A stretch of DNA of 62,960 nucleotides, counting the filler, from Octopus bimaculoides (taxonomy: Eukaryota), in assembly GCF_001194135.2 (NCBI RefSeq). It is 4 parts of 4 records of this genome, joined end to end, with 100 filler letters (N's around TTAATTAATTAA, not from the genome) between each part and the next. Parts side by side here need not be neighbours in the genome. Positions count along the whole stretch, not along the records: positions 29,976 to 61,720 come from NC_069007.1; 3 more parts are not named here. One strand, given 5' to 3'. Of the stretch, positions 1 to 62,960 are shown one piece after another. A program made the translations under genes and the position numbers. The number at the start of each line of letters is the position of its first letter. Position 1 is the first letter of the stretch. The notes under the pieces are model-generated. The model searched no databases. It saw nothing but the letters and a program-made list of their open reading frames with translations, and was not told the origin of the DNA.

Positions 1-257
1 TTTGTGAGCCATTCAGATCTCTGGATCTGCTATTATGTTGTTAAAGTTTTCTGCCAGCTTTTTATGCATTCCTGGCAGGTGTTTTAACCAGAAATTGGGG
101 ATCTTGTCGTGTCCAGGTGCCTTCCAGTTGCTTAGTCTTTGCAGTGTCTGGGTGACCTCTTCAGTTGTTATAGGGGCCCAGAGTTGCTCAGGTGCTAAGT
201 TCGTTGTTTTAATGGTCCTTTTTTGGGGTTGTTGCTTCACCGACCATATTTGTTTCC
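1..257 (-). mobile_element. R4/Dong-like non-LTR retrotransposon fragment (N-terminal part of RT)
   Basis: Minus ORF 13-240 reads EEVTQTLQRLSNWKAPGHDKIPNFWLKHL, the WKAPGxDxIxxFWLK motif typical of R4/Dong/NeSL-type RTs. Confidence 0.7.
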
Positions 258-329
258 AGAATTTCTCTAGTTCTTCATCTTCTTCTTCTTCTTCTTCTTC
301 TTATTATTATTATTATTATTATTATTATT

Positions 330-945
330 GCGCGTCGAGCTGACAGAATCGTTAGCACGCTGGGCAAAATGCTTAGCGGTATTTCGTCGGCTGCTACGTT
401 CTGAGTTCAAATTCCGCCGAGGTTAACTCTGCCTTTCATCCTTACGGAATCGATAAATTAAGTACCAGTGAAACACTGGGATCGATGTATTCGACTAGTC
501 CCCTCCCCAATAATGTCGGGCCCTGTGACTTTCGTAGAAAGAATTATTATTGTTATTAGGGTATTAGCTAGCAGAATCGTTAGCATGTCTGGCAAAATGC
601 TTACCGGCATTTCGTCCAACTCATCGTTTAGAATTTTAATTCTATCGGGGCCAACTTTGCCTTCATCCTTTCGAGGCCGATAAAATAAGTACCAGTAAAT
701 CATTGGGGTTCAATGTAACCAACATATCCCCTACCCTTAAACTGCTGACCTTGTGCCAAAATTTGAAACCATTGTTATAAAGGCGGCGAGATGGCAGACT
801 TGTTACCGTATCAGACGAAATGCTTGCATTTCTTCTGGCTTTACGGTCTGAGTTCAAATGCTACCTAGATCGACTATCCTTTTCATGTTTTCGGGATTGA
901 TGAAATAAGTCCCAACTGAGCACTGGGGTCGATGTAATCGACAGG
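330..945 (+). mobile_element. Three head-to-tail copies of a tRNA-derived SINE (family 2, CCTTTCATCCTTTCGGGGTCGATAAATTAAGTACC core)
   Basis: Repeated GAGCTGGCAGAATCGTTAGCA head, GAGTTCAAATTCCGCC B-box, conserved core and (TAT)n tails at about 330-540, 556-770, 781-945. Confidence 0.8.
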
Positions 946-1174
946 TTGTTGTTGTTATTACTTGTTGATGCTAACAGAATCAGTTGCTTATTCTCTTTTC
1001 TTTCTCTTTTCTTTTCCATATTCCGTCATCGATCTCCACCACTGCTTTACACGGTCATCCGACATTCCCCGCTACGGTTACTGATGCTGCTGCTACTATT
1101 ACTGCCACTGCTGCTACTGCTGTTCATCCGCCGCCACTGTCTTCCACTGCTGCCCGTAATGCTTCCAACACCAG

Positions 1175-1770
1175 GTATCGCTGCCATCATCCTAGTCGTC
1201 TACATTTTCTTAGGGACACTGATGTTCAAGTCTTGGGAAGAGTGGGGCTATCTGGAAGCCTTTTATTTCGTATTTATCTCGCTCAGTACCATCGGCCTCG
1301 GAGACATCGTACCAGCCCATTCCAAGTTCTTTCTACTCTCCTCTATTTATATATTCTTCGGGCTGTCTTTGGTATCGATGTGCATCAACGTGGCCATTCA
1401 GTTCTTCTCACGTACAATTAAAAAGGCCAGACGAACCATGAATGAAATCAGTGATCGAGCTCAGCGCACAGCTACAATGACCATCGGTAAAGCAAAAACG
1501 GCTGTTGTTAAGATGGCCGGTGACACAGATGGACCTGTGTCACATGACCATCAGAATGGGGTCGCCAGTGACCACAAAGGGGTTGCCAGTGATCACAAAG
1601 TAGATACTAAAGATTCATCTGATGAAACAGGCAAAAGTGCCAAACCTCCATCGCAGGGATTCTTCCGTCGAAAATCGTCAACTGAAAAAAGCCCAACTAA
1701 AACCACTGATCAGGACACTGTAGTGACTGTCATTCAGCCAGATAGCTGTCCTGAAGGGTTCACGGGTTAA
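1175..1770 (+). CDS. Two-pore-domain K+ channel (K2P/TWK-like), exon encoding M3, pore 2, M4 and C-tail; upstream exons outside window
   Basis: ORF 946-1770 contains IAAIILVVYIFLG (M3), WEEWGYLEAFYFVFISLSTIGLGDIVP (P2) and IYIFFGLSLVSMCIN (M4). First usable acceptor is CCAG at 1171-1174 (phase 1); stop TAA 1768-1770. Confidence 0.85.
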
Positions 1771-2039
1771 ATTAACAACTAATTCATTGGTGAGTTGATA
1801 GCGGTCGTGGGGCTGAGTTTGGGTGACAGGGGTGGGTGAACAGGTTTTGGTTATTGTTGTTGTTGTTATTGTGGTGAATATTATCAATAATGAGGGGGAA
1901 GTGGAGTGGCAGATTTGACAGAGTGATGGATAAAATACCCTTGAAGTATTTTGTTGCATATCTTAGAATTTGGGGTTCAAATCCAACTGAGCTCAACTTC
2001 CCTTCCCTCTATATTAAGGTGTCATTTAAAAAAAAAAAC

Positions 2040-2209
2040 ATGCTAGTTGTGTACCCAGGATAAAAGGGAAACTAATTGGCTACAAACAATATTTGAAAAC
2101 TTGTGGTTATGTAACAAATCTATAATATCAATGATGACAATGATGATTGAGGAAGAGGAGGAGTGAATGAGGAGGATGATGATGAGAACATTAATGACAG
2201 AAGATGCGG

Positions 2210-2242
<33 letters not shown>

Positions 2243-2880
2243 GGGTAGTGGTGAAGAAGGTGATGATGATCATATATGATAACTGAATATAATGGTAGTA
2301 ATGTTAATGATGATAGTGAAGGTGGTAGTGGGAGTAAAATGATGATGATGATGATGATGATGATGATTATAATGATGGTGGTGGTAGTTGTGGTAGTTCC
2401 TATGTGTCAAACAACAGTATGTAACAAGGAAGTAGTAAGAATGAGGGATAAGGATTCTGTTTGGAACTTCAAAATCTTGTGGTCCTCTCTACTATTACTT
2501 CTCTTGCAACTTAAAATTGAAGTGGAGGTGAAACACCCTACACGTTAACTACTATACTCTTGAGCAAACTCTTTATGTGGTCCCTCAACATGCTAGAAAT
2601 TGCAGTCAAGTTCCCTCAGACCACAACTACCATCACCTCACACAACACCACCAACAGCACTACCAACATCACTACCACCAGCAATAACAACAACAGCAAC
2701 AGTAGCAATAACATTTACCAGAACAATAACAATGCCAATATCACCGCCACCACCACCACCAACACATCCATCACCACCAACAAGAACAACAGCTACAATG
2801 AAATGGGCAATGTGTAGACCAACACCACTACCATCACCACCACCACAACAACAACAAGAACCACTGATGCAGCATCTACT
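2040..2880. repeat. Mixed trinucleotide low-complexity tract (GAT/GGT then CAC/AAC)
   Basis: Direct reading; produces poly-M/I/T/N pseudo-ORFs. Confidence 0.85.
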
Positions 2881-3725
2881 CATTCCCTCCAACTGCTAAA
2901 TATAGCAATCAAATATCACCCTTCAATCACATCCTTTAAAAGGGAGAGAAGAATACATCAGATTATGTAGTCTTAAAAATTCAGACAGGATGGTCACAAG
3001 TGGAACACTCTTCATTATAAATCTGCTTCATTAAGTTTGCCTTTGGGAAATGAAAACTACAATAACAACAACAACTAATTTATGCAAAAATTAGTTATAA
3101 AACTTGTTCAAACCCTAATCCTACCCTGTCACTCCTACTCCCATCACAAACTCCCTATCATATCCCAAATGATAAGTTAACGGTTAATTATATCAGTCTA
3201 ATAGAATTCCCTCACTGCCATTGTGACTCTCAGGGCGCTGCTATGATTTAAAGACACAAGGAGGGAACCCCCTAAATCCTTTTTCCATCAACTTGTTTAA
3301 GCCATTCCCCTCCCCAATTGTTCTGTGTATTCAAATGTTCGACAGAAAGCCAAGAAATGGGAACGGAAAACACACATGCCCCTCGTAACGTCTACGCAGT
3401 ATGACATGGAAGATATCATTTCTGCTGCTGTACTCTTAAAGTATTCCTGTGTTGTACAAAAGGGCTAACAAATTGCATTGCAGAAACAAACATATTCTGC
3501 TGATCAAATGAATGGATGACGTATAGAACGATTTTGTTTCACAAAGAATCAGGTATTTTGAGTTGAGTAATGTGTGTGTGTGTGTGTGTGTGCGTGTGTG
3601 CGAGCGTGTGTGTGTGTATACATGCATACACACATACATACATACATATATATATATATACATACATACATATATATATATACACACATACATATATATA
3701 TATACACACATACATATATATATAT

Positions 3726-3766
<41 letters not shown>

Positions 3767-4005
3767 NNNNNNNNNNNNNNNNNNNNNNNNNNNNNNNNNN
3801 NNNNNNNNNNNNNNNNNNNNNNNNNNNNNNNNNNNNNNNNNNNNNNNNNNNNNNNNNNNNNNNNNNNNNNNNNNNNNNNNNNNNNNNNNNNNNNNNNNNN
3901 NNNNNNNNNNNNNNNNNNNNNNNNNNNNNNNNNNNNNNNNNNNNNNNNNNNNNNNNNNNNNNNNNNNNNNNNNNNNNNNNNNNNNNNNNNNNNNNNNNNN
4001 NNNNN

Positions 4006-4056
<51 letters not shown>

Positions 4057-6274
4057 ATGTGTGTATACATATGTGTGTGTGTATGTATGTATGTATATAT
4101 GTATGCATGCATGCATGTATGTATATATATATACACACATACACATATGTATATATGTATATATGTGTGTGTGTGAGTGCATGTGTATGTATGTGTGTAT
4201 GTATTTATAAGATGTCCAGTACAAATGATATACAGTATGTGAATTGATGTACACATATGATACAGAGAATGCAAGACTTTATGAACAAAAAACAAATGGA
4301 AAAATAATATAAAAGATTTCCTGTATAAAGAATCTAAAATGTACAAATTTTTTTGTAATTATATTAAATATGTAAGATTTTTTTTTTTTGACACATACAA
4401 GAACATAACCAAAGGTGTTATTTGTATTTAAAGTATTTCTTTAAGAGTTCTTACATAAATTCTCTTCAGTCAAAACAGCTCAGATGAGGAGGTTATAATG
4501 TAAGAACTCTCTTACATAATTACATGAAACACTTATATTAAATGCATTCAAAGTATCAACATTTGGTTTTGTCTTTATGACTCTCTTCAATAACAATCTA
4601 GCCTGTCCTTGCTTCAATAACATGGTTAATACAACAAGGATATAGCAATGGAATGTTTTACTGGATCTGAGTCAAAAGATTCTGGTAAAGTGTATCGGAT
4701 CAAAGCATACCTCACAAAAAATATATATACAATATTATGATGTTGTCTACATGATATTCAATGTGCAGGACTTAAAGTAAAACAAAAATTCCATACTGAA
4801 TCAAGATGGAGAGTACAAATCATATTCAGTGTGTAAGGTTTTGAATAAAGGGACATACCATATGTAAAACAGTGACTATTCAATATGATGGACTTTGTGT
4901 AAAAAAGGATCTACCACATACAAGCTGGAGACTATGAACATATACAATCTGTAAGATTTTGTGTAAAAAGTGTATAAAAGATCACAGATATTGAATACAA
5001 AATATATTAAATCTAAAATATAAAATATTAAAATTTTTTGTATAAAAACGATAAAGTACATCTCAGGTGTTGAGCATAAAAAGATATTCAATGTGTTATA
5101 GTTTGTATAAAAATAACATGTAGCATATTTAAGATATGGTGTATAACAAACAGTCAATGTGTAAGAGTTTGGTTTGTATAAAACAAAATGCACTACAATT
5201 AAAAGGTGAGTAGGAAAGGTTCATTTGTGCAAAGGTTTGTATAAAAAGGATGTAGCACATTTAAGATATAGAAGACAATGTGTATAGACAATGTGAAGAC
5301 CATGTTTTTAACAAAAATATATGCTATGTACTAGAACTAGTGTACAAGAGATGTACTGCACACAAGTTTTGGTATAGAATGAAATTGAAACTACAGATTG
5401 TATAAGGCACAAATGCATATATACTGCATATTCACATACATGCATACACACACATACATACACATGCACACACATTCATGCACATACACACACACACACA
5501 CACTAAAACACATCAAACTAATGCAATATTTGAAAAAACACTTCTCCCTCCTGTGTTTTCTTTGTTCTTTTTGTTTCACAATATGTGTGTGCGTGTTTGT
5601 AATACATGGTTGATGTTGTCTGTTTATCAGTTTTGGATGTCTTGGGATCTGTTTATCAGTTTGGGATGTCTTTGAGAGATGAAGAAATTTAGTGACAAAT
5701 GCTGACTGTCAAATTGTGATAGCTTTCTTTCAGTCTGCTTTGCTCTACTTTTATGTTGATGTACTTGTTGACTACATACACATGCATGCACATGCATGCA
5801 GACACACACACACACAAATATGCATATATACATGCATGCCTAAATAATACATACATACATACATACATACATATGTTACCACTCACACTCTATGAATGCA
5901 TTCCCTCTCCCTTTCCTTCCTATGAACCACTGTCCTTATCCTGTCTTATGCCCACCTTCTTAAAATTTGAGAGTTCACTCTGGCACTCCACCACTACCTT
6001 CCTTTATCTCCTTCTCAACTACTCTCACCCACCTCTATACATAATAGGGGTGAGCCATGTATCTCTTCTAAAGCAAGACACCTGTACTTGTCCCTCTATC
6101 TTACTTTAGCCCATCAACATCAAGCATGAAGCCACTTTCCCTTCTCAAATACACCCCCACTTTATAGTAGGAGCTTTTTCCTTTACCTTTCCCTATTCTT
6201 CCTTGTTCGTCTTCTCTCTTACAAGTTACTTCGCAACCTCACAAGTGCTAGTGATACACAAAAAAAAAAGCACT

Positions 6275-6400
6275 CTATACACTCTGTAAAGTGGTTGGTG
6301 TTAGGAAGGGCATCCAGTTGTAGGAATCAAAGCTGACATTAGGGCCCAACACAGCCTTGCAGCTTGCCAGGACCATGCCAGCATGGAAAGTGGATGTTAA

Positions 6401-6435
<35 letters not shown>
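6275..6435 (+). mobile_element. SINE family 3 (GTGGTTGGCGTTAGGAAGGGCATCCAGC...CCATGCCAGCATGGAAA...(GAT)n tail)
   Basis: Same motif set recurs at about 41765-41905(-), 43640-43925(+), 49255-49310, 52820-52955(+), 54945-55080(+). Confidence 0.75.
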
Positions 6436-6436
<1 letters not shown>

Positions 6437-7689
6437 TACATATGTATGTATGATTCTGTGAAGTTGAAATCTGGCCTGAAAAGTCATTTACAAAGTCATG
6501 AAAGAGGCTCAAGAAGAAATTCCAAAACAACTTCCTTGAGGATGAGTTGACAACTAATATGCATGTATGTATGTATGTATGTGGGACAAAGAAAATAACT
6601 GAGAAATTATAATGAAGAGAAATCTCATGACAGAGCAAGTATCATAATTTAGAATTTCAAGGCAAACAAAATATTTGGGGCAGTTATTGGTTTAAGAATG
6701 TATAAAAAATAATACCAACCAGAGTGTCAGCTCCACCACCACTACCATCACCATCACTACCTACATGTTGCAAAAATAAATGGTAAAACAAACCTAATAA
6801 ACATAAGAATCAAATCAACAAAATCCATTAGTAAACAAATAACAATGATCTTGTTGATAGTGATGATTTTGCTAGCAAGGATGATTATGATGATGAGGAG
6901 GAGTGGAGGAAGAGAGAGTAGTTGAAGGAGGATGGCAATATTCCTTTTATGTAAGTACCATATTTACTGGCATATAAGACATGCTTCTTTTATTGTCAGA
7001 TGTATAAAAAAAATGCAGCCATATTATGGATGAGAGATTGAGTGTTTTAGGCCAGGAGGCCTAAGCATTAGTCCACAAGGCACAATAATTGTCACTAATA
7101 GTAAATATTGAAAAGCAAGCCAAACTATCACAGTTTATTAGAACAAACTTATGAAAAACTGCTTAAGGTAAAGCAGTTATGTGGGGATTTCACAACATCT
7201 CTTTATAACTCCTTCCCCAGCTTACATAACCCACAACAAATGTGTGTCTTACATTATTTAATGGCTATGTTACCTTTAAGAAACATTTTCTTCTAGAAAG
7301 ATAAAAGTAATGTTTAACTTTCATCTACCTGTCAGTTATTTGTAATGAGTGCATGACAACAAAATTATAGTGATGGTGCACCACCCTTGTGACGGATCAG
7401 AGTAACAAAAACATCATAGCCAAAAATATGAGTTTTACATCATGTAAGGCAACTCTTATAACTAAAATATAAATAAATTTGCAATTGATCTAAAAGAAGA
7501 TAAAGTTGAAATACAGTACTCATATAACGTTGTTTATTTATGATAAGTTTATGGTTACTAATAAGAATGAACTTATTGTATACAGTGCTCAGGTGCACTA
7601 AAACTCATCAGAAAAAGTAACCCAAACTGCATGAACAGTATATAGAATATACACAGGAAGTGAACAGTGAATAAGTCTTTAAAGAAAAA

Positions 7690-7990
7690 TTAAAATGAGA
7701 AAAGAAATGGAGTGGGAGTGTACTGTTAGTGAATTTCAGGAAGCATGGAAGTTTTGAAGGATGTAATGTCTCAACAGCTAACAACTGATGCAGGTAGTTT
7801 GTTTCATGCTTCAGCAATTCTGAGCATGAAAAAGTGTTTCCCAAAAACATGGGCGCCATGTTGTTTTTTTGATTTTGTAAGCATATCCATAAGTGTTAGA
7901 CATATGGAATTTAAAAAAGTGCCCAAATTGTTGTTGGAAAGATGGCAGTTAAACTTGTAGATTTCTAGCAAGTGAGTTACCAGATGTCAG
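7690..7990 (-). mobile_element. CR1-type LINE 3' fragment, degenerate
   Basis: Minus translation YGYAYKIKKQHGAHVFGKHFFMLRIAEA*NKLPASVVSC*DITSFKTSML matches the CR1 ORF2 C-terminal pattern (KHFF..R....WN.LP..VV....SFK). Confidence 0.7.
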
Positions 7991-8947
7991 AGCTTTAATA
8001 TGTTTCATACTTTACTCTAGTATATTGTCACAGCACATTATATTAATATGCGAAGATGCATATATTTTCCACCTATAAAAACCACTTTAAAATATCTTTC
8101 AATAAGTGTATGATGACAAATACTAAATTTGTTTTTTCCACAAAATATGCTTTGTCAAATAGGGTTGCATTTTATGTCAGAGTGTATTTTATATGCCAGT
8201 AAATACAGTAGGATAATGACCTAAAATATTGTGAGTGGGGAGATGTCTATAAACGATAGAAACAATTATACAAGTTCAAGCCAGATGTAGGATGTTGATG
8301 TATTACTTCAGTCTGCCTAGCTGACAAAATAGGTTTCATTTCCAACTTTCCAAGTCTCTACTCCACATTCCAATGAATTGTAGAAGAAAAGAAAATCCTG
8401 TTGTAGAAATATTTACTTCAAAATAACGCAAATGTCCAAATTTGTTAAATCAATATACAAAATTGGATGATGTTCATTCTATTTCTGCAAAAGGAAAAGC
8501 AACAAACAAAAAACTTAAAATAATAAATGAAAATAAAATAAAACTTTCATGTTGCTTATGACATTAGTCCGACTGCTAGCGACCATATGTTCACTAAAAT
8601 ATACTCAAAGGAGTATTTGATCTCAAGACAATAGACAGAAAAACTTCTTTTTTACTCTCCTGCTTTTTCTACAGCATCTTATTCTTATTCTCTTCCCTTC
8701 ACTTCTTCTTCTTCTTCTTGTCGTTGTTGTCCTACTTCTTGTTCTTCTTCCTCCTCCTTTTATTCCTTCTCTGGTTTCTTCTCTTCGTCTTCCTCCCCCT
8801 CCTCCTTCCTCATTTCCACTTCCATCTCCTCCCTATACTTTTCTTTTCAATGAGACCTGTCAGTGATCACTCCAACCAGTAATGGAATTTCAGACCACTC
8901 TCAGACCTGCAAGTTAACAAACTATTTGTTAATATTGAGTTCAGTTT

Positions 8948-9165
8948 AAGGCGGTGAGCTGGCAGAAACGTTAGCATGCCGGGCGAAATGCTAAGCAGTA
9001 TTTCATCAGTCTTTACGTTCTGAGTTCAAATTCCGCTGAGGTCAACTTTGCCTTTCATCCTTTTGGGGTCGATAAATTAAGTACCAGTTCCGTATTGGGG
9101 TCGATCTATCGACTGGCCCCCTCCTCAAAAATTTCGGGCCTTGTGCCTAGAGTAGAAAAGAATAT
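8948..9165 (+). mobile_element. SINE family 2, near full length
   Basis: Head, B-box, core and TGCCTAGAGTAGAAAAGAAT tail all present. Confidence 0.85.
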
Positions 9166-10479
9166 TGAGTTCAGTTTCCTTTAACTAACATGTTAAACAC
9201 AAGGAACATTAAAAAAAAAAAAAAAAGACAAAAAAAAAAGCCTAAGCCTGAAATAATAATGTCATGTGAGGAATGAACCTTATTAGTCTTTGACTATCAC
9301 AACTGAAATATTTAATGGTCAGTAATGCAATGACCCAATGATTGATTCATTTGAAACCCATAACTAATGACATTTGTGTTCAGTTATTGAATTATCAAAT
9401 ATATCGATAAACAAATGAAACATGGAAGACAACATGGAGATGTTTTAGCTTCAACAGAACATAGACATTGGTGAAACAGTGATGAGAAAATCACTACAAA
9501 CTAAATGTCCAAAATTACAGATTTGGTTGTTATGGATAGTTAAAGTTGTTTGGAGACTAGTGACTCTTGTGGCTCGTTTCAGTGAAATATGAGTTCCCCA
9601 CGGTGCTTATTTAATAGGGGACTAAACCACTGAGATGATATTAATCATATCCAGGGAACAGGCTGCCTATTTGTTCATAATTCTTACTAAAATATCAACT
9701 CAGCATTTTGTTTGTATTGTCAATAATTTTTTTTTAATTTTTTTAATTTTTTATAATTTTTTATCTTTTGTATTTTTGGCTTTACTGATACAAAAAGCTT
9801 TACTCAAAATGCTATGCTTGTTGCACGTAAACATAAAATACATAATCATATGTAGAAACACACACACAATAAACACACATGCACACACACATACATATAC
9901 ACACATACACACACAGGCACATGCAGACACACACACACATGCACATGTACGTGCACACACAGACACACTCGCACAAACACACTCAATGCTTAGCTTTGCT
10001 TTCCTGTGCATTGCTTGTATGACATCATACAGTTTTTGTTTTCTTTGGCACAGGAGAGCATGATGTCCTACTATCTAAGGGGGATAATTCTTTTAAGAAT
10101 TTTTTTTTTGTCTTTAATCAGCAAAACATAACTGCTATTAAAAAAGGGGGCGGCGGTATGTAATTCTAGAAATAAATGGCAACTACTGCATTTGATCCAC
10201 TCTCCATTACATGGAACCTCACCAACCATTGATGTAATGAGATCACAAATTAAACTATCCTAACCTAGAAGAAAATCAAAGAAAATTTTAAACTACATCA
10301 ATAAAGAGAATGATGTAATAATCTAATAACTAAACAGGCTGTCAAATTCTTTCTATGTTGTGGATGAGTACATTGTATATTAGTATTGACTTCTTGCATT
10401 GGCAGAAGGCCAAAGATTTTCTGGAAAGAATAATATTGTTAATTTAATCAAGCCTATTGACTCAACAGAGTTAAAAGGT

Positions 10480-10680
10480 GAAGACACATGCCTTAATGGC
10501 TAGGGTTTTGAATCCTAGATCAGACAGTGCATTGTGTTCTTGAGCAAAATGCTTCATTTCATGTAGCTCCAGTCTACTCAGCCATAAATGAGATCCAGCA
10601 ATAGCTGTGACTGACTGGGATCCCATTGAGGAGAAGAGATGTGATCTCAGTTATTTATACATCATGGAAACTTGGTAACT
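10480..10680 (+). mobile_element. CORE-type SINE (family 4), degenerate
   Basis: TGTGTTCTTGAGCAAAATGCTTCATTTCATGTAGCTCCAGTCTACTCAGC resembles 50060-50120. Confidence 0.6.
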
Positions 10681-11447
10681 GGTTTTGTAAGTCCTTGGAC
10701 TCAGTTCAGACCTTTAGGCTAAGAATAGGTTTAAAATGCAGATCTCTGCTTCTTATAATTCCTACAATGCCTTATTGGAATGTTGAATTATTTCCAGTAC
10801 TTGAATGCTATTTTATTTTATCTACCAAAAGAGGATAAAAAAAGGCAATGTTTACTTAAGTGGGATTAGAAATCAGCACAAAGAGCCATAGTAAAAACTA
10901 GGGAGAAGGCATTTTTTCCAGTACTCTATCAATTCCCCCAAACAGGTGAAAATTGAAAATGAAAAACTGGAATAAAATATTATGCCGATATAAATATTAT
11001 AGAAAAGAAAAATTTAACATTGCAGGAAAAAAAAACATTTCTTAGGAAATGCCCAAAATATATTCCACTGTTTAAAATCTTTATATTCCAATTTGCTGAC
11101 ACAGACCACCGCTAGTTTTATCAAATTTAACTTTTTCACATCTGAAACTTGAATTCACTTCATAAAATGTTAAAACTGAATTCTATCTCAGTTGTGGCCT
11201 CTTGAAAAAGAAGAAAACTACTGTCACTCAACAAACTTTGTGCAAAAATAATGTTGATTTCTTACAATGGCTCTGTGGCCAATCTACTGGTCATACCATT
11301 AATTAAAACAATGTGTTGATAAGTCCATGTTAGAAATAAATATTAATGAAACTATTCATTTCAAGATCTAATTGTATTCTAATTTTGCCGACCATATTTC
11401 AATGTTTACAGACAAAATAGCTATAAAATACACACACACACACACAC

Positions 11448-11522
<75 letters not shown>

Positions 11523-13399
11523 TATATATACACACATATATATACACACACACACACCCTGAAAATTACTTTTACAATTTTCTCAAATAACTATGTTGGA
11601 AAATAACTATTCATACTACCTCACTTACAAGCCATGTTACAGACACATGTGCATGTGCACACACAATAATACACAATCGTATTCACATGCATTTACCTGC
11701 AAGTATACATATCCACACACAGAGGCAACTTACCAGTTCCTTATTTTCAAAATATTTCTTAATTAATCACACTCATACATATATATATACACATATATAT
11801 ATACATACATATGCATATATATATACATACATATGCACATATATATATATATATACATACATATGCATATATATATATATACATACATATGCATATATAT
11901 ATATATACATACATATGCATATATATATATACATACATATGCATATGTATATATATATATATATATATANNNNNNNNNNNNNNNNNNNNNNNNNNNNNNN
12001 NNNNNNNNNNNNNNNNNNNNNNNNNNNNNNNNNNNNNNNNNNNNNNNNNNNNNNNNNNNNNNNNNNNNNNNNNNNNNNNNNNNNNNNNNNNNNNNNNNNN
12101 NNNNNNNNNNNNNNNNNNNNNNNNNNNNNNNNNNNNNNNNNNNNNNNNNNNNNNNNNNNNNNNNNNNNNNNNNNNNNNNNNNNNNNNNNNNNNNNNNNNN
12201 NNNNNNNNNNNNNNNNNNNNNNNNNNNNNNNNNNNNNNNNNNNNNNNNNNNNNNNNNNNNNNNNNNNNNNNNNNNNNNNNNNNNNNNNNNNNNNNNNNNN
12301 NNNNNNNNNNNNNNNNNNNNNNNNNNNNNNNNNNNNNNNNNNNNNNNNNNNNNNNNNNNNNNNNNNNNNNNNNNNNNNNNNNNNNNNNNNNNNNNNNNNN
12401 NNNNNNNNNNNNNNNNNNNNNNNNNNNNNNNNNNNNNNNNNNNNNNNNNNNNNNNNNNNNNNNNNNNNNNNNNNNNNNNNNNNNNNNNNNNNNNNNNNNN
12501 NNNNNNNNNNNNNNNNNNNNNNNNNNNNNNNNNNNNNNNNNNNNNNNNNNNNNNNNNNNNNNNNNNNNNNNNNNNNNNNNNNNNNNNNNNNNNNNNNNNN
12601 NNNNNNNNNNNNNNNNNNNNNNNNNNNNNNNNNNNNNNNNNNNNNNNNNNNNNNNNNNNNNNNNNNNNNNNNNNNNNNNNNNNNNNNNNNNNNNNCGTTG
12701 TCAACTACTTACATAATTAGTTACGTAATTGTCTGTTACTGTTCAGTATGATCGTTCTTTGCAATATAATTTGCAGAACTATACACGAGACATCCGCATG
12801 AGATTGAACATGTATATAGTTCTACCAATTACGTTTGGGGCTATATTTCAAAAGTCTTTGTTTTGGTGTGCCAAATACTGGAAATAATTCTGCAGAAAGT
12901 AATTCTCTGCAGTTAATTTTGCTGGTTAGAGAACATAGTTATTTGAATTTAAATAATAAGGGTGAAAAATTGAATATTAATTTGATTAATATCAATTTAA
13001 AACCAGTGGCCTAGCAAATAGAAAAATCTGACGATTCAGAAAAATTTCAGAAAACTTATTCACATATATATATATGTATATATATGTATACATAATATAT
13101 ATATATGTGTGTGTGTATGTGTGTATGTATATGTATATATGTAGATATATATATATGTGTGTATCTATGTGTGTATATATATATATATGTATATGTGTAC
13201 ATATATACACACATATATGTGTGTGTGTGTGTATATATATATTCATATATATACATATATATATATATATATGTATATATGTAGAGATATATATATGTGT
13301 ATCTATGTGTGTATATATATATGTATATATATGTATATGTGTACATATATACATACATATATGTGTGTGTGTGTGTATATATATTCATATATATACATT

Positions 13400-13433
<34 letters not shown>

Positions 13434-13441
13434 TTCATATA

Positions 13442-13541
13442 NNNNNNNNNNNNNNNNNNNNNNNNNNNNNNNNNNNNNNNNNNNNTTAATTAATTAANNN
13501 NNNNNNNNNNNNNNNNNNNNNNNNNNNNNNNNNNNNNNNNN
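13442..13541. other. Artificial scaffold-joining linker N44-TTAATTAATTAA-N44
   Basis: Exactly 44 N + 12-mer (stops in all six frames) + 44 N; identical at 29876 and 61721. Confidence 0.9.
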
Positions 13542-13629
13542 TGCTGCAGCACCGCCTTTTTAGTCAAGCTAATCGACCCCAAGGATATATTCTTTATAAG
13601 CGTGGTACTTATTGAATCCTAAGCTTCGA

Positions 13630-14180
13630 GATCAACTCAGAGGTTTTCATTGAATGTTCCGAGGATTGACGATCAACTTCCTGCAATTTCCCGGGATTTC
13701 CTGGAAAATTCCGAAGATTTCATGGAAAGTTCCGAGGATTTAAGATCAGCTTCCTGGAAATTTCTGGGAATTCCCTGGAAAGTTCCGAGGGTTTTCCGGG
13801 GATTCCCTGGAAAGTTCCGAGGATTTCATGGAAAGTCCCGAGGATTTAAGATCAACTTCCTGGAAAATTTTGGGGTTTCCCTGGAAAGTTCCGAGGATCT
13901 AAGATCAACTTCCTGGAAATTTCTGGGGATTCCCTGGGAAGTTCCGATGATTTTCCGGGGGTTCCCTGGAAAGTTCCGAGTATTTCATGGAAAGTTCCGC
14001 GGGTTTCCGGGGATTTCCTGGGAGGTTCCGAGGATTTGAGAACAAATTCCTGGAAAATTCAGGGGATTCCCTGTAAGGTTCCGAGGATTTCATGGGAAGT
14101 TCCAAGGATTTAAGATCAACTTCCCGGAAAAGTCTGGGGATTCCCTGGAAAGTTCCGAGTATTTAAGATCAACTTCCCTG
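13630..14180 (+). repeat. GC-richer minisatellite, about 20-bp unit (TTCCCTGGAAAGTTCCGAGGATT) with higher-order AAGATCAACTTCC punctuation
   Basis: Direct reading; AAGATCAACTTCC variants recur near 13670, 13742, 13847, 13901, 14112, 14165. Confidence 0.85.
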
Positions 14181-15789
14181 CGCCGTAATGATTTCGCCAG
14201 TTCGCTGCGTTAGATTGTACTAAATACTGGTTTAAATGCCAGTAATTTCGGGGGAAGGTTTAAGTTGATTACGTCGATCCCAGTGCTCAACTGATACTCA
14301 TTTTATCAACCTCGGCGGATTTTGACCTCAGAACGTAAAGACGAATGAAATGCCTTTAAGTATTTTGCCCTGCGTACTAAAGATTCTGCTAGCTCGCACC
14401 CTTATATTGCTTTAAATATTAAATGCTCTAAATTACTAACCACTGTTTTCCTGAATATGCGCTGTTGAAAGTGGGATGCATCTAATACGTGCGTAGATCA
14501 CTTATGCCAATGAAAAACGGTATTGTTTCAGTCTTTCTCCGTTCTTGATGGTAGTTTACTTTTGTAGATGTGGTGTATTTCCAATTTTATACAGGCTGCT
14601 TATTCGAAATCGTACTGCAAATTGATTTTCATTTTCATTGCAGACAAAGTTCTATGCATAGTATACATGCATGTGTGTGCATGTGTGTGTGCGTTTGCGT
14701 GTGTGTGTGTGTGTATAAAATTACATATGGTCTTATTAACATTTACGTAATGACAGGTGTGTGTGTGTATCTATGTATATATACATATATATATACATAC
14801 ACTCACACAGAGAGGGAGGCATATAAATATATATATACATATATACATATATATATATATGTATATATACATATATATATATATGTATATATATTTATAT
14901 ATATATATATATANNNNNNNNNNNNNNNNNNNNNNNNNNNNNNNNNNNNNNNNNNNNNNNNNNNNNNNNNNNNNNNNNNNNNNNNNNNNNNNTATATATA
15001 TGTACATGTATATGTACCTATATATGCATACATGCATACATCTGTTAGCCATCTGCGATTATACCTTCTATATTTGTGTACGGACCAAACCATCTCCATT
15101 GAAAAGAAAATGCACGAAGCAGTCATATGCTTAATCTAAATCTCAAAATGCTGACGTGGTAATTTCTCTATAAATCACCCAGTCATTCATTTCAAGACAG
15201 CTCCATCATAAAACTAAACAGTTGGGAACCGGAGATTCCATCGGAAAATTTTCAATAACACCCTTTTCATGAGACCGGAGCTGCAGCCACGAGATAAGAT
15301 AGGATTTCTCAAGCATTGATACGTAGGGATAAAAATACGAAACGTCGGCTTTGTACAGTGAATAAAGCCAGTCAAGAAATCGTCTGCAATGATCACTATT
15401 ATGTGCCTCTGTATTATCTCTTCTTTATGAATATTTATCTCAGTTTTTTGTTGTTGCTTTTTTTTGGGCGGTGGGGTTTCGGGTCAGCAGCCTAGTATGG
15501 GGGTTATGGTGGTACTGAATTGAACAGTATAGTTTTACCTTTAATTCTCATTCATATAGTATTCGATTATAGTTTGCTTTGCAAGGTCTTTTTCGTTTTC
15601 TTTCTTTCTTTTATTTTTTCGGTTACGATCTCAGCGTACCTCTTCCATTTCTCCGTATGTCACTCTTTTCCTTTATTAATAATAATAATATGGATAAATG
15701 CTTCATAGTACTAACCGAAAATACATTTTTATGCAAAACGTTGAGCGAGATGACTCAGTAAAGGAGAGAATAAAATTAAGCCATATAAG

Positions 15790-16130
15790 AAACAACCAGC
15801 ATTCCGTCGGTTACGAAAACGAGCGTTCCAGTTGATCCGATCAACGGAATAGCCTGCTAGAGAAATTATCTGCAAGCGGCTGAGTACTCCACAGACACAT
15901 GTACCCTTCACGTAGTTCTCGGGACGAGATTCAGCGTGACACAGAAAATGGCAAGGCTGGCTCTTTAAATTACATATACGAGTCATTTTTGCCAGCTAAG
16001 TAGACAGAAACAAAATGAAATAAAGTGTCTTGCTCAAGGCGCCACCGGGTATCAAAATGCCCTACTGAGAATCAAACTAATAAGCTTGCGAACGTAGGCT
16101 GAATACGCTAACCACTAAACCACGCGCTTT
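15790..16130 (-). mobile_element. CORE-type SINE (family 4)
   Basis: Reverse complement of the 49990-50312 copy (GTTGATCGGATCAACTGGAA tail; TGTCTTGCTCAAGG core). Confidence 0.75.
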
Positions 16131-16410
16131 CAAAATTAAGCTAGATAACACGTACACCTAGACCTACACACACACACACACACACACGTACACATATTCA
16201 TGCACATATATATGCTTAAATATATGTGTATGTGTGTGTGTGTATAAGTAAAGTTAATCGCCACATCACAGTGGCTGGTCCATGTTACTACTACTAGTTT
16301 AACCCTAGGCAGATCTTCCGGGAGCTGGTTATCGGTGCAGCCCTGTTCCCTGTACATATATATTGCTGGCAGGGGAGCGAACCTCCACCAACCTCCAGCA
16401 CACGATAGGA

Positions 16411-16459
16411 TCACGAGATTGATGCAGTTTCGAGCTAGTTTGCTCATCTTCAGTCGCGA
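16411..16459 (-). ncRNA. Minimal type-I hammerhead ribozyme motif, family B (cleavage triplet mutated to AUC)
   Basis: Minus strand: TCGCGA CTGAAGA T GAGC AAACTA GCTC GAAAC TGCATCA ATC TCGTGA. Confidence 0.7.
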
Positions 16460-16661
16460 ACATCTGATCGCCAGAGAAAACGTCAGATTAACTTGATGTA
16501 GGGATTAACTTTACTTGTTAGTATAGTTACTACTCTCATCTCTTCTTGAGGTTTTACGCCTAGCTACTTTGGTTGTAGCGAATCAGTAACCGATGGTTGC
16601 TTTGTTTACAATATATTGCTGGCCGAAGCGAACTCTGACCATCTCTCTGCCGACCAGGTGT

Positions 16662-16710
16662 TTGCGATTGATGATATACAAACTAGCTCGAAACTGAGAC
16701 AGTCTCGCGG
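16662..16710 (+). ncRNA. Degenerate hammerhead ribozyme motif, family B
   Basis: TTGCGA TTGATGA T ATAC AAACTA GCTC GAAAC TGAGACA GTC TCGCGG; C3 and stem II mutated. Confidence 0.6.
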
Positions 16711-16949
16711 TCCTATCGTCTACTGGAGCATGGTAGGAGTTCACTCCCCTACCAGCAATATACATGTACAGGGTTCTGGGCTGCACCGATAACCAGCTGG
16801 CGGAAGATTTGCCTGGGGTTAAACTAGTAGTAACATGGACCAACCACTTTGATGTGTCGATTAACTTTATTCGTTAGTATAGTTACTACTCTCATCTCTT
16901 CCTGAGATTTTACAACTAGCTACTTTGCTAAAAAAACATACTCTCTTTT

Positions 16950-17515
16950 ACTCTTTTACTTGTTTCAGTCATTTGACTGCGGCCATGCTGGGGAACTGCC
17001 TGTAGTCGAGCAAATCGACCCCAGGACTTATTCTTTGTAAGCCTAGTACTTATTCTATCGGTCTCTTTTGCCGAACCGCTAAGTCACGGGAATGTAAACA
17101 CACAAGCATCGGTTGTCAAGCGAAGTTGGGGGGACAAACACAGACACAAACATAAGTACACACATACATATANNNNNNNNNNNNNNNNNNNNNNNNNNNN
17201 NNNNNNNNNNNNNNNNNNNNNNNNNNNNNNNNNNNNNNNNNNNNNNNNNNNNNNNNNNNNNNNNNNNNNNNNNNNNNNNNNNNNNNNNNNNNNNNNNNNN
17301 NNNNNNNNNNNNNNNNNNNNNNNNNNNNNNNNNNNNNNNNNNNNNNNNNNNNNNNNNNNNNATATATATATATATATATACATATATACGACGGGCTTCT
17401 TTCAGTTTCCGTCTACCAAATTAAGACACTTGCCCAAGGTGCCACGCACTGGGACTGAACCCAGAACCATGTGGTTGGTTAGCAAGCTACTTACCACACA
17501 GCCACTCCTGCGCCT
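16950..17515 (-). mobile_element. SINE family 1 (tRNA head, AAAGCCTTGTGAGTGGATTTGGTAGACGGAAACTGAAAGAAGCCCGTC central domain resembling the Meta domain, internal microsatellite, (GTAAAAGA)n tail)
   Basis: Tail at 16950-16990, head at 17430-17515; an N gap sits in the internal microsatellite. Confidence 0.85.
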
Positions 17516-18424
17516 ACGTGTATATTTATATACACATATGAATACATAGGTCAGTGTGTTAGGGTTTGTCTATATATGTATACATACACAACACATTTAC
17601 ATATACATACCTTGGAGTGTAGCACTCACGGTCGCTAGATCGTGGTTTCGATTCCCAGCCCGGCCACGTGTTTTAATCTTGAACAAAACACTTCACTTTA
17701 CGTTGCTCCAGTCCACTAGTTGTAAATGAACGATACTCCTGGGATACTGCTGGTGGGGTAGCGAAGCGTACTGTGACCAGCGATGAAAACATATCCGACA
17801 GTCTGGTTCAATGTCATGATACTGTGGTATATGTGTGTGCGTGTTGGTGTGTCTACGTCCCCGTAACTGAGCGGTTCGGCAAATGAGTCCGATTGAATAA
17901 GTGTCACGCTTTAATAAAAATGCCTGTCATCGATTATTTCGACTAGAGCCCTGAGATATGTTACACACTGCCTGAATACCAATCTTGAGAAATGAGAATT
18001 CTCAAAACCAGAAAGGAGAAAGCTAATTCGAAGACTACAGATCCAATCCATCACTGGAACTATAAATATCTGTAAAACTTTCCAAAAGTTTATCATTTAA
18101 ATACATATGAGCATGTCTAGATATGCAACTATATGCACGAGAATACATACATAAGGCAAAACATACAAATCTGCACGTATACATGCATACATACATACAT
18201 ACATACATACATACATACATACATACATACATACATACACACATACACACTGCACTCTTTTACCGACACAGTCAGGCCTGCGCATATACTCTTTTTTGTG
18301 TTGGCATACTGAGTTCACTTAAGAGATGGTTAATTCTTTCATTTCCTTTTCCACAAAATCTAAATTCACTCTTTGACTCGGTTTTTTTTTACTCTTATTC
18401 TTTTTTATCATGCTCGTTCTAATG

Positions 18425-18620
18425 GTTTATACTTCAGCGGCTATAATTAGCGATTTAGTTTCTCATTACAAGATTCCATCCGTCAATCTCAACCAGAATT
18501 CTTTACTTCCATCATCTTCAGTACGTTGCATGAATTTACCATGTAATTCCTTCTCTTCCCAATGATTTGATCCGTCTCCTATGAAGGTATTTCTGATCCT
18601 TCTCCTAGATATTCTGTAGT
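18425..18620 (-). mobile_element. R4/Dong-like LINE fragment
   Basis: Minus translation NHWEEKELHGKFMQRTEDDGSKEFWLRLTDGIL**ETKSLIIAAE matches the W..K.LHG.F...W..L....L..ETE..I.AAQ motif. Confidence 0.7.
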
Positions 18621-18765
18621 ATTTAATGCATGCTTAGGATGAAACATTTTGCGTGGTAGCAGGATGGCCTTTCAACACAAAACAATCAACTTTACGAAAC
18701 ACATGTTCACACACGCAGTTACTTATGCGCACACATGAAAACAAGGGTACGTACACATACAATGT

Positions 18766-18807
<42 letters not shown>

Positions 18808-19429
18808 NNNNNNNNNNNNNNNNNNNNNNNNNNNNNNNNNNNNNNNNNNNNNNNNNNNNNNNNNNNNNNNNNNNNNNNNNNNNNNNNNNNNNNNNNNNNN
18901 NNNNNNNNNNNNNNNNNNNNNNNNNNNNNNNNNNNNNNNNNNNNNNNNNNNNNNNNNNNNNNNNNNNNNNNNNNNNNNNNNNNNNNNNNNNNNNNNNNNN
19001 NNNNNNNNNNNNNNNNNNNNNNNNNNNNNNNNNNNNNNNNNNNNNNNNNNNNNNNNNNTATATAGGGAGAATTCACAAGAAAAAAGACGAAAACAGGTGG
19101 TGTTAACGTTCCGAGCCTACGCTCTTCCACAGAAAGGAACACAGAAAGAAACAAGGAGAGAAAATAAAGAATGTGTAGTGGCTAGCGATCTGTCATGATT
19201 AAAATGGGGTAGTTTTGGGGAAGCATTTCGTGGTATAACTTGAAAGGGATGGCACAAAGTAAACTACAAAAGACGAAACAAAGTTGCTATTGTAATTTGT
19301 ATATCTATACTTCGAGGTTCAGAGTCCTTCTTTAGTTCATTTGGAAAAAGCGGTAGTTCGAAAAAAGTTCTTTCTCAGATGTGTGGGGTAGGAAGGAGGA
19401 AGGTGGCATGCGCAGACTGGTGTTGCTAT

Positions 19430-20240
19430 AGAAACCATTCTGCCTCATATATATTTTTTTCTGTTGTTAATAACTGCATTCAATCTGTTAAGGAGGGCCT
19501 CTATGATCCTGAGATTGTCCCTGTTGGGTTGCCCTGATGGAAAATTCAAAATTCTGGGTTTGGCACTTCTTTAAGTATTTCTGCAGTACCCGTGTGCATG
19601 TGTTCTTTCGTAAGGATGTGGAATTTCCTGGTGGTGTTACCTACATTTACTGCAGACTACTTCGAATACTACATAAGCCATTGAGGACGTTTTGATGTCG
19701 TTGACAGGGCAATTGGTATGTGTGCACCCGACAATGTTATCTGCGGTATATTTTTCTGGACAGAATTTTCCTCAGGGATTAACCGGTATCCACCAATTAT
19801 ATGTTGAGTCCTTCCCTGCGGATCACATGTTGTATAGCTGCAGTTATTCTGCCGTTGAAATAGGGCAGTTCAAGGAAGCATTTTTCCGACTTAGCATTAT
19901 AGAACTTCCTCTGTCGCTAACCCACTTTCGTGTTTTGTGGATGCAGTCGTTTATTTGCAGATGGCGGATAGCCGTTGTGTGCTAAATTCTTGAGGAGCCG
20001 TGCGGCCTTGGTAGCTTTGTTAGTTGCTTCACGGCACCTGCCTCTTATGCTTTTGAACTTATTTTGCACGTATGCGTCATTGACTCTAGTAGGCAGGGCT
20101 GATTCGTAGTATACGAACAGGCGCCTACCAGCCACTTTTCTATAGAAATTTGTATAAATGGAACCTTCCTCTGTAATCTTGATTTGGAAATAATAAGATG
20201 CTCTTCACTAAACACTCACAACGGTTTAACCGTCGTGAAA
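19430..20240 (-). mobile_element. Penelope-like element fragment (RT C-terminus, linker, GIY-YIG remnant)
   Basis: KITEEGSIYTNFYRKVAGRRLFVYYESALP...LAHNGYP, then TNCPVNDIKT..AYVVFEVVCSKC and LRIIEAL...IN-like end. Confidence 0.7.
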
Positions 20241-20848
20241 CTAGGATTTGCTACACCTGAAGAGTCTCGTTATTAATCTGGAATCCGACGATGTTAGTCC
20301 AAAACTCGGATTGGGTGCTACATACATACATACATACATACATACATACATACATACATACATGGATTTTTGTACGTATGTATCTATACATATATGTGTG
20401 TGTGTATTTATATATGTGCATATGTGTGCATATATTTATATTTATATAGAGTTTTGCATGGATACGTGTAAGAATCGCATGTAAGCATTTAAATATATGC
20501 ATGTGCATGTGTGTATAGATAGATACATGCACATAAATATATCCATATATACATATACTATATATATGTGTGTGTTTGTGTGTGTGTGTGTTTGATACTC
20601 TTTATAACTGATATAATGGTGCTGGAAGAGGTAGAATGATTTGCATGTATTAATATATGCCTAAGCACATTTACTGATGTTTATGTGTGTACATACACAC
20701 ACACATACACGCATGCATATATACATACACACACACATACAAATATGTATATATGTATATGTATATATATATATGAATAGATAGTTAGATAGAAAGAGGG
20801 CGAAAGAGACAGAGGCAGACAAACAGACAGACAGACAAGCAGGCAGAC

Positions 20849-20916
<68 letters not shown>

Positions 20917-21014
20917 GGGCCGAAAGACAGATAGACGGGCGGACGGACGGACGGACAGACAGATATTTCGCACATCTAATATATCCGAGATCTGTATAGT
21001 CTTTCACTGGATTC

Positions 21015-21087
<73 letters not shown>
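21015..21087 (+). repeat. (AGT)n microsatellite
   Basis: Direct reading. Confidence 0.95.
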
Positions 21088-21088
<1 letters not shown>

Positions 21089-21489
21089 CAACAGCAGCGG
21101 CAGCAGCTTAATATATACGTATGTCTAAAGACGAAGCTGCCGAAGATGGTGAACAGAGAAACGACGTGATTACGCTATTTGCTGTCTCTACGTAACACAG
21201 TTCATCTTTACTTCTTCAACGCTATTTTTTTTTATCTTCATTTATTATCTTCATTTTCCTCTTCATTTTATTAATTTTTTTTTTTTTATCATTACTTGCC
21301 ATTTTCATTTTTAAACTTTATTCTTATTCTCTGACGAAGAAGCTTCCACCCTATCAGGGCTGCTGAAACCTTTCATAGCTGTCATCTTGTTTTACCTGTT
21401 TCATTACTGATATATTCCTCATTAATGTATTCTTAGAATGTTACACATATTTAAAATAACAATGAAGTATATATCATCTTTTATCTTTT

Positions 21490-21720
21490 ACTGGTTTCAA
21501 TCATTTAACAGCAACCATGCTGGGGCACACCGCCTTCAAGGGTTTTAGTCGAACAAATTGACTCCAGGATTTACTTTTTAAAGCCTGGTACTTATTCTAT
21601 CGGGCTCTTTTGCCGAACCACTAATGCTACGAGGAGATAAGCACAACAGTACCGGTTGTCAAAAGCCATGGTGGGAAAACAAACACAGACACAAATACAA
21701 ACATGCATAGACATAGACAT
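21490..21720 (-). mobile_element. SINE family 1, 3' half, degenerate
   Basis: Similar to 16970-17160. Confidence 0.7.
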
Positions 21721-21962
21721 TTATGTATATATATATATATATATATAGTTTATGAGAGGTAATGGTTTCAACAAGACCCAAAGGTGTCAGGTAATGTTGA
21801 GTAAGTGTTATGGACAGACTATTGTTAAGCTCCAGGTTCGGTGATTATGCGAATGAGGAGTCCAACGTAAGTCATATATTAGCATGCATATATATAAAAA
21901 TTTAACAGAATGAGATAAAAATCTAAAGCTGTGAAAGATTTCAGGACATTTATAAAGAGAAG

Positions 21963-22010
21963 GTCTTACAGCTGTTTCCGGGATATTTTATATATCCCTT
22001 CATCGGAGAC
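21963..22010 (-). ncRNA. Minimal hammerhead motif, family A (U4C core mutation)
   Basis: Minus strand: GTCT CCGATGA A GGGATAT ATAAA ATATCCC G GAAAC AGCT GTA AGAC. Confidence 0.6.
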
Positions 22011-22193
22011 GGTGCGGGCAAATGGTTAAGCAAAAGTTATTCTAGAGAAGATATAAGATAGAGAGTGAAGCGGAGGAATAAAAACAGACGTGAGATATGC
22101 AGGGATATCTCACGTCTGTTTTCATTCCTCCACTTCACTCTCTATTTCATATCTTCTTATCGAATAACTATTGCTTAACCATTTTCTCGCACC

Positions 22194-22241
22194 GTCTCTG
22201 AAGAAGGGATATATATAATATCCCAGAAACAGGTGTAAGAC
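22194..22241 (+). ncRNA. Minimal hammerhead motif, family A (core intact)
   Basis: GTCT CTGAAGA A GGGATAT ATATA ATATCCC A GAAAC AGGT GTA^AGAC; predicted cut after 22237. Confidence 0.7.
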
Positions 22242-22295
22242 CTCTTTATAAATGTTATGAAATCTTTCACAGCCTTGGATTTTTATCTTATTCTG

Positions 22296-22335
<40 letters not shown>

Positions 22336-23330
22336 TGAGGGTGATAAATTGAATATTATTTTCAATTTAAAACCAGTGGTCTAGCACATAAAAAATCTGA
22401 TAATTCAGAAAAATTGTATTACATGCGTATAAGATGAACCACAAATGATTTTACATAAGTAAGAGAGTTAATGGCGAAACCTGGTACACAATTAATTCTT
22501 TATTTTTATATATTTTCCATTTCGTCCTGCCCGCCTGAACTCTGTGTATNNNNNNNNNNNNNNNNNNNNNNNNNNNNNNNNNNNNNNNNNNNNNNNNNNN
22601 NNNNNNNNNNNNNNNNNNNNNNNNNNNNNNNNNNNNNNNNNNNNNNNNNNNNNNNNNNNNNNNNNNNNNNNNNNNNNNNNNNNNNNNNNNNNNNNNNNNN
22701 NNNNNNNNNNNNNNNNNNNNNNNNNNNNNNNNNNNNNNNNNNNNNNNNNNNNNNNNNNNNNNNNNNNNNNNNNNNNNNNNNNNNNNNNNNNNNNNNNNNN
22801 NNNNNNNNNNNNNNNNNNNNNNNNNNNNNNNNNNNNNNNNNNNNNNNNNNNNNNNNNNNNNNNNNNNNNNNNNNNNNNNNNNNNNNNNNNNNNNNNNNNN
22901 NNNNNNNNNNNNNNNNNNNNNNNNNNNNNNNNNNNNNNNNNNNNNNNNNNNNNNNNNNNNNNNNNNNNNNNNNNNNNNNNNNNNNNNNNNNNNNNNNNNN
23001 NNNNNNNNNNNNNNNNNNNNNNNNNNNNNNNNNNNNNNNNNNNNNNNNNNNNNNNNNNNNNNNNNNNNNNNNNNNNNNNNNNNNNNNNNNNNNNNNNNNN
23101 NNNNNNNNNNNNNNNNNNNNNNNNNNNNNNNNNNNNNNNNNNNNNNNNNNNNNNNNNNNNNNNNNNNNNNNNNNNNNNNNNNNNNNNNNNNNNNNNNNNN
23201 NNNNNNNNNNNNNNNNNNNNNNNNNNNNNNNNNNNNNNNNNNNNNNNNNNNNNNNNNNNNNNNNNNNNNNNNNNNNNNNNNNNNNNNNNNNNNNNNNNNN
23301 NNNNNNNNNNNNNNNNNNNNNNNNNNNNNN

Positions 23331-23612
23331 GTATTTATGTATTTATGGGTTTCAGCCAAGTGGCTGTGGTCATGCTGGAGCACCACCGTGATTTTCCGTC
23401 TTTATGCTGTGCTCTCTTCACGTTCCTTGCATGGCTCTTCTCCACTTGATATAGTCCAATCAAGAGTTTTGATGGCACATCTGGTGTATAAGAGAATTTG
23501 ACATCGCTGCCCTAAACTGTGTCTCATTTCGAGCCATTGGTTCGTCTGGTATCGTGGAGAGGAAAGCGTCGAGTTTTGTCTTGAAGACATCCGTGTCTTG
23601 GAGGTCTCTCAG
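23331..23612 (-). mobile_element. CR1-type LINE extreme 3' end (ORF2 C-terminus, stop 23460-23462, 3' UTR stem-loop, octamer tail)
   Basis: LRDLQDTDVFKTKLDAFLSTIPDEPMARNETQFRAAMSNSLIHQMCHQNS*, followed by GGTGCTCCAGCATGACCACAGCCACTTGGCTGAAAC and (ATAAATAC)n. Confidence 0.75.
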
Positions 23613-24120
23613 TAACTTCTGTTATGACTCTATGGAATTGATTGTGTAGTCCCTTGTTGCGTAATTCTTCTTCATGTCCTTTTTGTACTTGTGTGCTTTT
23701 CCTTTCTTCTCTGCTTTCAATTCTCCCTCATTTCTAACTGACACTAGCAAGGTTTCCTTTACTTTGGGCTAGGTATCTCATTAAGCTCTCGAGTCCGATA
23801 CGTAAGTCTTCCAAGCTTATCAGTCCTCTTCCCCCATTTGCTCTCATCATGTATAGGCGATCAGTGTCTGCCCGTGGATGATGGGCTCCATGTTTCGTTA
23901 GGAGCTTTCTTGATTTCCTGTCCATCTCCTTTAGCCCCTCCTCTGTCCACTTCAGGATTCTAGCGCCATACCGAATTAATGCGCGCGAGTTTATAGCCGA
24001 AATTATGTTACTGGTATTCAGCTTTGAAGCCAGTATTTTTCTCACTCTCTGCAGGTACTTTCTTTTCTTTCATGTCGTTGTTTTTGATTCCATCTGCCTC
24101 AAGTATTCCCAGATATTTAT
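23613..24120 (-). mobile_element. R4/Dong-like LINE fragment (RT end/thumb)
   Basis: KYLGILEADGIK...ILASKLNTSNIISAINS...KWTEEGLKEMDRKSRKLLTKHGAHHPRADTDRLYMMRANGGRGL. Confidence 0.8.
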
Positions 24121-24629
24121 AGCTAGATTGAGATTATTATTATTATTGAGTGAGAAAACAGTGCATGCCATCAAAGTGACACTGGGGTACAATTATACGA
24201 AGCCCAATATACACATCATAACTACCCGTCTGATAAGGGTACACCAGGCACATGCATCACAACCACGTGTGCGCGATATGGTGATCTCGTATCAAGATAA
24301 ACAGTGCATGAACTTGCAGGTGGAGTTCAGTTAGAATTTTCTTCAGGTTGAGTAGCCCATTCCGCTCAAAAGGTCCCTGAATATGGTTTGTTTAAGGTGA
24401 TGAACGAAACACCTATGTTTCTAGAGGTGAATCATTCAAACCTCAAAGACTTCTTCTCAACATGTGGCTATGATGCTCCTCCACTACTTCTGCTCGTGAT
24501 CAGAGATGCACATATCGTCATCCACTAAGGGACATGCTCAACTGGTTAAGGTCAAACAACTGATAAGCAAATCTGTGGTGTTGAGCAGAATATTTACTGT
24601 AGCCCATCCTGTTTTACTGTAGCCCATAC

Positions 24630-24630
<1 letters not shown>

Positions 24631-24694
<64 letters not shown>

Positions 24695-24713
24695 TAATAA
24701 TAAAAATAATAAC

Positions 24714-24787
<74 letters not shown>

Positions 24788-24799
24788 CAATAATAATAA
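24631..24799 (+). repeat. (AAT)n microsatellite running into a gap
   Basis: Direct reading. Confidence 0.95.
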
Positions 24800-25689
24800 N
24801 NNNNNNNNNNNNNNNNNNNNNNNNNNNNNNNNNNNNNNNNNNNNNNNNNNNNNNNNNNNNNNNNNNNNNNNNNNNNNNNNNNNNNNNNNNNNNNNNNNNN
24901 NNNNNNNNNNNNNNNNNNNNNNNNNNNNNNNNNNNNNNNNNNNNNNNNNNNNNNNNNNNNNNNNNNNNNNNNNNNNNNNNNNNNNNNNNNNNNNNNNNNN
25001 NNNNNNNNNNNNNNNNNNNNNNNNNNNNNNNNNNNNNNNNNNNNNNNNNNNNNNNNNNNNNNNNNNNNNNNNNNNNNNNNNNNNNNNNNNNNNNNNNNNN
25101 NNNNNNNNNNNNNNNNNNNNNNNNNNNNNNNNNNNNNNNNNNNNNNNNNNNNNNNNNNNNNNNNNNNNNNNNNNNNNNNNNNNNNNNNNNNNNNNNNNNN
25201 NNNNNNNNNNNNNNNNNNNNNNNNNNNNNNNNNNNNNNNNNNNNNNNNNNNNNNNNNNNNNNNNNNNNNNNNNNNNNNNNNNNNNNNNNNNNNNNNNNNN
25301 NNNNNNNNNNNNNNNNNNNNNNNNNNNNNNNNNNNNNNNNNNNNNNNNNNNNNNNNNNNNNNNNNNNNNNNNNNNNNNNNNNNNNNNNNNNNNNNNNNNN
25401 NNNNNNNNNNNNNNNNNNNNNNNNNNNNNNNNNNNNNNNNNNNNNNNNNNNNNNNNNNNNNNNNNNNNNNNNNNNNNNNNNNNNNNNNNNNNNNNNNNNN
25501 NNNNNNNNNNNNNNNNNNNNNNNNNNNNNNNNNNNNNNNNNNNNNNNNNNNNNNNNNNNNNNNNNNNNNTTATTATTATGGCCGCCATACTTTAAAGTCA
25601 CTGAAATTTGGAGCTTCGTAAGTTGAAATAGTATCTGTAATCTTTTCGGCCAAAAAATTTTGGGCCTTGTGCCTAGAGTAGACAAGAAT

Positions 25690-25885
25690 CATTAGCAGCC
25701 AGGCGAAATAATTAGCGACATTTCGTCTGTGTTTATGTTCTGAGTTCAAATTCCGCCGAGGTCGATTTTGCCTTTCATCCTTTCGGGGTCGATAAATTAA
25801 GTACTAGTTGTGTACTGGAGTCGATCTAATCGACTGGCCCCTTCCCCCAAAATTTCGGGCTTCGAGCCTAGAATAGAAAACAAAT
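25690..25885 (+). mobile_element. SINE family 2
   Basis: TTCCGCCGAGGTCGA...CTTTCATCCTTTCGGGGTCGATAAATTAAGTAC, CpGs retained. Confidence 0.85.
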
Positions 25886-26264
25886 ATTATTTTGATAGTC
25901 GTTATTCTTGGTGTTATCATAATTGTCGTTACTGAAATACGAATACGTTATTTTTTAAGTTTGATTTTTTGCAGCTATTTTCTAATTTGGAGTTCATTTT
26001 ACTTTGGTCAGATTTTGTCATTTCTGTGGGTTTTTAAAATTTTTTTCGGTTTTGTTCTGTTGTTTTTTTGTCGTTTTCTTTGCTTCTGCTTATCAAAATT
26101 CAGAAGAGTGATGGGTGGGAATCGGTATGGTTTTTGTCATTTTTTTTTTCTGTTTTATATTTCATGATCATTATAATGAGAATGCGAAAGGAGAGGTGGA
26201 CAGAAAGGGGAAAGTAGGGGAAAATGAGAAATGCAGCAACATTCATGACAATGAAGTGCAACGT

Positions 26265-26321
<57 letters not shown>

Positions 26322-27013
26322 CGACGACGACAATGATGACGATGGTGACTATGATGATGAACAAGAGGATGATGGTAACGATAATAACGCTGATGGTAAT
26401 TGAGAGGGAATTACAAAAAAAATGTACACACGTTGGTTAATCTATTGTTGTTGCTGTTGTTAATGTCAAGCAGATCTTTAAGATTTGTTAGTTTATATTT
26501 TTTTTTCTCACAGTTTTGCAACTACTTCATTTTGTTATTTAATTCTTTGACACTATTTCTCACTCTCTCCCTAAATTATTCAATCTCTCTCTTATCATGT
26601 ATNNNNNNNNNNNNNNNNNNNNNNNNNNNNNNNNNNNNNNNNNNNNNNNNNNNNNNNNNNNNNNNNNNNNNNNNNNNNNNNNNNNNNNNNNNNNNNNNNN
26701 NNNNNNNNNNNNNNNNNNNNNNNNNNNNNNNNNNNNNNNNNNNNNNNNNNNNNNNNNNNNNNNNNNNNNNNNNNNNNNNNNNNNNNNNNNNNNNNNNNNN
26801 NNNNNNNNNNNNNNNNNTATATATATATATATATATGCATACAGACATGCATTCATGTATATACAATGTGAACATGTGTAATATATGTGTTTATATTATG
26901 TAAGGATTCTTTGCGTGTGCATATGTGTGTGAGTGTGTGTGTGTATAAATATGTATGTGTGCGTATATGCTTGTGTGTATACAGGTATGCATGTATGTAC
27001 ATACACACACACA

Positions 27014-27045
<32 letters not shown>

Positions 27046-27709
27046 CTGTAATCTATATACATTGCAGATATATATACACATGCATACATACATACATACA
27101 TACATACATACATACATACATACATACATACACCTTTATAAAAACATCCGTATAAGTTCTCAGTTTTTATAAATGTTTATCTACATTTTTTTCTTATTTA
27201 ATGGATGCTAACACCAATTACGTATATTTGACAGAATGAAAGGCATGAATCTGAATATCGAAACACACACATACAAACATACACACAAGCTCACACACTC
27301 ACACATACATATACACACAAATACACGCATGCACATGCATGCTCTCTTGCATACAAACACGAACATAAAATCCCTTTGTCTCTGCTTCACACACATTCGC
27401 ATGCCTATGTATGTGTATACATATGTCTATGAGTGCGTACATGTGTACGTTTTCATGTGTGTGCGTGTGTGTATATAAACATGCTATCTTTCCATTCTAG
27501 ATTATTCTCCGGCAATTTTGTAAAAAAAAATTTAATTATGAGATTTAGGTGTGTTGTAAAGATGGTTGTTTCGAATCCGCCTAATCTCTGGCTTGTTCTC
27601 AATAAATGAATTTTTGGTCAAATGTCTGTACCATTTCCTCAGTTCGATTACGTCTCTGAATGGAATTTCGCACACTTTATCTCTGCGTGACTGTATGGTA
27701 AAAAGGTGC

Positions 27710-27857
27710 AGGTGTGGCTGAGTGGTAAGTAGCTTGCTTACGAACCACATGGTTCCAATTTCAGTTCTACTGCGTGACACCTTGAGCATGTGTCTTCTAC
27801 TATAGCCTGGAGCCGACCAAAGCCTTGAGAGTGGATTTGGTGGACGGAAACTGAAAG

Positions 27858-27941
<84 letters not shown>

Positions 27942-28315
27942 ATGTACGCATGTATGTGTGTACTTATGTATATATGTATGTATGCATATATGCATGTGCG
28001 TGTGTCTGTGTCTATGTTTGTCCCCCACCACCACTTAACAACCGGTGTTGGTGTGTTTACGTCCGCATAACCTAGCGGTTCGGCAAAAGACCTATACAAG
28101 AAGTACCAGACTATAAAAGATATAAGTCCTGGGGTCCATTTGTTCCACTAAAACCCTTCAAAGTGGTGCCCCAGCAAAAGAGAGTGATAGAATAGGTACC
28201 AAACTATAAAGAAAAATAAATACTCAGGTTTCAGTCGCACTAATCGACTAAACCCGTTTCAGGTGATGCTCCTGCATGGCCGCAATCCAATGACTGCGAC
28301 AAATAAAAGATAAAC
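27710..28315 (+). mobile_element. SINE family 1 with expanded internal (TG)n
   Basis: tRNA-like head at 27710, central domain at 27815-27857, (TG)n 27858-27938, tail near 28260-28315. Confidence 0.8.
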
Positions 28316-28604
28316 AACAAAAGATGTCTAAATTTGTTTCATAGTATGTGGCATAATGTGTTGCAATTGCCCCTTCTTGTAAATGCAGAGTGAGGCTACT
28401 GGAAGATGTTGTACTTGTTTGGCCACGCCAATGTTTTCGCAGAGGCAGTTTCTGGAAATGTTGATAAAAATGAATTCGGAAAATTTATTGTCCCAAAGGA
28501 AGTATACGTTTCTAACACGTACAAACGAGAACAAAATTTTTTTAAGGATTAACTTACAGCATAGTCGTGTTTTCAGTATAGCATCTAAAAGAAAGGCCGT
28601 TTTA

Positions 28605-29850
28605 TCAGGTTGAGTAAAAAGTAAGCAACGTTTTGAACCATAAAGAATTTTTACCGGATTTTTGCAGAGTTTTGATAAGCACTTTTTTTTTGCAGTTGTC
28701 TGACAATACAGACATAGACTTGCCCAAATGCATCAATAAATTAACATTGATATTTTTTCACCGTTGTTACATTAATATGAAACGGAACTGTCAAAGTGCG
28801 ATATTCGAGCAATTTTGCAATTCAACTTCAAAAATGGAAGGAAAGCAACTGAAACTGCTCGCGATATCAACAAAACGTTTCATGTGGAAACGGCCAGTGA
28901 CTGGTTAGTTCGAAAATGGTTTAAACGATTTCACAGTGGAATCCTGAGCCTTAAAAATCGTGAGCGTAGTGGACGCCCATCTATCATCGATGACGGTCAA
29001 TTAAAGACCGTTATTGAGAAAGTTCCACATAAAACTACTCGCAAATTGGCCAAAGAGCTTCAAGTTAGCCAGAAAACTGCCTGCAACCATTTGCATGCGA
29101 TCGGAAAATCAAAATAGCTCGACAAATGCGTACCACACAATTTCAATGAAAATCAGAAAATGTGCAGATATGAAATTTACTCATCGCTTCTTCTCCGTAA
29201 CCAGACCGATCCATTTCTCGACCATATTGCAACTTGTGATGAAAAGTGGATTCTGTACAATAATAAAAAACGTTCTTCGTAGTAGTTGGACCGAAATGAA
29301 GCATCGAAAACCTTCCATAAACCCGAGCTCTTCGAAAAGGTTATAGTGACTGTTTGGTGGTGTACTGCTAGGCTCATCCACTATAACTTCTTAAAATCCA
29401 GAAAAACCATTACTGCAGAAACATATTGCCATGAAATTACCAAAATGAACGAAGAACTGCTACTCCTCCATCCCAGACTGGTCAACAGAACAGGGTAAAT
29501 CATTCTTCATAACAATGCTCGACCACACGTTTCACTAATGATGCTCCAGAAGTTGAGGGTTATTTCCCAGACTTTTCTCCTACCGACTACCACTTTCTCA
29601 AGCACCTTGATGGTTTTCTACGTGAGTAGGAGTTAAAAAGACAAACCTATACTGAAAGTCGTTCAAAGAGTTCAGCAGCTCCAGAACTCCAGGTTTTTAT
29701 GTTACCGAAAAAAAAAAAACGTTTAACTCGTTGGCAAAAATGTGTTGATTCTAATGGTACTTACTTTGATGAACAAAATTTCCACATTGTTGAAATATAT
29801 TGTGATGAATCTCATGTTTCAAAACGTTGTTTACTTTTTACTCAGCCTGG
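28605..29850 (+). mobile_element. Full-length mariner (DD34D-type) with TIRs and TA target duplication; transposase pseudogenised
   Basis: TA|TCAGGTTGAGTAAAAAGTAAGCAACGTTTTGAA ... TTCAAAACGTTGTTTACTTTTTACTCAGCCTGG|TA. ATG 28777; motifs RSGRP, (W)VPH, TCDEKW, HNNARPH, FSPTDYHF, with stops and frameshifts. Confidence 0.9.
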
Positions 29851-29875
29851 TATATATATATATATATATATATAT

Positions 29876-29975
29876 NNNNNNNNNNNNNNNNNNNNNNNNN
29901 NNNNNNNNNNNNNNNNNNNTTAATTAATTAANNNNNNNNNNNNNNNNNNNNNNNNNNNNNNNNNNNNNNNNNNNN
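29876..29975. other. Artificial scaffold-joining linker N44-TTAATTAATTAA-N44
   Basis: Identical structure to 13442-13541. Confidence 0.9.
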
Positions 29976-29976
29976 G

Positions 29977-30030
<54 letters not shown>

Positions 30031-30132
30031 TGTATATATGTTTGTAAATATATGTATATATATATATATATGTGTGTGTGTATGGTGTGTACAAGTATAT
30101 GCATATATATATATGCATACATAAGTGTCTGC

Positions 30133-30190
<58 letters not shown>

Positions 30191-30603
30191 GTGTGTATGT
30201 ATTGTTTGTGGATATGTACTTATATGCATATATACATATACGAATGTATATATATCCTCAAATGTCTGTGTATATGTGTGCGTGTATGATTGTTTACGTG
30301 GTGGTGGGCGGCGCGGTTGGAGGTGTATGTCATTGACTGATTGTCTGATTGCCAAATTGCTACCGTTTATCGCCCCCCCCCGCTCCACACACAATTCCCC
30401 CTCACCGCTACCCACCACGTCATTCGAACACGATACCATCAGCTTTACCGTAATTTTTCCTACCAATTTGTCATATTCACTTGATAGTTGCTCCGACATC
30501 ACACACACACACACACACACAAATACACACGCACGCACGCACACACACACACGCACACACACACACATACATACACCCAGACACACCATGCAAACACTGC
30601 ATT

Positions 30604-30666
<63 letters not shown>

Positions 30667-30709
30667 ATATGTATATATATATGTATGTATATATCTATGT
30701 ATATATCTT

Positions 30710-30753
<44 letters not shown>

Positions 30754-31006
30754 TATATATATATATATACATTGATGTGTGTGTGAACATACATACATAT
30801 ATACACACATACATACATACATATGTGAGTGCATATATGTATGTATGCGTCTATATGCGTGGCACTGCGTATAGAAGTTTGTGTGTAAATATGTATGCGA
30901 ATATGTATACACACGCACGCAGACACACACACACATATATATATTTATATGCATATATATATGCATATTTATGCATATATATGTACATACATGCATACAT
31001 GCATAC

Positions 31007-31062
<56 letters not shown>

Positions 31063-31532
31063 NNNNNNNNNNNNNNNNNNNNNNNNNNNNNNNNNNNNNN
31101 NNNNNNNNNNNNNNNNNNNNNNNNNNNNNNNNNNNNNNNNNNNNNNNNNNNNNNNNNNNNNNNNNNNNNNNNNNNNNNNNNNNNNNNNNNNNNNNNNNNN
31201 NNNNNNNNNNNNNNNNNNNNNNNNNNNNNNNNNNNNNNNNNNNNNNNNNNNNNNNNNNNNNNNNNNNNNNNNNNNNNNNNNNNNNNNNNNNNNNNNNNNN
31301 NNNNNNNNNNNNNNNNNNNNNNNNNNNNNNNNNNNNNNNNNNNNNNNNNNNNNNNNNNNNNNNNNNNNNNNNNNNNNNNNNNNNNNNNNNNNNNNNNNNN
31401 NNNNNNNNNNNNNNNNNNNNNNNNNNNNNNNNNNNNNNNNNNNNNNNNNNNNNNNNNNATATATATATATATACTAACACACAAACACACTCACAAACAT
31501 GTACACGAAAACACACAAATACACAGACGCAA

Positions 31533-31577
<45 letters not shown>

Positions 31578-31679
31578 AGAAGAGAAACAGAGAGTGAAAG
31601 AGAGGAAGAGGGAGAGAGTAAAAGAGGGGATGAGTGAAGGAGAGAGAGAGCGCGAAAAAGAGAGAGAGGTAAGAAAGAG

Positions 31680-31712
<33 letters not shown>

Positions 31713-32316
31713 GAGTAGTAGTGAAAGGAGAAGTGATTAGAGAAGGTGAAGGAAGGAGTAGCGGAGGTAGTGGTGAGAGGAGTTGGAGTGAGAGGGGTAG
31801 GATGTGGGAGGGGAAGAGGATGGAGGAAGTAAAGAAGACATTTTCTAAGACAGAGATTAGGGTTCTGTGTTTACGTTATGTATGTATATGTATGTGTGTG
31901 TATTGTGTGTGTGCGCGTGTGTGTATTGTGTGCGTGTGTGTATTGTGTGTGTGTGTGTTCAAAAATTATATAGAAGTACAAACAAATAAACCAAACTGAA
32001 AATACACACATAGAGAGACGCTAAGCCCCTCATCATTTTTCGTGCAAAGATTCATCACAATTTCCCGCCTTTAACGATAATACGGATGCATATAATACTT
32101 TCAGTTGGAGAGCGTCAGTGATTTCGAAGTTTCGGCCTGTTGGCCTTCGTTGGACTGTGCAGGTCATAACTTCGAAGTCACTTTCGACATATTTAAAGTA
32201 AACATGTTGCAAGTGTACACATATGTTTTAACCATTTGCCCGTCCAAAGCATTTTCATAAGTTTTCGCGAAACGCCCGTCCTTGTTTCCAGATTTTTAGT
32301 TAGTCCTTATTTCATA

Positions 32317-32770
32317 AAAGTTAATCGCCACATCAAAGTGGCTGTTCCATGGTACTACCAGTTTAATCCCAGACACATCTTCCGCCAGTTGGTTATCGGT
32401 GCAGCACTGCACCCTGTACATATATATATGTTCTCTATATATATATGTTCTCTATGTGGCTCGTGTGTTCTCGTCTACGTTTGTTTGCAATGTCCTGTAC
32501 CCAGATATGCACCTATACATACAGGTGGATGTCGGTATGCACATACCTGTACGTATATATGCATATACTCATTTACTATTTGTTTATATATATATATATA
32601 TATATTGCTAGCGTGGGAGAGAACCCTTACCATCCTCTAGCAGACAACAGGATCGCAAGACTGATTCAGTTTCGAGCTGGTTGGCTCGTCTTCAGTCGTG
32701 AGCACCTGGTCGCCAGAGAGACAGCCAGAGTTCGCTCCAGCCAGTAATGTATTGTAAACAAAGCGACCAT
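32317..32770 (-). mobile_element. PLE pseudo-LTR (family B) with internal (TA)-rich expansion
   Basis: Homologous to both arms at 16250-16868; contiguous with the PLE ORF at 32750-33640. Confidence 0.75.
32653..32701 (-). ncRNA. Minimal type-I hammerhead ribozyme, family B, catalytic core intact
   Basis: Minus strand: TCACGA CTGAAGA C GAGC CAACCA GCTC GAAAC TGAATCA GTC^TTGCGA; predicted cut between 32659 and 32658. Confidence 0.8.
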
Positions 32771-33640
32771 ACGTTCTCAGTAATATAAAGCTTTCCTTTT
32801 TCATAAGTCCCAAGCTGTTCTGGTGTTTGAAAAAAATTAGGGAAGTGTATGACATACGATGCATGAACGCCAGGCAACAGGTTAACGAGCAAATACATTT
32901 TGATGTGAACGTGGCAGTTGCTCTTGTTACTAAATCTAAACGTATGGGTGCGCAGGGTGTATCTAGTTTTTTAAGTTCCCTCGGTTAGCCCGATGTACGT
33001 CTTTACCGTACATTTTAATCACTCAAAGTCTACTCTGCATACTTTTTCTTTTTCCTTTCTTCCTTTTTCTTTCATTAGTCTTCTATTATTTATTTATTTA
33101 TTTATTTATATTTGCAGATATTTTCTATCGAGCGGATAACCCAACCGCTTCTATCTCTGCAACTTCATTCAATTGGGTTGTTTTCTATGGTGATTTTTTT
33201 TTTTTTTATAGATTTTTCTTATGGTTAGAGATTTGCAAGCTTCTGTTTCCTATACAAAATGCAGCTGTTCTTTTGTGAGTTTCTGCTGGAAATTTTCTGT
33301 TATCTTTGTGCAGTGGAGAAGTGAATAATAACCAGTGTTAAAAACGTCCTACCAACATTTGCTGATACATTTAAAATAGGATTAGGATTATACCAGATTA
33401 AGTTTCTATTTCTACGCTTGGTATTATTGTTTGATGTGGATTGGTCTATGATTTTCAGCTTGTCGCTAAAACCATTTAAGGCTAGCGCTCTATTGTAGCG
33501 TGGGACGGCTTTGTTAAATATTTCTCTGTACGTCTGCTAATGCTTTCTATAATATATTGCAAGATTGTGGGTGGGTGGTTAGATCGATCATTTTTCTATA
33601 TTGTCTCTTCGTTGCGTTTGCGGTGGGGCAGTAAATTATA
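32750..33640 (-). mobile_element. Penelope-like element ORF remnant (RT thumb/linker + GIY-YIG)
   Basis: SNHPPTILQYII...EIFNKAVPRYNRALALNGF...KRRNRNLIWYNP...NVSANVGRTFL; downstream KTYIGLTEGT*KTRY. Confidence 0.8.
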
Positions 33641-34165
33641 CGTGGATTACCGCCTATTGCGTGGGACTCACGTGACCTACGTTGACCAATGAAACAGTAG
33701 GGTCACGGCAATAACTTCCATCAGAAAATCGCTTTCGTTACAAATCAACAATGTCCATTTCATAAACGAAGCATATGACTCTACGTGAAACTGATAGTAG
33801 TGGCATAAGGTGTCAGCCGAATGAAGAGAATTATACTCTACACCCCGTATTGAGTACTTTTATTCTGATCCTTACAAACAATGTATATTATGTATATGCG
33901 TGAACCCGAAACAAGTGGTTGGGAAGAAAAACTTCTTAACCACACAGCCACGCCATTATTCCGATATATATATATATATATAGTCTATAATTTTATTGTA
34001 TATATTATGAAATATGCGTGTGCCCATAAACACAGATATATACAATTAGACATAAAATATATCGATCGTTAAATGCTCTTTGTCTTTATGAAAAGATCTC
34101 AGTGATTGCGTCAGTATATATATATACGTCCGTACATACATACATACATACATACATACGTATAC

Positions 34166-34229
<64 letters not shown>

Positions 34230-34688
34230 GCATGCGTGTGTATAATCACATTTTTTGCAAATATCCATGCGTGTGTATAATACAATTTTTCTTTTGTGTT
34301 TTGTTTTAATTTTACGTTTTAATATATATACATATGTATATATATATACACACACATACATATATGTATGTATGTATGTATGTATGTGTAGATTAGACGG
34401 ACACAATGTGGTAAGGAAGCAGAAATAATCAGCGTGTATCATAAATCAATGAGATGAATAGATTTAATTTGGCTAATGGAGCTGTTTTATATATGTATAT
34501 ATATATATACATATATACACTGGTGTATATATATATCAGGGTATAGATGGTGTAGGGTGGGGGGCTAAGTGTAGTGGGGGAGAGGTTGTAGGTGGTGGAA
34601 GTAGGTGGAAGCGATGACGGTGTGCGCGCGGTGGTTAATGGTGGTGGTTGTGGTGGTGGTAGACGATGTCGTCGTCGTCGTCGTCGTC

Positions 34689-34746
<58 letters not shown>

Positions 34747-35279
34747 NNNNNNNNNNNNNNNNNNNNNNNNNNNNNNNNNNNNNNNNNNNNNNNNNNNNNN
34801 NNNNNNNNNNNNNNNNNNNNNNNNNNNNNNNNNNNNNNNNNNNNNNNNNNNNNNNNNNNNNNNNNNNNNNNNNNNNNNNNNNNNNNNNNNNNNNNNNNNN
34901 NNNNNNNNNNNNNNNNNNNNNNNNNNNNNNNNNNNNNNNNNNNNNNNNNNNNNNNNNNNNNNNNNNNNNNNNNNNNNNNNNNNNNNNNNNNNNNNNNNNN
35001 NNNNNNNNNNNNNNNNNNNNNNNNNNNNNNNNNNNNNNNNNNNNNNNNNNNNNNNNNNNNNNNNNNNNNNNNNNNNNNNNNNNNNNNNNNNNNNNNNNNN
35101 NNNNNNNNNNNNNNNNNNNNNNNNNNNNNNNNNNNNNNNNNNNNNNNNNNNNNNNNNNNNNNNNNNNNNNNNNNNNNNNNNNNNNNNNNNNNNNNNNNNN
35201 NNNNNNNNNNNNNNNNNNNNNNNNNNNNNNNNNNNNNNNNNNNNNNNNNNNNNNNNNNNNNNNNNNNNNNNNNNNNNNN

Positions 35280-36470
35280 GGTGGCGGCAAGGATGCGTAC
35301 TTGCCCCGGTCATCTTCAACTTCTACCTGGCAGCCGTAGCCCTCCACGCCAGGCATTCGTTCAAACTGAAAGATGCAATAACCACCAGGTACCACACAGA
35401 TGGCAGTATTTCCAATCTGAGGTGCCTGAAATCTGTAACAAAGACGTCATCTCAAAACATCTTCGAGTTGCGAGATGCAGATGATACGGCATTCGTCAGC
35501 CATAGCTCTGCTGGCCTTCAAAGGATCTTGGACCATGTATCAGATGCATACAGCAGCAAGACAGAAATCCTCCTACAGCCTTCTGCCCCCGACACCAACC
35601 CATGTTCCTTCCATGTTGAAGATGTGACAATTGCTAATGTTAACCAATTCACGTACCTTGGCTCAGTCCTCAATAACACCCTCAGTCTGACAGACGACAT
35701 TCAGCACCGGACTCGTCTTACCTCTTGCTGCGTTGGATCGGCTAAGTACTCGCGTCCTTCTCAACAAAAAAACATCAACATTAGAACAAAGGTGGCTGTC
35801 TACAATGCTGTTTGTGTTTCAAACCTGCTATGTGGCTGCGAGTCTTGGGTTCCCTACCGGCGTCATATGAAGATGCTCGAACGGTTTCATATCTCTCGTC
35901 TTCAACAACTCCTTGGCTTACACTGGTGGAACAGGAATCCCCCATGTTGAGATACGTGGTCGAACAAAAAGCCAGCCATTGGAGGTAACAATCGCTCACC
36001 GCCAACTCAGATGGACAGGGCATATCATTCGAATGTCTTCAAATCGATTGCTCCCCGCCTTGTTATGTACGACGAACTTGAAGATGGACAACGTTCTGTC
36101 GGTGACCAGCACAAGCGCTTTAAAGATCACCCGAAGGCAACGCTGAAAAAGTGTCACATGTCCATCCCGGCAATCTCGAATCAATGGCTACAGATCGCGG
36201 CGCGACGCATACAAGACTGGCACCACCGAACTCCAAGAAGATCTACTGCGGCGTAAAGTGGCACGCAGCGCCCGGCGGCACGTGCAGAACCCTGGATGTC
36301 AACAGCAGCAAGGCTGTTGACATGCCCCACCTGCGGACATGCCCCACCTGCGGACGTATCTGTCTCTCCAGATTTGGACTTCATACTTATCAGAGGTCAC
36401 ATGACTACAAATGGCGTTTGGGAAAAGCACTCATCTCTCCGCCATGTTCACGGAACGATGATGATGATGA
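35280..36470 (+). mobile_element. RTE-clade LINE, 3' about 1.2 kb, degenerate, (GAT)n tail
   Basis: RQGCVLAPVIFN, (Y)ADDTAFV, FTYLGS, TKVAVYNAVCVSNLLCGCESW, QLRWTGHIIRM, TCPTCGRICLSRFGL. Confidence 0.9.
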
Positions 36471-38239
36471 CTAACCTTCTTCAATCCACAAGAAGCTAGC
36501 ATTCGACTGAATNNNNNNNNNNNNNNNNNNNNNNNNNNNNNNNNNNNNNNNNNNNNNNNNNNNNNNNNNNNNNNNNNNNNNNNNNNNNNNNNNNNNNNNN
36601 NNNNNNNNNNNNNNNNNNNNNNNNNNNNNNNNNNNNNNNNNNNNNNNNNNNNNNNNNNNGGTGGTGGTGGTGGTGGTTGTGTAACAATAAATAAATTTGG
36701 TTTAAATTAATGACTAAATATCTCCATAAATAATTACACAACAGATGATTGATGATGGCGACAGCATTGCTTCTTTTTCTCCTTCTTTTTCTTCTTCTTC
36801 TTCACATTCGACTGCTTATTCTTCATCATTTCCATCACGATCACCACCATCGTCAGCATCATCATCATCATATTCTCCCTCTTTTTCCTTCTTCCTATTG
36901 TTCTCTTTCTCTCTATTGTCTTAATCCGTCTCCGAATCTGATTGATTATTGGAAAAGCGATTTGCAATCATTGAACACCACACCGAAACAAAAAAAACAC
37001 ATGCATACACACTTTCTCTCTCCATCTCCCCCTCTCTCGCCCTCTCCGTCTCTCTATCTCTTTCTCTCTCTTTTTTGTGTGTGTGTTTGTTGAAAATAAT
37101 TGTTTACACAAGGAATATTTTCTTTTATGTCTACAAGATTTAATTCCCATTATTCATAATATATGGATAGGTATATAGATGGATATAGATATGTATGTAT
37201 ACACGTTATATAATAACATACATATATGTAACATATAACACACACACATACACACACTCACATATATATATATACATACTGCATGCATATACATTTGCAT
37301 ATACATACAATATGTATAATGTGTGTATTTATGTATGTATATATTTGTGTATGTATATATATATATCTGTGTGTGTGTCGATGTATATGCATACACGCAC
37401 ACACATTACACAACTGGTTTAACCAGAGTCACAATGGCTTACTCCATCTACCTATATGTACCCGGGTACAGAAATAAACCCCCCACACACACACACACAC
37501 ACACACTTACGTACCTACTCTTCCCCAANNNNNNNNNNNNNNNNNNNNNNNNNNNNNNNNNNNNNNNNNNNNNNNNNNNNNNNNNNNNNNNNNNNNNNNN
37601 NNNNNNNNNNNNNNNNNNNNNNNNNNNNNNNNNNNNNNNNNNNNNNNNNNNNNNNNNNNNNNNNNNNNNNNNNNNNNNNNNNNNNNNNNNNNNNNNNNNN
37701 NNNNNNNNNNNNNNNNNNNNNNNNNNNNNNNNNNNNNNNNNNNNNNNNNNNNNNNNNNNNNNNNNNNNNNNNNNNNNNNNNNNNNNNNNNNNNNNNNNNN
37801 NNNNNNNNNNNNNNNNNNNNNNNNNNNNNNNNNNNNNNNNNNNNNNNNNNNNNNNNNNNNNNNNNNNNNNNNNNNNNNNNNNNNNNNNNNNNNNNNNNNN
37901 NNNNNNNNNNNNNNNNNNNNNNNNNNNNNNTATATACATACATACATACATACATACAGATATTTCTTTGCTTTTAACCCTAAAGGTCTATACGAGATGC
38001 TTTCTCGAGAAGAATATCGCAGTATCATGGCTTTCTTACCGTATATCCACGTTAAGTAAGATGTGTAGATTACTATTTTTTTCACTTGTTTAAGAATGCC
38101 AGGAAGCCCAGAATTTTTTGTAGAAGCCATGAAATAGAGGACCAATCAATTCCTGGAGAAATGGGTCTAATTCGCTGTTTCCTTCCTCCAAAATGTTTGG
38201 TCTTTTACGGTCAGACAGACGTCATTATTTCTATACATC

Positions 38240-38670
38240 TTTTTTTCTTTCTCTTCACCTTCTTCAATATTGCTCTTTCTCTCTCTCCCCCACTTTCTCT
38301 CTCCTCCACGCTCTCTCTTTCTCTTTCTCTCTCTCCTCTCTAACTTTCTCTCTCTCTCATATATCCCTTTCTCACTCTATATCTCTCTCTGTCTCTTTCT
38401 ACCCTCTCTCTCTCTCTCTCTTTCTCTTTCATATATTCCTTTCTCACTCTATATCTCTCTCTGTCTCTTTCTACCCCCTCTCTCTCTCTCTCTCATATAT
38501 CCCTTTCTCACTCTATTTCTCTCTCTGTCTCTTTCTACCCTCTCTCTCTCTATCATTTATCGGTCTCTCACACTCACTCTCTGTCTCTTTCTCTCAACCT
38601 CTCTCTCCCTCTCTCATCCTCTCCCCTCTCCCTCCCTCATCTCTTCCACTCCCCCCTCACTTTTCTCCGC
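38240..38670 (+). repeat. CT-rich tract containing three about 65-70 bp tandem units (CTCATATATCCCTTTCTCACTCTATATCTCTCTCTGTCTCTTTCTACCC)
   Basis: Units start near 38355, 38427, 38492. Confidence 0.8.
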
Positions 38671-39641
38671 CATTTCCATGTAATATCAAATAACGTTTTA
38701 TATATTTAAATGATAAACGACATTACTTTTCTTTATTTAATTTCTTTATTTCTTTCCTACTTTTCTTCTTTTCTTCTTTTCCATTTCTTTCTTCCTTTCC
38801 TTTCATCTTTATAAAATGTCTACTTTCTCAGTCTGCTGGTAACCTTTCTTCCTGCTCCCTGTCCCAATTTCCGACAACAATTTTTCATCTTAAACCTTCT
38901 CCATCGAACCATATTGGTTAGTTGACTTTTTTTTATTCATTAATTTCCTGTCAACGCATTCATCTCCCGTCAAAATTAACTCACAAATAATTGGTCTTCA
39001 TTTATTTTAAACATCGACACACATTTACTCCCAATAACATCCACTCAGCCAAAAACAAGACGACACCTTATTGCTCTCTCTCCCTCTCTCTCTCTCTCTC
39101 TCCCTCTCTCCCTCTCTCTCTCTCTCTCTCCCTCTCTGTAGTCCGCGCCCTTCTTATCCTTTATCTTCTTCCTCGATTTCCTTTTGTTTTCCTATCCTCT
39201 CTCCTTACTTCGCTATCTCTCTTTTTTTCCCCTCCCAAAAAGAAAAGCTCTACATTGTATTTGTCCCATCTTCGTTGAGCCCTGTGTGGCTAATAAAAGA
39301 AATGTATCTATCTAGCTAGCTGTCTATTTATCTATCCATCTATCTATTTACCTATCCATCTATCTATTTACCTATCTATCTGTCTGTCTGTCTGTCTATC
39401 TATTAGTCTATTTACCTATAGATACACACAGAGACAGACAAGCAAACACACACACACACATACATATACATACACACGAAGAGGTACACAAAAGTAATCG
39501 GAAACGTTCTCTGTGGGACAAACCCGTTGTATTTAAGACTTTCCACTGCTAGAAGCCACTTGATGCGACCCTCAGGCATCAGTCTGTCAACCGGCGGCGT
39601 CCAGTGTGGTCCTACTATGTCTTTGTTTTGCAGTGCTTCTC

Positions 39642-39704
<63 letters not shown>

Positions 39705-40147
39705 TGAGTGAGTGTGTGATCGCGTTTGCTAGTTTATGTTCCCGTAACTTAGCGGATCGGTAGTTATATCCGACAAGATAATGATCAGACTTTAAAAATA
39801 AAACATGTGGTGGTGCTCCAGCATGGCCACAAACGAATAACGACCGGAACAAGTAGAGACAAAAGAATGACTTCGCTTCTGTTCATAAATAAAGATTCTC
39901 AGCGAATATATGTTCCAAGGGAAATTATTCTTTGAAGAAATTATCTCCCTTGGTTACTAGTTTATCATGCGTCCGATAACTAAATTAGCTGTATACTGTC
40001 AATTTAATGTGACAGTCCCAATAAGGGAATCATACTGCTGCTATTTAGCCCTAGGAAGCTGAACCGCTTCCTGTTGGCCTTGACACATTTCCTGTGTCCT
40101 TATATTTGCGAGGGGGAGACAAGCACCCCCACCCAGCCTAGTCTGCA

Positions 40148-40190
40148 TTCAGGGACATGTTTCTGAGTCATTGCTCATCATCAGCCTGAA
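40148..40190 (-). ncRNA. Minimal type-I hammerhead ribozyme, family C, all core nucleotides and stems intact
   Basis: Minus strand: TTCAGG CTGATGA TGAG CAATGA CTCA GAAAC AT GTC^CCTGAA. Stem I 6 bp, stem II 4 bp, stem III is the palindrome ACAUGU; cut between 40154 and 40153. Confidence 0.85.
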
Positions 40191-40516
40191 GTAGCAACAC
40201 CAGTTGGCTGAAGATGTCTGTCAACCTCTCGCAAATATAATTTATTTCTAGTGAAAACACATTCACTGATTACAAAAATTAGATTTATAATTAGATCATT
40301 TCATACATACATACATACATATATACATACACACAAATACACACACACACATACATACATACATACATACGTGTATACAAACGGGAGTAAAACTAATGGG
40401 GCGCTAAAGTGTAGATATGTCTTTATCTGTTAATTAAACGTCGGATAACGTTACACACAGAGACGAGAGTTACCTCCCCTACCGCCTTTTTTCCTCTTTT
40501 CATTCATTCATTTTGT

Positions 40517-40526
40517 AAGATGGCGG
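40517..40526 (+). promoter_or_regulatory. YY1-type motif AAGATGGCGG at the probable PMS1 transcription start region
   Basis: Matches YY1 consensus, follows a pyrimidine-rich Inr-like tract, about 70 nt before the ATG. Confidence 0.45.
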
Positions 40527-40587
40527 GAAGCATCGTTATTTTGTAAATCGACCAAACTGTTTCGATGTTTATTGTAAGACGGACACG

Positions 40588-40728
40588 ATGACAACTCTGA
40601 AAGCGCTGCCATCTGATACTATTCGACTTATAGGAAGCACCCAAGTAATAACATCCGTTAGCAATGCTATTAAGGAACTCGTAGAGAATTCCATCGATGC
40701 TGGGGCTACAAATATACAAGTGAAGCTG
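40588..40728 (+). CDS. PMS1: PMS1 coding exon 1
   Basis: MTTLKALPSDTIRLIGSTQVITSVSNAIKELVENSIDAGATNIQVKL|gtacgt; MutL GHKL motif I; phase 0. Confidence 0.95.
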
Positions 40729-41373
40729 GTACGTATTGTACATACGTTGTTTATATATACACGTTGTTTCCTTGTATTGCTATCTACTTTATTACTTTAT
40801 ATACACACGTTGTTCGTATGTACACACGTTGTAATTGTCTTGTACAAGAGAATCGAGCTGGTAATATTTTATGAGTGGAATTCGTTGTGTTTGTATTACA
40901 AAAGTCTTTCGAGTTGAGAATATCCTGCATGGATAACTTATCAAACTTACTTTTGGCATTGTATTTCTCTTGTTTGTTCCTCAAACACACACACACACAC
41001 ACACATATATAGGCAAAACTTCCTTTTGTATCCCCCAAAAAACACCCCCTTTTTTTATTTAATTTTTTTTTTCTACACAAACCCCCGTTTTCGGCTATGG
41101 AGAATACAAATCTGCCCACCTCCACCTCGAGAAATTTTTTTTTTTTTTTTTTTTTACTGAGAGGTCGAATCTGGCTGGTCTGAGCATAGAACAGGTTTCA
41201 AACACTTATTATAGGGCAGGTGTGACCGGCTGGATATGGTCAATCTGTAGTTAAAACAGGTAGATTTTAGCCCGATATAACGAGTTTAAATGCTAACGAG
41301 TTAATGTTCGTACAGAGTTTGTAATTTTTTTGATATTACATCATTTTTTTTTCTTTTTTCCTTTTATACACAG

Positions 41374-41533
41374 GAAAATTATGGTTTAGATCGCATTGAA
41401 ATCCGTGACAATGGCTGCGGAATTAAAAGCGAGGATTTCCCTTACGTTGCTAAACGACATTGCACTTCCAAAATATGTCTGTTCGCAGACTTGGAACAAT
41501 TGGTCACTTATGGATTCCGTGGAGAAGCATTAG
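41374..41533 (+). CDS. PMS1: PMS1 coding exon 2
   Basis: cag|[17 protein letters not shown]...HCTSKI...[10 protein letters not shown]|gtaagt. Confidence 0.95.
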
Positions 41534-42262
41534 GTAAGTCCAAGAAATTCCTGGTTGAAACTTTGCTTTACTCGTGCCAGCCATTGGATTGCGACCATAC
41601 TGGGGCACTGCTTTTAAGGGTTTAATTGATCAAATCAACCCCAGTACTTATCCCATCGGTCTCTTTTACCAAACTGCTAAGTTACAGGGATGTAAACAAA
41701 CCAACACTGGTTGTCAAGTGAGTTATGGAAACACACACATGCACATAAATATCGCATATATATCATGAGCATCATCATTGTTTAACATTCGCTTTCCATA
41801 TTGGCATGAGTTGGACGGTTTGACTGAGGGCTGGTGAGCCACAAGGCTGCACCAGGCTCCAATCCGATCTGGCAGTATTTCTACAGCTGGATGCCCTTCC
41901 TAACTTTGTGAAGGGCAGATTTTCAATCCTGGGATCACCCTGATTCTAGAAAAGTATAATATACCTATGTAGAGCAAATGTAGGCTGAGATACAGGGGTC
42001 CGAGGGTGACGAACAGAAGGGCCACCCCAGGTGGAACACACTCTAGCTACACTAGTGCATTGTAGGAAAGATGCAAAAAGGCCAAATCTGGCCAGTTTGA
42101 ACATGTATTCATATAAAGCAGGTAAAATATTCCGGCCAACTTTGACCAGTTTCAATGCTAAAGGGATGAGCCTTTTATGTCCTTGAAAAAAGGATGAACT
42201 TCACAACATCTTGTGTGTTATATGTAAACGTAATATCTGGTTGCCATCTTTTCTTTGAACAG

Positions 42263-42388
42263 CATCACTGAGTTCTGTCAGTGATCTGACTGTAACAAGT
42301 CGAACAATGTCCAACAGTCTCGCTCAAACTGCTACCTTCAGCAAGTCAGGAGATGTCCTTAAAATCACTCCATGTTCATCGAACGAAG
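42263..42388 (+). CDS. PMS1: PMS1 coding exon 3
   Basis: cag|(A)SLSSVSDLTVTSRT...PCSSNE G|gtaagt; phase 1-1. Confidence 0.9.
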
Positions 42389-42870
42389 GTAAGTAAAAGA
42401 TGTACATTCTTGGAGACTAGTTTTTTTTTTTGGAGGGGGGCAGTCTCTTCTGCGTGTTGCGTGTAGGGGGTATGAAGCATTTTGGTTCAGTCGTTTTGGG
42501 CACTACCTATTTGGACATCAGTGATTTGATGCTGACTTATTTGACAGAAGACATTTTAATGTTTCTCTTTCTCTCTCTCTCTCTCTTCCACCCCCTCTCT
42601 CTCTTTCCTTCTCTCTATTCCTCTCTTCCTTTCCTCTCTCTGGTAGTGATGGTAGTAGTAGTGGTGGTGGTAGTTGTAGTGATGGTGGTGGTGGTAGTAG
42701 TAATAGTAGAGTGGTGGTGGTGGTAGTAGTAGTAGTAATGGTGGTGACAGTGGTAGTAGTAATGATGGTGGCAGTGGCAGTAGTCATAGTAGTGGTGGTG
42801 GTGGTAGTAGTATACTAGTAGTAATGGTGGTAGTAGTAACCACCAGCTTCTTTTCGTCTGTTTCCTTCAG

Positions 42871-43151
42871 GTAGTACGATTATTGCGAGTGGCCTGTTTC
42901 GGAACCTACCTGTCAGACACCAGTTCAATAAGAATGACAAACGCTGCAAAGAAGAACTCAAGAAGGTCGAAAACCTTATCACGGCATTCAGCATCATCAA
43001 CCCAGCCACACGGTTCACGCTGCGCCATAACAAGGATATTCTCTTGGAGAAAGGGGCTGTTGATTCTTACCGTTCCGCTCTGATTGCTACCTGGGGATGG
43101 TCACTTGTTCAACAGTTTCAACATATTGTCAAAACTGACGAAGAACACCAG
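42871..43151 (+). CDS. PMS1: PMS1 coding exon 4
   Basis: cag|GSTIIASGLFRNLPVRHQF...TDEEHQ|gtaaac. Confidence 0.95.
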
Positions 43152-44460
43152 GTAAACAATAAGAGAAAAAAACAATTGTTTTTAATTTTTTTTTTTTTTT
43201 ACTTGTTTCAGTCATTTGACTGCGGCCATGCTGGAGCACCACCTTTTAGTCGAGCAAATTGACCCCAGGACTTATTCTTTGTAAGCCTAGTACTTATTCT
43301 ATCGAACTGTTTTTGCCGAACTGCTAAGTTACGGGGAACGTACACACACCAGCATCTGATGTCAAGCGATGTTGGTGGGGACAAACACAGACACACACAC
43401 ACACATATATATACACACATATGACAGGCTTCTTTCAGTTTCCGTCTACCAAATCCACTCACAAAGCTTTGGTTGGCCCAAGACTATTATTTCTACAGCT
43501 GAGTTAACTGGAGCAATGTGAAATAAAGTGTCTTGCTCAAGGACACAACACACAGCCTGGTCCAAGAATCAAACTCACTATCTCATGATCGGGAGCCTGA
43601 CACTCTCTCTCTATTTATATATATATATGTATTTATATGTAGATCGTTGCCAGCGCCGCCAGACTGGCTCCCATGCAGGGAGCATGTAAAAACACCTTTT
43701 GAGTGTGGTTGTTGCCAGAACCACCTGACTGGCCCTCGTGCCAGTGGCACATTAAAAGCACCCACTACACTCTCAAAGTGGTTGGCATTAGGAAAGGCAT
43801 CCATCTGTAGAAACTTTGCCAGATCAGATTGGAGCCTGGTGTAGCCATCTGGTTCACCAATCCTCAGTCAAACCGTCCAACCGATGCCAGCATGGAAAGC
43901 GAACGTTAAACTATGATGATGATGTATGTGTATATATATATATGTATATGTGTGTGTGTATATATATGTATATATATATATATATAATGCGAGAGAGTTA
44001 GGGGTTGAGGATTCAACCCACTAAGGGATAGTATCTATCCAATATACTGCTGGGAGGGTACCCAATTATTATTACACTAGTGTTATACCAAGTGCAATAA
44101 TTGGGAGCAGGTAAGGGGGGGGGGGGNNNNNNNNNNNNNNNNNNNNNNNNNNNNNNNNNNNNNNNNNNNNNNNNNNNNNNNNNNNNNNNNNNNNNNNNNN
44201 NNNNNNNNNNNNNNNNNNNNNNNNNNNNNNNNNNNNNNNNNNNNNNNNNNNNNNNNNNNNNNNNNNNNNNNNNNNNNNNNNNNNNNNNNNNNNNNNNNNN
44301 NNNNNNNNNNNNNNNNNNNNNNNNNNNNNNNNNNNNNNNNNNNNNNNNNNNNNNNNNNNNNNNNNNNNNNNNNNNNNNNNNNNNNNNNNNNNNNNNNNNN
44401 NNNNNNNNNNNNNNNNATATATATATATATATATTCACACACACACACATATACATACAT

Positions 44461-44528
<68 letters not shown>

Positions 44529-44622
44529 ATGTATGTATATGTGTGTGTGTGTGTGTGTGTGTATTGTGATTATTATCATTGTGTTATCACTTTGTTTATT
44601 TGTTTGTTATTTTCTTTATTAG

Positions 44623-44745
44623 ATCAGTTTAGAGATGTTTCTTCCCCAAACCAAATCTGAGGTGAATGTCATGAGCAGAACGGGCAGTGATCAAGGACTG
44701 GTTTACATCAACAGACGACCTGTTCGATTCAAGGCCATCCAAAAG
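44623..44745 (+). CDS. PMS1: PMS1 coding exon 5
   Basis: tag|ISLEMFLPQ...LVYINRRPVRFKAIQK|gtacaa. Confidence 0.9.
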
Positions 44746-45382
44746 GTACAAAGTCCCCCCCAAACCCCTTTCTTCATTTCTTCTTGTTGTTATTTCATTC
44801 TTTTTCCAATTCTTCAAAGAGTAAAATTGGCAAAGACCCCACTACCTTCGGCCAGGAATGACCATGGGATTGAACCTAGAAAGTTCCCATTCTGAAGCAC
44901 AAGTTTTATGGGAGACTTCTGACGCCACCACCATCATCACCCTTGCCTCCACCTCTATCATAACTACAACTCATGCTATTACTATCACCCCTTTACCATT
45001 ACAACCACCAATGTACTACCGTCTCCATGTGTACTATTACTCTCACCCTGTCACGAGAAATAGCAGAAGTGTCACTGAGTAGAGGGAGAGAGGGAGTCAA
45101 AGTGTGACACACTGGCACACAGAAATTCGTTTTAGCATTTGTTATTACAGATAATGAAGGTGATATTATAATATTATACAAAAATTGGCATTTCTAACCC
45201 CAAATTTTAAATGTTATTCTTTATACACCAACATGGATAACAGATGTTAAATGATGATGATGATGATGTGTGTGTTTGTATGTGTTCACATGTATTCTTT
45301 TCTAAATGTCACATGATGGTTATGAATGAACACCATTATACATGTAGTCTTCCCTGATGTTTTTTTTCTTTTATTTCTACAG

Positions 45383-45523
45383 GTTGTCCGTCAGTATTAT
45401 TGCAACTCATTGGTTGGAGACAAGAATAGGTACCCCCTGTTTGTGGCCATCTTCACCGTACCCAACAGAGAAGTTGATGTTAATTTGGAACCAAACAAAG
45501 CAAGGGTACTCTTGCATAACGAG
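45383..45523 (+). CDS. PMS1: PMS1 coding exon 6
   Basis: cag|VVRQYY...RYPLFV...VDVNLEPNKARVLLHNE|gtagga. Confidence 0.95.
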
Positions 45524-45599
45524 GTAGGAAATTTCATTTTGGTGACATGCAAGTTTTGAAGATGGTCATCTTTTGGCACTAATTATTGAGACCGAGAAT

Positions 45600-46060
45600 A
45601 TGAAGCTGTGGCCTGCATGATGGGACACATCAGAAGCTCTGACTGCATCTGCATGCTGGAATTCGTGCCTATATTTTGGATCAGGGCCTTATGCTCAATT
45701 TAGATGATTATGTAAAGCTGTTGGAGACTGTTATCAGTCCCCAGCTCCAGTTGGATTGCTGTTGGCAGACCATATGTGTGGCACCAGGATTTGACTCCTT
45801 GCCATGCCTACGGAAAGAATCTGAAGTGGTTGTCAGAGAACTTCTACGACTTTGACTTTACTAACCCCAATTTGTCTGACCTCCAAATTCCTCTGTTTTT
45901 TAATCTCATGGATTACTGTGTGGCGGGGCATGGTTGAGGAACACACCAAGGCTGAACTGGTGGTCAAGCTCAAAGAGGTATTCAAAGATCTTTCCTGGAC
46001 CAAAGGGAGGAATGCATTCACCAGGTTCTGGAGCCATCTTAACCCATTACCTACCAGTGA
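45600..46060 (+). mobile_element. Tc1/mariner (maT/DD37D-like) transposase remnant in PMS1 intron 6
   Basis: DDYVKLLETV...GRPYVWHQDLTPCH...WLSENFYDF...TKAELVVKLKEVFKDL...RNAFTRF. Confidence 0.7.
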
Positions 46061-46551
46061 TCTCATATGAGATCACTTAGAAATTACAAATTTCCTAATT
46101 ATCTGTCAATATTTACACATATCTAACCTTTTTGCTATATCTACTAGGTATATATCTCTGATATTCAAATGAGGTTTGCTAATTTTTCACCCAATATCTC
46201 GCTTATTTCTATTTAAAATGTTATTTTGATCATTCCAGTGTGTTTCTAAGGCTGTTTTATGCTAGAAATCTAAGTTTCATAAAAAAATTCCAGTTTATAG
46301 AATTATGGGAGGTAATGGGTTAAGGTTGTAGTGGAAGCTGAGGGTAGCTGCTTAGGATAAACTCTTACCTCCCAACCATAATCTTGCTGGTATTTTTTGA
46401 TTTTTTTAAATATTTTTTATTTTTGGATAACATATGTTTTCTTTTCCTTTTCTGCAAATTAACAAATTTGTCCCAAAAAACCTTGTAGAGTCATCAAAGA
46501 ATGAAAAGTTCTTCATAATTTTCACTTTTTTTTTTTTTCTTGATTTTTAAG

Positions 46552-46831
46552 GAGACAATATTGGATATTCTTACATCGTTGCTGGAAGAATTATATGGGG
46601 TTTTGGGTTCTGGAAACCAAGTTACAAAGAATGGTAGTAACCACACGTCCACCGAAACAAAACCTAAAACAGAGAACAGTGTGATACATTGTCCTAAGAA
46701 TAATAAACCAGTTCCTGAGAAGACAAACCCATGTGGTATTGAACTCGTGCCTCCAAGTACATTACTACAACCACAGGCCAAATCATCCTCAGGACTCACC
46801 AATGGCAATTTGCATCCAACGACTGACAGAC
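46552..46831 (+). CDS. PMS1: PMS1 coding exon 7
   Basis: aag|ETILDILTSLLEELYG...PTTDR c|gtaagt; phase 0-1. Confidence 0.85.
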
Positions 46832-47183
46832 GTAAGTGATCAGAGCTTAACCCATTCCCAGTTCAAATCCTTTTCATAAGTTTCCCCTAAACGTCCATCC
46901 TTATTTTCTTCACACTTTTTGTTAATCTTTGCTTCATACATTCTGAGTAATATAAAGCTGTCCTTGAGAAATTTAGTTTCTGGACATTTCTAGAAATATC
47001 TAAAGTAACTTATAAAAATCCAGGATTTCTGATATTTTTCAGTGACTTTTAGACTTCTGCAGGAAATTTTGTCACTCAACATTCTGCATGTCTTGTAGTG
47101 TTGAATTATTGTCACACCCATGAAATGGACATTGTATTTTTCTCCATCATGACCTTTAGAGAAATGTGCCACGTGTATATTAA

Positions 47184-47403
47184 CCCTTCTGTTACTGTAT
47201 TTATTTTGAGATGCTCTGTGTTTCTTTGAATTACTTTAAATATAACAAAGAATTTAATAAAATAACTTAGTTATCATTCAGCTAGTGTTAGGAACATAAA
47301 TTGTGACTAAGGTTTGGTAGAAGATTTTAATTCAAAACTTATAAAAACAAGACATTTATACTCAGAGCCAGAGGTGGTTTCAGCCAGGTTGGTAACGAAA
47401 GGG
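47184..47403. mobile_element. TTAA-flanked MITE (piggyBac-like ends)
   Basis: TTAA|CCCTTCTGTTAC ... GGTAACGAAAGGG|TTAA; reverse-oriented relative of 56459-56670. Confidence 0.75.
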
Positions 47404-47584
47404 TTAAGATGTGTGTTTGGAGCATAAGTTAACAAAAGCTTGTTACCTTAAAATTGTGAAGGACCATTTTACTTTTAAATATAAACTCTTTGAAAGCGGG
47501 GTGTTTCCATTATTAACCCAGGGGTAGAGGGTTGGCATTCAAAGAGTAAAACTATATTTTCTGTCCATTTCTCTTTTGTTTTAG

Positions 47585-47958
47585 ACAATTCCTCCCCAAA
47601 TTCCACACCTTTGGTAAAACCTGCAGAACCAGACACAGCACCAACATTACCTGTCAACCAACCAGTGGTTACCCCACACCACCCTCCTCCTCCTCTTCCA
47701 GCAACATCCTCTTCTACCGGCAACAGCTGCACAGCATTGGATCGCGAAGAACTCTTCAAAGAATTTGACAAGTCATTTGAGATTGAGTTTACTGATCCGG
47801 GTTCAAACCTAGGAAAATCTTCAGTGCAACAACAGCAACAGACAGATCCAGGTCGGCCCCAGACCACTTCAGAGCCACAGTTACCACTTCCTGGTCCTCT
47901 TGATCTTGAAGAGTGGAGTCGAGGCAAAGTTGGTGCACTGAATGGAAATATATTACAG
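47585..47958 (+). CDS. PMS1: PMS1 coding exon 8 (P/T/Q-rich linker)
   Basis: tag|(H)NSSPNSTPLVKP...DLEEWSRGKVGALNGNILQ|gtacat; EWSRG is recalled as conserved in human PMS1; phases fit. Confidence 0.85.
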
Positions 47959-48009
47959 GTACATGGTTCTCTGTCTTGTGTTTGGTTGGAAGTGATGTCC
48001 GTGTGTTTG

Positions 48010-48215
48010 TTATTAATGAGATGTATCCATGCATGGCAAAATGCTTGGCAGTATTTTGTCTGCTGCTATGTTCTGAGTTCAAATCCCACCAAGGTCGACT
48101 TTGCCTTTCATCCTTTCGGGGTCGATAAATTAAGTACCAGTTGCGTACTGGGGTCAATGAAATCAACTATCTCCCTCCCCAAAATTGCAGGCTTTATGCC
48201 AATAGTAGAAAAGAT
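48010..48215 (+). mobile_element. SINE family 2, CpG-decayed, PMS1 intron 8
   Basis: Core intact; CCGCCGAGG has become CCACCAAGG. Confidence 0.8.
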
Positions 48216-48222
48216 CATTATT

Positions 48223-48253
<31 letters not shown>

Positions 48254-48611
48254 AGGCGGTGAGCTGGCAGAATCGTTAACAGACTGGACAAAATACTTGG
48301 CAGTATTTTGCCCCTCACTACGTTCTGGATGGATTCGGACGAAATTTTCAGGAATGTTTGTCCTCATGACTGATTAGATTTTGGGATCAATCCAGTAGTG
48401 GACAAGGATTCTGGATTATTTTTTCACTTAATTTTTGAGAGCAGTTGGGTTCATTTTTAGTATTCTCGTTTGTGAGAGCAATCAAGCTTATCTCAGATAT
48501 TCTCATTTTAAAAATCATCTCTGGCTAATCGTTGAGAGGACATTGGTGTTGCCTTGGCAGAGGTTTGCGCTTTCTGAGTGCACTTGTTATTATTATTATT
48601 ATTATTATTGG

Positions 48612-48830
48612 CAGTGAGCTGGCAGAATCATTAACACACTGGACTAAATGCTTAATGGCATTTGTTCTGGGTTCAAATTCTACCAAGGTCGCCTTTGACC
48701 TTTCATCCTTTTAGAGTCAATAAAATAAATACCAGCCAAGCAGTGGGGTTGGGGATCAGTGTAATTGACTAATCCCCCTGCCCCACAAAAAAAAAATTTC
48801 AAGCTCTTGTGCCCCAAATGAGAAAGAATT
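48612..48830 (+). mobile_element. SINE family 2, CpG-decayed, PMS1 intron 8
   Basis: GTGAGCTGGCAGAATCATTAAC head; core degenerate. Confidence 0.75.
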
Positions 48831-48859
48831 ATTTCATATTGTTATTGTGTCTTTCTTAG

Positions 48860-49003
48860 CCAGTTCGTCTGTTGTCTCCGGCTGCAGGACAGACCTCGTC
48901 CAAACCCCAGACTATTCTACAGTTGAAACACCAAACAACATCAGCATCAACACCACAACATCCACTTCCTCTTCAAGCTAAAAAGAAGCCTTTCTTACCA
49001 AAG
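48860..49003 (+). CDS. PMS1: PMS1 coding exon 9
   Basis: tag|PVRLLSPAAG...KKKPFLPK|gtaagt; phase 0-0. Confidence 0.85.
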
Positions 49004-49420
49004 GTAAGTAATGATGCCCTCATCTATATGTGATTATGTTCATGTCTGTATCCATATGTGTGTGTGTTTATGTGTATATCTATGTGTGTGTGTATGTATG
49101 TATGTGTGTATATCTATGTGTGTGTGTGTATGTATGTATATGTGCATATCTATGTGTTTGCATATGTGATTGTGCACATGTCTGCATATATATGCATGGT
49201 AAATAAATCTGTGCATGTTTATATCTGTGTGTGTGTATTTGTTTGTGTATGGAGTAGTTGGTGTTAGGAAGGGCATCCAGCTATAAAAACCCTGCCAAAA
49301 CAGACAGAAACATTTCAGTTTTTTTTTTTTTTGTTTGTTTATTGATTTTTTTTTTTCTTGCATGGTGGAGTTCTTATTACCTTTTTATAAACGAGTTCTG
49401 TATTTGTTAATTGTTTTTAG

Positions 49421-49520
49421 CCTGCCGATCAGATGCGATTGTATGATTTAGTCGGAAGTCAACCCATTAAACGTCCCATCACAGCATTCAATATGTTCTG
49501 TAATGAAACTCGAGCTAAAT
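49421..49520 (+). CDS. PMS1: PMS1 coding exon 10 (HMG box start)
   Basis: tag|PADQMRLYDLVGSQPIKRPITAFNMFCNETRAK t|gtgagt. Confidence 0.9.
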
Positions 49521-49738
49521 GTGAGTTGTTCACCTTTATTTTCCTTCATTTCTTTTTTTTTTTCTGATTTAACAAACTTCACGTTAATTTATTTTCCAAA
49601 CTCCAGCTTAATTATGGCAAAGTTAAAATTCTTCATTATTTTGAAAATTATTGGAAACAAAAGCAGCATATTTCAGCAGAAATGTGGTGACAAAGAGGTT
49701 AAAGTCTAATTTTTGAATGCTGTTTGTCTTTTATTCAG

Positions 49739-49862
49739 TGCTTCAGGAAGATGCAGAGATCAATAGTGATGTACTTCGAGCGACCATCACTGCAAAATGG
49801 CAGCGTTTATCTGAACCAGAGAAAAGTCATTATGAAAAACTCTGCCAAGCGGACCTAAAGAG
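49739..49862 (+). CDS. PMS1: PMS1 coding exon 11 (HMG box)
   Basis: cag|(L)LQEDAEINS...AKWQRLSEPEKSHYEKLCQADLK ag|gttggg. Confidence 0.9.
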
Positions 49863-49989
49863 GTTGGGGCTTTTTTTCATTATTTTTTTAAAACTCGGTG
49901 CTCCAGCATGGCTGCAGTCAAATGACTGAAACAAGTAAAAGAGTATTATTTGCAGACATTTTTATCTCATTATGTACAGTCTCATGGTG

Positions 49990-50312
49990 AAGGTGCGTGG
50001 CTTAGTGGTTATGGCATTCGGACTACGATTGTTAGGTCGTGAGTTCAATTCCCGGTAACGTGTTGTGTCCTTGAGCAAGCCCCTTTATTCCACATTACTC
50101 CAGTCCACTCAGCTGGCAAAAATGAGTAGTACCTGTATTTCAAAGGGCCGGCCTTGTCGCACTCTGTGTCACTCTGAATATCCCCGGCAACTACGTTAAG
50201 GGTACACGTGTCTGTGGAGTGCTCAGCCACTTGCACGTTAATTTCCCAAGCAAGCTGTTCCGTTGATCGGATCAACTGGAACCCTCGTCGTCGTAACTGA
50301 TGGAGTGCTCCT
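49990..50312 (+). mobile_element. CORE-type SINE (family 4), near full length
   Basis: GGCTTAGTGGTT A-box, GAGTTCAATTCC B-box, GTGTCCTTGAGCAAG CORE-like segment. Confidence 0.8.
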
Positions 50313-50399
50313 TACAGGCTCATGATCCATACCATATTTATCATCATTATGACCATCGTCGTCATCGACAGCTCCTCACAGTTTTCAATTTTCTTCCAG

Positions 50400-50451
50400 A
50401 TATGAAGACCAGATGAACGCAGCCAAGAATGTGGCCCTCAGTAAGTTGAAG
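50400..50451 (+). CDS. PMS1: PMS1 coding exon 12 (alternative donor after 50440 possible)
   Basis: cag|(R)YEDQMNAAKNVALSKLK|gttggt; phase 0 is required by the first acceptor of the next exon. Confidence 0.75.
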
Positions 50452-50609
50452 GTTGGTTACATCACATTCTATATACTTTATAATGTATTGATATATCTAT
50501 GTGTTCTAAGAATTTTACTTCGCAACCCCATTAAATTTCCTGGATATTCCCAAGAAACTTACAATTCTATAACACTTTCTCCTTTTTTACTTTTTCTTCT
50601 TATTCAAAG

Positions 50610-50755
50610 CAAGAGAAACTAAAAATACCAACTTCAAAGAAACCAGTACAGTCTGTGAATGCTGACGATGCCAGAAGATTTCCAGTCAAATACCATAATA
50701 TTCCTTTCAGTTTAAAAACCCTCAAAAGGAAATTGTTGAATATCTGCAATGAAAG
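50610..50755 (+). CDS. PMS1: PMS1 coding exon 13
   Basis: aag|QEKLKIP...IPFSLKTLKRKLLNICNE ag|gttggt. Confidence 0.8.
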
Positions 50756-50924
50756 GTTGGTCACTTTTTGTTATATAATTTCTCATCCTAACACCAAACA
50801 CTTTACAGAGTGCACTGGGTACTTTTTATATGGCACCAGCACAATCAAGATGATGATGTTGATGGTGGTGGTGGTAGTGATGATGATGATGATGAAGATA
50901 ACATTATTGTTTTGTTCTTTTCAG

Positions 50925-51113
50925 CCAGTCCAGTGACGATTATGTTCCAGTTGGCATTCTGCCTCAAAGTGACAACTGGATTTGTCAACAAGGCACACAC
51001 ATTTTGCTACTCAATCCGCATCGTATTAACGAGGTCGTTATCTACAGACGCCTCTTAGAATCCTTCCAGTTCCAAACTGAATCTTTGGAGACCCCAGTCG
51101 ATATTAACGAACG
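50925..51113 (+). CDS. PMS1: PMS1 coding exon 14
   Basis: cag|...DNWICQQGTHILLLNPHRINEVVIYRRLLE...PVDINE cg|gtaagg; PMS1-type LLNP.R..E in place of the PMS2 DQHA motif. Confidence 0.9.
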
Positions 51114-51179
51114 GTAAGGTCCACTTCCAACCCAAGTTGGAATTTTTATTCATTGATTTTTTTTTTATTTTACAATACG

Positions 51180-51550
51180 CAGGCATGGCTGTGTGGTTAA
51201 GAAGTTCACTTTCCAACCACATGGTTCCAGGTTCAGTCCCTCTGTGTGGAATCTTAGGCAAGTGTCTTCTATTATAGCCCCAGGCTCACCAAAGCCTTAT
51301 GAGTGGATTTGGTAGACAGAAGCTAAAAGAATTTCATTGTAATAAAAGTGTGTATGTTTGTGTGTCTGTGTTTGTCCACCCACCATCGCTTGACAACCGA
51401 TGCTGGTGTGTTTACGTCCCTGTAACTTAGCGGTTCAGATAGAATAAGTACTAGGCTTACAAAGAAAAAGTCCTGGGGTTGATTTGTTCGATTAAAGGCG
51501 CTGTTCCAGTATGGCGGCTGTCAAATGACTGAAACAAGTAAAAGAATAAA
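51180..51550 (+). mobile_element. SINE family 1, full length
   Basis: Head, central domain and GTCAAATGACTGAAACAAGTAAAAGA tail. Confidence 0.85.
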
Positions 51551-52018
51551 AAAATATAGAAAGAGGATGGATATATCCAGGCAGAGACTGAATTTCTCTG
51601 AATAAAAACCAATCCTGGTTCCTTTTAATGGTGTATTTTTTGGTAATCATCCTTTCGCTCCCATCCAATGTTCCAGTTTATTTTTTGGCTACTTAGGGTG
51701 TAAAGTAGAATATTGATAATAAAGAGAATGAAGAATTTGAACATTCAAACTTTATGGTTATTCCCAGTTAATTTATTCATAATAATTGTCCGACAAGTGT
51801 TTCAATCACACTGACTGTGTATTGCATAGTTATATGCAGCGATTTATGCATTATTAGTATGATCTCTTCAAGTATATATATATATATATATATACCTGCT
51901 TCAATGAAATCCATCTGACCCATGCAAGCATGGGAAAGTGGATGTTAAACTGACAGTGATGTTGAGGAATACTATTTATGTACCAATCTGAAGAATCTAA
52001 ATTATTTCTGATTTGTAG

Positions 52019-52155
52019 TTTATTGGGTGATGTAAAGCTTTGGAGGACATTGCTGGCTTTGGAAACTGAACAAGAGAAAGAAATGCTTCCAGGTTTTCGA
52101 AAAATCACAGATCACAGAATAATTGCCAATGGATTCCATATTGTCATCTTCAGAG
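52019..52155 (+). CDS. PMS1: PMS1 coding exon 15
   Basis: tag|LLGDVKLW...ITDHRIIANGFHIVIFR g|gtttgt. Confidence 0.9.
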
Positions 52156-52385
52156 GTTTGTATTTTTTACACAAACCTTTTCTTATTTTACCATAGTTGT
52201 AAAACACACACACAAGGAGACAAAAACAACAGCAAAAGCATTTCACTAAAACTGCAACTCGTTAGAATAATCTTGATGACTAAAAACCAATTAAGAAAGG
52301 ATATAGATAACAGTGGAATGTGATTTTCTAAATCCAGGCTTGTCATTTTTTTTTTTTACTGTTTGTGTGTCTTTTGATATTCCAG

Positions 52386-52555
52386 AACAGGGTTCATCTC
52401 CTGAAGTGAAACAAGTGCAGTTAAGAGCTGTTGCGGATTCCATTCCTACTTATGGCGTTGGAGATTTATGTGAAGTCTTGGAGAACATTGCATCTTTGCC
52501 AGAATCTTCATCCCTCACGCAGAGTCGTCCATTGAAAATTCTAAATTATCTCAAG
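52386..52555 (+). CDS. PMS1: PMS1 coding exon 16
   Basis: cag|(E)QGSS...IPTYGVGDLCEVL...SRPLKILNYLK|gtatgt. Confidence 0.9.
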
Positions 52556-52959
52556 GTATGTCATTAATTCTCTGTTAGTATATACATGTGTATACACCCT
52601 CATATAAAGTAAAGACCCCATTTCAGTCATGAATGACCTTAGGATTGGAACCAGAAGGTTCCCCTACGAGGTATAAGTCCAGGTAAGGTTGTTTATGGAA
52701 GACCAGAAGTCGCCCATGCATACCACCCACCCATCTCCACACTACTGATGTTATCCAAGGGAAACGGAAAGGTCGATACAGCCTGTCTCATCAAACCAAG
52801 TGAAATCGTAGTTGTGGCCAATGCCTGTGTCACCTAAAAAGCACCCATTACACTCTTGGAGTGGTTGGCATTAGGAAGGGCATCCAGCTGTAGAAACCAT
52901 CCCAAACCGTCCAACCCATACCAGCATGGAAAATGGACATTAAATGATGATATCATTGT

Positions 52960-53006
<47 letters not shown>

Positions 53007-53106
53007 ATGGCTCTATATGTGTGGATGCATTGTTACTATTGCTCCTGTTTCTAGCAGAATGTCTGTGGACATTAGGAATTTCACATCAATTTCCTTATCT
53101 TTCCAG

Positions 53107-53307
53107 GGAGAAGCTGTCCGTATGACTCGCAAAAGTCCCTTATTTTCATGCCGTGAAGAAATCACTGAACTATTAGAGTCGAGTAAAAGACTGAAGACGT
53201 CTGAATGTCTCCACAGTCGACCGTTCTTTCAGAAGCTTTATGATATCAGTTCCATACCATTTTCTCAAACAACCTTTGGAGGAGAAAGCCAACTATCTCA
53301 GAAGTAA
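53107..53307 (+). CDS. PMS1: PMS1 coding exon 17 (terminal)
   Basis: cag|GEAVRMTRKSP...ECLHSRPFF...SQLSQK*; spliced CDS sums to 2889 nt (962 aa). Confidence 0.95.
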   Translation, partial: GEAVRMTRKSPLFSCREEITELLESSKRLKTSECLHSRPFFQKLYDISSIPFSQTTFGGESQLSQK

Positions 53308-53338
53308 ATTTTGTTACAGTAAATTTTAAGACAACAGG

Positions 53339-53344
53339 AATAAA
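53339..53344 (+). terminator. Candidate PMS1 polyadenylation signal AATAAA
   Basis: 32 nt after the stop, followed by a U-rich tract. Confidence 0.45.
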
Positions 53345-53809
53345 CTGGTTAGTTTTTTCTCTTTCTAATTGTACCTTTTAGTTGTTTCACTTTATAATTA
53401 CAAATCCCTACCTGGTTCAAGTTTTGCTAAAACTGAAACGACCCTTTTAAATATTTTAGGTTCAGGCTTTACTAATGATGAAGACGGTTGCATAAAAGTT
53501 TACAATATGCGCAGGTGTGGCTGTGTGGTTAAGAAACTTGCTTCCCAACTATGTGGTCTTTGGTTCAGTCCCACTGGGCAGCACCTTAAGAACATGTCTT
53601 CTATTACAGCCCTGGAAAGACCAGTGTGTTGTGAATAGATGTTCATAGATGGAAACTCAGAGAAGCCCTTTGCATGGCTGTGTGGTAAGACATTTGCTTC
53701 CCAGCCACATGGTTCCAGGTTCAGTCCCACTGCGTGGCACCTTGGGCAAATGATGCTGACCAGAGCCTTGTGAATGGATTTGGTAGACGTGAAGTGACTG
53801 AAGTCATTC

Positions 53810-54140
53810 TTTTTATTCATTTGACTGCGGCCATGCTGCAGCACCGCCTTTTAGTTGAGGGAAATTGACCCCTGGACTTATTCTTCATAAACCTGGCGCT
53901 TATTCTATTGGGCTCTTCTGCCGAACCGCTAAGTTATGAGGACGTAAGCAGGGCAGGGGGGACAGACACAAACACACATATATATGACAGGCTTCTTTCA
54001 GTTTCCATCTACCAAATCCACTCACAAGGCCTTGCTCATTCCAGGGCTATAATAGAAGACATTTGCCCAAGGTGCCACACAGTGGGACTGAACCTGGAAC
54101 CATGTGATTGGGAAGCAAGCTTCTTACCACACAGCCACAT
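53810..54140 (-). mobile_element. SINE family 1
   Basis: Reverse complement of family 1 tail, central domain and head. Confidence 0.8.
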
Positions 54141-54669
54141 CTGCACCCATACATACACATGTATATCCCCAAGTTTGTCCCCACCACTGCCGGTGTTGGT
54201 TTGTTTACATCCCTACAACATAGTTTAGCAAAAGAGACTAACAGGAAAAGTACCAAGCTTCAAAATGCCCCAGTCTGGCCACAGTCCATTGACTGAAACA
54301 ACAATCACATCAGAATTTCTATACTGAATGGTTAATTCGAAACAATGGGAATAAATATGGATTGAATTTGACAGAGAAATCGGAATGCAAATGGGAGTTA
54401 AACAAACTGGAAAGACAAATGAACAAACAGAAAAAATATTTTTTTAAACTATGTATTTATTATCTAAAATGTTTCTCATTTATTACACAAAACAAACAAA
54501 AAAAAAACGGACTCCATGGCAACAATAAAGGTTCGTCTTCATCGGCCCATCCAACATTGTTTTTCACCTCAGCTAAAACAATATACCACAAGAAAGACTG
54601 CAAAGAAAGAGAATTAGAAGTTAGACACATAATCTTATTTCTTTACTGCCCAGAAGGGGCTACACACAC

Positions 54670-54850
54670 AGGGGACAAACGGATTAAGTCAATTACATCG
54701 ACCCCAGTGCGTAACTGGTACTTATTTAATCGACCCCGAAAGGATGAAAGGCAAAGTCGACCTCGGCGGAATTTGAACTCAGAACGTAGCGGCAGGCGAA
54801 ATATCGCTAAGCATTTCGCCCGGCATGCTAACGATTCTGCCAGCTCGTTG
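54670..54850 (-). mobile_element. SINE family 2, CpG-rich (young or unmethylated), between PMS1 and NDUFAB1
   Basis: Close to consensus. Confidence 0.85.
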
Positions 54851-55349
54851 CCATAATCTGCTTCTAGTATAATGGTGTGGCCATTACTGTGCTTAGTACT
54901 TATTATCTAACGCAAGATCCCCCCCCCCTCCTTCAATGCCCCCTGCCACCTCTCAAAATTCCTTGATTGCAAGTTACTTGGTGACTCTGTTGGTGCCACG
55001 TAAAAAAGCATTCAGTCGACACTGTAAAGTGGTTGGCATCTGGAAGGGCATCCAGCTGTAAAAATCTTGCCAAAACTGACCTCATCTTAAATGAGGAATA
55101 CCAAATGTCTTCATGGACTATGTGCCTGACAAGCAGTACAGCATGTCGTTTCCAAATTCCTGGCAGAGTGGATTGCATCATGGTGCTGTTTTTCTCACAG
55201 ACAGTGCCCAGATGACCCTACTATACTGTGTAGTCAACAACATCAAAAACAAACAATGCACATGTGCCAAATTAAAAATATGACAATTTATCAATTGCAC
55301 CCTGTATGTATGTTTACATATATATATATTTTCCAATATAATAATAATA

Positions 55350-55575
55350 ATAATCCTTTCTACTAAAGGCACAAGCTTGAAATTTGAAGGGAGGAGACTA
55401 GTCGATTACATAAACCCCAGTGTTTCAGTGGTACTTCATTTATTGACCTCGAAAGGATGAAAGGCAAAGTTGACCTCGGCGGAATTTGAACTCAGAACAT
55501 AAAGATGGGTGAAATACCAGTTAATTTTGTCCAGCGTGCTAATGATTCTCTGACTCTGCCAGCTCGCCTTCCTAA
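55350..55575 (-). mobile_element. SINE family 2 in the probable NDUFAB1 3' UTR
   Basis: Core reads GTCAATAAATGAAGTACC on the minus strand. Confidence 0.8.
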
Positions 55576-55642
55576 CAGAAAAGAAATTAATATTAACAAC
55601 AAGAACATTATCTTACCTTACTGACTCTATCGTATCGTATCG

Positions 55643-55858
<216 letters not shown>

Positions 55859-56458
55859 TCAACAGAACTGCTGTAATTATTGATTTTCTATCCTATATTC
55901 TGTAATCAATAACGTTGCCATTGGTTACAGGCTTTCAACAGGCCGGTCTTTACTTCACACCATTTCTAAAGGATGGAATCCAGAGTTTTTTTGTTTTTTT
56001 TCAGGCACAGCTTTGTGAACGGATTTTGGAGACCGGTACCAAAAGAAGATGGCTGTATATGATTGTGGTCTTGGTTTCATTCCCACTGTATGGCACCTTG
56101 GGCAAGTGTCTTCTACTACAGCACTGGACTAACAAAAGCCTTTTGAGTGGTATACTGAACCGAATTGCAGGGGGCACAAAGGAACCCCGAACTATTTATG
56201 TCCAGAGCAAACTCCTTGCTTTCAGTCTCAACAGACCACCAGTGACCAATCTGCAGCATCGGACTAATTGAAAGCAAAACAGAGCATCTCAACAGGAATA
56301 TGGTAACAAAAGGGTTAAGGAGTGCACTGGGTTCTCTGTATGTGGCATTAGCATTGGTGCTTTGTATGTGGCACCAAGTAAATTGCAAGACTAAAAGCCC
56401 TCAGCTGGGAGATGGAGAAGTACTGAAGGAGGTGTCTTTATGCAGGTTAAGAGGTTAA

Positions 56459-56670
56459 CCCTTTTGATACCAACCCAGCTGAAACCACCTCTGGCTCTGT
56501 AGTACAAATATCTTGGTCTGAATTAAAATCTTCCACCAAACCTCAGTCACAATTTATGTTCCTTACACTAGCTTAATGATAACCAAGTTATTTTACTAAA
56601 TTATTTGTTATATTTAAAATTAATTGAAAGAAACACAGAGCATCTCAACCGAAATATGGTAACAAAACGG
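56459..56670. mobile_element. TTAA-flanked MITE (piggyBac-like ends), NDUFAB1 intron 3
   Basis: TTAA|CCCTTTTGATACCA ... TGGTAACAAAACGG|TTAA; an additional end fragment at 56270-56318. Confidence 0.75.
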
Positions 56671-56673
56671 TTA

Positions 56674-56838
<165 letters not shown>

Positions 56839-57639
56839 TTAAAATCATTAATTAGAGAAAATCAAAACAAATAATTTAAAACCATCTTCTGCCCACCTCT
56901 TACTAGGGTACAGTAATTTAAAACCACCACAAGGTACTATAATTTAAAACCGCCCATTGGAAATTACTAGGGTATGGAAACCACACATAGATAATAGGAG
57001 TCAATTTGTGTGGCTAAACCCTTTAAGATGGTGCTCCAGTATGGTCGCAGTCTAATGACAAAAACAAAACAGTAAAAGAGGGAACAAAATGATTCATGGC
57101 AACAAGATGGTGGAATTGTTACGTCAGAAAAAAATTGCCTAGAGGTACTTCTTCCAGCTCTGGGTTCAAATCCTGCTGAGGTCGACTTCATCTTAAAATT
57201 AAAATACCAGTCAAGTACTGGGGGGGGGGGTCAATAGTAACAGCTAGCCCCTTTCCCCTTAAATCTGCTGGCCCTTTGAACCTAATTAGAAACAAGCAAT
57301 TTAACAAAGTGAATGAGAAGAACAGGATGAAGATGTTTAATATATTTATAGAGAAACAGCCACAAGAAAAGATGGATTGTAACGTTGAGAAGCTAAACCC
57401 CCTAAAGGAATAATATACAGTAAAAGTACCTTGTTAGGGTCAATTTTGTCATAGAGGTTGAGTACAAGGATAACCCTCTTCTGAACGTTGTCCAGTGAAA
57501 GTGTAGGTCGATGCCCATAGAACCTGGCTGGATTAATTTGTTGGGATGGACATGAAGTCTACAAGTATAGCACATGAAAGGAAAAAAAAAAAATTTTTAA
57601 ACAAGGAAAAAGGTTGACCGTTTCAAAATGCAATAATAC

Positions 57640-57750
57640 CTTTTCCCCACTGATCTTATCGAAATTCCGGCATATTTGCATCACTCGTTCCTCGAGCTCT
57701 TGAGTTTTGCTGCATAAGTGACGCACATCGAGCGGAAAGACAGAGTTATG
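57640..57750 (-). CDS. NDUFAB1: NDUFAB1 exon 2
   Basis: aattag|HNSVFPLDVRHLCSKTQELEERVMQICRNFDKISGEK|gtatta; phase 0-0; ACP helix 1. Confidence 0.88.
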
Positions 57751-57889
57751 CTAATTGGACGAAAATAAAGAGATGCAAAAAAACAAAATTAATTAAAACA
57801 CATTTCAATACATTTACATTAATCAAATGACATGGAAACACTATATAAGGATAAGATTGTTATTTTAAATACCAATCTTATCAAGTGGC

Positions 57890-58352
57890 CATAAACCAGT
57901 CATATCTGGTCAAAATATTCAACCTGTTTCATGTTCAAACTTGCCAGATTTGACCCCTCACACCTGACCTACAACATCATTCTAAAAGTAAACAATAACA
58001 TCTTGAAAGTACAAGATAATGCAAGATTAATTCAAAATAATATGGATAAATAAGCATTATGGCTCAATGGTTAGAGAATCGGGCTCACAATCAGTAGTAA
58101 GTTCAATTCTCAGACTGGCTGTAGATTAAATGAGTTGCAATGTTACTGATGCCAAGCTGTATCAGCCTAGCCCTTTCCCTTGGATAACATCAGTGGTGTG
58201 TAGAGGGGAGCCTGGTTTGCATGGGTGACAGCTGGTTCTCCATGAACAGAAGGGAACTTTCTGGGTACAATCCCTTGGTCATTCATGACCGAAGGGGGTA
58301 GTGGTGTCTTACCCCCTTTTATATTTGACAGTAAGCTGAGGGTTAAAGGGTT
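57890..58352. mobile_element. MITE-like repeat interrupted by a CORE-type SINE (about 58060-58318)
   Basis: 57895-57957 is the reverse complement of a repeat at about 42085-42165; resumes after the SINE and ends AAAGGGGTTAA. Confidence 0.5.
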
Positions 58353-58711
58353 AAATACCTAATCTTTGACACCATGAAACCCAGCACTTCACACAGACAA
58401 GCATCACACAACCTGCCCTTCACTTGGAAAGAGAGAAACTTTTCACTGTTAACACAGATAAAAAAAAACCCCCAGAAAAAAGCTCCCTGAACTTTTTTCC
58501 GTTCTGTTCTTTGCTGGAGTTTTGTTACAGTTTGCTGCTCCCATCTGTCTGCTGTATTTAAGGTCTCCCTTACATCAACCTGCTTCTGACCCCAACTATA
58601 CTTCTTGTGTCCCTATAATTTACAAGAGTCTGAATCGGAGGTGCCAATAGTAGGAGAGTCGGAGTCGGAGTCCAAGCTTTTTGCTTCGACTCCAGACTCC
58701 ACAGCCCTGGT

Positions 58712-59160
58712 TTCAAAGTGGTCACCTTGGACAGTTAATACACTGGTCCCCAGTGTTCCTGCCACTTTTGGAATCTGGCCTGGAAGTCATTTTCCGTGAG
58801 TCGAGGACCTTCTGCGATTTACTCTGGATCTCGACAAATGGTAACCTTTGAGCTGCATTTTCATTTTGGGTAAGAGATGGAAGTCAGATGCTAAATCTGG
58901 TAAATAGCACGGGTACAGAAGCAATATCATGTTTTTGGCGAGAAACTCAAAAGAGAAGAGAACTCGGTGACAGGGTGCATTGTTGTCACAAAGAACCCAA
59001 TTCTTTGTGCTCCACAAATCAGGTCACTTCTGCCGAACGCCCTCCCTCAAATGCTTCAAAACATTACAGCAAAATTCTGAGACTGATGCGAAGAATTTAT
59101 TCTCAAACCGAAGACCTGTCGCAAATCCTTGCAACGGTGTGACCGCCATAAAATGCATCA
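58712..59160 (-). mobile_element. Mariner transposase 3' remnant
   Basis: WSTKNWVLCDNNAPCH...EFLAKNMILLLYPCYLPDLASDFHLLPKMKMQLKG, a degenerate HDNA / YSPDLAPxDF. Confidence 0.75.
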
Positions 59161-59479
59161 AAGAGGACCGGGTGGTGGTTGTGATGGTGGCGGGTGGGAC
59201 AATGGATCAAGTGGACATCCCAAGAACTCAAAACGCAAAAAATCGGAACAAACACTGCTCTAACAATTTCACCTACCTACCGTTATGAACTGGCAACTTT
59301 ATTTCATCGACCCAGCGAGGAGATGAAAAAACAATGTTGACTCCGTCGCGATTTGAACTCGGAGCGCAGAGTAAGCCACAACAGATACTTGGCTCTCTTA
59401 CCCTCTTCGGATTTTTTTGATTTTTAAATTAATGCTTTCATTCAGTTTCGGTTTTTGTGTATTATTAATATGAAGATTA

Positions 59480-59700
59480 AGGTGGCGAACTGGCAGAATC
59501 GTTAGCACGTAGGGCAAAATGCTTGACGTTGTGAGTTCAAATTGCGCCGAAGTCGACTTTGCCTTTCATCCTTTCAGGGTCGATGAAAGAAGCCCCAGTT
59601 GAAAACTTGGGGGGGGGGGTCGATGTAATCCACATATTCTCCCCACTTCCCCGGAAATTGCCGGCCTTGTGTTTAAATTTGACACCATTATTAATACGAA
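59480..59700 (+). mobile_element. SINE family 2
   Basis: GGCGAACTGGCAGAATCGTTAGCACG head and core. Confidence 0.8.
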
Positions 59701-60874
59701 GATTATATAACAATATTATGGGAACTAGCAGAATGGGAGGAGAAACACGAGACAAAAGACATTGCAGGTCACCGAGTTCAAATCCCGCCAGAGTTGTCTT
59801 TGCCCTTCGTCCGTCTTGTCAGAAGTATAAGAATCGATATAATAGCCGACGCCGATATTGGAGGACCTCCACACATGACAGATATTAGCATTACATAACT
59901 GTAAGTTGTGAACCAATGAAGTACGCTTCTAAATACTCGTATGACCTGCAAGAAATAGCAGCCAAATCTCCACCAAAGTCACACCGTACAGCTTACATAT
60001 TTAAAGAATATTGTATATATGCGAATAAACCAGATATAACATACGAATAACATGATTCTGAGTGAAACGTCTTGAATAAGAGATACGTCTTCTGTAGGAA
60101 GATGAAGAGGAGACAGATAGATAGATAGATGGATGGATGGATAGATATTCGTTAGTCGGACAAAATATATATTCTATTTCGTTTATGGCTCATCGAGAAC
60201 TAAGGAACAAAAATATAAGAAGAGTTAATATATAATGTTTGGGAAAATAGAAATCGTATTTATAAATGTATGGCTTTGGTAATTTAAATGAAACACTTGC
60301 TAAATTTTCGTCTCTTATGAAATGGGATTAAAATATGGTTAAAGAAGCTGTAAATTGTATTTACTGCATAATTATAAATAATGTCAGTTGAAAATATTAA
60401 TTAGAAAAGAATATTTAAAATGAGAGGTCACTAAGACCTTCATTGATGTAAGAGAAGGTCATATTAACGGAGACGGAGAGGCGGGTGTTTTTAAGGGGTT
60501 AAATAGAGATTGGGGGGAGAGAGAGGAAGATATGAAGAGAAAGAGGAGGAAATTAAAGAGAAAGATGTTAAAAAGAAAGAGAAATAATGAGACAAATAGA
60601 GAGAGAGAGAAAGATGGAGAGAAATTGATACAGGCATAGACATCTCAAAAGTAAATAGACACACATCAGTTTTTTTATATTTATGTATATTCATATACAC
60701 ATATGTGCATGTATGTGTGTATATGTATATATATGTACGCATATATACACATATATACTCACACATACCTATGTACATGTTTATGTACCCCTTCGATCCG
60801 AACTCCACCGATATTATATACATGTATGCATGCATGGAAATACATACATGTGTGCGCGCGAGCCTGTATATATG

Positions 60875-60939
<65 letters not shown>

Positions 60940-61080
60940 GATTTTATCCCTAATATTATTATATATATATATATATATATACATATATCTAATAGGTGTC
61001 TATTTACTTTTGACATGATGTCCATATACCAAACACGCTGCCTAATGTGAAAGGTTTACAAGAGATCTGCAAACGTCTAC

Positions 61081-61254
61081 CTTGGTTGTTGATGTTGTCG
61101 TAACAGCTTGCGTGTGTGGGAACGAAGAAGTGATGCATCTCTGCCCTGATATGGTGGCCGTAGAAATAGTCCTTGCCACGGAAGGACAACGTAAACGGAG
61201 ACGTTGCGAGTTCAAAGCGAGGAACCTCAACGATTTACACAACACTGAAGCCAT
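61081..61254 (-). CDS. NDUFAB1: NDUFAB1 exon 1 (mitochondrial targeting presequence)
   Basis: aacATGg; MASVLCKSLRFLALNSQRLRLRCPSVARTISTAT...TTTSTTK|gtagac. R/S/T/L-rich with no acidic residues; phase 0; spliced CDS 465 nt = 154 aa. Confidence 0.8.
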
Positions 61255-61313
61255 GTTGACTCGAAATCTACAAACTGACACCCACAATGCAACACTGCAG
61301 TCGGGATGCGATA

Positions 61314-61321
61314 ACTTCCGG
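61314..61321 (-). promoter_or_regulatory. ETS/GABP (NRF-2) motif CCGGAAGT upstream of NDUFAB1
   Basis: Exact consensus 60 nt upstream of the ATG. Confidence 0.5.
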
Positions 61322-61399
61322 TTATATATATATACATGTGTATATGAATATTCATGTGTATATGCGTGTATACATACATTTATATATATATTATTTTAC

Positions 61400-61720
61400 T
61401 CTTTTACTTGTTTCAGTCATTTGACTGCGGCCATGCTGGAGCACCGCCTTTTTAGTCTAATCAAATCGACCCCCCCCTAGTACTTATTCTATCGTTCTCT
61501 TTAGCCGAACCGCTAAGTTACGGGGACGTAAACACACCAGCATCGGTTGTCAAGCGATGTTGGGGGGACAAACACAGACACACAAACATACACACACACA
61601 TGCATATATATATATATATATATATACATATATATTATACGACGGCTTCTTTCAGTTTCCGTCTACCAAATCCACTCGTAGGGCTTTGGTCGGCCCGAGG
61701 CTATAGTAGAAGACACTTGC
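61400..61720 (-). mobile_element. SINE family 1, truncated by scaffold end
   Basis: Tail and central domain close to consensus. Confidence 0.85.
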
Positions 61721-61820
61721 NNNNNNNNNNNNNNNNNNNNNNNNNNNNNNNNNNNNNNNNNNNNTTAATTAATTAANNNNNNNNNNNNNNNNNNNNNNNN
61801 NNNNNNNNNNNNNNNNNNNN
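61721..61820. other. Artificial scaffold-joining linker N44-TTAATTAATTAA-N44
   Basis: Identical structure to the other two. Confidence 0.9.
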
Positions 61821-62960
61821 GATAAATAAATAAATATACATATAAATAAATATATAGATAAATAAATAAACGTATATAAATAAATATTTATATATAAATA
61901 AATGAAAATATATATAAATAAATATATAAATAAATAAATATATAAATAAATACATATATATAAATAAATAAACATATAAAGAAATAAATATATGAATAAA
62001 TAAATAAAAATAAATAAATACATATATATATAAATAAATAAAAATATATATAAATAAATATATAGATAAATAAATAAATGTATATAAAAAAATATATATA
62101 TATAAATAAATGAAAATATATATAAATAAATATATAAATAAATAAATATATAAAAAATATATATAAATGAATAAATATATATAAATAGACATATATATAT
62201 AACTAAATAAATATATAAATAAATATATATATAAATAAATATATAAATGAATATATAAATAAATAAATATATATATATGAATAAATAAATATATAAATAA
62301 ATATATAGATAAATAAATATAAGAATAAATAAATAAATATATATATAAATAAATATAAGAATAAATGGATAAATATATATATAAATAAGGAGATATATAT
62401 ATATAAATATAAATAAAGAAATATATAAATAAATAATCAAAAAAATATATGAATAAATAAATAAATATATAAATAAATATATATATAAATGAATAGATAT
62501 ATATAAATATATATATATGAAATAATAAATATATATATAAATAAATATATAAATAAATAAATATATATATATACTAATAAATAAATATATATAAATTATA
62601 TATTTATATAAATAAATAAAAATATATATAAATAAATATATAAATAAATAAATATATAAAAAATATATATGAATAAATAAATATATATAAATAAAGATAT
62701 ATATAACTAAATAAATATATAAATAAATATAAATATAAATAAATATACAAATAAATATATATATAAATAAATATATATATAAATAAATACATATATATAA
62801 ATAAATAAATATATAAAAAATAAATATATGAATAAAAAAAAAAAATAACTATATATATAGATAAATAAATAAATATATATATAAGTAGATATATAGATAA
62901 ATAAATAAAGGTATATAAATGAATATATATATATAAATAAATGAAAATATATATAAATAA
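61821..62960. repeat. Extremely AT-rich degenerate (ATAA/AT)n low-complexity array
   Basis: Direct reading. Confidence 0.95.

What the first reader, a model, noticed from the sequence alone, without database searches (positions are those of the whole stretch)
23331..23462. CR1 LINE 3' UTR shares its tail with SINE family 1, with a compensatory stem change
Seen: the LINE tail GGTGCTCCAGCATGACCA-CAGCC-ACTT-GGCTG-AAAC aligns with the SINE tail GGTGCTCCAGCATGGCCG-CAGTC-AAAT-GACTG-AAAC (for example 43205-43243, 49900-49935, 61410-61447). The 5-bp stem swaps C-G for T-A. Both end in 8-nt repeats, (ATAAATAC)n versus (GTAAAAGA)n. Known: CR1 ends in octamer repeats, and stringent LINEs mobilise SINEs through a shared 3' stem-loop. 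Inference: this identifies the CR1-type partner of the dominant SINE.
Basis: partly seen in the sequence, partly recalled or inferred. Interest (0 to 1): 0.7.

Follow-up and report, generated by a model that had tools for sequence, protein, structure and literature searches.

The report
Octopod LINE and SINE share 3' tail
A short, truncated copy of a jumping gene (a CR1-like LINE) in an octopus-type genome ends in the same two small RNA hairpins as the abundant short repeat (SINE) nearby. This is the ordinary way a SINE borrows a LINE's copying machinery, though this particular copy is probably a sister of the real helper.

Summary
On the minus strand, 23384->23349 reads exactly as quoted, followed by (ATAAATAC)x2.1, which is cut by an assembly gap. 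Three SINE copies in the piece carry the homologous box. The stem difference C-G (LINE) versus U-A (SINE) is consistent: 9 of 9 LINE-type tails against 3 of 3 SINE copies.

- **Genuine LINE end.** Eight contigs carrying relatives have the same box just downstream of the ORF2 stop. They include an intact 984-aa endonuclease plus reverse transcriptase ORF and an Argonauta hians copy.
- **Two hairpins.** The box folds as two adjacent hairpins, not one, with covariation in both.
- **Two elements, not one.** The "LINE" in the window is two elements. Only 23331-23612 (282 bp, about the last 50 codons plus the 3' UTR) belongs to the tailed family. The reverse-transcriptase-like frames upstream (23608-24132) are an unrelated LINE.
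- **Probably not the direct partner.** Relatives ending in (GTAAAAGA)n or (TAAAAGA)n match the SINE better (91% against 83%). The window copy's octamer differs, so it is probably a sister subfamily.
- **Clade not proven.** "CR1" is plausible (hairpins plus octamer, C-terminal domain) but was not shown by phylogeny.

This is a new member of a well-known kind of system.

The parts
23331..23346 (-). Terminal octamer repeat (ATAAATAC)x2 of the LINE copy. It is cut off by the assembly gap, so the true length is unknown.
   Evidence: TRF period 8, 2.1 copies, 100% matches; sequence read; N run from 22550 to 23330.
23347..23352 (-). Linker AAAC + CC between hairpin 2 and the repeat. AAAC is nearly invariant in all LINE and SINE tails.
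   Evidence: Alignments A2 and A3.
23353..23366 (-). Hairpin 2: CAGCC-ACUU-GGCUG, a 5-bp stem. Pair 4 is C-G here and U-A in the SINE.
   Evidence: Minimum-free-energy fold; pair counts.
23368..23387 (-). Hairpin 1: GGU.GUGC-UCCA-GCAU.G.ACC, stems of 3 + 4 bp with G bulges and loop NCCA.
   Evidence: Minimum-free-energy fold, z = -2.98. RNAalifold predicts it on its own. Pair 3 varies as U-A, U-G and C-G.
23388..23459 (-). Rest of the 3' UTR between the stop codon and the tail box. It has no similarity to the SINE.
   Evidence: Alignment A1; translation.
23460..23612 (-). Last ~50 codons of ORF2 plus the stop (23462-23460) of the tailed LINE ('LINE-B'), 5'-truncated at about 23612: ..LLRDLQDTDVFKTKLDAFLSTIPDEPMARNETQFRAAMSNSLIHQMCHQNS*
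   Evidence: phmmer against 1.84e9 proteins gave 28 hits at E<1e-3, the sequences read lying at or near ORF C-termini. tblastn with P0123 residues 928-973 hit 23612-23481 at 61% identity, E 2e-10, and no other part of P0123 was found in the window.
23608..24132 (-). Unrelated LINE ('LINE-A'): an internal ORF2 fragment with frameshifts and stops. It is not part of the tailed element and abuts it on the same strand.
   Evidence: 166 homologues. The family continues ..KPLHGQF..WDWLKKG..LGTARIICKVLEIK*. No tail box in L001.
16943..17150 (-). SINE family-1 copy a, the best preserved. Tail box at 17000->16962, (GTAAAAGA)x2.2 at 16960->16943.
21477..21695 (-). SINE family-1 copy b (decayed). Tail ..GGCGGTGTGCCCCAGCATGGTTGCTGTTAAATGATTGAAAC CA GTAAAAGA TAAAAGA.
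28007..28314 (+). SINE family-1 copy c (partial dimer, decayed). Tail box 28262-28300.

Best explanation
Positions 23331-23612 (minus strand) are a 282-bp, 5'-truncated dead copy of a non-LTR retrotransposon. Its family has an endonuclease plus reverse transcriptase ORF2 and looks like the CR1 group. I call it LINE-B.

The RNA of this family ends in a conserved module of about 39 nt: two adjacent small hairpins, then AAAC, then a subfamily-specific short tandem repeat. By analogy with stringent-type LINEs (eel UnaL2, amniote CR1, R2), the element's own reverse transcriptase would recognise the hairpins. It would then prime on the nicked target through the terminal repeat.

The abundant ~200-nt SINE in the same genome carries the same module at its 3' end. 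Its RNA can therefore be copied in trans by this LINE family.

What is shown: the homology, the position at the LINE's 3' end, the fold and the covariation. What is inferred: recognition by the reverse transcriptase and mobilisation in trans.

Within the family, the direct helper of the SINE is more likely a subfamily ending in (GTAAAAGA)n or (TAAAAGA)n than the (ATAAATAC)n subfamily seen in the window.
For: - **Tail box follows the ORF2 stop in relatives.** It does so in L002 (intact 984-aa ORF with Exo_endo_phos and RVT_1), L003, L004 (Argonauta hians), L005 and L006, and L007/8 and L009.
- **Specific to these ends.** A fuzzy scan of the window and the six loci then held (L001-L006) found the box only at these LINE ends, at SINE family-1 ends, and once as a tail-only insertion (L004:19102-19143). 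It found none in the unrelated LINE locus L001.
- **Same fold each time.** The window tail and L002-L006 each fold on their own into the same two hairpins. The decayed L009 keeps hairpin 1 but folds its 3' part differently.
- **Pair counts on 12 tails.** 90.9% of cells are paired, against 24-43% when partners are slid. Three pairs show changes on both sides. The covariation score was reached by 0 of 500 shuffles. RNAalifold predicts hairpin 1 independently.
- **Variable loop, kept stem.** Loop 2 varies in sequence and length (ACUU, UGCG, ACU, AACUC and others) while its stem is kept.
- **Discrete module boundary.** SINE/LINE homology starts exactly at hairpin 1 and runs to the repeat. Upstream there is none.
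- **Which LINE is closest.** The in-piece SINE majority box is 91% identical to L003, 89% to L002 and L006, and 83% to the window copy. L003 ends in AGAGTAAAAGAGTA, the SINE's octamer.
- **Same architecture in a crab.** A relative in Petrolisthes cinctipes has two hairpins plus (TTCAAGTA)n.
- **Literature.** Hairpin plus microsatellite is the accepted CR1 3' recognition structure (PMC8665684). SINE/LINE tail sharing with compensatory changes has been described for bivalve CR1 and L2 (PMC4824008).
Against: - No experiment supports the mechanism.
- The window copy is dead: truncated, with a diverged ORF remnant only 61% identical to P0123.
- Its octamer differs from the SINE's.
- The intact relatives come from contigs whose species I could not determine, apart from Argonauta hians, so co-residence of an active partner with the SINE in this genome is not shown.
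- Only three SINE tails were available, two of them decayed.
- The C-G to U-A difference is a single inherited event.
- The structure string was derived from these same sequences, which inflates the slid-partner control.
- RNAalifold did not recover hairpin 2 in the consensus once decayed copies were included.
Confidence: 0.8

Rival explanations
1. The window's own (ATAAATAC)n subfamily is the direct helper of the SINE. On this view the octamer does not matter for trans-mobilisation.
For: The window copy has the same hairpin architecture and AAAC linker. It lies in the same genome as the SINE copies.
Against: The octamer differs. The box is 83% identical to the SINE majority, against 89-91% for L002, L003 and L006. 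Relatives with TAAAAGA-type repeats exist. In tested stringent LINEs the terminal repeat is shared by the partners and takes part in priming (Kajikawa and Okada 2002, cited in PMC3747384).
Confidence: 0.15
2. The direction is reversed. The LINE family acquired the module from the SINE, or both took it from a third element, by template switching. The LINE would then not be the original source of the tail.
For: Reverse-transcriptase template switching between SINE and LINE RNAs is a proposed route of tail exchange (PMC4824008). The window itself shows a LINE-A/LINE-B fusion that could be such a chimera.
Against: The box is present in diverged LINE subfamilies (ORF2 C-termini 60-70% identical) with different repeats, and in Argonauta. 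The two-hairpin-plus-octamer architecture also occurs in a crab relative. The module is therefore old in the LINE lineage. Whichever the direction, sharing still implies trans-mobilisation.
Confidence: 0.07
3. The similarity reflects a chance juxtaposition. A SINE 3' end inserted, or was assembled, next to a LINE fragment, so the LINE itself has no such tail.
For: The copy is short, sits at a contig edge next to a gap, and abuts an unrelated LINE.
Against: The ORF2 C-terminal codons run on into the UTR and box, as in eight other contigs. The stem carries the LINE-type C-G and not the SINE-type U-A. No SINE body lies upstream.
Confidence: 0.03

Closest known systems
Eel UnaL2 / UnaSINE1 (L2 clade, stringent type; Kajikawa and Okada 2002, as reviewed in PMC3747384)
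   Same: SINE and LINE share a 3' stem-loop followed by a short tandem repeat. The stem structure is conserved, and the repeat serves in priming.
   Different: UnaL2 has one functional stem-loop and a (TGTAA)n pentamer. Here there are two adjacent hairpins and mostly 7-8-nt repeats. UnaL2 was tested experimentally, and this pair was not.
Amniote CR1 3' end (hairpin + ATTCTRTG octamer; Suh 2015, as cited in PMC8665684) and turtle or passerine CR1-mobilised SINEs
   Same: A single endonuclease plus reverse transcriptase ORF2, a hairpin directly upstream of an 8-nt microsatellite, no poly(A), and frequent extreme 5' truncation.
   Different: Nearly all amniote CR1s share one octamer. The octopod family shows a different repeat unit in almost every subfamily sampled: ATAAATAC, AATTA, GTAAAAGA, CATTAAAA, AATAAAAG, TTCAA. 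The sequence of the box is unrelated.
Bivalve SINE/LINE pairs: BivaV-SINE2 and BivaCORE-SINE1 with CR1-14_CGi (PMC4824008); CR1-Zenon, L2 and Nimb partners (PMC11481361)
   Same: Molluscan tRNA-type SINEs share 35-61 nt of 3' tail with CR1-group LINEs. Stem-loops and compensatory changes were used as the argument there too.
   Different: Those are a different class of molluscs with different sequences. No cephalopod pair was reported in the papers I could search.

Membership tests
SINE/LINE pair with a shared 3' tail (stringent-type recognition) | Sequence homology confined to the 3' ends of a SINE and a LINE | tested here: met
   Repeat family D10; alignments A1-A3; blastn of the SINE tail against LINE tails, E 3e-8 and 1e-7. 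Homology starts at hairpin 1.
SINE/LINE pair with a shared 3' tail (stringent-type recognition) | The tail is the regular 3' end of the LINE, downstream of ORF2, in independent copies | tested here: met
   L002-L009 all carry it after, or running through, the ORF2 stop. P0123 is an intact 984-aa endonuclease plus reverse transcriptase ORF.
SINE/LINE pair with a shared 3' tail (stringent-type recognition) | Conserved stem-loop supported by compensatory changes | tested here: met
   90.9% of cells paired against 24-43% when slid; 3 pairs changed on both sides; covariation reached by 0 of 500 shuffles; individual folds. Caveats: few independent events, and the structure was derived from the same sequences.
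SINE/LINE pair with a shared 3' tail (stringent-type recognition) | Partners share the same terminal tandem repeat | tested here: not met
   Not met for the window copy: ATAAATAC against the SINE's GTAAAAGA. Met by relatives L003 (GTAAAAGA), L006 (AATAAAAG) and L007/8 (TAAAAGA).
SINE/LINE pair with a shared 3' tail (stringent-type recognition) | The LINE protein mobilises the SINE RNA in trans, dependent on the tail | not testable with these tools
   This needs a retrotransposition assay.
CR1 clade of non-LTR retrotransposons | Single ORF2 with an N-terminal AP-type endonuclease and a reverse transcriptase, and no RNase H | tested here: met
   Met for the relative P0123: Exo_endo_phos, Exo_endo_phos_2 and RVT_1 only. 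The window copy keeps only about 50 codons.
CR1 clade of non-LTR retrotransposons | 3' end is a hairpin plus a microsatellite (typically an octamer), not poly(A) | tested here: met
   definition from PMC8665684. The feature is shared by the whole CR1 group (L2, Rex1 and others), so it does not pin down the clade.
CR1 clade of non-LTR retrotransposons | Reverse transcriptase domain groups with CR1 references in a phylogeny | not tested
   No labelled reference set (Repbase or RTclass1) was available. The PDB holds only L1 ORF2p and R2, matched at E about 1e-18 to 1e-7.
CR1 clade of non-LTR retrotransposons | CR1-type C-terminal domain (..LEYC..WSP..LE.VQRR..SLE.RR.R.D.I..) | tested here: inconclusive
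   P0123 against a CR1-type C-terminal domain: 33% identity, E 5e-24. Against an L2-type domain: 25% identity, E 7e-9. Both comparators were typed from my memory. Zenon, Rex1 and Jockey were not compared.
tRNA-derived SINE | tRNA-like head with Pol III A and B boxes | tested here: inconclusive
   ARAGORN found none, and Rfam gave no tRNA hit even at E up to 1. The copies are decayed. The short length (~200 nt), common 5' start and multiple copies fit a SINE.

The most novel reading that the evidence does not exclude
Octopods harbour a CR1-group LINE lineage that keeps one double-hairpin recognition module while swapping the terminal microsatellite between subfamilies. At least six different units were seen in nine copies. 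The major octopus SINE expansion would then be a parasite of just one of these subfamilies. The repeat unit would act as a second specificity code that lets sister LINEs coexist, and would decide which of them pays for the SINE.
Probability: 0.3. Interest if true: 0.5.

Novelty: new member of a known kind. Interest (0 to 1): 0.35.

Why it matters
SINEs are among the largest repeat classes in Octopus genomes. Their bursts have been linked, controversially, to genome rearrangement and neural gene expression (PMC8967140, PMC13282606, PMC12988792). None of the papers I could search names the autonomous element that drove them. Attention has gone to an RTE LINE expressed in the brain (PMC9115989).

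Pinning one abundant SINE family to a CR1-like LINE family with a defined two-hairpin tail gives a concrete, testable partner. It also gives a simple 39-nt probe for dating and counting both elements. Mechanistically it adds nothing new to the shared-tail model.

Tried and rejected
- **Word-indexed protein search** with the 53-aa ORF2 remnant found no candidates. The full HMMER scan was needed.
- **Exact-product look-up** of a window ORF, meant to find the source contig, gave nothing.
- **Scan of JGI metagenome contigs** for the tail pattern gave 0 hits, so no extra SINE copies could be harvested. The SINE consensus rests on three in-piece tails.
- **Rfam at E up to 1** returned only microsatellite-driven, sub-threshold miRNA-like matches. 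There was no known family for the tail and no tRNA for the SINE head. ARAGORN found none.
- **PDB sequence search** returned only L1 ORF2p and R2 at weak scores, useless for clade assignment.
- **One LINE of about 800 bp** was considered and rejected. tblastn of the downstream LINE-A protein found no continuation, and P0123 matches only 23612-23481.
- **The tail as an inserted SINE end** was considered and rejected (see rival explanations).
- **Literature search** for an octopus SINE/LINE pair was negative. There is no entry in the 2013 table of pairs (PMC3747384), and nothing in the octopus repeat papers read. The Albertin 2015 paper was not held. Repbase could not be consulted, so the pair may already be catalogued there.

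Full report
**What is at the coordinates**

The piece 13542-29875 is a gapped scaffold of seven contigs. The finding sits at the low-coordinate edge of contig 23331-24799, and the element lies on the minus strand.

Read 5'->3' on that strand, the last 57 nt are GGT GGTGCTCCAGCATGACCACAGCCACTTGGCTGAAAC CC ATAAATAC ATAAATAC. The sequence then meets a run of 781 N. TRF confirms an 8-nt period with 2.1 perfect copies. The gap makes the true length of the array unknowable.

The finding's upper coordinate, 23462, is the first base of a stop codon. That codon closes a 53-codon frame: QKLLRDLQDTDVFKTKLDAFLSTIPDEPMARNETQFRAAMSNSLIHQMCHQNS*.

**SINE copies inside the piece**

The piece has its own copies of the same ~200-nt repeat:
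- 17150->16943 (-)
- 21695->21477 (-)
- 28007-28314 (+, partly dimeric)
- tail-less fragments at 17847-17948 (+) and 13613->13561 (-)

Together they make about 6% of the 14 kb of real sequence. The best copy ends ...GGCAGTTCCCCAGCATGGCCGCAGTCAAATGACTGAAAC AA GTAAAAGA GTAAAAGA G.

The repeat finder grouped the two minus-strand SINE tails and the LINE tail into one family without being told to (D10). Short sub-patterns of the box occur 2-3 times, against 0.03 expected by chance.

**The "LINE" in the window is two elements**

Upstream of the 53-codon remnant, the minus strand carries reverse-transcriptase-downstream frames: SYKYLGILEADG..RKILASKLN..GGRGLISLEDL..LHNQFHRVITEV. These have 166 homologues.

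In that family ("LINE-A") the protein continues after ..LHGQF..TEV.. with WDWLKKG.. for about 250 more residues and ends ..LGTARIICKVLEIK*. In the window it stops at about 23608. The frame then switches to LLRDLQ..FKTKLDAFLSTIPDEP, which is the extreme C-terminus of a different ORF2.

Three results fix the boundary:
- tblastn with the downstream part of LINE-A finds nothing elsewhere in the piece.
- tblastn with the 984-aa relative of the second family (P0123) matches only 23612-23481, at 61% identity and E 2e-10.
- The LINE-A locus L001 has no tail box.

The tailed element ("LINE-B") is therefore a 282-bp, 5'-truncated copy. Extreme 5' truncation is normal for LINEs.

LINE-A and LINE-B lie head-to-tail on one strand. 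Either LINE-B inserted into LINE-A, or the reverse transcriptase switched templates. The 3' flank is in the gap, so this cannot be decided.

**Is the tail really the LINE's own?**

The word-indexed search found nothing for the 53-aa remnant. A full HMMER scan of 1.84 billion proteins gave 28 hits at E<1e-3. In the ten sequences read, the match lies at or near the C-terminus of the ORF. The best long hit, P0123, is an intact 984-aa protein with Exo_endo_phos and RVT_1 domains.

On P0123's contig, ORF2 stops and 7 nt later comes GGTGGTGCCCCAGCATGGCCGCAGCCCTAGCGCTGAAAC, followed by (AATTA)n. Searching with P0123's C-terminal 267 residues gave closer relatives, including a protein of the octopod Argonauta hians. 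Every contig fetched carries the box just after the stop:

| Locus | Source | Terminal repeat |
|---|---|---|
| L003 | ENA contig | AGAGTAAAAGAGTA |
| L004 | Argonauta hians | (CATTAAAA)n |
| L005 | ENA contig | (CATTAAAA)n |
| L006 | ENA contig | (AATAAAAG)n |
| L007/L008 | Logan reads, decayed | (TAAAAGA)n |
| L009 | Logan reads | (TTCAA)n |

The distance from the conserved ..SNSL.HQ motif to the box ranges from about 35 to 93 nt. The box is thus a stable feature of this LINE family across subfamilies and at least two octopod lineages. "A SINE end landed here by chance" is rejected.

The window shares a second SINE family with Argonauta at about 80% identity, which places the window in an octopod. 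My recollection is that both SINEs are the abundant Octopus ones. That is memory, not a test.

**Structure**

The window tail folds into two adjacent hairpins, not one (z = -2.98):
- Hairpin 1: GGU.GUGC-UCCA-GCAU.G.ACC
- Hairpin 2: CAGCC-ACUU-GGCUG

L002-L006 each give the same two hairpins as their minimum-free-energy fold. The decayed L009 keeps hairpin 1 but folds its 3' part differently.

On an alignment of 12 tails (9 LINE-type, 3 SINE), 90.9% of cells form standard pairs. The figure is 24-43% when the partners are slid by 1-3 columns. Three pairs show changes on both sides, and no shuffle out of 500 reached the covariation score.

The informative pairs are:
- Hairpin 1, pair 3: C-G five times, U-G five times, U-A twice. 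This is a wobble-mediated switch among LINE copies themselves.
- Hairpin 2, pair 4: C-G in all nine LINE-type tails, U-A in all three SINE copies.
- Hairpin 2, pair 5: U-A once, in L009.

Loop 2 varies freely in sequence and length. Loop 1 (NCCA), the bulged Gs and the AAAC linker are nearly invariant. RNAalifold recovers hairpin 1 by itself, but not hairpin 2 once decayed copies are included.

Three caveats apply. The structure was read off these same sequences. The SINE-specific U-A is one inherited event. Only three SINE tails were available.

A crab relative (Petrolisthes cinctipes, L010) has an unrelated sequence but the same layout: two adjacent hairpins and then (TTCAAGTA)n.

**How it most likely works**

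Shown: the LINE family ends in a conserved double hairpin, AAAC and a short tandem repeat. The SINE carries the same module. Homology begins exactly at hairpin 1.

Inferred from established work on stringent-type LINEs (R2, UnaL2 and CR1, as reviewed in PMC3747384 and PMC8665684): the LINE's reverse transcriptase binds the hairpins of its own RNA, and primes reverse transcription at the nicked target with help from the terminal repeat. A Pol III SINE transcript carrying the module is accepted in trans.

**Which LINE is the partner**

The majority box of the three in-piece SINE tails is GGCGGTGCCCCAGCATGGCCGCAGTCAAATGACTGAAAC. Leaving out loop 2, its identity is:
- 91% to L003
- 89% to L002 and L006
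- 83% to the window copy

L003 also ends in the SINE's own GTAAAAGA unit, and L006 and L007/8 end in close variants. The window copy ends in ATAAATAC. The window element is thus best seen as a sister subfamily. The direct helper is probably a TAAAAGA-type subfamily.

I could not show that such a subfamily lives in the same genome, because the species of the ENA and Logan contigs are unknown to me.

**Comparison with known systems**

This is the classical shared-tail SINE/LINE relationship (Ohshima and Okada; Kajikawa and Okada 2002). In molluscs the same argument, including compensatory changes, has been made for bivalve SINEs with CR1, CR1-Zenon, L2 and Nimb partners (PMC4824008, PMC11481361).

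Hairpin plus octamer is the accepted CR1 3' signature (PMC8665684). That signature, the endonuclease plus reverse transcriptase ORF2 without RNase H, and the C-terminal domain all fit the CR1 group.

P0123's C-terminal domain aligns end to end with a CR1-type sequence (33% identity, E 5e-24). It aligns less well with an L2-type sequence (25% identity, E 7e-9). Both comparators were typed from my memory, so this is a lead only. No reverse transcriptase phylogeny with labelled references was possible. The PDB offers only L1 and R2 at weak scores. "CR1-type" is plausible but not proven.

**Novelty and verdict**

I found no paper naming the partner of an octopus SINE. The 2013 table of pairs has no octopus entry (PMC3747384), and recent octopus repeat papers list CR1 and unclassified SINEs without pairing them. 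Repbase could not be checked.

The finding is a correct and useful annotation-level result, a new member of a very well-known kind. One mildly unusual trait is that nearly every subfamily sampled has a different terminal repeat behind the same double hairpin.

Interest is 0.35.

Noticed in passing
window 23608-24132 (-): Internal ORF2 fragment of an unrelated LINE family, fused head-to-tail on the same strand to the 282-bp tailed LINE end. It is either a nested insertion or a reverse-transcriptase template-switch chimera. The 3' flank is hidden in the N gap 22550-23330.
   Followed up: partly
window 27705-27858 (+) and 17389-17515 (-): A second SINE family with a tRNA-like head (..GGCTGAGTGGTAAG..GGTTCCAATTTCAG..), ending GGAAACTGAAAG followed by (TG)n. 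It is about 80% identical to two copies in the Argonauta hians locus L004 (1533-1629 and 16201-16297). Its tail is different, so it presumably has a different LINE partner.
   Followed up: partly
window 28007-28314 (+): This SINE family-1 copy is a partial dimer. The first unit breaks inside hairpin 1 at about 28177, restarts at body position ~80, and then runs to a complete tail.
   Followed up: partly
window 13698-14177: Tandem satellite with nested periods of 21, 32 and 53 bp, built on TTCCNGGAA palindromes (about 9 copies of the 53-mer).
   Followed up: no
window 21874-22327: Long foldback with inverted arms of 82-86 nt at 84-90% complementarity, possibly a MITE or hairpin element. It gave only sub-threshold miRNA-like Rfam matches.
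   Followed up: no
window 16289-16927: Inverted arms of 199 nt (16289-16487 / 16634-16832, 82%), plus a 79-nt direct repeat (16493-16571 / 16849-16927, 89%), just 3' of SINE copy a. This is a duplicated or rearranged block of unknown nature.
   Followed up: no
L010:2318-2382 (Petrolisthes cinctipes): A crab relative of the LINE ends in two adjacent hairpins followed by (TTCAAGTA)n. The first hairpin overlaps the ORF2 stop. The architecture matches the octopod family, but the sequence does not.
   Followed up: partly
L004:19102-19143 (-) (Argonauta hians): A tail-only insertion of about 45 nt (degenerate box plus (CATTAAAA)n) next to a GA-rich tract. It is an extreme 5' truncation of the same LINE or of a dependent element.
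   Followed up: no
window 24150-24620 (-): About 470 bp lie between a long (TTA)n array (24630-24799) and the LINE-A fragment. They have no match in the window or in any fetched locus, and their nature is unknown.
   Followed up: no

What the first reader, a model, noticed from the sequence alone, without database searches (positions are those of the whole stretch)
39910..40240. Intact hammerhead ribozyme in a long hairpin, antisense just upstream of PMS1
Seen: perfect minimal hammerhead at 40148-40190 (-). Its stem I is prolonged by CAGCC/GGCTG and a 15/16 inverted repeat (40100-40115 with 40225-40240), giving a roughly 140-nt rod. More small hairpins follow 3' of the cut (GACACA/TGTGTC, GGAAGC/GCTTCC, CTGTCA/TGACAG, CCAAGGGA/TCCCTTGG). 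No PLE ORF is nearby. It lies about 330 nt from the putative PMS1 start region. Inference: either a retrozyme-like structured non-autonomous RNA element, or an exapted ribozyme that clips the divergent promoter-upstream transcript of a DNA-repair gene.
Basis: partly seen in the sequence, partly recalled or inferred. Interest (0 to 1): 0.85.

Follow-up and report, generated by a model that had tools for sequence, protein, structure and literature searches.

The report
Solo hammerhead-ribozyme repeat unit upstream of PMS1
A genuine animal-type hammerhead self-cleaving RNA motif sits in a roughly 280-base, highly folded, non-coding insertion just upstream of an octopus DNA-repair gene; it looks like a stray single copy of a known kind of ribozyme-carrying mobile element, not a regulator of that gene.

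Summary
On the minus strand, 40190-40148 has every invariant hammerhead core base, cutting between 40154 and 40153, and sits at the tip of a 141-nt hairpin (40240-40100; -63 kcal/mol, z -5.9).

It is not chance. It carries the peripheral signature of canonical animal type I hammerheads: GCUAC bulge, 6-bp helix I, 4-bp helix II, CAAUGA loop. Relatives from metagenome contigs covary in all 10 helix I and II pairs.

"Perfect" overstates it:
- Helix III is one pair plus a palindromic CAUG loop, the dimer-dependent type.
- Pair 10.1-11.1 is U-A, not G-C.
- Rfam scores it below threshold (HH9 28.5 bits against 52).

The motif lies in a 280-bp structured unit (39996-40275, GC 45%) bracketed by a 12/14 direct repeat and next to a microsatellite. 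The unit is missing from the orthologous PMS1 upstream region of Octopus vulgaris, and no related hammerhead turns up in the Argonauta hians locus.

Best reading: a solo unit of a non-LTR retrozyme-like (Penelope-related) hammerhead retroelement, able at most to nick a transcript slowly. Exaptation at the PMS1 promoter is not supported. Copy number could not be measured. It is a new member of a known kind, of modest interest.

The parts
39996..40275 (-). The 280-bp structured non-coding unit, the putative solo hammerhead retroelement. It consists of a leader hairpin, a rod with the hammerhead at its tip, and three small hairpins.
   Evidence: The minus strand folds at -107.9 kcal/mol, z -6.19. 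GC is 44.6% against 38.9% for the piece. The unit has no counterpart in the orthologous O. vulgaris interval. It has no other copy in the piece.
40100..40240 (-). A 141-nt rod, which is helix I of the hammerhead prolonged by about 50 further base pairs.
   Evidence: The fold is -63.2 kcal/mol, z -5.9. The terminal inverted repeat is 15/16. There are 23 AU, 23 GC and 6 GU pairs.
40148..40190 (-). Type I hammerhead motif. Helix I 5' strand 40190-40185; CUGAUGA 40184-40178; helix II UGAG/CUCA 40177-40174 and 40167-40164 with loop CAAUGA 40173-40168; GAAA 40163-40160; CAUG 40159-40156; U16.1 40155; C17 40154; helix I 3' strand 40153-40148.
   Evidence: Read directly from the sequence. It is the only hit of my descriptor scan. 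The HH9 model scores 28.5 bits over its full length. Relatives covary in helices I and II.
40153..40154 (-). Predicted self-cleavage site: C17 (40154), cut, then C1.1 (40153).
   Evidence: The position follows from the hammerhead consensus. Cleavage was not tested.
40191..40193 (-). UAC bulge on the 5' strand of helix I (loop 1), paired in the family with a single U (40147) on the 3' strand.
   Evidence: GCUAC ... UGC is identical in the closest relatives and in the HH9 consensus.
40247..40269 (-). Leader hairpin (AUCAGUGA ... UCACUAG).
   Evidence: It appears in the minimum-free-energy and centroid folds.
40082..40098 (-). Hairpin A, GACACA/UGUGUC.
   Evidence: Seen in the folds.
40054..40071 (-). 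Hairpin B, GGAAGC/GCUUCC.
   Evidence: Seen in the folds.
39996..40015 (-). Hairpin C, CUGUCA/UGACAG. It abuts the lower direct repeat.
   Evidence: Seen in the folds.
40276..40289 (.). Direct repeat copy AAATTAGATTTATA. It is either a target-site duplication or a terminal redundancy.
   Evidence: It matches the other copy at 12 of 14 positions, 294 bp away.
39982..39995 (.). Direct repeat copy AAATTAGCTGTATA. It lies where homology to O. vulgaris ends.
   Evidence: Repeat found. Alignments.

Best explanation
This is a single, unit-length copy (about 280-294 bp) of a hammerhead-bearing non-autonomous retroelement. It is of the kind described in animals as non-LTR retrozymes, which are thought to derive from the pseudo-LTRs of Penelope-like elements. 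It was most likely gained in this octopus lineage after the split from O. vulgaris, though loss in O. vulgaris is not excluded. It lies in fast-turnover, microsatellite-rich DNA about 350-400 bp upstream of PMS1.

Shown:
- The ribozyme is a canonical animal type I hammerhead.
- Its helix I is prolonged into a 141-nt rod.
- The rest of the unit forms four small hairpins.

Inferred, how such a family works:
- In a tandem array, each transcript is cut at C17 in successive units.
- The released monomer re-forms the split ribozyme through the long helix I.
- That brings the 5'-OH and 2',3'-cyclic phosphate ends together for ligation into a small circular RNA.
- The circle is then the template for reverse transcription.

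Inferred, what happens at this locus:
- Helix III is one base pair plus the palindrome ACAUGU, so efficient cleavage would need two ribozymes pairing through that palindrome.
- There is one ribozyme and one cut site here, so no monomer or circle can be released.
- Any minus-strand transcript would at most be nicked slowly, and the halves would stay held by the rod.
- The copy is most likely a neutral passenger whose core happens to be intact.
For: The hammerhead is genuine:
- All core bases are present.
- A chance motif is expected 0.0015-0.003 times per 30 kb.
- The peripheral signature GCUAC / 6 bp / CUGAUGA / 4 bp / CAAUGA / 4 bp / GAAAC ... U-GC matches the HH9 model over its full length.
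- It also matches hammerheads in metagenome contigs of animal origin.
- In a 14-sequence alignment, all 6 inner helix I pairs and all 4 helix II pairs change on both sides. Pairing is 95% against 65% in shuffles and 30-41% when partners are slid.

The helix III is of the dimer type:
- ACAUGU is a palindrome, as in relatives (ACACGUGU, ACGCGCGU, ACAGCUGU).
- PMC7229834 and PMC6155905 report that such newt and axolotl hammerheads cleave poorly as monomers and well as dimers.

The unit has retrozyme-like properties:
- It is 280 bp with GC 44.6% and z -6.2. PMC7229834 gives about 170-400 nt, low GC and a highly self-paired structure.
- A permuted circular fold keeps the rod at -103.9 kcal/mol.
- Solo monomers of such families are reported in 10.64898/2026.07.22.740005.

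It looks like an insertion:
- A 12/14 direct repeat brackets the unit.
- The repeat coincides with the end of homology to O. vulgaris.
- Syntenic anchors on both sides align at 82-88%, while the unit itself is missing.
- A covariance model of the ribozyme finds nothing in the O. vulgaris or Argonauta PMS1 loci.
- The unit sits next to a (TATG)n/(TG)n microsatellite, and PLE-type integration is biased to microsatellites (PMC8557442).
- Hammerhead_1 matches are already reported in a cephalopod genome: 235 in the giant squid (PMC6962438).
Against: - No second copy was found, whether tandem, dispersed or degenerate. The search covered 31.7 kb of this genome, 37.6 kb of O. vulgaris and 31.3 kb of Argonauta.
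- A translated search against 1.84 billion proteins gave nothing real.
- The family's existence in octopods is therefore inferred, not shown. The source genome was not searchable.
- The empty-site alignment is inconclusive, 102 against 100. Direct repeats of 12-15 nt at 80-92% identity are common in this AT-rich stretch, with four families in 581 bp.
- O. vulgaris has 2.6 kb of other repeats at the site, so loss there cannot be excluded.
- The rod folds nearly as well on the plus strand: -54.6 against -62.5 kcal/mol, with 5 against 6 GU pairs. RNA-level selection on the minus strand is therefore weakly supported.
- No RT/GIY-YIG ORF is nearby.
- PLE hammerheads are usually described as lacking the tertiary-contact loops (PMC6155905), which this one has.
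Confidence: 0.62

Rival explanations
1. It is an exapted, lineage-specific ribozyme. Divergent (upstream antisense) transcription from the CpG-rich PMS1 promoter runs through the rod. The hammerhead cleaves the transcript at 40154/40153, giving an unprotected 5'-OH fragment that is degraded. This would limit antisense RNA or insulate the promoter.
For: - The core is fully intact and the rod is 15/16 at its base.
- Orientation and position fit a promoter-upstream transcript, antisense and 350-400 nt from the ATG.
- No second copy was found in 100 kb of octopod DNA, so a single-copy status is not excluded.
- Domesticated type I hammerheads exist in amniotes (HH9, HH10), and HH9 is the best Rfam match.
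Against: - It is absent from the orthologous O. vulgaris interval, and no related hammerhead was found in the Argonauta locus.
- Conservation with O. vulgaris begins only at 40386, after the microsatellite.
- Helix III is the dimer-dependent type and 10.1-11.1 is U-A, so poor activity is predicted for a lone copy (PMC7229834).
- The long helix I would keep the products annealed.
- No minus-strand gene or transcript evidence is available. No gene is called within 10 kb upstream in O. vulgaris.
Confidence: 0.07
2. It is the 5' module of a composite SINE-like element, comparable to the Schistosoma Sm-alpha element. The hammerhead unit, the 39875-39985 segment, the SINE body (39724-39874) and its (CA)n tail would all be one minus-strand retroposon.
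For: All parts are collinear on the minus strand, and a microsatellite tail follows at 39720-39646. Sm-alpha shows that hammerheads can be part of SINE-like retroposons (PMC6155905).
Against: - The O. vulgaris orthologue has the 39737-39985 part without the hammerhead unit.
- The five or more other SINE copies in the piece match only 39724-39874.
- A direct repeat brackets the 280-bp unit alone.
Confidence: 0.06
3. It is a chance hammerhead-like loop at the tip of an unrelated DNA palindrome, such as a foldback or MITE-like element or an inverted duplication.
For: - The rod folds on both strands with similar z-scores and GU counts.
- A genome of this size should hold a hundred or more chance minimal motifs, at 0.05-0.1 per Mb.
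- Rfam does not call it at gathering score.
Against: - The peripheral signature is shared base for base with real hammerheads whose helices covary: UAC bulge at the exact register, 6-bp and 4-bp helices, CAAUGA loop, U-GC.
- The bare pattern occurs only 39 times in 241 million metagenome records, and about six of those hits have two or fewer of the four helix II pairs, so look like chance.
- No clear TA or TTA duplication flanks the rod beyond the palindrome itself.
Confidence: 0.04
4. It is an ancestral element lost from O. vulgaris rather than gained here. It could be an old, decaying remnant of a once tandem array, of which one unit survives.
For: The O. vulgaris interval is 2.6 kb of unrelated tandem tRNA-like repeats and microsatellite, so replacement is possible. 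The empty-site alignment is inconclusive.
Against: An old remnant would not be expected to keep every core base and a 15/16 rod base. No degenerate neighbouring units are present. No related hammerhead turns up in the Argonauta locus, although its upstream DNA was not aligned.
Confidence: 0.12

Closest known systems
Non-LTR retrozymes of animals (Cervera and de la Pena 2020, PMC7229834), including newt and axolotl satellite 2 and mussel and coral repeats
   Same: Both have a type I hammerhead with loop 1 and loop 2 contact motifs. Both have a very weak helix III, a single pair capped by a palindromic tetraloop, as in axolotl HHR_Amex1. Unit size is about 300 bp, GC is low, and the RNA is strongly self-paired. 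Helix I is closed by the rest of the molecule.
   Different: Here there is one unit with one ribozyme, not a tandem array. No other copies have been shown. Pair 10.1-11.1 is U-A. Expression and circular RNA are unknown.
Penelope-like element pseudo-LTR hammerheads (Cervera and de la Pena 2014; Lunse et al. 2017; PMC8557442)
   Same: Both have a minimal or absent helix III with dimer-type cleavage. Both are associated with microsatellite targets. A 2026 preprint (10.64898/2026.07.22.740005) proposes these elements as the source of animal retrozymes.
   Different: No RT/GIY-YIG ORF lies within 31.7 kb. PLE hammerheads are usually described as lacking the peripheral tertiary-contact loops, which this one has.
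Rfam Hammerhead_HH9 (RF02275), the conserved intronic hammerhead of amniotes
   Same: It is the best Rfam match and aligns over the full length. It shares the outer helix, UAC bulge, 6-bp helix I, 4-bp helix II and a 6-nt loop starting CAA. It is a single-copy genomic setting near or in a gene.
   Different: The score is 28.5 bits against a gathering score of 52. HH9 has a stable helix III, is intronic and in sense orientation, and is conserved across species. This motif is intergenic and antisense-upstream, and no copy was found at either of the two other octopod PMS1 loci examined.
Schistosoma Sm-alpha hammerhead (SINE-like retroposon)
   Same: From my memory of the crystallised construct, it has a UAC-containing bulge 6 bp from the core, a 4-bp helix II and the loop CAAAUA, against CAAUGA here. 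It is carried by a short non-autonomous retroposon.
   Different: Sm-alpha has a longer helix III and thousands of copies. No sequence homology outside the ribozyme was tested.
Solitary type I hammerhead in metagenome contigs of animal origin (L010 and five identical-locus ENA contigs)
   Same: The unpaired parts are identical (GCUAC, CUGAUGA, CAAUGA, GAAAC, UGUC, UGC), with compensated helices. It scores 33.5 bits with the octopus model. It is apparently a lone copy, lying 1.4 kb from an ORF that encodes an ETS domain.
   Different: It has no long rod. Its helix III loop is CUG rather than a palindrome. It has G10.1-C11.1. The host is unknown, and none of the metagenome contigs shares an octopod repeat.

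Membership tests
Hammerhead ribozyme, type I (structural definition) | Invariant core: C3 U4 G5 A6 N7 G8 A9, G12 A13 A14, A15.1-U16.1, and H17 not G | tested here: met
   CUGAUGA, GAAA, U16.1 and C17 were read at 40184-40154. It is the only hit of the descriptor scan.
Hammerhead ribozyme, type I (structural definition) | Three helices around the core, with helix I open and helices II and III closed | tested here: met
   Helix I has 6 bp plus the rod, and helix II has 4 bp with a 6-nt loop. Helices I and II covary with relatives.
Hammerhead ribozyme, type I (structural definition) | A helix III stable enough for monomeric folding | tested here: not met
   There is only A15.1-U16.1 plus the palindromic tetraloop CAUG. 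This is the dimer-dependent kind (PMC7229834, PMC6155905).
Hammerhead ribozyme, type I (structural definition) | Loop 1 and loop 2 tertiary-contact motifs | tested here: met
   The UAC bulge and CAAUGA loop are in the same register as the HH9 consensus and the metagenome relatives. This was judged by sequence only.
Hammerhead ribozyme, type I (structural definition) | Self-cleavage | not testable with these tools
   It needs in vitro transcription of monomer and dimer constructs.
Rfam hammerhead families (clan CL00010) | Score at or above the family gathering threshold | tested here: not met
   There was no match at gathering score. HH9 scores 28.5 against 52.
Non-LTR retrozyme | Tandem repeat with a type I hammerhead in at least two consecutive units | tested here: not met
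   There is a single unit and a single ribozyme, with no tandem or degenerate neighbour.
Non-LTR retrozyme | Unit of about 170-400 nt, low GC, highly self-paired | tested here: met
   The unit is 280 bp (294 between the repeats), GC 44.6%, z -6.19.
Non-LTR retrozyme | Multiple copies in the genome | tested here: inconclusive
   No copy was found in about 100 kb of octopod DNA. That only excludes very high copy numbers, and the source genome could not be searched.
Non-LTR retrozyme | Expressed as linear and circular RNA | not testable with these tools
   No transcript data are available.
Penelope-like element | ORF with RT and GIY-YIG endonuclease, flanked by pseudo-LTRs | tested here: not met
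   No such ORF of 110 aa or more is in the piece. The only RT-like ORF is a weak LINE-like RVT_1 fragment, E 0.0017.
Domesticated genomic hammerhead (HH9/HH10 type) | Conserved at the orthologous locus across species | tested here: not met
   The unit is absent from the orthologous O. vulgaris interval, and the model finds no related hammerhead in the Argonauta hians PMS1 locus.
MITE or foldback DNA element | Terminal inverted repeats with a target-site duplication, and many copies | tested here: inconclusive
   The rod ends are inverted repeats (15/16). No duplication is distinguishable from the palindrome, and no other copies were seen.

The most novel reading that the evidence does not exclude
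It is a single-copy, recently domesticated canonical hammerhead at a bidirectional DNA-repair-gene promoter. It would cleave the upstream antisense transcript of PMS1 in one octopus lineage. That would be an invertebrate counterpart of the amniote HH9/HH10 ribozymes, and the first ribozyme tied to the processing of promoter-upstream RNA.
Probability: 0.05. Interest if true: 0.7.

Novelty: new member of a known kind. Interest (0 to 1): 0.3.

Why it matters
Hammerhead ribozymes in cephalopods have so far appeared only as Rfam match counts (235 in the giant squid, PMC6962438). No element has been described. This locus gives a concrete, well-delimited unit: ribozyme, rod, accessory hairpins and bracketing repeat. 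It can serve as a seed to ask whether octopods carry retrozyme families that make small circular RNAs, and whether these travel with Penelope-like elements.

For PMS1 itself the finding is probably incidental. The element lies outside the conserved promoter block and is not shared with O. vulgaris.

Tried and rejected
1. An Rfam scan of the piece at gathering score and of 1 kb at E<=10 found no hammerhead. The mir-297, mir-1277 and similar hits at 40300-40388 are microsatellite artefacts.
2. Exact look-ups of two window ORFs, the 35-aa ORF inside the element and the 109-aa exon-1 read-through, found nothing on record.
3. The first protein search, with a 101-aa query, returned only short proteins and no cephalopod. 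A full-length exon model was needed.
4. The exact 31-mer of the ribozyme was not found in viral contigs. The pattern with free helix II was not found in metagenome contigs.
5. The 52-aa translation of the element was searched against 1.84 billion representatives. It gave two hits, a bacterial repeat protein and a translated tandem repeat, both spurious.
6. ORFs of 130 aa or more in the O. vulgaris and Argonauta loci showed no Penelope-like ORF that could seed a search for octopod PLEs.
7. An empty-site reconstruction, with the unit and one repeat copy excised, aligned to O. vulgaris barely better than the full allele, 102 against 100. It is not decisive.
8. GU asymmetry between strands, tested as a sign of RNA-level selection, was 6 against 5 pairs and is uninformative.
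9. ORMDL1, the human divergent neighbour of PMS1, was searched against the whole piece and was not found.
10. I noticed a resemblance of GGTTCAGCTTCC (hairpin B) to a pol III B box. I did not pursue it because the register does not fit a T-arm.

Full report
**What is there**

On the minus strand, 40190-40148 reads UUCAGG CUGAUGA UGAG CAAUGA CUCA GAAA CAUG U C / CCUGAA. This is a type I hammerhead, with helix I open. Every invariant core base is present. The predicted cut is after C17, between 40154 and 40153.

Helix I continues outward. After a UAC bulge on the 5' strand and a single U on the 3' strand, it runs through about 50 more pairs to a 15/16 inverted repeat at 40240-40225 and 40115-40100. 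The 151-nt stretch folds as one hairpin at -63.2 kcal/mol, z -5.9.

Downstream on the same strand are three small hairpins (40098-40082, 40071-40054, 40015-39996). Upstream is a leader hairpin (40269-40247).

**Is it more than chance?**

- A descriptor scan of my own asked for CUGANGA, helix II of at least 3 bp, GAAA, helix III of at least 2 pairs counting 15.1-16.1, H17 not G, and helix I of at least 5 bp. It finds only this motif in the 31.7-kb piece and none in 37.6 kb of O. vulgaris.
- In 20 Mb of sequence simulated with the piece's dinucleotide composition, the rate is 0.05-0.1 per Mb. That is 0.0015-0.003 per 30 kb, but a hundred or more per octopus-sized genome. The core alone therefore does not settle it.
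- The periphery does. When only 91 nt are searched, Rfam's Hammerhead_HH9 model aligns over its full length at 28.5 bits, E 7e-6, against a gathering score of 52. It shows the same outer helix, UAC bulge, 6-bp helix I, 4-bp helix II and 6-nt loop beginning CAA.
- A pattern that fixes only the unpaired bases (TAC-N6-CTGATGA-N4-CAAWKA-N4-GAAAC) occurs in just 39 of 241 million metagenome records. In 31 of the 39 hits helix II is fully paired, and 15 also have a perfect 6-bp helix I.
- A covariance model of the octopus motif picks up 20 of them.
- The closest relative is a locus recovered in six ENA assemblies, 1.4 kb from an ETS-domain ORF and therefore from an animal genome. It reads UCGCUAC ACAGUG CUGAUGA GUUC CAAUGA GGAC GAAAC UG UC CACUGU UGCGA. 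Every unpaired segment is identical and both helices are compensated.
- In the 14-sequence alignment, all six inner helix I pairs and all four helix II pairs change on both sides. Pairing is 95% against 65% in shuffles and 30-41% when partners are slid. The alignment was fitted to the model, which favours the structure. However, the sequences were selected without any pairing requirement.

I conclude that this is a real descendant of the canonical animal type I hammerhead.

**How intact is it?**

- The core is intact. Helix III is not a helix in any useful sense. A15.1-U16.1 is followed by C-G, which would close a 2-nt loop, so in effect it is one pair capped by CAUG.
- ACAUGU is a palindrome. 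Most relatives also have palindromic helix III segments: ACACGUGU, ACGCGCGU, ACAACGUUGU, ACAGCUGU.
- This is the arrangement described for newt and axolotl satellite hammerheads. Those cleave poorly as single motifs and efficiently when two copies form a joint, elongated helix III (PMC7229834, PMC6155905).
- The 10.1-11.1 pair is U-A, while 12 of 13 distinct relatives have G-C. From general knowledge of hammerhead mutagenesis this should lower the rate further. I did not test that.
- Rfam does not report the motif at curated thresholds.

**The unit and its boundaries**

- A direct repeat brackets a 280-bp stretch, 39996-40275: AAATTAGCTGTATA at 39982-39995 and AAATTAGATTTATA at 40276-40289. 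It matches at 12 of 14 positions, 294 bp apart.
- That stretch has GC 44.6% and folds at -107.9 kcal/mol, z -6.19.
- Folded as a circle permuted to start at the cut site, it keeps the rod plus a branched domain at -103.9 kcal/mol.
- These values fit what is reported for animal non-LTR retrozymes: about 170-400 nt, low GC and highly self-paired (PMC7229834).
- The long helix I extension is what a type I hammerhead in such an RNA needs. After cleavage in a tandem transcript, it brings the two halves of the split ribozyme, and so the two ends, together for ligation.
- The plus strand folds almost as well: -95.1 kcal/mol, z -5.97, with 5 against 6 GU pairs in the rod. The structure alone therefore does not tell the strand. 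The ribozyme does.

**Genomic context**

- PMS1 is on the plus strand. Exon 1 starts at ATG 40588, and exons run to about 53240.
- The Octopus vulgaris orthologue and its 10-kb upstream region were fetched as L001. The Argonauta hians locus was fetched as L002.
- The window is not O. vulgaris, since alignable non-coding DNA is 82-88% identical.
- Synteny is clear. Window 38000-39130 matches L001 4616-5934. Window 40386-41146, the promoter and exon 1, matches L001 9814-10580.
- Between these anchors, window 39737-39985 matches L001 6959-7189 at 68%. This covers a SINE-like repeat plus a unique segment that includes the CCAAGGGA hairpin. That hairpin is therefore old flanking DNA, not part of the element.
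- The 280-bp unit has no counterpart. O. vulgaris has 2.6 kb of other material there, including a 184-bp tandem tRNA-like repeat, microsatellite and another SINE copy.
- Homology ends within a few bases of the lower direct repeat. Excising the unit improves the alignment only from 100 to 102, so the empty site is not demonstrated.
- The ribozyme model finds nothing else in the window, L001 or L002, 130 kb in all.
- The unit sits 10-25 bp from a (TATG)n/(TG)n microsatellite. Penelope-like elements are reported to favour microsatellite targets (PMC8557442), but microsatellites are everywhere in this piece.
- No RT/GIY-YIG ORF is present. The only RT-like ORF, near 35.3-35.9 kb on the plus strand, is a weak RVT_1 match with an ADD motif, which I read as LINE-like.

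**Interpretation**

The best-supported reading is a solo unit of a hammerhead-bearing non-autonomous retroelement, retrozyme-like and probably Penelope-related. A 2026 preprint reports solo monomers of such families and derives them from PLE pseudo-LTRs (10.64898/2026.07.22.740005).

- Shown: the ribozyme's class, the unit's structure, and its absence from the O. vulgaris orthologous site.
- Inferred: that a family exists in this genome, that the direct repeat is a target duplication, and that the copy is functionally inert.

With one ribozyme, no unit-length RNA can be released. With a dimer-type helix III, cleavage of a lone copy should be slow. The rod would also hold the products together.

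The exaptation idea is not supported. The element lies outside the block conserved with O. vulgaris, which starts at 40386, and no copy was found at either of the two other octopod PMS1 loci. It cannot be formally excluded for this lineage, because copy number and transcription could not be examined.

**Limits**

The source genome could not be searched. Only about 100 kb of octopod DNA was available, which excludes only very high copy numbers. No transcript data were available. The comparison with the Schistosoma ribozyme sequence rests on my memory of the crystallised construct.

**Verdict**

- The retrozyme-like reading is favoured and the exaptation reading is unsupported.
- This is a new member of a known kind, of modest interest.

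Noticed in passing
window 39724-39874 (minus strand); other copies at 43188-43345, 53800-53947, 61405-61533, 49897-49937 and 51410-51436: A SINE-like dispersed repeat (core GGCCATGCTGGAGCACCACC) ends in a (CA)n/(CACT)n tail at 39720-39646. It has at least five further copies in the piece and many in the O. vulgaris locus. The copy next to the hammerhead unit is orthologous in O. vulgaris (L001 6959-7189).
   Followed up: partly
window 39915-39953: The hairpin CCAAGGGAAATTATT / AATTATCTCCCTTGG is conserved, with its pairing, in O. vulgaris (L001 about 7100-7160).
   Followed up: partly
L001 7381-7791 (O. vulgaris): A tandem array of period about 184 bp, made of a tRNA-like repeat (GTTCAAATTCCGCC box), sits where the window has the hammerhead unit. 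Further copies lie at L001 14557-14783 and 27894-28851.
   Followed up: no
window 35280-35950 (+): This is a reverse-transcriptase fragment (WRQGCVLAP ... DADD). It gives a weak RVT_1 match, is LINE-like, and is cut by an assembly gap. It is unrelated to the hammerhead unit.
   Followed up: partly
window 40300-40388: A (TATG)n/(TG)n microsatellite gives spurious sub-threshold Rfam matches to mir-297, mir-1277, mir-4012 and mir-3149.
   Followed up: yes
window 40386-40587: This CpG-containing block upstream of the PMS1 ATG is 82% identical to O. vulgaris and begins exactly where the microsatellite ends. It is probably the core promoter and 5'UTR.
   Followed up: no
window 31063-31458, 34747-35279, 36513-36659, 37529-37930 and 44127-44416: Five runs of N, which are assembly gaps, lie mostly next to microsatellites. 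The source is a draft assembly.
   Followed up: no
L031 785-837 and 2139-2191: A metagenome contig carries two copies of a related type I hammerhead (helix III palindrome ACGCGCGU) inside a 1354-bp tandem repeat. That is a larger tandem hammerhead unit than the roughly 300 bp usual for retrozymes.
   Followed up: partly
L010 2455-2508, and the same locus in L012, L016, L018, L030 and L039: The closest relative of the octopus ribozyme is an apparently solitary copy 1.4 kb from an ORF that encodes an ETS domain. It was recovered in six ENA assemblies. The host animal was not identified.
   Followed up: partly
L002 3212-4876 (-), Argonauta hians: An intact 554-aa multi-C2H2 zinc-finger ORF lies divergently upstream of PMS1. 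It is not among the called genes of that locus, and no counterpart was seen in the window.
   Followed up: no
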